Shown: positions 1 to 20,564 of the stretch, piece by piece
How the letters are laid out: every line of letters starts with the position of its first letter
Numbering within the stretch: the stretch's first letter is position 1
NCBI GenBank assembly: GCA_029856155.1
Contig: JAHQWL010000078.1
Coordinates: forward strand, 1 to 20,564
DNA: 20,564 nt
Origin: Promethearchaeia archaeon
Lineage (GTDB): Archaea; Asgardarchaeota; Lokiarchaeia; Sigyniarchaeales; SOKP01
Reading direction: 5' to 3'
Translations under genes and position numbers: made by a program
The notes under the pieces: generated by a model
Database searches by the model: none
Told to the model about the DNA's origin: nothing
The model's input: the letters and a program-made list of their open reading frames with translations, nothing else

Positions 1-2
1 CA

Positions 3-872
3 ATAAGGAATAAAGATAGTAATCATGATTTCATAAATCATGTTATTGATAAAATTAAAATCTATTATGGAGATTTAAGGGATATTAATAATTGCTTGAA
101 AGCAACAGCTAAACAGAATGTCGTTTTTAATCTTGCAGCAAAAGTTGGTGGACTTGAATATAATATTAAACATCCCGGTTCTATTTTCAGAGATAATTTA
201 CTTGTATTTATGAGTATCCTTGAGGCAAGTCGTATTAATAAAGTTGATCGCTTTATAACTGTAAGTTCTGCTTGTGTATATCCTCGTTTTTGTACAATTC
301 CTACTCCAGAAGAGGATGGATTCAAAGATGAACCAGAACCTACTAATCAAGGGTATGGTTGGGCAAAACGAATGGAGGAATTTTTATCTATGTGGTATAG
401 AACTGAATTTGAAATGAAAATAGCAATCGGTCGACCCTATAATGCATATGGCCCAAGAGATAATTTCAATCCAGAATCATCTCATGTAATTCCTGCTTTA
501 ATCAAGAAAGTTCTTGAAGCGGATGATTCGATAAATGTTTGGGGGTCTGGGGAACAAACTCGTTCATTTATATATGCTGCGGATTTTGCAAAAGGTCTTC
601 TAAGGTTAGCAGAAGTAATGCCTAAAGAAACAATAAACATAGGTGCAGATGAAGAGATCAAAATTAAAGAAGTAGTATTCTTAATAAGAGAATTAACCAA
701 TAGTAATATTAAGGTTAAATTTGATACAAGTAAACCTGAGGGCCAGCCTAGAAGAAAATGTGATACTAAGAAAGCACAAAGTATTTTAGGCTTTAAGGCT
801 CAAGTACCATTTAGAGAGGGTCTCAAAGAAACTATAGACTGGTATCTTGAAAGCCATCATCTTAAAGAATAA
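3..872 (+). CDS. 5'-truncated NAD-dependent epimerase/dehydratase (SDR), GDP-mannose 3,5-epimerase / GDP-L-fucose synthase-like
   Basis: Frame is open from the window edge (IRNKDSNH...YGDLRD), so the TTG at 96 is not the true start. Motifs FNLAAKVGG, SSACVYP, YGWAK (YxxxK), YGPRDNF, SHVIPALI, VWGSGEQTRSF and FDTSKPEGQPRR are typical of the GME/Fcl group. Directly upstream of gmd. Confidence 0.85.
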   Translation: MRNKDSNHDFINHVIDKIKIYYGDLRDINNCLKATAKQNVVFNLAAKVGGLEYNIKHPGSIFRDNLLVFMSILEASRINKVDRFITVSSACVYPRFCTIPTPEEDGFKDEPEPTNQGYGWAKRMEEFLSMWYRTEFEMKIAIGRPYNAYGPRDNFNPESSHVIPALIKKVLEADDSINVWGSGEQTRSFIYAADFAKGLLRLAEVMPKETINIGADEEIKIKEVVFLIRELTNSNIKVKFDTSKPEGQPRRKCDTKKAQSILGFKAQVPFREGLKETIDWYLESHHLKE

Positions 873-935
873 ATAATTGTAATAAATAAATAATTTTAAT
901 CAATAATTAAAAAAATTAAACATTCGGGAAAATAT

Positions 936-1982
936 ATGACTAAAACAGCCTTAATTACCGGAATAACTGGTCAAGATGGATCATATTTAGCGGAATTTTT
1001 AATTGAGAAGGGTTACAAAGTATATGGAATTGTGAGGCGTTCAAGTGTTTTAAATAGACAGAGAATTGAAGATTTGTATTATAAGAAATATAACTATAAT
1101 ATGGATAATATTGAAATTTTCTATGGAGATTTAGGAGATTCAAGTTCTTTAAATAGAATATTAAAAAAAACTGAACCAAATGAGGTATATAATTTAGCCG
1201 CACAGAGTCATGTAGGAATAAGTTTTATGATACCAGAATATACATGTGATGTAACTGGATTGGGTGTTGTTAGAATGTTAGATGGTCTTAAAGATTTAGG
1301 TTTTATAACAAGATTCTACCAAGCATCAAGTTCAGAAATGTTTGGAAATGCATTAGTTGAAAAACAAAATGAACAAACTCCGTTCTTACCCAGTAGTCCA
1401 TATGCATGTGCTAAAGTGTTTGCTTATCATATAACAAGGATTTACCGTGAGGCTTATAATATGTTTGCATCAAATGGTATTTTATTTAATCATGAATCAC
1501 CACGGAGAGGAGAAAATTTCGTAACGCGTAAGATTACATTCTCCCTATCAAGGATTAAAGTTGGTCTCCAAGAGAAACTTTATTTGGGAAATTTAGATTC
1601 TAAACGTGATTGGGGATATGCAAAAGATTTTGTTAAAGCGATGTGGTTAATCCTTCAACATGATAAACCCGATGATTTTGTAATAGCAACCGGCGAGACT
1701 CATACTGTTCGAGAATTTGTAGAAAAGTCTGCAAAACTTTTAGATTTTGATATAGAATGGCAAGGAGAAGGTTTGAATGAAAAAGGTACTGATTTAAATA
1801 CTGGAAAAACAATCATAGAGATAAATCCTCGATTTTATAGACCTTTAGATGTGGAATTTTTACTAGGTGATTCTTCAAAAGCAAGAAAGCTATTAAAGTG
1901 GAAACCTGAGGTTAATTTTGAAAAACTGATTGAAATTATGGTAAATGCAGATATGAAACTTGCCAAATTGTTAAAGGATTGA
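936..1982 (+). CDS. gmd: GDP-mannose 4,6-dehydratase
   Basis: ALITGITGQDGSYLAE, YNLAAQSHV, FYQASSSEMFG, SPYACAK, GILFNHESPRRGENFVTRKI, LGNLDSKRDWGYA. Confidence 0.96.
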   Translation: MTKTALITGITGQDGSYLAEFLIEKGYKVYGIVRRSSVLNRQRIEDLYYKKYNYNMDNIEIFYGDLGDSSSLNRILKKTEPNEVYNLAAQSHVGISFMIPEYTCDVTGLGVVRMLDGLKDLGFITRFYQASSSEMFGNALVEKQNEQTPFLPSSPYACAKVFAYHITRIYREAYNMFASNGILFNHESPRRGENFVTRKITFSLSRIKVGLQEKLYLGNLDSKRDWGYAKDFVKAMWLILQHDKPDDFVIATGETHTVREFVEKSAKLLDFDIEWQGEGLNEKGTDLNTGKTIIEINPRFYRPLDVEFLLGDSSKARKLLKWKPEVNFEKLIEIMVNADMKLAKLLKD

Positions 1983-2032
1983 AAAAAACCATCAATAAGA
2001 ATTGCTAGAAAATATATTTAAATAGATTAAAA

Positions 2033-3001
2033 ATGAAATTTCCAGATTTTTCTTATATTTTTCGTAAGTATTTAAAAAAAATTAAACTTTTTATTTTAAA
2101 ACCTTCCCAAAAGCTCTTAGCTGAGAGTAAATTAGAACAGAAGGAAAAATTTAATAAATTAAAAACAAAACTTACGGATCTTTATTTGAAAGTGAAAATT
2201 GGTGACATTGATCATTTTTTAACTCCTTTTTGGAAACAAAAAGAAGAGCAACTTGAGAAAGAAATGATATATGACACTCCATTTTCGTTTTTAAGAAATT
2301 CTGATATCTGTTATACTATGTTTGTTTCAGCAGGGGGGAAATGGCTAAAGAGTGAATTAAAATACCTTGAAAAGAATATTTCACAAGTAATGTTAAAAAA
2401 ATTATTAATAGAAGACTATATTGGAGAACCTCTTCTAATGAATTCCAAATACCTTACTTCTCATAATTCTATACACCATTTATATCACTTTGTGAAGTTT
2501 TTAAATATAACAGGAACCAAATTGGATGAAATTGATACGATTATTGAATGGGGGGGCGGTTACGGAAATATGGCAAAGATATTGAGTAGATTTACCTATA
2601 ATAATAATACTTATATTATTATTGACATTCCCTTGATGAGTTGCATTCAATGGATATACTTAACAGCTATTTTGGGACCAGAAAATGTCAATTTAATTCA
2701 AAATTCAGATGAGAAAATAATAAATGGTAAAATCAACTTATTACCGATTAGCTTTTTAGAAAGATATACGATAAATGGAGATTTATTCATTTCTACATGG
2801 GCTATTACAGAGAGCTCTAAGTATTCTCAAGATTATGTATTAAAATTAAATTGGTTTAATTGTAATCATATTCTTTTAAGTTATTGTTCTAAATCGAAAA
2901 TTAAATTCCCCACCAATTTAATCCAAAATGTTGAAAATGATAAAAACTTTATAATTGAAAATATAGAATTTTTACCGAATAATAAATACGCATTTCAATA
3001 A
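2033..3001 (+). CDS. Putative sugar O-methyltransferase (SAM-dependent)
   Basis: SAM motif I-like IIEWGGGYGNMA followed by YIIIDIP and DLFISTWAITES, resembling the putative sugar O-methyltransferases of glycan loci. Context is a nucleotide-sugar cluster. Confidence 0.7.
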   Translation: MKFPDFSYIFRKYLKKIKLFILKPSQKLLAESKLEQKEKFNKLKTKLTDLYLKVKIGDIDHFLTPFWKQKEEQLEKEMIYDTPFSFLRNSDICYTMFVSAGGKWLKSELKYLEKNISQVMLKKLLIEDYIGEPLLMNSKYLTSHNSIHHLYHFVKFLNITGTKLDEIDTIIEWGGGYGNMAKILSRFTYNNNTYIIIDIPLMSCIQWIYLTAILGPENVNLIQNSDEKIINGKINLLPISFLERYTINGDLFISTWAITESSKYSQDYVLKLNWFNCNHILLSYCSKSKIKFPTNLIQNVENDKNFIIENIEFLPNNKYAFQ

Positions 3002-3271
3002 TTTATTTAAATTTATAAAAGTAAATAATCTTTCGAAAAATTAAATAAATTATTTAAAAAAAGTATAATTTAACTAAGATTTAGCATCAATTTATTCGTT
3101 TTTTAAACTTTAAAAAATAAAGAATATAAAATATTAAAAATATGGTATCGAAAAACCTTATGTTTATTTATTAAAAAGTGATTTGAAGAATTAAGATTTA
3201 AAAAATTTGTAATTTATTGGAAGTTAAAAACTTAAAAATTTAGTATTAACAAAAATAGAGTTTACAAAAAC

Positions 3272-4042
3272 ATGAAAGTAATAATTCTAGCTGGAGGTTG
3301 GGGCACTAGATTAGGACAGCTGACTGAATTAATCCCAAAACCTATGGTAAAGATCGGTAATAGACCAATTTTATGGCATATTATGAAAATTTATTCATAT
3401 TATGGTTTTAATGATTTTATTATATGTTTAGGGGTAAAAGGGGAAACTATTAAAGACTATTTTTATCACTTTGAAATAAAAAATAATGACTTTACAATCG
3501 ATCTCTCAAATGGAAATATTCAATTTTATAAAAATAATAACGAGAACTGGAAAGTTAGTTTAATTGATACAGGGTTAAATACACAAAAAGGTGGAAGAAT
3601 AAAAAGAATAGAAAAATATCTTGATACTGATATTAATTTACTTACTTATGGAGATGGTGTTGCTGATATCAATCTCCCGAAGCTTATCGAATTCCATAAA
3701 TCACATGGTAAAATAATTACTCTTACTGGCGTCCGTCCGCCATCGCGTTTTGGAGAATTAAATCAAAAAGATGGTAAAGTTTTAAAATTTCAGGAAAAAC
3801 CTCAAACCTCCATCGGTTTGATAAACGGAGGATTTATGGTTTTTAATAAAAAATTAATGGATTATCTCACACCATATGAGAATTGTGATTTTGAACATGG
3901 ACCACTTGAACTACTTACTAATAAAGGAGAAGTTATGGTTTATAAACATGAGGGGAGTTGGGCGTGTATGGACCATGAGAGAGATGTTGATTATCTTAAT
4001 GAATTATGGATTGAAAATAAAGCATTTTGGAAGGTTTGGTAA
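3272..4042 (+). CDS. rfbF: Glucose-1-phosphate cytidylyltransferase
   Basis: MKVIILAGGWGTRL, PKPMVKIG, PILWHIMKIYS, DTGLNT, GGRIKR, LTYGDGVAD, INGGFMV, C-terminal WKVW. Confidence 0.95.
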   Translation: MKVIILAGGWGTRLGQLTELIPKPMVKIGNRPILWHIMKIYSYYGFNDFIICLGVKGETIKDYFYHFEIKNNDFTIDLSNGNIQFYKNNNENWKVSLIDTGLNTQKGGRIKRIEKYLDTDINLLTYGDGVADINLPKLIEFHKSHGKIITLTGVRPPSRFGELNQKDGKVLKFQEKPQTSIGLINGGFMVFNKKLMDYLTPYENCDFEHGPLELLTNKGEVMVYKHEGSWACMDHERDVDYLNELWIENKAFWKVW

Positions 4043-5118
4043 TGATAAAGTTATTTAAAGATTTTTTTAAAGATAAGAAAATTTTAATAACTGGTCATAC
4101 TGGATTTATTGGTTCTTGGCTCGCTATTTTACTCAATGAATTAGACTCAAAATTAATTGGATATGCTTTACCCCCTTTAACTCAAGCAGATAATTTTGTT
4201 GTATCTAAACTTGAAGAAAAATTAGTAAGTATTATAGGAGATGTAAGAGATTTTGACAAATTAAATTCAATTGTAAAAAAACATCAACCTGATATTATAT
4301 TTCATTTAGCAGCTCAACCGATAGTTACAAATTCCTATTTAAAACCGAAAGAAACGTATGATATCAATGTTGGGGGCACAATTAATATTTTTGAAGCTTT
4401 TAGGAAAAATAATTATTGTAAATTAATGATGAATTGTACAACAGATAAAGTGTATGCAAATCTAGAATTAAAGAGAGGTTATAAGGAAGATGATCGTTTA
4501 GGGGGGTTCGATCCATATAGTTCAAGCAAAGCTTGCTCTGAAATAGTTACATCTTCCTATGGAGATGCTTTTTTTAATCCGAAAAAATCTACAACCAATA
4601 AATTTGTGTCTTCAGTAAGATGTGGTAATGTAATTGGTGGTGGAGATTGGCAAGAACATCGAATTATCCCCGATTGTATGAGAGCAATAAAAGAAAATCA
4701 AGAAATCATTATTCGTAATCCAACATATGTAAGACCATGGCAGTATGTTTTGGAACCCATTCGAGGATTTTTAAACCTTGCTATAAAAATGTGGGAACAA
4801 GGTGAAAAATTCATCGGTGCTTGGAACTTTGGTCCACATGATAAAAGCATTTTTTCAGTTAAGGAAATTGTGGAAAAAGTTATAATATGTTATGGTAAAG
4901 GATCTTATTCTGTTGAAACTCCACCTGATATCAAGAAATTCCATGAAACTAAAACATTATTACTTGATAGTTCGAAAGCATATAAATTCTTAGGGTGGAA
5001 GCCAGAAATTAGTGTTGATAAATCTATACAATTTATTTGTGATTGGTACAAAGAAGAAGATGTTAATTATGATTTTAATGTGAAATTAATTAATGATTAC
5101 TTTAAATTAATTAAATAA
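4042..5118 (+). CDS. rfbG: CDP-glucose 4,6-dehydratase
   Basis: TGHTGFIGSWL, FHLAAQPIV, TTDKVY, LGGFDPYSSSKA, RCGNVIGGGDW, RPWQYVLEP, AWNFGP. ATG at 4042 overlaps the rfbF stop (TAATG) and is preferred over the TTG at 4027. Confidence 0.94.
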   Translation: MIKLFKDFFKDKKILITGHTGFIGSWLAILLNELDSKLIGYALPPLTQADNFVVSKLEEKLVSIIGDVRDFDKLNSIVKKHQPDIIFHLAAQPIVTNSYLKPKETYDINVGGTINIFEAFRKNNYCKLMMNCTTDKVYANLELKRGYKEDDRLGGFDPYSSSKACSEIVTSSYGDAFFNPKKSTTNKFVSSVRCGNVIGGGDWQEHRIIPDCMRAIKENQEIIIRNPTYVRPWQYVLEPIRGFLNLAIKMWEQGEKFIGAWNFGPHDKSIFSVKEIVEKVIICYGKGSYSVETPPDIKKFHETKTLLLDSSKAYKFLGWKPEISVDKSIQFICDWYKEEDVNYDFNVKLINDYFKLIK

Positions 5119-5129
5119 ATTTTGTAAAA

Positions 5130-5681
5130 ATGAAATTTATTGAATCTAAAATACAAAATGTCTATATTGTAGAGCCTGAACCCTTTATTGATAATAGGGG
5201 CATGTTTGCTAGGGTATTTGACAAAAATGAATTTAAAGAGATTGGGCACTCTAAAGAAATTGTGAATATTAATCATTCAACTACAAAAAAGAAAGGTTCT
5301 ATAAGAGGAATGCACTTCCAGTATCCGCCTAAAGCAGAAATAAAAATAATTAAATGTATTAAGGGAGCAATTTATGATGTTGTAATAGATATTAGAAAAG
5401 GTTCTCCTACATTTTTACAATATCATTGTGAGACATTATCAGCTAATAATATGAAAATGCTATATGTACCAGAAGGATTTGCACATGGTTTCCAAGCTCT
5501 GAATGATAATGTTGAGATGATTTATTATACAACTGAAGTTTATTGTGCAGAAAAGGAAGGTGGAATTAGATATGATGATCCTATTATTGGAATTAAATGG
5601 CCTCTGGAAGTTACAGATATATCCAAAAAAGATAGAGAATTAAAGCTTTTAAAAAATGATTTTAAAGGGATTGATGTATAA
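5130..5681 (+). CDS. rfbC: RmlC/RfbC-family NDP-4-keto-6-deoxyhexose epimerase (cupin)
   Basis: DNRGMFAR, RGMHFQ, DVVIDIRKGSPTF, LYVPEGFAHGFQAL, GIRYDDP, IKWP. Context suggests a CDP-linked rather than dTDP-linked substrate. Confidence 0.9.
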   Translation: MKFIESKIQNVYIVEPEPFIDNRGMFARVFDKNEFKEIGHSKEIVNINHSTTKKKGSIRGMHFQYPPKAEIKIIKCIKGAIYDVVIDIRKGSPTFLQYHCETLSANNMKMLYVPEGFAHGFQALNDNVEMIYYTTEVYCAEKEGGIRYDDPIIGIKWPLEVTDISKKDRELKLLKNDFKGIDV

Positions 5682-5684
5682 ATA

Positions 5685-6557
5685 ATGAAGATTCTTGTTA
5701 CTGGTGCGACTGGTTTCATTGGAAATCATATTATTGAGCATTTATTAGAATTAAATGAACATGAAATAATAGCTAGTGCGCTAGAACAGGGAAATAATAA
5801 AAAATTGCCTTGGTATAAAGATGTAACATTTATTCCTTGCGATTTATATGAAAAAAAGGAAAACTTTTTTACATTTTTTCAAAATCCTGATTTATTAATT
5901 CATTTAGCTTGGGAAGGACTTCCAAATTTTAAAGAATTATATCATTTTGAACGAAATTTATTTAATGACTATCAATTTTTAAAAAATATGATTTCAAATG
6001 GTTTACAGCGTTTAAGTGTGACGGGGACATGTTTTGAATATGGAAATAAAAAAGGGAGATTATCTGAAGATATGGAACCAAATCCAACTATAGCATATGC
6101 ATTAGCCAAAGATACACTTAGGAAGTTTATTCAAGAATTAGCAAAAATTTATCATTTTAAGTTTCACTGGATAAGACTTTTTTATATGTATGGAAAAGGC
6201 CAATCTCCTAAATCAATAATCCCCCAATTAGATAAAGCTCTGGATAATAATGAAGAAAGCTTTAATATGTCTGGTGGGGAACAATTAAGGGACTATCTAC
6301 CTGTTGAAAAAGTTGCTGAGTATATCATACGGATTTCATTACAAGATAAAATAACTGGTATAATTAACTGTTGTAGTGGAAAACCAATATCTATTAAGAA
6401 ACTCGTAGAAGAACATATGGAAAGGAGGAAAAAATCAATTAACTTAAATTTAGGTTATTATCCTTACCCTGATTATGTACCAATGGAATTTTGGGGTGAT
6501 CCTACTAAATTGGAATCTGTTTTATCTATGTATAACAACAAGAAGAAATTCAATTAA
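5685..6557 (+). CDS. SDR NDP-4-keto-6-deoxyhexose 4-reductase (resembles proteins annotated as dTDP-6-deoxy-L-talose 4-dehydrogenase)
   Basis: VTGATGFIG, IHLAWEGLPN, GTCFEYG, YALAK, RLFYMYGKGQ, MSGGEQLRDY, LGYYPYPDY. Follows rfbFG and the epimerase. Confidence 0.8.
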   Translation: MKILVTGATGFIGNHIIEHLLELNEHEIIASALEQGNNKKLPWYKDVTFIPCDLYEKKENFFTFFQNPDLLIHLAWEGLPNFKELYHFERNLFNDYQFLKNMISNGLQRLSVTGTCFEYGNKKGRLSEDMEPNPTIAYALAKDTLRKFIQELAKIYHFKFHWIRLFYMYGKGQSPKSIIPQLDKALDNNEESFNMSGGEQLRDYLPVEKVAEYIIRISLQDKITGIINCCSGKPISIKKLVEEHMERRKKSINLNLGYYPYPDYVPMEFWGDPTKLESVLSMYNNKKKFN

Positions 6558-6580
6558 AGGACTTTTTATTGAGCATAGAC

Positions 6581-6588
6581 TTTTTTTT
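6581..6588 (+). terminator. Possible archaeal oligo-T terminator after the CDP-sugar block
   Basis: T8 run 24 nt after the stop at 6557. Weak evidence in an AT-rich genome. Confidence 0.3.
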
Positions 6589-6610
6589 GATCCAATTCAT
6601 TATCTTTTTG

Positions 6611-6650
6611 AATTAAAAATAATTAAATATAATTAATTATAATTAAGTTT
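6611..6650. promoter_or_regulatory. Four AATTAA units at 10-bp spacing; candidate operator/promoter of the RHH gene
   Basis: AATTAAAAAT-AATTAAATAT-AATTAATTAT-AATTAAGTTT. Contains perfect 14-bp palindromes at 6628-6641 and 6633-6646 and ends 13 nt before the ATG. Confidence 0.4.
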
Positions 6651-6663
6651 AAAGTTTCAAAAT

Positions 6664-6903
6664 ATGAATGAAGAAGATCATAAAGTTCAATATACGACTG
6701 TTTCGATACCAAAACCTCTAGTTGAAAAGATAAAAGAGCGTATGAAGGGTACTGGATTTTCTTCTGTATCTAGTTATGTTACTTACGTCTTAAGACAAGT
6801 TTTATCCTCAATTGAATCAGAAGAACGATCTAAACAAGCTTTTACAAAAGAAGAAGAAGAAAAAGTAAAACAGCGTTTAAGAGATTTGGGATATATAGAT
6901 TAA
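6664..6903 (+). CDS. CopG/ribbon-helix-helix protein with C-terminal acidic 'RLxxLGY' tail
   Basis: Beta-ribbon YTTVSIP, helix KPLVEKIKERM, GFSSVSSYVTYVLRQVL (RHH pattern), tail FTKEEEEKVKQRLRDLGYID. Confidence 0.85.
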   Translation: MNEEDHKVQYTTVSIPKPLVEKIKERMKGTGFSSVSSYVTYVLRQVLSSIESEERSKQAFTKEEEEKVKQRLRDLGYID

Positions 6904-6955
6904 GAAATTCAATTATATTCAATTAAAATATTAACAATATACAGAGGAATATAAG

Positions 6956-8104
6956 ATGATACAACCACATGGTGGTAGTTTAATTAATAAAGATTTACCA
7001 AAAGTAGAAAAAGATAGAATTTTAAGGGAAATTGATGAATTTGAAACAATTCGAGTCAATCCTCAAATAATAAAAGTAATCAAGAACATCGCATTTGGAG
7101 TCTTTAGCCCATTAGAAGGATTTATGAATGAAAACAATTATAGATATGTTCTTGAACACATGTACTTAGAAAATAATGTTGCATGGCCTTTTCCAATTGT
7201 ACTAGATGTTCCTGAAAGAAAGGCAAATTCTTTTAATGTTGATGATAGGATTATATTAGTAGATTCAACAGGGAACCCCATTGCACTCATGGACATAGAA
7301 GATATATATGGTTATGATAAGAAGGAATTCGCAAAAAAGGTATACGGTACACTTGATCGAGATCATCCTGGTGTTGATTCCGTTTTTAAGATGGAAGAAA
7401 AGCTAATTGGTGGAGAAATATTTTTAATTAATGAACCTACATCTGTATTTCCAGAATTGGATCTCAAACCTATAGAAACTAGGGTGTTATTTAAACAAAA
7501 GAAATGGGATAGAGTAGTTGCTTTTCAAACGAGAAATCCACCCCATCTGGGCCATGAATACGTACAAAAAGCGGGTTTAACTTATGTTGATGGTCTTTTT
7601 ATTAATCCCGTAATTGGTAAGAAAAAAGTTGGCGATTTCTTAGATGAAGTAATCATAAAATCCTATCAAGTATTGATTGATGAATATTATCCTAAAGACA
7701 GAGTTGTCTTAAGTACTTTTGAAACTGAGATGAGGTATGCTGGTCCAAAAGAAGCTATTTTTCATGCTATTGCTAGAAAGAATTTTGGATGTGATCATAT
7801 TATTATTGGTCGAGATCATGCTGGGGTTGGAAACTACTATGGTCCATATGATGCCCATAAAATTTTTGACCACTTTCCTGATTTAGGAATTGAACCAATT
7901 AAATTTAGATCATTCTCAAAATGCAGCAAGTGTAATGCTGTAGTCAATGATAAAATTTGTCCTCATCCCCCAGAAATGCATAATTACTTTTCTGGAACAG
8001 AAATACGGACAGCACTACAATCAGGAAAACCTCCAGATCCAGAAGTTATGCGCCCTGAAGTCGCTAAAGTCATTTTAGAATATGAAAATCCGTTTGTATG
8101 TTAA
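6956..8104 (+). CDS. sat: Sulfate adenylyltransferase (ATP sulfurylase)
   Basis: IQPHGG, FSPLEGFM, HPGV, AFQTRNPPHLGHEY, MRYAGPKEAIFHAIARKNFGCDHIIIGRDHAGVG, CxxC...CPH zinc site, MRPEV. GAGGA SD-like motif upstream. Confidence 0.97.
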   Translation: MIQPHGGSLINKDLPKVEKDRILREIDEFETIRVNPQIIKVIKNIAFGVFSPLEGFMNENNYRYVLEHMYLENNVAWPFPIVLDVPERKANSFNVDDRIILVDSTGNPIALMDIEDIYGYDKKEFAKKVYGTLDRDHPGVDSVFKMEEKLIGGEIFLINEPTSVFPELDLKPIETRVLFKQKKWDRVVAFQTRNPPHLGHEYVQKAGLTYVDGLFINPVIGKKKVGDFLDEVIIKSYQVLIDEYYPKDRVVLSTFETEMRYAGPKEAIFHAIARKNFGCDHIIIGRDHAGVGNYYGPYDAHKIFDHFPDLGIEPIKFRSFSKCSKCNAVVNDKICPHPPEMHNYFSGTEIRTALQSGKPPDPEVMRPEVAKVILEYENPFVC

Positions 8105-8148
8105 ATAAAATTTCAATTTTTACATAAAAAATTAAGATATAGTGTATA

Positions 8149-9537
8149 ATGAACTCAAACAAGAAAAAATTAATTATTATAGGACTAGATTGCGCTGCAC
8201 CTAAAACTTTGTTCGAAGATTTCCTAGATGATTGTCCTAATATAAAAAAGATGATAGAGCACGGAGCTTATGGAAAATTGAGGTCCTGTGATCCGCCAAT
8301 TACTATCCCGGCTTGGATGGTTATGTCAACTGGTAAGAACGCGGGAACATTAGGTTTATATGGATTTAGGAATAGAAAAGAGAATTTATATGATGATTTT
8401 TGGATTGCATCATCCTACAATGTCAAAGAACCGAAAGTCTGGGATATAATAGCGGAGAAAGGTTTAAAATCTTGTATCTTAGGCTTACCTCCAACATATC
8501 CTGTTCAACCATTAAATGGTTATCTTGTCTCTGGGTTCATTACACCTGATATAACCTCAAATTATACATATCCTCCAGAATTAAAAGAAGAAATTAAAGA
8601 ACATATTGGAAAGTACATTCTAGATGTCAATTTCAGAGTGGATGATAAAACAATTTTATTGAATGAAATTTATGATATGACAAAAGTTCAATTTAAAACA
8701 GTTAAATATTTGATGCAAACTAAGGACTGGGATTATTTTAAATTTGTAATTATTGGATTAGATAGATTTCACCACGCATTTTGGAAATACTATGATAAAA
8801 CCCACAATAAATATGAAAAAGGTAATAAATTTGAAGGAGAAATGAGAAAATATTACCAATATTTAGATCAAGAAGTTGGAGAAATCTTAGATATTGTTGG
8901 TGAACATACAATTACAATGGTTGTATCAGATCATGGCGCTAAGGCAATGAAAGGTTTAGTGTGCGTTAATATGGCTCTTGAAAAGCTTGGATTACTAAAA
9001 TTTAAAACTAAACCAAAACCAGGAACAAGATTAGCAAATGCTGATATTGATTGGAATAATACTTATGCGTGGGGCTGGGGAGGTTATTATGCAAGAATTT
9101 TTCTAAATGTTGAAGGTAGAGAACCTCATGGAATTATTAAAGCTAAAGATTATGAAAAAACCAGAGATAACATCATAAAAAAACTGAAATCAATAAAAGA
9201 TAATAATGGCAATCCAATGAATACAATTGTTTATAAACCTGAAGAATTGTTTGAGGTTATAAATGGAAATCCACCAGATCTAATGGTTTATTTTGACAAC
9301 TTAAATTGGAGATCCGCTGGAACAGTAGGATATGATTCAATGTATTTAGATGAAAACGATACTGGACCAGATGATGCAGTTCATGATTGGTTTGGTGTTT
9401 ATGTTTTATATGACCCAATGAAAAAGTTGGGAAAAAATTTAGGAACAAAAAGTATACTTGACATTGCTCCAACATCCCTAAAAATTTTAGGATTTAAAAT
9501 TCCTAAAGATATGGAAGGTAATGTTATAAATTTTTAA
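8149..9537 (+). CDS. Alkaline-phosphatase superfamily protein (type I phosphodiesterase/nucleotide pyrophosphatase-like), no signal peptide
   Basis: Metal ligands GLD(14), LDRFHH, SDHG and DDAVH. Thr nucleophile in PPIT(52)IPAW. C-terminal ILDIAPT...DMEG. No CxPxR formylglycine motif. Confidence 0.88.
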   Translation: MNSNKKKLIIIGLDCAAPKTLFEDFLDDCPNIKKMIEHGAYGKLRSCDPPITIPAWMVMSTGKNAGTLGLYGFRNRKENLYDDFWIASSYNVKEPKVWDIIAEKGLKSCILGLPPTYPVQPLNGYLVSGFITPDITSNYTYPPELKEEIKEHIGKYILDVNFRVDDKTILLNEIYDMTKVQFKTVKYLMQTKDWDYFKFVIIGLDRFHHAFWKYYDKTHNKYEKGNKFEGEMRKYYQYLDQEVGEILDIVGEHTITMVVSDHGAKAMKGLVCVNMALEKLGLLKFKTKPKPGTRLANADIDWNNTYAWGWGGYYARIFLNVEGREPHGIIKAKDYEKTRDNIIKKLKSIKDNNGNPMNTIVYKPEELFEVINGNPPDLMVYFDNLNWRSAGTVGYDSMYLDENDTGPDDAVHDWFGVYVLYDPMKKLGKNLGTKSILDIAPTSLKILGFKIPKDMEGNVINF

Positions 9538-9555
9538 AAAAAAAAGAGAAGAAAA

Positions 9556-10089
9556 ATGGAACATAAAGGTTTTACAGTATGGTTTACTGGACTTCCTTGT
9601 TCAGGGAAAACAGTACTTGCAAATGCCGTTGCTGAAGATTTAAAGGCGAGAGGAATGAAAGTAGAAAGACTTGATGGAGATATAGTTAGAAAAAGTCTCA
9701 CAAGGGATTTAGGTTTTTCAGAAGAAGACAGAAACATGAATATTGAGAGAGTGACTTTTGTTGCTAAGCTTTTAACTCGTAATGGAGTTGCAGTTCTAGC
9801 TTCTTTTGTATCCCCATATAATAAAATCCGAGCATATTCCCGGAATGAAATTGGAGAATATATTCTTGTCTATGTGAAGTGTTCTCTTGAAGAATGCGAA
9901 AACCGAGATATAAAAGGAATGTATGCAAAAGCTCGAGCAGGAGAAATAAAAGATTTTACCGGAATCGACCATCCTTTCGAGGAACCTGATAATGCAGATA
10001 TCCTAGTTGAAACAGATAAACAAACTATTGAAGAAAGTAAAAATATTATATTGAATGCGTTAAATGATATGGGTTATTTATCACATTAA
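9556..10089 (+). CDS. cysC: Adenylyl-sulfate (APS) kinase
   Basis: WFTGLPCSGKT P-loop, LDGDIVR, DLGFSEEDR, NIERV, SFVSPY, RDIKGMY, FTGIDHPFEEP. Confidence 0.97.
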   Translation: MEHKGFTVWFTGLPCSGKTVLANAVAEDLKARGMKVERLDGDIVRKSLTRDLGFSEEDRNMNIERVTFVAKLLTRNGVAVLASFVSPYNKIRAYSRNEIGEYILVYVKCSLEECENRDIKGMYAKARAGEIKDFTGIDHPFEEPDNADILVETDKQTIEESKNIILNALNDMGYLSH

Positions 10090-10116
10090 TTTACAAATAG
10101 AAATCTAACCTAAAAA

Positions 10117-11040
10117 CTAAAAAATTTTTTTTATTTGTTCTATAATTGTTTCTACATTCAACCCATAAGAATTTAATAATTCTTTTCTTTTTCCAGATTC
10201 ACCAAAAGAATTATTTATTCCAACGAATTTTATAATTTTTGGATTATTTTCAGATATAATTCGAGCGATTATGCTTCCAAATCCACAGTAAATATTATGT
10301 TCTTCTATTACAACAACTCCTTTAACAGATTTTATCTCTTTTAATAGAGATTTTTTATCAATTGGTTTAATAGTTGGAAAGTTAATTACTTTAATCGAAA
10401 TTTTTATTTGTTCTTCGATTAAATTAGCAGATTTTAATGCTAATGTACTTCCATATCCAGTTCCAATTAAGCATATATCATTTCCATCTTTTATGATATC
10501 AGGCTTTCCTATTGAAAATTTATACTTATCTTCATGAATTTTAGGGAAAGACCCTCTTGGTAATCTGACATAAAAGGGACCTTCAGTATTGAAGGTGTAA
10601 TTTAGAATTTCATTTAATTCAACATTATCAGAAGGTATCAATATATTTAAATTCGGGAGTGCCGCCATTAGACTTAAATCTTCTAAGGAATTATGTGTAC
10701 TCCCATCTTCTCCTACCAAACCTCCATGTGTTGTTATGATCTTAAAATTTAAATTGTCATGAGCCGCAAATCTAATAAATTCCCATGCTCTACCTGTTGT
10801 AAATATCGAAAAACCACTCACTACTGGGATTTTTCCAGATATAGCAAAACCTAAAGCTGTTCCTAACATATTTTGTTCCGCAATTCCCATATTAAAAAAG
10901 CGATTAGGATAAGCTTTAGCGAATTTAAAGGTTCTTGTAGAGGATGATAAATCGGCGTCTAAAACAACAATCTCCTTATTTTTCTTTCCAATTTCAACTA
11001 AATAATTCCCAAAAGTATCTCTAAGAGTTGGTTCAGACAT
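10117..11040 (-). CDS. Transketolase, C-terminal subunit
   Basis: VLDADLSSST, FFNMGIAEQNM, GEDGSTH, GPFYVRL, IEEHN, FGESG. Confidence 0.93.
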   Translation of the reverse strand: MSEPTLRDTFGNYLVEIGKKNKEIVVLDADLSSSTRTFKFAKAYPNRFFNMGIAEQNMLGTALGFAISGKIPVVSGFSIFTTGRAWEFIRFAAHDNLNFKIITTHGGLVGEDGSTHNSLEDLSLMAALPNLNILIPSDNVELNEILNYTFNTEGPFYVRLPRGSFPKIHEDKYKFSIGKPDIIKDGNDICLIGTGYGSTLALKSANLIEEQIKISIKVINFPTIKPIDKKSLLKEIKSVKGVVVIEEHNIYCGFGSIIARIISENNPKIIKFVGINNSFGESGKRKELLNSYGLNVETIIEQIKKIF

Positions 11041-11041
11041 T

Positions 11042-11899
11042 TTATTTATCGCCTTTTATCAATTTTGTTTTAATATCATCCAATTCTTTAAGAGCTGCAT
11101 TATATTCTGTTTCATTTGGGGCTCTACCATGGAATTCTTTAGTATGTTGCATAAATGAAATATCAGATCCTTTAATTAGATAGGATATAATGACTTTAGG
11201 TCTGCCAATTATTGTTTTAGATCTTTCAAACCCTCGTAGCATATCTGTTAGATTTGAACCATCCAATTCTATAACCTCCCAACCAAATGCTTTCCATTTT
11301 TCTGCTAATGGTTCTAAAGCCATTACTTCTTCAGTTGAACCATCTATCTGTATCCCGTTACGGTCGACAATTGCTATTAAATTGTCCAATTTATAATGAT
11401 TAGCGGACATCGCTGCCTCCCAGATAGCCCCTTCATTTAATTCTCCATCACCTAATAGGACAAAAATTGATTTATCTGTATTATCTAATTTAGCGGCTAA
11501 AGCACACCCAACTCCAATAGATAATCCCATACCTAAAGATCCAGTTGATATTTCTATTCCAAATTTTGAATTTTTAACCGGATGTCCTTGTAATTTCGAG
11601 CCATATTGTCTTAATGTGAATAATTCATCTCTTTTTATAAAACCAAATCTGGATAATACAGCATAAAGTGCAGGAGCTGCGTGTCCTTTGCTTAAAATAA
11701 ATACATCTCTTTGTTTCCATGAAGGGTCTTCGGGATTTATTCTCATAATCTTGTTATAAAGAAGATAAATTATATTAGCACATGATAGAGAACCACCTGG
11801 ATGACCTGATTGAGCTTCATATATCATTTTTAATATATCTTTTTTAATATCCAGTATCTCAGTTAAGATTGACTGTTCATCAGCTTTAGATAATTCCAT
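11042..11899 (-). CDS. Transketolase, N-terminal (TPP-binding) subunit
   Basis: SGHPGGSLS, RDVFILSKGHAAPALY, LQGHP, STGSLGMG, TPP motif GDGELNEGAIWEA...DRN, FHG. Confidence 0.95.
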   Translation of the reverse strand: MELSKADEQSILTEILDIKKDILKMIYEAQSGHPGGSLSCANIIYLLYNKIMRINPEDPSWKQRDVFILSKGHAAPALYAVLSRFGFIKRDELFTLRQYGSKLQGHPVKNSKFGIEISTGSLGMGLSIGVGCALAAKLDNTDKSIFVLLGDGELNEGAIWEAAMSANHYKLDNLIAIVDRNGIQIDGSTEEVMALEPLAEKWKAFGWEVIELDGSNLTDMLRGFERSKTIIGRPKVIISYLIKGSDISFMQHTKEFHGRAPNETEYNAALKELDDIKTKLIKGDK

Positions 11900-11920
11900 T
11901 CTAATACCATAATGAGTAAA

Positions 11921-12919
11921 TTATTTATTGTTCATTTTAGTTAACATAAAATTATGAAGCTTTTCAGGTTTATAGAAGTCAATGGGAGGAAGAGTCGCTG
12001 TGAGTGCAGCAGCATAAAGTGCAATTCTTACACTATCTGAAACCGAAATTCCAGAAGCAAATGATAACCCTAAAACTGCCATAATAACACTTCCAACGGC
12101 TACATAACTTCTAACTGGTTGTTGTAAAATAGAAGTATACTTTTCTACTTTTTCGATTTCACTTGAAAATAAAAAAGATTCTGTTTCTAAATAATTCAGT
12201 AGGACATTCTTACATTTGGATGAGTTCAAAATCCTTTTTCCTGCAATAATAATGCTTGTTTCATTGCAACAATCGATAGAAAATGTGTCCAATGCTTTCT
12301 GAAGATTCATTCTAATCAAATCCACATTCTCATAGAGAAAATAATTGGATTTTGTAGGACGAGCAATAATAGGTAGGTTCTTATATTTTTGTTTTAAAAA
12401 GCGTAATAATTTCTGGATAAACGAATCCTCAAAAATTCCTTCTAAACCGTAATCTAAAATTAATATTGCCCCCAGATCTTGAGATCTGGTAGCTATAAGA
12501 TCATTAAATTTTTCTCTTATTTTTTGAGAAAAATCACCATTATAATCTGTTTCTAAACGTAAAAGATGTTGATTCATAGCTTTTATTCGAGTTATTTGAG
12601 GGGTTTTTATTTTTTCATCAACAAGAATGCCAGAAGGCTCTACTTTTAACTCTTTAATTCTGTTTAAAAAAAAATCGCCTTCGAAATCATTACCAATAAT
12701 GGTACAAATTTCGGGAATTCCCCCTAAAGATTGTATATATTGTAGTACTAGACCGATTGCGCCAATATAAACACTACTATTCTCTATTTTTACATTAGGG
12801 ACGGGTGCATCAGGAGAGATTCTATCAGTATATCCAATTATATACTTATCTACTAAAGCATCACCAATGACTAACACTTTCTTATTATTCCATTTGGAAA
12901 TCTCGTCAATAAGAGCCAT
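11921..12919 (-). CDS. RfaE/HldE domain-I (PfkB-family heptose-7-phosphate kinase) homologue with degenerate catalytic motifs
   Basis: VLVIGDALVDKY, RISPDAPVP, IGNDFEG, QHLLRLE and LDYG match the HldE kinase domain. The GGAANVA and DVTGAGD motifs are replaced by GAIGLVL and SYVAVGS. Confidence 0.8.
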   Translation of the reverse strand: MALIDEISKWNNKKVLVIGDALVDKYIIGYTDRISPDAPVPNVKIENSSVYIGAIGLVLQYIQSLGGIPEICTIIGNDFEGDFFLNRIKELKVEPSGILVDEKIKTPQITRIKAMNQHLLRLETDYNGDFSQKIREKFNDLIATRSQDLGAILILDYGLEGIFEDSFIQKLLRFLKQKYKNLPIIARPTKSNYFLYENVDLIRMNLQKALDTFSIDCCNETSIIIAGKRILNSSKCKNVLLNYLETESFLFSSEIEKVEKYTSILQQPVRSYVAVGSVIMAVLGLSFASGISVSDSVRIALYAAALTATLPPIDFYKPEKLHNFMLTKMNNK

Positions 12920-12929
12920 TTTTTTTTGA

Positions 12930-13586
12930 TTATTTTTTTAATTTACTTTGTAATTTTTCCCAATCTTTAAGAAAATCCTCTAATCCCTGATCTGTGTTTG
13001 GATGTTTGAACATTTTGTCAAGAACAGCAAAAGGAATAGTAGCAATATGAGCGCCTATTTTTGCAGACTCAATAACATGGCGCGTATTTCTCACAGAAGC
13101 AACAATTAGTTCAGATTTAAAATCGTATGAATTTAAGATATCCATACATTCCCAAAGAAAATCAATTTCATTCTGACCATTATCCATTAACCTTCCTATG
13201 AAAGGACTTATATAAGAAGCTCCAGCTTTTGCTGCTATTAAAACTTGATTTTGTGAAAAAACAAGAGTTACATTGGTTTTAATCCCTTCAGGTTCAAGAA
13301 TATTTACCGCTTTAATCCCATCCTTTGTAAATGGAATCTTGATTACTATATTGGAAGCGATTTTAGCTAATTCACGAGCTTCTTTAACCATTTCTTCTGT
13401 TGTTAATCCTATAACTTCTCCACTAACAGGGCCATCAACAATTTCACATATCTTTCTTAATTGTTCTGTAGGTTCAGCACCTTCTTTTGCCAAAAGCGTC
13501 GGATTTGTAGTAACACCATCAATAATCCCAAGCTCTTGCATTTCTTTTATTTGATCTAAATTAGCAGTATCTATAAAAAATTTCAT
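12930..13586 (-). CDS. tal: Transaldolase (short MipB/TalC type; fructose-6-phosphate aldolase family)
   Basis: [30 protein letters not shown] (Schiff-base Lys), [31 protein letters not shown]. The Glu in SGEV and Phe in SPFIGR favour transaldolase over FSA. Confidence 0.9.
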
Positions 13587-13630
13587 TCCACTTCACGAGT
13601 ATAGTTTAGTGATTATAATATTAAGTTGTT

Positions 13631-14179
13631 TTATATATTTATAGCAAATTCTTTTAAGTTTTTAAATATCATGTCCGGTACTATAGTGCCTATCTTTTTT
13701 TGTTCCTCTTTTCCATATCCCGTTAAGACTAAAACAGTTTTACATCTTACTGCTCTACCTGTTTGAATATCATTCAATGTATCTCCAACCATATACGAGT
13801 TAGTTAAATCAATTTGATACTTCAATTGTGCTTGTAGAATCATTCCCGGATTTGGTTTCCTACAATCACATGAACCAGTGAATTCGGGATGGTGAGGACA
13901 ATAATATATATCATCTAATTTTATACTATTCTGCTTCAATATCTTTATCATCTTATAATGAATTGCCTTAAGAGTTTCTTCAGTAAAAAGACCTCTGGCT
14001 ATTCCTGCTTGATTGGTAATAATAATTAACAAGAATCCTTTTTGTTTAAGTAATTTTAAAGCTTCAATTGAACCCTTAATAAATTTAAAATCTTTCGGAT
14101 CTGAAAGATGGCTAACTTCTTTGTTTATTACACCATCTCTATCTAAAAAAATTGCTTTATTAATATCAGTTGGTTTCAT
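13631..14179 (-). CDS. gmhB: D-glycero-D-manno-heptose 1,7-bisphosphate phosphatase (HAD)
   Basis: FLDRDGVIN, ITNQAGIARG, YCPHHP, CDCRKPNPGM, MVGD. Overlaps the rpe 3' end by 14 bp. Confidence 0.93.
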   Translation of the reverse strand: MKPTDINKAIFLDRDGVINKEVSHLSDPKDFKFIKGSIEALKLLKQKGFLLIIITNQAGIARGLFTEETLKAIHYKMIKILKQNSIKLDDIYYCPHHPEFTGSCDCRKPNPGMILQAQLKYQIDLTNSYMVGDTLNDIQTGRAVRCKTVLVLTGYGKEEQKKIGTIVPDMIFKNLKEFAINI

Positions 14180-14801
14180 CAGATTCTTTAAGCAATTTAA
14201 TTATATTATTTGGATTTTTAGCTTTTAATATAGCACTTGAGCTAGTTAAAATATCTGTGTTCTTTAAGAGTTTTGCGTTTGAGGGATTAATTCCACCATC
14301 AACATCAATCATAAAATTATGTTTTTTTTTATATTCAGCCAATTTATTAATTTTTTTAATGGTTTTTGGTATGAAATTTTGACCCGACCAGCCGGGATTT
14401 ACGCTCATTATTAAGACAAGATCTATTGTTTCTAAATATGGTATAATTTCTGAAATGGCAGTATCTGGATTTATAGCAATACCAACTTTTTTATCCTTTT
14501 TTCTAATTTCTTGAATTATTTTATTTTTATTGCCATTTATTTCAAAATGAAACAAAAAGATATCAATAAAGTCAATTATCTTTTTAATATAATCAAATGG
14601 ATTTATTACCATTAAATGTGCAATTATAGGAGTTTTATATTTTTGTTTTAAGACTCTTAATACATTTAGATTATTGTTGGTATTATCTACAAATTTACCA
14701 TCCATGATATCTACATGAATGTAATCGAATCCTTCTAATTGCTCTAAAATTTCTGCTTTAAAGCTCTCAATAGCATGAACTGAAACAGCAATTTTTTTCA
14801 T
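14166..14801 (-). CDS. rpe: Ribulose-phosphate 3-epimerase
   Basis: HVDIMDGKFVDN, HLMV, GIAINPDT, LIMSVNPGWSGQNF, VDGGIN. Confidence 0.93.
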   Translation of the reverse strand: MKKIAVSVHAIESFKAEILEQLEGFDYIHVDIMDGKFVDNTNNNLNVLRVLKQKYKTPIIAHLMVINPFDYIKKIIDFIDIFLFHFEINGNKNKIIQEIRKKDKKVGIAINPDTAISEIIPYLETIDLVLIMSVNPGWSGQNFIPKTIKKINKLAEYKKKHNFMIDVDGGINPSNAKLLKNTDILTSSSAILKAKNPNNIIKLLKESDETN

Positions 14802-14811
14802 GAATTACCAG

Positions 14812-15378
14812 TTACCCAAAAAGTTCTTTTTCAACTAAATAACAGATAATATGTCCTACGGTTATATGTCCTTCTTGAATTCTTGGTGTATCAGAAGAAG
14901 GTATTTTTAAACAAAGATCCACAATTTCCTCGACTTTACTCGGCTTCTCTCCTGTAAAGCCGATTGTTACTGCGCCTTTTTCTTTTGCTTTAAGTAAACC
15001 TTTTATTACATTTGGAGAATTACCAGAGGTGCTAATTCCAATAGCTATGTCCCCTTCCTCCACAAATGAGGAAACTTGCCTTTCAAATACTAAATCATAT
15101 CCAAAATCGTTGGCTATTGCTGTAAGTACAGAAGTATTAGTGTGAAAAGCGAGAGAAGGAAGTGAGTCTCGATCTTTATAGAATTTTCCTACAAATTCAG
15201 CAGCTATATGTTGTGCATCAGCTGCGCTTCCACCATTACCGAAAAGAACAACTTTTTTCTTATTTTTATAGGCATTTATTATTTTCTTGGATATTTTTGC
15301 AATGATTGGAGTTAATTTCTTAATCCTTTCTTTAACTTTAATACTTTCATCTAAAATTGTAATTATTTCGCTTTCCAT
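14812..15378 (-). CDS. gmhA: D-sedoheptulose 7-phosphate isomerase
   Basis: GNGGSAADAQHIAAEF, TAIANDFGY, GISTSGNSPNV, TPRIQEGH. Confidence 0.96.
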   Translation of the reverse strand: MESEIITILDESIKVKERIKKLTPIIAKISKKIINAYKNKKKVVLFGNGGSAADAQHIAAEFVGKFYKDRDSLPSLAFHTNTSVLTAIANDFGYDLVFERQVSSFVEEGDIAIGISTSGNSPNVIKGLLKAKEKGAVTIGFTGEKPSKVEEIVDLCLKIPSSDTPRIQEGHITVGHIICYLVEKELFG

Positions 15379-15410
15379 TTTATTATCTCTTTAATCATAC
15401 ATTTTTAAAT

Positions 15411-16421
15411 TTACTTAATTTCCCATACTTCAAGACCCTTTGGATTAAAATGAAAATTAACAATTTTTCCTCCTATTTTTTCTAACTCTTGCATTACTTT
15501 AGGTTTCTGATTTGGTTTTGAAAATAATAACAGATGGCCTCCACCTCCAGCACCCAACAATTTTCCTCCGAGAACTCCAAGTTTTCTTGAAGTTAAGTAG
15601 AATTTTTCTATATTTTTATTTGATATTTTATCACTTAAACTCTTCTTAGCTAACCAGCCTTTATGTAAAAGTTCTCCAAATTCATTCAATCTATTTAAAT
15701 TGTTAGCTTCTACGATATTTCTCATAGAATGAGCTACATCTTTGAGATCTTGCATCGATTCAATATAAGACTTTTTCTCAATTTCATACCCTTGTAGTAC
15801 TTCATCTTGTATATCAGAAGAAAAATGAGAACCCCCTACATAACATAAAATTAACCTAAATTGGAGCTCATTGATCATATCTTCTGTCACCTTTACAGGA
15901 ATTACATTTATGTCTTTAGTAAATTCTATAAAATTGAAACCCCCATAAGCGGCCGCAAATTGATCTTGATATCCTCCTTTCTGGTCTAATTCAATACGTT
16001 CAATAATATATGCTTTTTGTGCTATATCGTGTCTGGACAATTCTAAATTCAAATATTTATTAAAGGCTCCTATTAATGCTACTGATAAAGAAGATGATCC
16101 TCCCATTCCAGAACCCGCGGGAAGTTCTGAATATACTATGATATCGAAACCCTCTTTTATTTCTAAGACATTAATAACTCCCTTGAATAAGTCAAATTCG
16201 GTAGAATAATTTTTGTCTCCAATTTCAAATTGATATTCTTTATTGAGATTAATTGAAAAAATATGTATATTTTTATCGTGTCTTGGTTTTAAAGTTATAT
16301 AAATGTGACGATCAATAGTCGTGTTTATTACACAGCCACCATGTTCAATACAATATGGTGCCATATCTGTGCCTCCTCCACCAAAGCTCACTCGAAATGG
16401 TGCCTTTGAACGAATTATCAT
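15411..16421 (-). CDS. hddA: D-glycero-alpha-D-manno-heptose 7-phosphate kinase (GHMP family)
   Basis: IRSKAPFRVSFGGGGTD, LPAGSGMGGSS, GGYQDQFAAAYGGFNFIEF, GKLLGAGGGG. ATG at 16421 is preferred; alternative GTG at 16430. Confidence 0.92.
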   Translation of the reverse strand: MIIRSKAPFRVSFGGGGTDMAPYCIEHGGCVINTTIDRHIYITLKPRHDKNIHIFSINLNKEYQFEIGDKNYSTEFDLFKGVINVLEIKEGFDIIVYSELPAGSGMGGSSSLSVALIGAFNKYLNLELSRHDIAQKAYIIERIELDQKGGYQDQFAAAYGGFNFIEFTKDINVIPVKVTEDMINELQFRLILCYVGGSHFSSDIQDEVLQGYEIEKKSYIESMQDLKDVAHSMRNIVEANNLNRLNEFGELLHKGWLAKKSLSDKISNKNIEKFYLTSRKLGVLGGKLLGAGGGGHLLLFSKPNQKPKVMQELEKIGGKIVNFHFNPKGLEVWEIK

Positions 16422-16580
16422 ATAAATCACTGTTATTGGAAATATACTATAATATCAAATTTGTTCATGTTAAATCATTAAAAAATTTGATTACATATTC
16501 TAATAAAAAATCAATAAAGTAATTCATTTTTATTGGTTTATCATATTCTTTAATTTACATAATAACTTATGAATTATGAG

Positions 16581-16600
16581 TATTTTTAATTTCCCTTCAT
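16581..16600. repeat. Left copy of a 20-bp imperfect inverted repeat flanking tnpB
   Basis: TATTTTTAATTTCCCTTCAT. Its reverse complement ATGAAGGGAAATTAAAAATA matches 17903-17922 at 18/20. Confidence 0.7.
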
Positions 16601-16678
16601 TTTTAATCTTCTTTTATAAAATATAAATCTTCAGTCTCTTTTCTTTTAAATCTGATACTCTACTTAAATATTATTGGA

Positions 16679-17869
16679 ATGAGGCTAACAGAACAGATTC
16701 AATTAAAGAAAACTCCACAATTATCTTATCTATGTTATTTATCCAAAAATCTCTATAATCTTGCTAATTATTATGTGAGACAAGAATATTTTTATTTAGG
16801 AAATTGGTTGAGATATTACGATTTATGGTATATGCTAAAAGAGAAAGAACCCTATAAAAAACTCCCTTCACAAACTGCTCAGCAAACTCTAAGACTCGTG
16901 GATAAGAATTGGAAGTCATTTTTCCATTCTTTGAGATCCAATAAAAAACATCCAGAAAAATATTTGGGAATTCCAAAACCACCAAGTTATAAAAAGAAAG
17001 ATGGAGAGTGTATAATTGGGTTCACAAATCAACAATGCAGGATTAAAGGAGGATTTCTTTATTTCCCAAAAACAACTCAATTACCTCCTATTAGGACACG
17101 TATAGAAAGTAAATTGCACCACGTAAGAATAATTCCAAAAGGAGTGTATTATGTTTTAGAAATTATATATCAAAAGGATAGAAAAAATTTAAATCTAGAT
17201 AAAAAGAGAGTTATTGGGATTGATTTGGGATTAACTAATATCATAACTATGGTAAATAATGCTGGGTTACCACCCGCTATTATTAAAGGTGGTATTGTTA
17301 AATCTATCAATCAATTCTATAATAAACAACTTTCAGGATATAAAAGCATAAAGGATAAGCAAGGAATTACTTCTCAAACGAAAAAAATGCAACAGTCAAC
17401 ACAGAGAAGAAATAATAAAATTAATGATATCTTTCATAAAATTTCGAGAGTAGTGATTAATTATTGTATTAACTATGATTTTGGAACAATAATCATTGGT
17501 TATAATAAAACTTGGAAACATAAGATAACAATAGGGAAGAAGAATAACCAGAACTTTGTCCAAATTCCTTTTTCCAAATTAGTTTCTCATATTAAATACA
17601 AATCAGAGTTAATTGGGGTTGATGTTAATTTAGAGCCAGAATCTTTCACTTCGAGATGTAGCTTCTTGGATAATGAATCTATTAGAAGGCATGACAAATA
17701 TCAGGGAAGACGTATTTGTAGGGGTTTATTTCAAAGTCATAAAGGGACTATTATCAATGCGGATGTGAATGGAGCATATAATATCCTTAAAAAAGCAATC
17801 CCAAAAGTCATATCGGCGGATGGGATAGAGGGTGTAGGGTTACATCCATATTCTATAAAAATTTCATAG
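16679..17869 (+). CDS. tnpB: TnpB-family RNA-guided endonuclease with rearranged RuvC-II
   Basis: N-terminal SKNLYNLANY, LPSQTAQQ, WKSFF, PKPPSYK. RuvC-I GID(182)LG. RuvC-II position IIIG(274)YN with alternative E321 in PESFTSRC. RuvC-III NAD(362)VNGAYNI. Confidence 0.94.
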   Translation: MRLTEQIQLKKTPQLSYLCYLSKNLYNLANYYVRQEYFYLGNWLRYYDLWYMLKEKEPYKKLPSQTAQQTLRLVDKNWKSFFHSLRSNKKHPEKYLGIPKPPSYKKKDGECIIGFTNQQCRIKGGFLYFPKTTQLPPIRTRIESKLHHVRIIPKGVYYVLEIIYQKDRKNLNLDKKRVIGIDLGLTNIITMVNNAGLPPAIIKGGIVKSINQFYNKQLSGYKSIKDKQGITSQTKKMQQSTQRRNNKINDIFHKISRVVINYCINYDFGTIIIGYNKTWKHKITIGKKNNQNFVQIPFSKLVSHIKYKSELIGVDVNLEPESFTSRCSFLDNESIRRHDKYQGRRICRGLFQSHKGTIINADVNGAYNILKKAIPKVISADGIEGVGLHPYSIKIS

Positions 17870-17925
17870 CTGAAATAAATTATAGAATAGAATTTTAATT
17901 TCATCAAGGGAAATTTAAAATAACC
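17810..17925 (+). ncRNA. Putative omega RNA (3' part of scaffold plus guide) overlapping the tnpB 3' end; boundaries approximate
   Basis: GC-enriched patch with hairpin GGGTGTA-GGGT-TACATCC (17830-17847, one G-U pair). A long hairpin at 17849-17889 (TATTCTATAA/TTATAGAATA plus ATTTCA/TGAAAT) spans the stop codon. TnpB omega RNAs are known to be encoded at this position. Confidence 0.55.
17903..17922. repeat. Right copy of the 20-bp imperfect inverted repeat; also resembles an archaeal BRE-TATA promoter for the downstream SDR
   Basis: ATCAAGGGAAATTTAAAATA: a purine-rich stretch followed by TTTAAAATA, ending 44 nt before the ATG at 17967. Confidence 0.65.
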
Positions 17926-17966
17926 TGAACTATTAAAATATCTAAAATTTGTCTTAAGAACATTAT

Positions 17967-19100
17967 ATGACCGAAAAAGTATTAGTTACAGGTGGAGCAG
18001 GTTTTATAGGTTCCCATTTAGTTGATAAATTAATTGATCAAATAGGGTATGAAGTATCTATTATTGATACCTTAGAACCACAAGTTCATGGAAATACGGA
18101 TCATCCTCCAGATTATCTTAATAAAAATGCGAAATTTTATAGAGGTTCTGTGACTGATTATAAAAAATTAGAAGATTTAGTAGGAGAGAGTGATGTAGTC
18201 TTTCATTTAGCAGCGATGGTGGGAGTAGGACAATCAATGTATAAAATAAAAAAATATATAGATAATAATATACTTGGTTTGGCTATTTTGTTCGATATTT
18301 TAGTTAACAGTAATCACAATGTAAAAAAAGTCGTTTTAGCCTCATCTAACACGGTTTATGGAGAAGGCAAATCTCATTGTGATACTTGTGGGTTAGTTTT
18401 TCCAGAATTGAGACCATCAGATCAATTGAAACGTAAAGATTGGGAAATTAATTGCCCTAAATGTGGATCTAAAGTTAAACCTCTCTTAACTGATGAAAAA
18501 TCACCATGTAATCCTAGTTCTATTTATGCCTACTCAAAACTAGCTCAAGAAAAAATAGGTTTAATGATTGCGAATACTTATGGAATAAAAATGGCTATTT
18601 TAAGGTTTTTTTTAGTGTATGGCACTAGACAAGCTCTTTCAAATCCATACACAGGAGTATGTTCAATCTTTAGTACTAGAGCCCTCTATGGAAAACCTCC
18701 AATAATATTTGAAGATGGGAAGCAATCACGAGATTTTATGGATGTAAAAGACGTCTGTCAAGCTTTAGTTCTTGCAATGGAAAAAAATGCTGCTAATGGT
18801 GAAATTTTCAATGTCGGTACTGGTCTACCGATAACAATAGCGGAAGTAGCAGAAATTATTACTCAAAAAATTAACCCTAATTTAAAACCTACTTATGATC
18901 AACATTATAGAATTGGTGATATAAGGCATTGTGTTGCTGATATTTCCAAAATAAAAAATAAACTAGGATATTCACCAACATTAAGTTTTGAAGAAGGGAT
19001 AGATGATTTAATAAATTGGATAAAGACTCAAAAAAAAGATATAAAAGAACCTTCACATAAAGCTATGCAAGAATTAAAAGAAAAAGGATTATTAAAATAA
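17967..19100 (+). CDS. SDR NDP-sugar epimerase with Cys-rich insertion (WbiB / dTDP-L-rhamnose 4-epimerase-like)
   Basis: VTGGAGFIGSH, LEPQVHG, HLAAMVGVGQSMY, SSNTVYGEG, CDTC...CPKC insertion, YAYSK, QALSNPYTGV, FEDGKQSRDF, GDIRHC. Confidence 0.85.
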   Translation: MTEKVLVTGGAGFIGSHLVDKLIDQIGYEVSIIDTLEPQVHGNTDHPPDYLNKNAKFYRGSVTDYKKLEDLVGESDVVFHLAAMVGVGQSMYKIKKYIDNNILGLAILFDILVNSNHNVKKVVLASSNTVYGEGKSHCDTCGLVFPELRPSDQLKRKDWEINCPKCGSKVKPLLTDEKSPCNPSSIYAYSKLAQEKIGLMIANTYGIKMAILRFFLVYGTRQALSNPYTGVCSIFSTRALYGKPPIIFEDGKQSRDFMDVKDVCQALVLAMEKNAANGEIFNVGTGLPITIAEVAEIITQKINPNLKPTYDQHYRIGDIRHCVADISKIKNKLGYSPTLSFEEGIDDLINWIKTQKKDIKEPSHKAMQELKEKGLLK

Positions 19101-19133
19101 ATCAATATCTAATTTATTAATTTGTGGTTTAAA

Positions 19134-20177
19134 ATGGAAAAAATACTGATTTCTGGAGCTAATGGTTTTTTAGGATCACATTTAACTGATTTTTGTATTA
19201 ATCAAGGCAAAATCGTTTATGGAATTGATCTTCCTAATCGCCCTCTACAAAACCTATCTCATTATACTAAAGGACAAGTTCAATTTTCTTCAGAAGAAAA
19301 ATTAAAAGTATTTGGCACATCCATTCAAATTCCAACCTCAAATAAATCATTCGTTTTTCTTGAATGTGATTTGAATAATGCTAACTTATTAGAAAAAATA
19401 ATCCTAGAATCTAATCCAAATTATATTTTCCATTTTGGTGCTCAACCATTAGTTATACCTTCGTGGGAAGACCCCGTAGGCACTATAAAAACTAATGTTA
19501 TAGGAACTATAAATATTTTTGAGGTAATCAAAAAACATAAATTAAAAACGAGAGTTATGATTGCTTGTACAAGTGCTGAATATGGGACTACTACATCAGT
19601 TAATAGACTATTAAAAGAATCTGACCCTTTATTAGCAATTCATCCTTATGGAATTAGTAAAATAGCCACAGAACTTCTTGCTCGACAATACTACATTAAT
19701 TTTGGAATTGAAACTATAAATCTCAGGTTTTTTAATCAAACAGGTCCCAGAAAAAAAGGGGATGCATGTGCAGATTTCATTAGTAAAATTGCCAAAATCG
19801 AATTAGGATTATCAGAACCTGTAATTGAGGTGGGAAATCTAAATCCATATCGTGATTTTACAGGGATAAAGGATTCGCTTAAAGCAATTTGGATGGCAGC
19901 AACAAAGGGAACACCTGGAGAAACATATAATGTCTGTTCAAGCAGAAAGATTCAAATTCGACAAATTTTAAATATTGCTCTAAGTTTTTCATCAAAAGAA
20001 ATTGAAATAAAAGAAAATATTCCTCATAAATTAAGAAAAACAGACGAGGAGTGTATCCTTGGAGATAATTCTAAAATTAAAAAAGAGTTAGGATGGAATA
20101 TTACGGTCCCTATTGAAGAAACTTTGAAAGATATGTTTGATTATTGGATTGATTATTATAAAAAATATGGAGTTTAA
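19134..20177 (+). CDS. GMD/Rmd-like SDR (probable GDP-4-keto-6-deoxy-sugar reductase or heptose-modifying enzyme)
   Basis: ISGANGFLGSH, FHFGAQPLVIPSWEDP, TSAEYG, HPYGISK, RFFNQTGPR, VGNLNPYRDF, GETYNVCS. ATG at 19134 is preferred to TTG at 19122. Confidence 0.82.
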   Translation: MEKILISGANGFLGSHLTDFCINQGKIVYGIDLPNRPLQNLSHYTKGQVQFSSEEKLKVFGTSIQIPTSNKSFVFLECDLNNANLLEKIILESNPNYIFHFGAQPLVIPSWEDPVGTIKTNVIGTINIFEVIKKHKLKTRVMIACTSAEYGTTTSVNRLLKESDPLLAIHPYGISKIATELLARQYYINFGIETINLRFFNQTGPRKKGDACADFISKIAKIELGLSEPVIEVGNLNPYRDFTGIKDSLKAIWMAATKGTPGETYNVCSSRKIQIRQILNIALSFSSKEIEIKENIPHKLRKTDEECILGDNSKIKKELGWNITVPIEETLKDMFDYWIDYYKKYGV

Positions 20178-20181
20178 GGAA

Positions 20182-20562
20182 TTATTTCTTCTCAAAACTA
20201 AATGTAACCGAATTAATAGCATCCTCACTTAAGCTAGATTTACAGTGTGGACATTCTAATTCTGCTTTCTTCTTTAATTTTGAGATTATATTATCCTTTA
20301 ATACAGCCGAGCATTCTCTGTTAGGACATATATTTAATTTTCCAAAAATTTTACCTTTTTCTTCTGTCAAGTCTTCAGAAATGATTTCAAGACTTTCTAC
20401 GTTAATTTTGTCTTTGATAGTTTCCTGATGCTTGTCTAGAAAATCTTTCAAATAAGCTAAATTCGCTCCAATCTTCAAAGATATTTTTTCTTCAACTTTA
20501 TATCCGTTCTTTTTGCGAATAAATTGAATATTTCTTATTAAATCATTAACTACTCGTTCGGC
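20182..20562 (-). CDS. ileS: C-terminal end of probable isoleucyl-tRNA synthetase (5' part outside window)
   Basis: Frame is open to the window edge. AERVVNDLIRNIQFIRKKNGYKVEEKISL matches the 'EG.ARE.V..IQ..RK..G..V.D.I.L' C-terminal segment of type-2 IleRS. Confidence 0.72.
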   Translation of the reverse strand, partial: AERVVNDLIRNIQFIRKKNGYKVEEKISLKIGANLAYLKDFLDKHQETIKDKINVESLEIISEDLTEEKGKIFGKLNICPNRECSAVLKDNIISKLKKKAELECPHCKSSLSEDAINSVTFSFEKK

Positions 20563-20564
20563 TA

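Follow-up and report, generated by a model that had tools for sequence, protein, structure and literature searches.

Results

An RHH gene heads a PAPS operon in an Asgard archaeon

The window, by which we mean the whole stretch of 20,564 nucleotides that we analysed, comes from a Promethearchaeia archaeon with an assembly of 4.1 Mb and 30% GC, and the closest named homologues are in Promethearchaeota (Asgard) records. Four genes lie on one strand (+) in the order RHH (6664-6903), sat (from 6956), AlkP (from 8149) and cysC (from 9556). The first encodes a 79-aa protein of the ribbon-helix-helix (RHH) class, CopG/Arc-MetJ type, and heads an operon for PAPS (activated sulfate). It is followed by the gene for Sat, an ATP sulfurylase of the homo-oligomeric type (6956-8104; PF14306 and PF01747, E 9e-87; NF003166, 489 bits), the gene for a tail-less NPP-type enzyme of the AlkP superfamily with 462 aa (8149-9537; PF01663, E 1.8e-40; here called AlkP), and the gene for CysC, the APS kinase (9556-10089; PF01583, E 7e-60; TIGR00455). 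An operator-like array, in which GAATTA is followed by three copies of TAATTA with an exact 10-bp period, lies at 6610-6645 and ends 18 bp before the RHH start codon. In the spacer between RHH and sat, we read from the sequence two CAATTA repeats with a 10-bp period (6910-6925). Nucleotide-sugar genes are found upstream of the operon. A 322-aa ORF at 2033-3001 had no Pfam match at E <= 0.01; its EWGGGYG resembles SAM-methyltransferase motif I, which is our guess from the letters.

The operon AlkP has the threonine nucleophile and the six metal ligands of the NPP/AlkP superfamily. D14, T52, D205, H209, D261, H262 and H412 were invariant in 89 AlkP orthologues, and we assigned their roles from established knowledge of NPP enzymes. 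Sequence searches of the PDB found no relevant solved relative of AlkP. The nearest solved folds were those of ENPP and Xac NPP, at 12-14% identity (compared with an AlkP paralogue).

The 79-aa protein is predicted to have an RHH fold

The protein is modelled with the RHH (Arc/MetJ/CopG) fold, in which two helices come after a strand. The AF2 model, built on an alignment of 98 sequences, reaches a pLDDT of 87 and has helices at residues 17-27, 35-59 and 62-75, with a strand region (10-16) preceding the RHH helices. In a Foldseek search with this model, every top match was an RHH protein (NikR N-domain, Arc, ParD, MazE6, PutA and also PrpA). The best was the N-terminal domain of NikR (rmsd 1.1 Å over 41 residues, probability 0.97); the Foldseek E-values were weak because the protein is small. 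The RHH core spans residues 10-50 (6691-6813, + strand) and consists of the strand YTTVSIP, which we take to be the DNA-reading strand, helix 1, a TGFSS turn and helix 2. F32 and L43 of the core are nearly invariant in alignments of the family. Searches by sequence returned less: no Pfam family at E <= 0.01, nothing relevant in the PDB, and a weak NCBIfam match to the N-terminal part of NikR (E 0.0068, which misses the cut-off). Relatives that have a second RHH at the N-terminus do match Pfam models, namely RHH_1 and DUF7557.

The C-terminal tail is a trait of the whole RHH family

The tail of the RHH family is a family-wide trait, far beyond chance. In the window it comprises residues 59-79 (codons 6838-6900) and the stop codon (6838-6903, + strand), and is made up of an acidic run, an amphipathic helix (62-75) and an LGYID end. 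Translation of ORF 6664-6903 gives FTKEEEEKVKQRLRDLGYID as the C-terminus of the protein and ...AFTKEEEEKVKQRLRDLGYID as a longer C-terminal stretch, in agreement with the position and sequence that the first-pass annotation had given for the tail. We found 808 homologues of the RHH protein. The best 120 share 87-95% identity and come from Loki-, Thor- and Hodarchaeota records, and VKQRLRDLGYID is unchanged in 115 of these 120. In the 98-sequence family alignment, L72, G76 and Y77 of the tail are invariant, a conservation equal to that of the RHH core; the tail consensus is [FLY][ST]xE[DE]EEx[VI]KxRL[RK]xLGY[LIM][DE]. An exhaustive search of cluster representatives placed the RHH family with its tail in 933 clusters at E <= 0.001. 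Among the 149 best representatives, 131 have LxxLGY within six residues of the C-terminus, and most of the other 18 appear truncated.

Strong matches to the tail are rare within a genome. In the 4.1-Mb source genome, the RHH protein was the sole match to the tail profile (E 1.8e-11), with the next at E 0.022. This second match, in a 278-aa ORF on contig C44 (EKLRNLGFIYVT, E 0.022), was dismissed as it is not C-terminal. Four euryarchaeal genomes each contained exactly one strong match. In Pfam, the tail had sub-threshold matches to the start of PG_binding_2 and to POTRA, from which it follows that helix-LGY turns exist elsewhere; that strong matches stay within a few families speaks against a motif of a generic kind.

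Two general modes of recognition were considered for the tail and set aside. PDZ-like recognition of a free C-terminus is unlikely, because the tyrosine is followed by one, two or more residues. The pattern ExxVxxRLxxL resembles the MIM1 consensus, and docking of the MIM1/MIT type was put aside since, to our knowledge, the Euryarchaeota that have the RHH family lack this machinery.

We also noted variation in the arrangement of the RHH proteins. Fusions of about 200-214 aa have an extra N-terminal RHH (RHH_1 or DUF7557) and a C-terminal, tail-bearing RHH (P0257, P0303, P0314, P0333, P0283; L198:599-1222), and one such RHH-RHH-tail fusion heads a TauE-Sat-AlkP-CysC unit. In some genomes, two tail-bearing RHH genes are close together (L021:5908-6171 and 9365-9619; L174; L177); the second of those in L021 abuts a diverged 553-aa PF01663 paralogue. 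Among matches that are probably on one contig, identity was 90-95% for RHH versus 71-77% for AlkP. The RHH protein thus seems to be better conserved than the enzymes of its operon, not the usual pattern for a small regulator at distances like these.

Tail-bearing RHH genes head PAPS operons across archaea

By its gene position, the RHH protein of the window belongs to the PAPS-operon CopG family (PYCH_17520 type), members of which have 70-90 aa and are encoded directly upstream of sat or cysDN in a unit that includes cysC. The tail, with its acidic run, RL[RK]xLGY and one or two further residues, also places it in this family. The PAPS operon and the CopG regulator label are already known. In the available text of one account, PYCH_17520 is called a putative copG regulator of its cluster (Jin et al. 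2021, PMC8268124), and in Palaeococcus the CopG PAP_09880, beside sat, rises together with sat (PMC6981617). The available text of the accounts of the archaeal PAPS cluster makes no mention of the tail (PMC8268124, PMC10322725, PMC6981617).

Tail-bearing RHHs head PAPS operons in Asgard archaea, Euryarchaeota and DPANN. A scan for K[EK]RLRALGY with one genome per species found 540 sites, of which 377 were in RHH relatives. The best 80 loci are from Thermococci, Thermoplasmata, Methanocaldococcus, Methanosarcinales, Altiarchaeales and Aenigmatarchaeota; they are biased to K[EK]RLRALGY tails by the narrower search alignment, and we therefore left them out of the comparison of tail conservation. 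In 66 of these 80 loci, which are euryarchaeal or DPANN, sat directly follows the RHH gene. Most often the unit reads RHH-Sat-DHH-(AlkP)-CysC-sulfotransferase, and a second form is RHH-CysD-CysN-DHH-CysC-sulfotransferase. The DHH gene belongs to the type of PAP phosphatase that has been characterised in Methanothermococcus thermolithotrophicus (Jespersen et al. 2023, PMC10322725). Set against the window (6956-10089), the loci of Thermococci and Methanocaldococcus have both DHH and AlkP, and most of those of Thermoplasmata have DHH only (L016, L044, L168). The Asgard operon has no DHH gene, unlike that of Pyrococcus yayanosii, and has its AlkP gene between sat and cysC; the NPP-type enzyme might therefore act on PAP, APS or PAPS.

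Tail-bearing RHHs probably head PAPS operons in bacteria too, and the RHH-tail module may not be confined to archaea. One RHH-Sat-AlkP-CysC unit (L197:1-10216) has bacterial-looking surroundings, with PhoH, YbeY, CorC and 7TMR-HD genes next to it. In the Atlas, a cluster of look-alike CopG proteins is 75% bacterial, mainly Thermodesulfobacteriota.

The same tail is found on AlkP-superfamily enzymes and CysC

The tail is not limited to the RHH family. A tail profile of 26 positions (A3), built from RHH tails alone, was run over 552 whole genomes and found 21 long carriers: 19 proteins of PF01663 or PF00884 and 2 CysC. On these proteins the tail was always at the extreme C-terminus, ending one or two residues before the stop. 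In the phylum of the window, 98 of 301 genomes had a match; about 110 matches were in frames of 64-120 aa (RHH type), and the long carriers examined were PF01663 proteins (L107, L108, L109, L112, L114, L147, L149, L157, L158) and PF00884 proteins with SGSH_C (L148, L150, L151). In a second phylum, which contains the Thermoplasmatales genome G003, there were matches in 74 of 251 genomes. Nine of these were long carriers, seven from PF01663, one from PF00884 and the last a CysC with a complete tail. The first-pass annotation had stated that sulfatases and AlkP-family proteins often end in such a tail, and the RHH-only profile bears this out for PF01663 and PF00884 in two archaeal phyla. When the domain partners of the tail were mapped, as that annotation had proposed, all 21 of the long carriers examined were PF01663, PF00884 or CysC. 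An earlier search for longer proteins with the exact tail gave only 10 candidates and nothing useful, because word-based matching is too stringent for a motif of 20 residues.

By alignment, the operon AlkP belongs to a family in which long paralogues end in the tail, and is itself a form without one. Its ORF (8149-9537) ends in ...KDMEGNVINF, in line with the earlier remark that the enzyme stops right after its core, and its 120 closest orthologues are all without a tail. The long paralogues extend past this end (DMxG...) through a variable linker of 30-45 residues into the tail. In an AF2 model of one of them, the tail helix (524-536) had a pLDDT of 83-91, which suggests that it is packed rather than free. 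Judged from the profile matches, the tail is a real, portable C-terminal module common to RHH regulators and AlkP-superfamily enzymes of sulfate-ester metabolism.

The CysC of the window (9556-10089) does end in LNDMGYLSH, as first noted, and this end is no instance of the tail, being absent from the tail-profile matches at E <= 50 in the genome. Among other CysC proteins, L156 (G046:C151:40300-41020) has a weaker tail-like end helix (tail profile E 5e-6). L196 (G315:C362:540-1220) has a true tail, at the end of a 205-aa open frame that finishes ...SKDDEEKIKERLESLGYL (E 1.7e-9). It belongs to an apparent RHH-Sat-CysC unit, and we found no AlkP in genome G315.

The range of carriers could be read in another way, in which the tail labels proteins for a common third partner, or pairs with other tails, and so brings together the proteins of sulfation, for example on Sat or a sulfotransferase. 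Every carrier is a protein of sulfate-ester metabolism, the RHH gene has Sat as its most constant neighbour, and the RHH-Sat-CysC operon of G315 has the tail on both RHH and CysC with no AlkP found, all of which speaks for a common tag. However, the RHH also heads operons of the CysDN type that have no Sat, the tail usually occurs once per genome, on the RHH alone (in genomes examined individually), and no candidate receptor was identified. We consider a shared tag improbable.

The tail is predicted to dock in trans in the cleft of the operon AlkP

The earlier annotation had proposed that the RHH could supply its tail in trans to the tail-less enzyme, and had suggested a multimer model as a check. 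We modelled one pair, AlkP (89-row alignment) and residues 46-79 of the RHH protein (98-row alignment), and the prediction placed the tail in the cleft of AlkP. The ipSAE was 0.88, 0.89 and 0.86, against 0.02 for the best of three controls, and the score was 0.00 when the tail was kept and AlkP was replaced. Of 80 solved complexes, 58 pass the mark used for this score, as do 2 of 110 mismatched pairs; these counts are only approximate here because we used our own alignments. The partner had a pLDDT of 70-73, and at least 93% of contacts recurred between runs. The predicted interface takes up the whole conserved tail of the RHH protein (residues 59-60, 64-65, 67-69 and 71-79). On AlkP it includes I51, F73, R74, W85, I86, Y117, P118, F130-D134, D159, F162 and R163, together with W310-Y313, A390-T392, N403-T405 and D408. 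In the modelled pose, Tyr77 of the tail touches I51, beside the nucleophile Thr52.

The complex model supports binding of the RHH protein to AlkP, and docking of the tail in trans in the conserved catalytic cleft is plausible. The AlkP interface residues have 0.87 identity to the consensus, versus 0.74 overall, and none of 10,000 random sets was as high. Against this, the interface coincides with the active-site cleft, where conservation is to be expected with or without binding of a tail, and the cleft residues are only partly common to the operon AlkP and the long paralogues in the alignment. The complex score is the model's own confidence, and it could carry over cis contacts learned from the tail-bearing paralogues. 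As no solved relative was found by sequence, it is unlikely that the model passed by having learned a solved complex.

The pose also allows a reading in which Tyr77 is a covalent site. Tyr77 would be sulfated from PAPS, or adenylylated, and the enzyme of the AlkP/sulfatase type would write or erase the mark, with the tail as a substrate that senses PAPS or relays sulfate. AlkP-superfamily enzymes hydrolyse aryl phosphate and sulfate esters as well as nucleotide diesters. The tyrosine is invariant and in an acidic context, the operons make PAPS and often encode a sulfotransferase, and the modelled Tyr77 contacts I51, next to the Thr52 nucleophile. If Tyr77 were a substrate, enzymes that have the tail fused to them would likewise process or inhibit themselves, and the regulator of the operon would read, and even relay, activated sulfate. 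We nevertheless think this very unlikely. It rests on a modelled pose, an NPP with a threonine nucleophile is not a typical sulfatase, and many RHH operons have neither AlkP nor sulfotransferase (L164-166).

The tail-less AlkP is nearly always accompanied by the RHH protein, and the tail is kept without AlkP

The co-occurrence of tail-less AlkP homologues and tail-bearing small proteins, which the first-pass annotation had proposed to test, held in one direction. A tail-less AlkP orthologue was present in 72 of 301 Asgard genomes, and the RHH was also present in 70 of the 72, the other 2 being cut at contig ends. In the other direction, the RHH tail was also found where AlkP is absent. About 24 RHH-bearing genomes had no AlkP of the operon type; some of these are artefacts of contig ends (L159, L174), and others have complete operons without AlkP, either RHH-Sat-CysC (L003, L164-166, L176) or RHH-Sat-DHH-ST-CysC (L168, L169, L172). 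The tails in these AlkP-less operons are identical or nearly identical to that of the window. RHH-CysDN-DHH-CysC-ST operons (L070, L023) likewise have no AlkP and keep the tail. About 50 of the 80 best euryarchaeal and DPANN loci had no AlkP homologue; AlkP was full-length in 13 of the 80 and cut by a contig end in 2 more. With the operon AlkP as query, no orthologue was found in G003, G004, G034 or G315.

We observed distant members of the RHH family in two further settings. In an Asgard genome (L199:3388-6826; GCA_019058315.1), a 77-aa tail-bearing RHH is between two tail-less sulfatases of PF00884, and there were no PAPS genes within 5 kb. In the second (L200:1-10240), a tail-bearing RHH and a tail-less PF01663 gene are in a glycan-synthesis cluster adjoined by PriX-like and Cas4-like genes, with no PAPS genes nearby; this locus may be a mobile element or a virus.

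Presence of the tail does not depend on a tail-less AlkP. The tail is equally conserved in operons and genomes without AlkP, and a tail on the RHH uncorrelated with its lack on AlkP was part of what the earlier proposal had itself listed as speaking against it. What is left of that proposal is docking in trans as one role of the tail, which is supported by the complex model, by the co-occurrence and by the RHHs beside tail-less sulfatases and a tail-less PF01663 gene; a role limited to AlkP is not. Because the tail is equally conserved without AlkP, a role that is independent of AlkP must exist too.

A phased array upstream of the RHH gene is conserved

The array at 6610-6645 is most likely the DNA target of the RHH protein. 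In the window there were 2 matches to the array versus 0.01 expected by chance, and the perfect form with three repeats occurs only here in the 4.1-Mb genome. A phased (T/C)AATTA array of 3-5 repeats is found upstream of the RHH gene in diverse Asgard loci, and also in loci of Thermococci, Methanocaldococcus, Thermoplasmata, Altiarchaeales and Aenigmatarchaeota. Where relatives are richer in GC, the array takes the form TTAATGC...GCATTAA. A conserved array that is unique in the genome supports an autoregulator that would bind as several dimers on one face of the DNA. The CAATTA pair at 6910-6925 is possibly a second, weaker operator.

In a further reading, the tail would serve the RHH protein alone, by linking dimers on the 10-bp repeats or forming a tetramer; AlkP docking would then be an artefact and the tails of the enzymes an oligomerisation arm of their own. 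All of the RHH family has the tail, with any set of genes around it, arrays with 3-5 phased repeats point to several adjacent dimers, the tail helix is a separate segment after the long helix 2 in the monomer model, and tandem RHH-RHH-tail fusions exist. C-terminal oligomerisation helices are also known in RHH repressors, Mnt among them. However, a plain oligomerisation helix would not be expected on one enzyme superfamily and CysC alone (21 of 21 long carriers), and a role confined to the RHH leaves unexplained the RHHs beside tail-less sulfatases and the complex score of 0.88 versus 0.02, which fell to 0.00 with AlkP replaced. We therefore regard it as rather unlikely that the tail serves the RHH alone, and favour docking on AlkP together with a second role.

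Discussion

Based on these results, we propose that the 79-aa RHH protein acts as the autoregulator of an ancient PAPS operon, and that it has a phased operator, docks in trans on AlkP, and has a further tail role that is independent of AlkP. We give this account as a whole a probability of about one half. The RHH protein would bind the TAATTA array, with its 10-bp period, upstream of its own gene. Its last ~20 residues would be a self-contained docking helix for a cleft of the AlkP type. On AlkP-superfamily enzymes, the tail probably follows a flexible linker and packs in cis, going by the confidence of one model. On the RHH protein, it would dock in trans into the catalytic cleft of the tail-less AlkP, with Tyr77 beside the Thr52 nucleophile. 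The regulator and the enzyme could in this way sense each other, either because the enzyme is plugged or because the repressor is titrated as in RHH antitoxins. The docking is modelled, and we infer the DNA binding and the regulatory outcome. In its role that is independent of AlkP, the tail would most likely join RHH dimers on the phased operator or bind another protein of sulfation, and the joining of dimers is the simplest candidate.

The arrangement points to an undescribed link between gene control and the state of an enzyme. Regulators that sense a pathway by contact with an enzyme are rare and have usually been found singly. Here, one short peptide appears in two settings, fused to enzymes of a superfamily and on the regulator of operons with a tail-less member of that superfamily. 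Should the docking prove real, it would give a simple and testable rule that ties PAPS production in archaea, including the Asgard relatives of eukaryotes, to the state of an enzyme, a way to approach what the NPP-type enzyme retained between sat and cysC does, and a ready-made 20-residue peptide ligand for the NPP-type enzyme family. With a conserved operator array, the regulon can also be tested directly.

Comparison with known systems

The closest known gene cluster is the archaeal 'sulfate assimilation' cluster pych_17520-17560 of P. yayanosii, which has the gene set and order described here. In the available text of its account, the order is a copG-type RHH, ATP sulfurylase, (DHH pApase), type I phosphodiesterase/NPP and APS kinase, and that text makes no mention of the tail on AlkP or sulfatase enzymes, of an operator array or of contact between the RHH protein and an enzyme (PMC8268124).

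The enzyme partner can be compared with the NPP/ENPP proteins (Xac NPP, ENPP1-6), which have the fold and the seven metal and nucleophile residues seen in the operon AlkP and in the tail-bearing paralogues. The solved relatives listed are without the tail and have 12-14% identity to the family of the window.

The architecture and the predicted mode of binding resemble those of type II RHH antitoxins (ParD, RelB, CcdA and MazE type), in which the N-terminal RHH binds repeats in its own promoter and the C-terminal tail binds the protein encoded downstream, often blocking its active site. We considered the RHH protein as a type II antitoxin and rejected this, as there is no adjacent toxin gene and the genes downstream encode Sat, the NPP-type enzyme and CysC. 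In contrast to the antitoxins, the partner here would be a metabolic NPP-type enzyme and not a toxin, with binding that is modelled, the tail is also fused to paralogues of the partner, and the RHH persists without the partner.

NikR, with its metal-sensing domain, and Mnt, with its tetramerisation helix, combine an RHH core with a C-terminal element that tunes operator binding, as may be the case here. The RHH protein of the window differs from both in that its C-terminal element is a single 20-residue helix without a sensor domain, and in that this helix is common to unrelated enzymes.

What the first reader, a model, noticed from the sequence alone, without database searches (positions are those of the whole stretch)
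16581..17922. tnpB is bracketed by an 18/20 inverted repeat: self-matching guide, TIR-type element, or twin promoters
Seen: revcomp(16581-16600)=ATGAAGGGAAATTAAAAATA versus 17903-17922=ATCAAGGGAAATTTAAAATA, with TA at both outer ends. Known: IS200/IS605 elements lack terminal inverted repeats, often end in TCAA, and use the right flank as the guide. Inference A: if the element ends at TCAA (17907), the guide GGGAAATTTAAAATA matches the minus strand at 16595-16581 at 14/15, after a TAM-like ATGAA. That site lies in the divergent tnpB/hddA promoter region, so a short match could give RNA-guided repression of tnpB or the heptose operon. Inference B: these are TIRs with a TA duplication, as in IS630/Tc1-mariner, carrying TnpB as some Fanzor elements do. 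Inference C: two similar BRE-TATA promoters of the divergent sugar operons.
Basis: partly seen in the sequence, partly recalled or inferred. Interest (0 to 1): 0.8.

Follow-up and report, generated by a model that had tools for sequence, protein, structure and literature searches.

The report
TnpB riding a cut-and-paste-style transposon
The inverted repeat around tnpB is real: it forms the terminal inverted repeats of a 1.35-kb transposon in an Asgard archaeon that made an 8-bp target duplication, shares its ends with a separate DDE-transposase insertion sequence, and so carries an RNA-guided nuclease in the way eukaryotic Fanzor elements do.

Summary
Both arms are conserved in every related copy, and the family consensus is a perfect 20/20.

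Five sister genomes carry the uninterrupted site ...CTTA TGAACTAT TAAAATATC.... This fixes the element at window 16578-17925 (1348 bp). It has 23-bp terminal inverted repeats and an 8-bp target-site duplication (16570-16577 and 17926-17933). Eighteen independent insertions of the family have 8-9-bp duplications.

No Y1 TnpA was found in five genomes of the genus. No serine recombinase was found in this genome or in the genome with the most copies.

The same ends flank a separate insertion sequence in related Asgard genomes. That sequence encodes a 420-458-aa DDE transposase with a Zn ribbon and an IS240/IS6-like domain, and it also makes 8-bp duplications. The tnpB element is therefore best read as a non-autonomous passenger moved in trans.

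On a tree, the TIR-type TnpBs form one clade next to IS607-type Asgard TnpBs, which suggests a single capture.

All verified insertions show an orientation-specific TTA|T immediately left of, and running into, the duplication. This looks like a TAM. The guide would then be the duplication plus the right flank.

Reading B is right in kind but wrong in detail: there is no TA duplication and no IS630 link. Readings A and C are refuted.

The parts
16567..16569 (+). TTA immediately 5' of the left copy of the target duplication. With the T at 16570 it forms TTAT, a candidate TAM.
   Evidence: In 18 TSD-verified insertions the 3 nt upstream are TTA (16) or ATA (2), and the first duplicated base is T in all 18. 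There is no mirror-image motif on the right side. The TAM function is inferred.
16570..16577 (.). Left copy of the 8-bp target-site duplication (TGAATTAT, one mutation).
   Evidence: Empty sites in G064, G010, G015 and G071 carry a single TGAACTAT/TGGACTAT, and G029 carries AGTACTAT, at this place.
16578..16600 (+). Left terminal inverted repeat, GAGTATTTTTAATTTCCCTTCAT.
   Evidence: Conservation among copies starts here. It is complementary to 17903-17925. It resembles the ends of the DDE insertion sequence in G083, G018 and G044.
16612..16628 (+). AT-rich TATA-like stretch (TTTTATAAAATATAAAT) inside the left end; putative tnpB promoter.
   Evidence: The block ...TATCAAATATAAATC... is conserved in all copies about 50-65 nt upstream of the ATG. 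Promoter function is inferred and not tested.
16679..17869 (+). tnpB, 396 aa, intact.
   Evidence: Pfam OrfB_IS605 and Cas12f1-like_TNB. NCBIfam guided_TnpB, 176 bits. D182, E321 and D362 are invariant in 27 relatives. The family profile hits TnpB/Cas12f structures.
17798..17925 (+). Conserved structured RNA region at the 3' end of tnpB and the right end; candidate omegaRNA scaffold.
   Evidence: RNAalifold on 19 copies gives three stems, 8 pairs with compensatory changes. The terminal AU-rich hairpin that includes the inner half of the repeat is weak. No RNA data are available.
17903..17925 (+). Right terminal inverted repeat, ATCAAGGGAAATTTAAAATAACC (two private mutations relative to the family consensus ATGAAGGGAAATTAAAAATAACC).
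   Evidence: Conservation among copies ends exactly at ...AACC.
17926..17933 (.). Right copy of the 8-bp target-site duplication (TGAACTAT).
   Evidence: It is identical to the single copy in the empty sites. Homology with empty-site genomes resumes at 17926.
17926..17945 (+). Predicted guide-encoding segment (the duplication plus the right flank) following the scaffold.
   Evidence: Inferred by analogy with TnpB and Fanzor, where the guide is the DNA just beyond the right end. Not tested.

Best explanation
Window 16578-17925 is a 1348-bp non-autonomous DNA transposon. Its only gene is an RNA-guided nuclease, TnpB. It has 23-bp terminal inverted repeats and inserted into the intergenic region between a divergent GHMP-kinase (hddA-like) operon and an epimerase operon, duplicating 8 bp of target (TGAACTAT). 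The host is an Asgard archaeon (Promethearchaeota).

The repeats belong to the same end family as a separate ~1.46-1.49-kb insertion sequence of related Asgard genomes. That sequence encodes a DDE transposase (N-terminal Zn ribbon plus an IS240/IS6-like catalytic domain) and also makes 8-bp duplications. The tnpB element is therefore most likely moved in trans by that transposase, which binds the repeats. No copy of the transposase was found in this genome, where the element is single-copy and slightly decayed.

Inferred steps: the 3' end of tnpB plus the right end is transcribed into an omegaRNA whose guide is the duplication plus the right flank. TnpB recognises TTA(T) as its TAM. The complex cuts unoccupied alleles (TTAT + GAACTATTAAAAT...), so that repair from an occupied chromosome copy spreads or retains the element.
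For: Shown:
- Empty sites in five sister genomes, up to 90% identical in the flanks, contain one copy of the 8-mer and neither repeat arm.
- Conservation among copies begins at GAG... and ends at ...AACC.
- Eighteen independent insertions have 8-9-bp duplications matching at 7/8 or better, most of them perfect.
- No Y1 TnpA (PF01797) was found in G000, G018, G008, G007 or G024, while the search's control genomes scored. No serine recombinase was found in G000 or G018.
- A DDE insertion sequence has near-identical ends. In G083 (L176) it carries TGAAGGGAAATTAAAAAT, identical to the tnpB element's consensus right end over 18 nt or more, and GATAATTTTTAAATTCCCTTCA on the left. G018 holds a high-copy version. 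The G044 copies are flanked by perfect 8-bp duplications, CTTATTAA and CGAAAAGA.
- The transposase scores 36 bits on PF13610 DDE_Tnp_IS240, above the gathering score.
- G018, the genome with 6 or more tnpB-element copies, also holds that insertion sequence in many copies.
- TIR-type TnpBs form one clade of 35 rows (SH-aLRT 92), next to Asgard TnpBs with an upstream serine recombinase.
- The catalytic residues D182, E321 and D362 are invariant.
- The 3' region has conserved stems with covariation.
- The motif TTA|T occurs in 16 of 18 insertions (ATA|T in the other 2) on the left side only.
- The filled junctions occur at 100% identity in contigs of four runs from four studies.
Against: - No element with the DDE transposase and tnpB together was seen, and no transposition was observed, so mobilisation in trans is inferred from shared ends, shared duplication length and co-occurrence.
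- The transposase was not found in the window's own genome, although repeats are often unassembled.
- About a third of copies lack a matching duplication.
- The transposase family is uncertain: IS6 and IS1 NCBIfam scores are far below their cut-offs, and the protein is twice the size of IS6 transposases.
- The TAM and guide assignments have no RNA or biochemical support.
- The flanks of the transposase-bearing sequence available for comparison are few: 2 with duplications and 12 single ends.
- The clade support of 92 SH-aLRT comes from a quick tree.
Confidence: 0.8

Rival explanations
1. The oriented TTA|T next to the duplication is the target preference of the DDE transposase, for example through asymmetric recognition of the slightly different left (GAG) and right (GGT) tips. 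It is not a TnpB TAM, and TnpB is then a passenger with an unrelated or no role in site choice.
For: DDE transposases often prefer AT-rich targets. ISH6 elements duplicate AANATNTT, and asymmetric end recognition has been proposed for oriented insertion of other DDE elements (PMC3942029). Only 2 duplications and 12 single flanks of the transposase-bearing sequence could be compared.
Against: Those flanks do not show a fixed T. The first bases were C and C in G044 and mixed A/T/C in G018. The motif has no mirror image, which is unusual for a transposase acting on near-symmetrical ends. Two Altiarchaeum relatives with quite different repeats also have TTAT left of their duplication.
Confidence: 0.3
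2. Ordinary IS200/IS605 (IS1341-type) element moved as single-stranded DNA by a Y1 TnpA. The inverted repeat merely reflects similar subterminal hairpins at both ends.
For: TnpB is classically an IS200/IS605 gene (Pfam OrfB_IS605). The right end can form a weak hairpin.
Against: An 8-bp target duplication is present in 18 insertions, and IS200/IS605 makes none (PMC13565253). The left end has only one arm and no hairpin of its own. No Y1 TnpA was found in five genomes of the genus.
Confidence: 0.02
3. Self-targeting guide. The omegaRNA guide is the GGGAAATTTAAAATA inside the right arm and directs TnpB to the left arm, repressing tnpB or the heptose operon.
For: The left arm lies upstream of the putative tnpB TATA region.
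Against: The element ends at 17925, not 17907. The segment is conserved in all copies together with its partner, as expected of transposase-binding ends, and the same ends flank a tnpB-less transposase element. The catalytic triad is intact.
Confidence: 0.03
4. IS607-type element moved by a serine recombinase acting in trans.
For: The sister TnpB clade (56-57% identity) has serine recombinase genes directly upstream.
Against: IS607 elements have neither terminal inverted repeats nor target duplications (PMC6188088 abstract; PMC13565253). No serine recombinase of this type was found in G000, G018, G008 or G007.
Confidence: 0.02
5. Twin BRE-TATA promoters of the divergent sugar operons.
For: Both arms are AT-rich and face outward. 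The right arm contains TTTAAAATA 45 nt upstream of the epimerase ATG.
Against: Both arms are absent from the uninterrupted intergenic region of five relatives and travel with tnpB to unrelated sites.
Confidence: 0.01

Closest known systems
DDE-transposase-associated TnpB branches (Altae-Tran et al. 2023, PNAS, PMC10691335; ISL2, IS630 and IS1031 types as summarised in PMC13565253)
   Same: A prokaryotic TnpB sits inside a transposon with inverted terminal repeats. tnpB lies within about 60 bp of the right end. The paper also notes solo TnpBs with ends like those of transposase-bearing elements, moved in trans.
   Different: Here the related transposase has an IS240/IS6-like DDE domain with a Zn ribbon and makes 8-bp duplications, a type not among those named. 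No element carrying both genes was seen. The host is an Asgard archaeon. I could not check the paper's supplementary lists, so overlap with one of its unnamed branches is possible.
Fanzor1 / Fanzor2* elements of eukaryotes and their viruses (Bao & Jurka 2013, PMC3627910; Yoon et al. 2023, PMC10711439)
   Same: A TnpB homologue from an IS607-related lineage was captured by a TIR/TSD transposon, often non-autonomous and encoding only the nuclease. The right repeat and the duplication lie at the scaffold-guide junction. The canonical RuvC-II Glu position is not conserved (Gly274 here), with another invariant Glu (E321).
   Different: The host is archaeal and the protein is compact (396 aa). No nuclear features are present. 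No direct phylogenetic link to Fanzors was tested here.
IS200/IS605 family, IS1341 group (tnpB-only elements)
   Same: It has a single tnpB gene, a size of about 1.3 kb, and an omegaRNA-like structured 3' region.
   Different: It has terminal inverted repeats and an 8-bp duplication. The ends are not paired hairpins, and no Y1 transposase was found in the genus.
IS6/IS26 family
   Same: It makes an 8-bp target duplication, has short terminal inverted repeats starting with G, and matches Pfam DDE_Tnp_IS240 above the gathering score.
   Different: The Asgard sequence is 1.46-1.49 kb with a 420-458-aa transposase, against 0.79-0.88 kb for IS6 members (PMC7986276). It scores 42 bits against the NCBIfam IS6 cut-off of 125, and scores similarly weakly for IS1.

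Membership tests
IS200/IS605 (IS1341 group) | No terminal inverted repeats and no target-site duplication | tested here: not met
   23-bp terminal repeats and an 8-bp duplication, confirmed by empty sites and 18 insertions.
IS200/IS605 (IS1341 group) | Subterminal hairpins at both ends on one strand | tested here: not met
   The right end forms only a weak hairpin (-3.4 kcal/mol, z -0.4). The left end holds a single arm with no partner.
IS200/IS605 (IS1341 group) | Y1 (HUH) TnpA available in cis or in trans | tested here: not met
   PF01797 was not found in G000, G018, G008, G007 or G024, while 6 of the 14 control genomes of the same search scored. The genomes are 86-100% complete, so absence is not proven.
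IS607 | Serine recombinase TnpA; no repeats or duplication; GG at the ends | tested here: not met
   No serine recombinase in G000 or G018. Repeats and duplications are present. The ends are GAG...ACC.
IS630/Tc1-mariner | TA target duplicated | tested here: not met
The duplication is 8-9 bp of varied sequence.
TnpB (RNA-guided nuclease) | RuvC catalytic residues and TnpB profile match | tested here: met
   NCBIfam guided_TnpB scores 176 bits against a cut-off of 100. D182, E321 and D362 are invariant. The canonical RuvC-II position aligns to Gly274, so the site is of the rearranged type (alignment).
TnpB (RNA-guided nuclease) | omegaRNA with a guide beyond the right end; TAM-dependent cleavage | not testable with these tools
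   Only conserved stems with covariation and an oriented TTA|T motif. No RNA run is listed.
Non-autonomous TIR/TSD DNA transposon moved in trans by a DDE transposase | Terminal inverted repeats shared with an autonomous element, and the same duplication length | tested here: met
   The ends of L176, L179, L184 and the G018 sequence match those of the tnpB element (16-22 of 22-25 positions, including an exact run of 18 nt or more). Both make 8-bp duplications.
Non-autonomous TIR/TSD DNA transposon moved in trans by a DDE transposase | Demonstrated mobilisation by that transposase | not testable with these tools
   Only co-occurrence: G018 has many copies of both. G000 has one tnpB element and no detectable transposase.
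IS6 family (for the partner insertion sequence) | IS6-type DDE transposase of about 230-260 aa; element of 0.8-0.9 kb; 8-bp duplication | tested here: inconclusive
   PF13610 scores 36 bits, above the gathering score of 27, and the 8-bp duplication is met. NCBIfam IS6 scores 42 bits, below the cut-off of 125, and IS1 scores 38 bits. The transposase is 420-458 aa and the element is 1.46-1.49 kb.

The most novel reading that the evidence does not exclude
In Asgard archaea an IS607-lineage TnpB was captured once by a DDE-type TIR/TSD transposon and now imposes its own TAM (TTAT) on which insertions survive. The DDE transposase chooses sites with little specificity. Only insertions that land just right of a TTAT can be driven through the cell's chromosome copies by TnpB cutting the empty alleles. 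That would make this a prokaryotic, archaeal counterpart of the Fanzor-in-TIR-transposon arrangement, found in the lineage closest to eukaryotes. It would also be the first sign that an RNA-guided nuclease can serve a transposon that may be replicative and not excise at all.
Probability: 0.3. Interest if true: 0.8.

Novelty: new variant of a known kind. Interest (0 to 1): 0.6.

Why it matters
TnpB is usually described as a passenger of IS200/IS605 and IS607 elements, which excise without a scar. That is the basis of the 'restorative homing' model. A recent review argues that prokaryotic TnpB rarely pairs with DDE transposons because TAM recognition is inflexible (PMC13565253).

This family gives a clean natural data set bearing on that argument. 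It has exact ends, empty sites, more than 18 dated insertions, a candidate trans-acting transposase, and an oriented TTAT beside every duplication. The data show how a TnpB can coexist with a DDE transposon.

The arrangement mirrors the step proposed for Fanzor evolution, in which an IS607-type nuclease is captured by TIR/TSD transposons, but in an Asgard archaeon.

It also supplies a compact (396 aa) nuclease with a rearranged active site and a predicted TAM and guide position that can be tested directly.

Tried and rejected
- Rfam scan of 16000-18500 at E<=1: no match.
- Own-genome search for more copies: only the window copy and a 63%-identical fragment at a contig end (C41), so the ends could not be fixed within G000.
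- Recurrent ~190-aa neighbours of tnpB loci, first suspected to be a transposase, are Ras-family GTPases and unrelated to the element.
- Single-sequence search of the PDB: no hit. The family profile was needed.
- G061 locus L164 turned out to hold only a ~280-bp remnant of the DDE sequence.
- The full G018 DDE sequence could not be assembled. Only 406 nt of one end and about 200 nt of the other lie at contig ends.
- The L176 copy (G083) has no matching duplication.
- Generic search for repeats and duplications around other transposase homologues (L178, L181, L188-L190) gave nothing clear.
- ISH6 was considered for the partner sequence, from recall of its 8-bp duplication and ~1.45-kb size. Only its AANATNTT target and Mutator relationship could be read, and no profile was available, so it was left open.
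- The terminal hairpin of the right end as a conserved omegaRNA stem is weak and not kept in all subfamilies.
- Sequencing runs: no RNA holder is listed, so nothing can be said on expression.
- Read laying used contigs only. It showed filled junctions, and empty-site contigs that are about 89% identical and therefore come from relatives, not from the same strain.
- Complex prediction and structure prediction were not used, because no claim here depends on them.
Full report
**The observation.** The repeat finder ranks the pair first. In 1000 dinucleotide-preserving shuffles of the two intergenic flanks, 9 reached 18/20. Taken alone, the repeat is suggestive but not compelling.

**The gene and its host.** The ORF between the arms (16679-17869) is a 396-aa TnpB. 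It matches Pfam OrfB_IS605 and Cas12f1-like_TNB and NCBIfam guided_TnpB at 176 bits.
- To the left, on the opposite strand, lies a GHMP kinase at the head of a heptose/pentose-phosphate operon. To the right lies an epimerase/dehydratase pair.
- The genome is a 4.1-Mb, ~30% GC assembly in 104 contigs.
- Close relatives are MAGs labelled Promethearchaeota or 'Hermodarchaeota', so the host is an Asgard archaeon.

**Fixing the ends with other copies.** The window's genome has only this copy and a distant contig-end fragment. A congener, G018, has at least six full copies at 83-85% protein identity, and other genomes have more.
- Alignment of the flanks shows that similarity begins at GAGTATTTTTAATTTCC... 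and ends at ...GGGAAATTAAAAATAACC.
- Both arms of the repeat are therefore inside the mobile unit.
- In most copies the right arm is the exact complement of the window's left arm.

**Empty sites.** A search of the genus with the left flank found 36 genomes holding the hddA-like gene region. In five of them the homology runs straight on into the epimerase side.
- Four of the five read ...AATAACTTA TG(A/G)ACTAT TAAAATATCTAAAAT..., and the fifth (G029) reads AGTACTAT at the same place.
- The window reads ...AACTTA TGAATTAT [GAG...AACC] TGAACTAT TAAAATATC....
- The element is therefore 16578-17925 (1348 bp), and it duplicated 8 bp of target.
- Neither arm exists in the empty allele.
- Contigs of four public runs from four studies carry the filled junctions at 100% identity. 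Contigs of roughly 89%-identical relatives in two of the runs carry the empty form.

**The duplication is a family trait.** Across genome and metagenome loci I found 18 independent insertions with 8-bp (in two cases 9-bp) direct repeats matching at 7/8 or better, most of them perfect. Examples are TTAAATCT, TAACGATA, TATCTCTA, TTCCCTTA, TACATACT and TTGTTTTT. About a third of copies have no matching duplication, which may reflect decay or recombination between copies.

**Which transposase.**
- No Y1 TnpA profile hit was found in five genomes of the genus, including the multi-copy G018 and G024. Six of the 14 control genomes of the same search scored.
- No IS607-type serine recombinase was found in G000, G018, G008 or G007.
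- A pattern search for the arm turned up a second, high-copy repeat in G018 that ends many contigs exactly 127 nt inside itself (a k=127 assembly). Its tips read GATAATTTTTAATTTACCTTC(A/T)T.
- One end of that repeat leads into an ORF with a Zn-ribbon N-terminus. The other end holds the C-terminus of the same protein.
- Complete relatives exist in other Asgard genomes. L176 (G083) is 1493 bp, with a 420-aa protein and ends GATAATTTTTAAATTCCCTTCA / TGAAGGGAAATTAAAAATTATC. L179 and L184 (G044, a closed genome) are 1461 bp, with a 458-aa protein and ends GAGAATTTCT(C/T)AATTCCCATGA. The G044 copies are flanked by perfect 8-bp duplications, CTTATTAA and CGAAAAGA.
- The right end of L176 is identical to the consensus right end of the tnpB element over TGAAGGGAAATTAAAAAT.
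- The protein scores above Pfam's threshold for DDE_Tnp_IS240 (36 bits). It scores far below NCBIfam's cut-offs for IS6 (42 bits) and IS1 (38 bits).
- Its homologues are almost all on ~1.5-kb Asgard contigs, as expected of a collapsed repeat.
- I therefore call it an IS6/IS1-like DDE transposase of uncertain family.
- It was not found in the window's genome.
- Shared ends, shared duplication length and co-expansion in G018 make mobilisation in trans the best reading. That step is inferred, not shown.

**Origin of the nuclease.** A tree of 147 TnpBs from the fetched loci puts all TIR-type elements in one clade: 35 rows, SH-aLRT 92, quick method.
- The few rows in that clade without a detected left or right arm are mostly cut by contig ends.
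- Its neighbour is a clade of Asgard TnpBs (56-59% identical), several of which have a serine recombinase gene or remnant directly upstream (L064, L216, L277, L279).
- Deeper branches hold further serine-recombinase-linked TnpBs of Methanoperedens and Bacillota.
- This fits a single capture of an IS607-lineage TnpB by a DDE-type transposon. It is the same kind of event proposed for Fanzor2* and Fanzor1 (PMC10711439).
- D182, E321 and D362 are invariant in 27 relatives.
- The position of the canonical RuvC-II glutamate aligns to an invariant glycine (G274).

**Guide and TAM (inferred).** RNAalifold on 19 copies finds three conserved stems with compensatory changes in the last ~130 nt of the element. 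This is consistent with an omegaRNA scaffold. The final AU-rich hairpin that involves the repeat is weak.
- By analogy with TnpB and Fanzor, the guide should be the DNA just beyond 17925, that is, the duplication plus the right flank.
- In all 18 verified insertions the duplication starts with T. The three bases to its left are TTA in 16 and ATA in 2.
- There is no mirror-image motif on the right side.
- The few flanks of the tnpB-less DDE sequence do not show this pattern.
- An oriented motif beside near-symmetrical ends is what a TAM would leave. In an empty allele, TTAT would be followed directly by the sequence of the guide.
- The rival reading, a target preference of the transposase, is not excluded.

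- A fails because the element ends at 17925, not at TCAA. The 'guide' is end sequence shared with a tnpB-less element.
- C fails on the empty sites.
- B is right in kind but wrong on TA and IS630.

**What is known.** Altae-Tran et al. 2023 reported six TnpB branches linked to DDE transposases, all with inverted terminal repeats, and solo TnpBs apparently moved in trans (PMC10691335). A 2026 review names the transposase types as ISL2, IS630 and IS1031 (PMC13565253). IS200/IS605 and IS607 have neither repeats nor duplications.
- The present family is thus a new variant of a known kind. It differs in its transposase type (IS240-like, 8-bp duplication), in having no element that carries both genes, and in its Asgard host.
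- I could not read that paper's supplementary end lists, so prior listing cannot be excluded.

Noticed in passing
L103, L105-L108, L116 (Altiarchaeum / Altiarchaeales contigs): TnpBs about 50% identical to the window's sit between a quite different inverted repeat (GAGTGATTTCGCTTT / AAAGCGAAATCACTC) at the same distances from the gene. At least two copies have 8-bp duplications (ATGTTGTT, GTTTTATT) preceded by TTAT. The right repeat pairs with an upstream segment in a stable hairpin (-9.5 kcal/mol, z -3.2). This may be a second TIR/TSD capture, or an older common one.
   Followed up: partly
window 17903-17966: The insertion lies 41 nt upstream of the epimerase ATG (17967) and separates that operon from the AT-rich TTTAAATAATAA stretch found upstream of it in empty-site relatives. 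The right repeat itself carries TTTAAAATA about 45 nt before the ATG, so the operon may now be read from an outward-facing promoter in the transposon end, or by read-through from tnpB.
   Followed up: no
G018 contig ends (L143-L158); G064 contig ends: A high-copy DDE insertion sequence ends many contigs exactly 127 nt (G018) or ~54 nt (G064) inside itself. Its body is missing from both bins, so transposase counts in these MAGs are underestimates.
   Followed up: partly
window 16679-17869 (residues 274, 321, 327): The canonical RuvC-II glutamate position is an invariant Gly, with another invariant Glu at 321. The usual CxxC...CxxC zinc finger is reduced (C327 nearly invariant, the other Cys positions not).
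   Followed up: partly
G024:C10:105035-106824 and G024:C7:975013-976451 (L277-L279): The sister tnpB clade in the same genus has IS607-type serine recombinase genes directly upstream, but they are broken by stop codons. These elements look immobilised.
   Followed up: no
G000:C41:1-322 (L002): The contig ends inside the 3' end of a second, divergent tnpB (63% identical over 72 aa). Its downstream sequence lacks the repeat of the window's family.
   Followed up: partly
L060, L062, L071, L082, L090: Ras-family small GTPase genes lie next to tnpB in five unrelated loci. This probably only reflects how numerous these genes are in Asgard genomes.
   Followed up: partly
G018:C76:25570-25625 (L159): A solo right end (...GATAGAATGAAATTTTAGTTTCATGAAGAGAAATTAAAAATAACC) has no tnpB beside it. 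It may be a deletion remnant or a stand-alone omegaRNA-type fragment.
   Followed up: no
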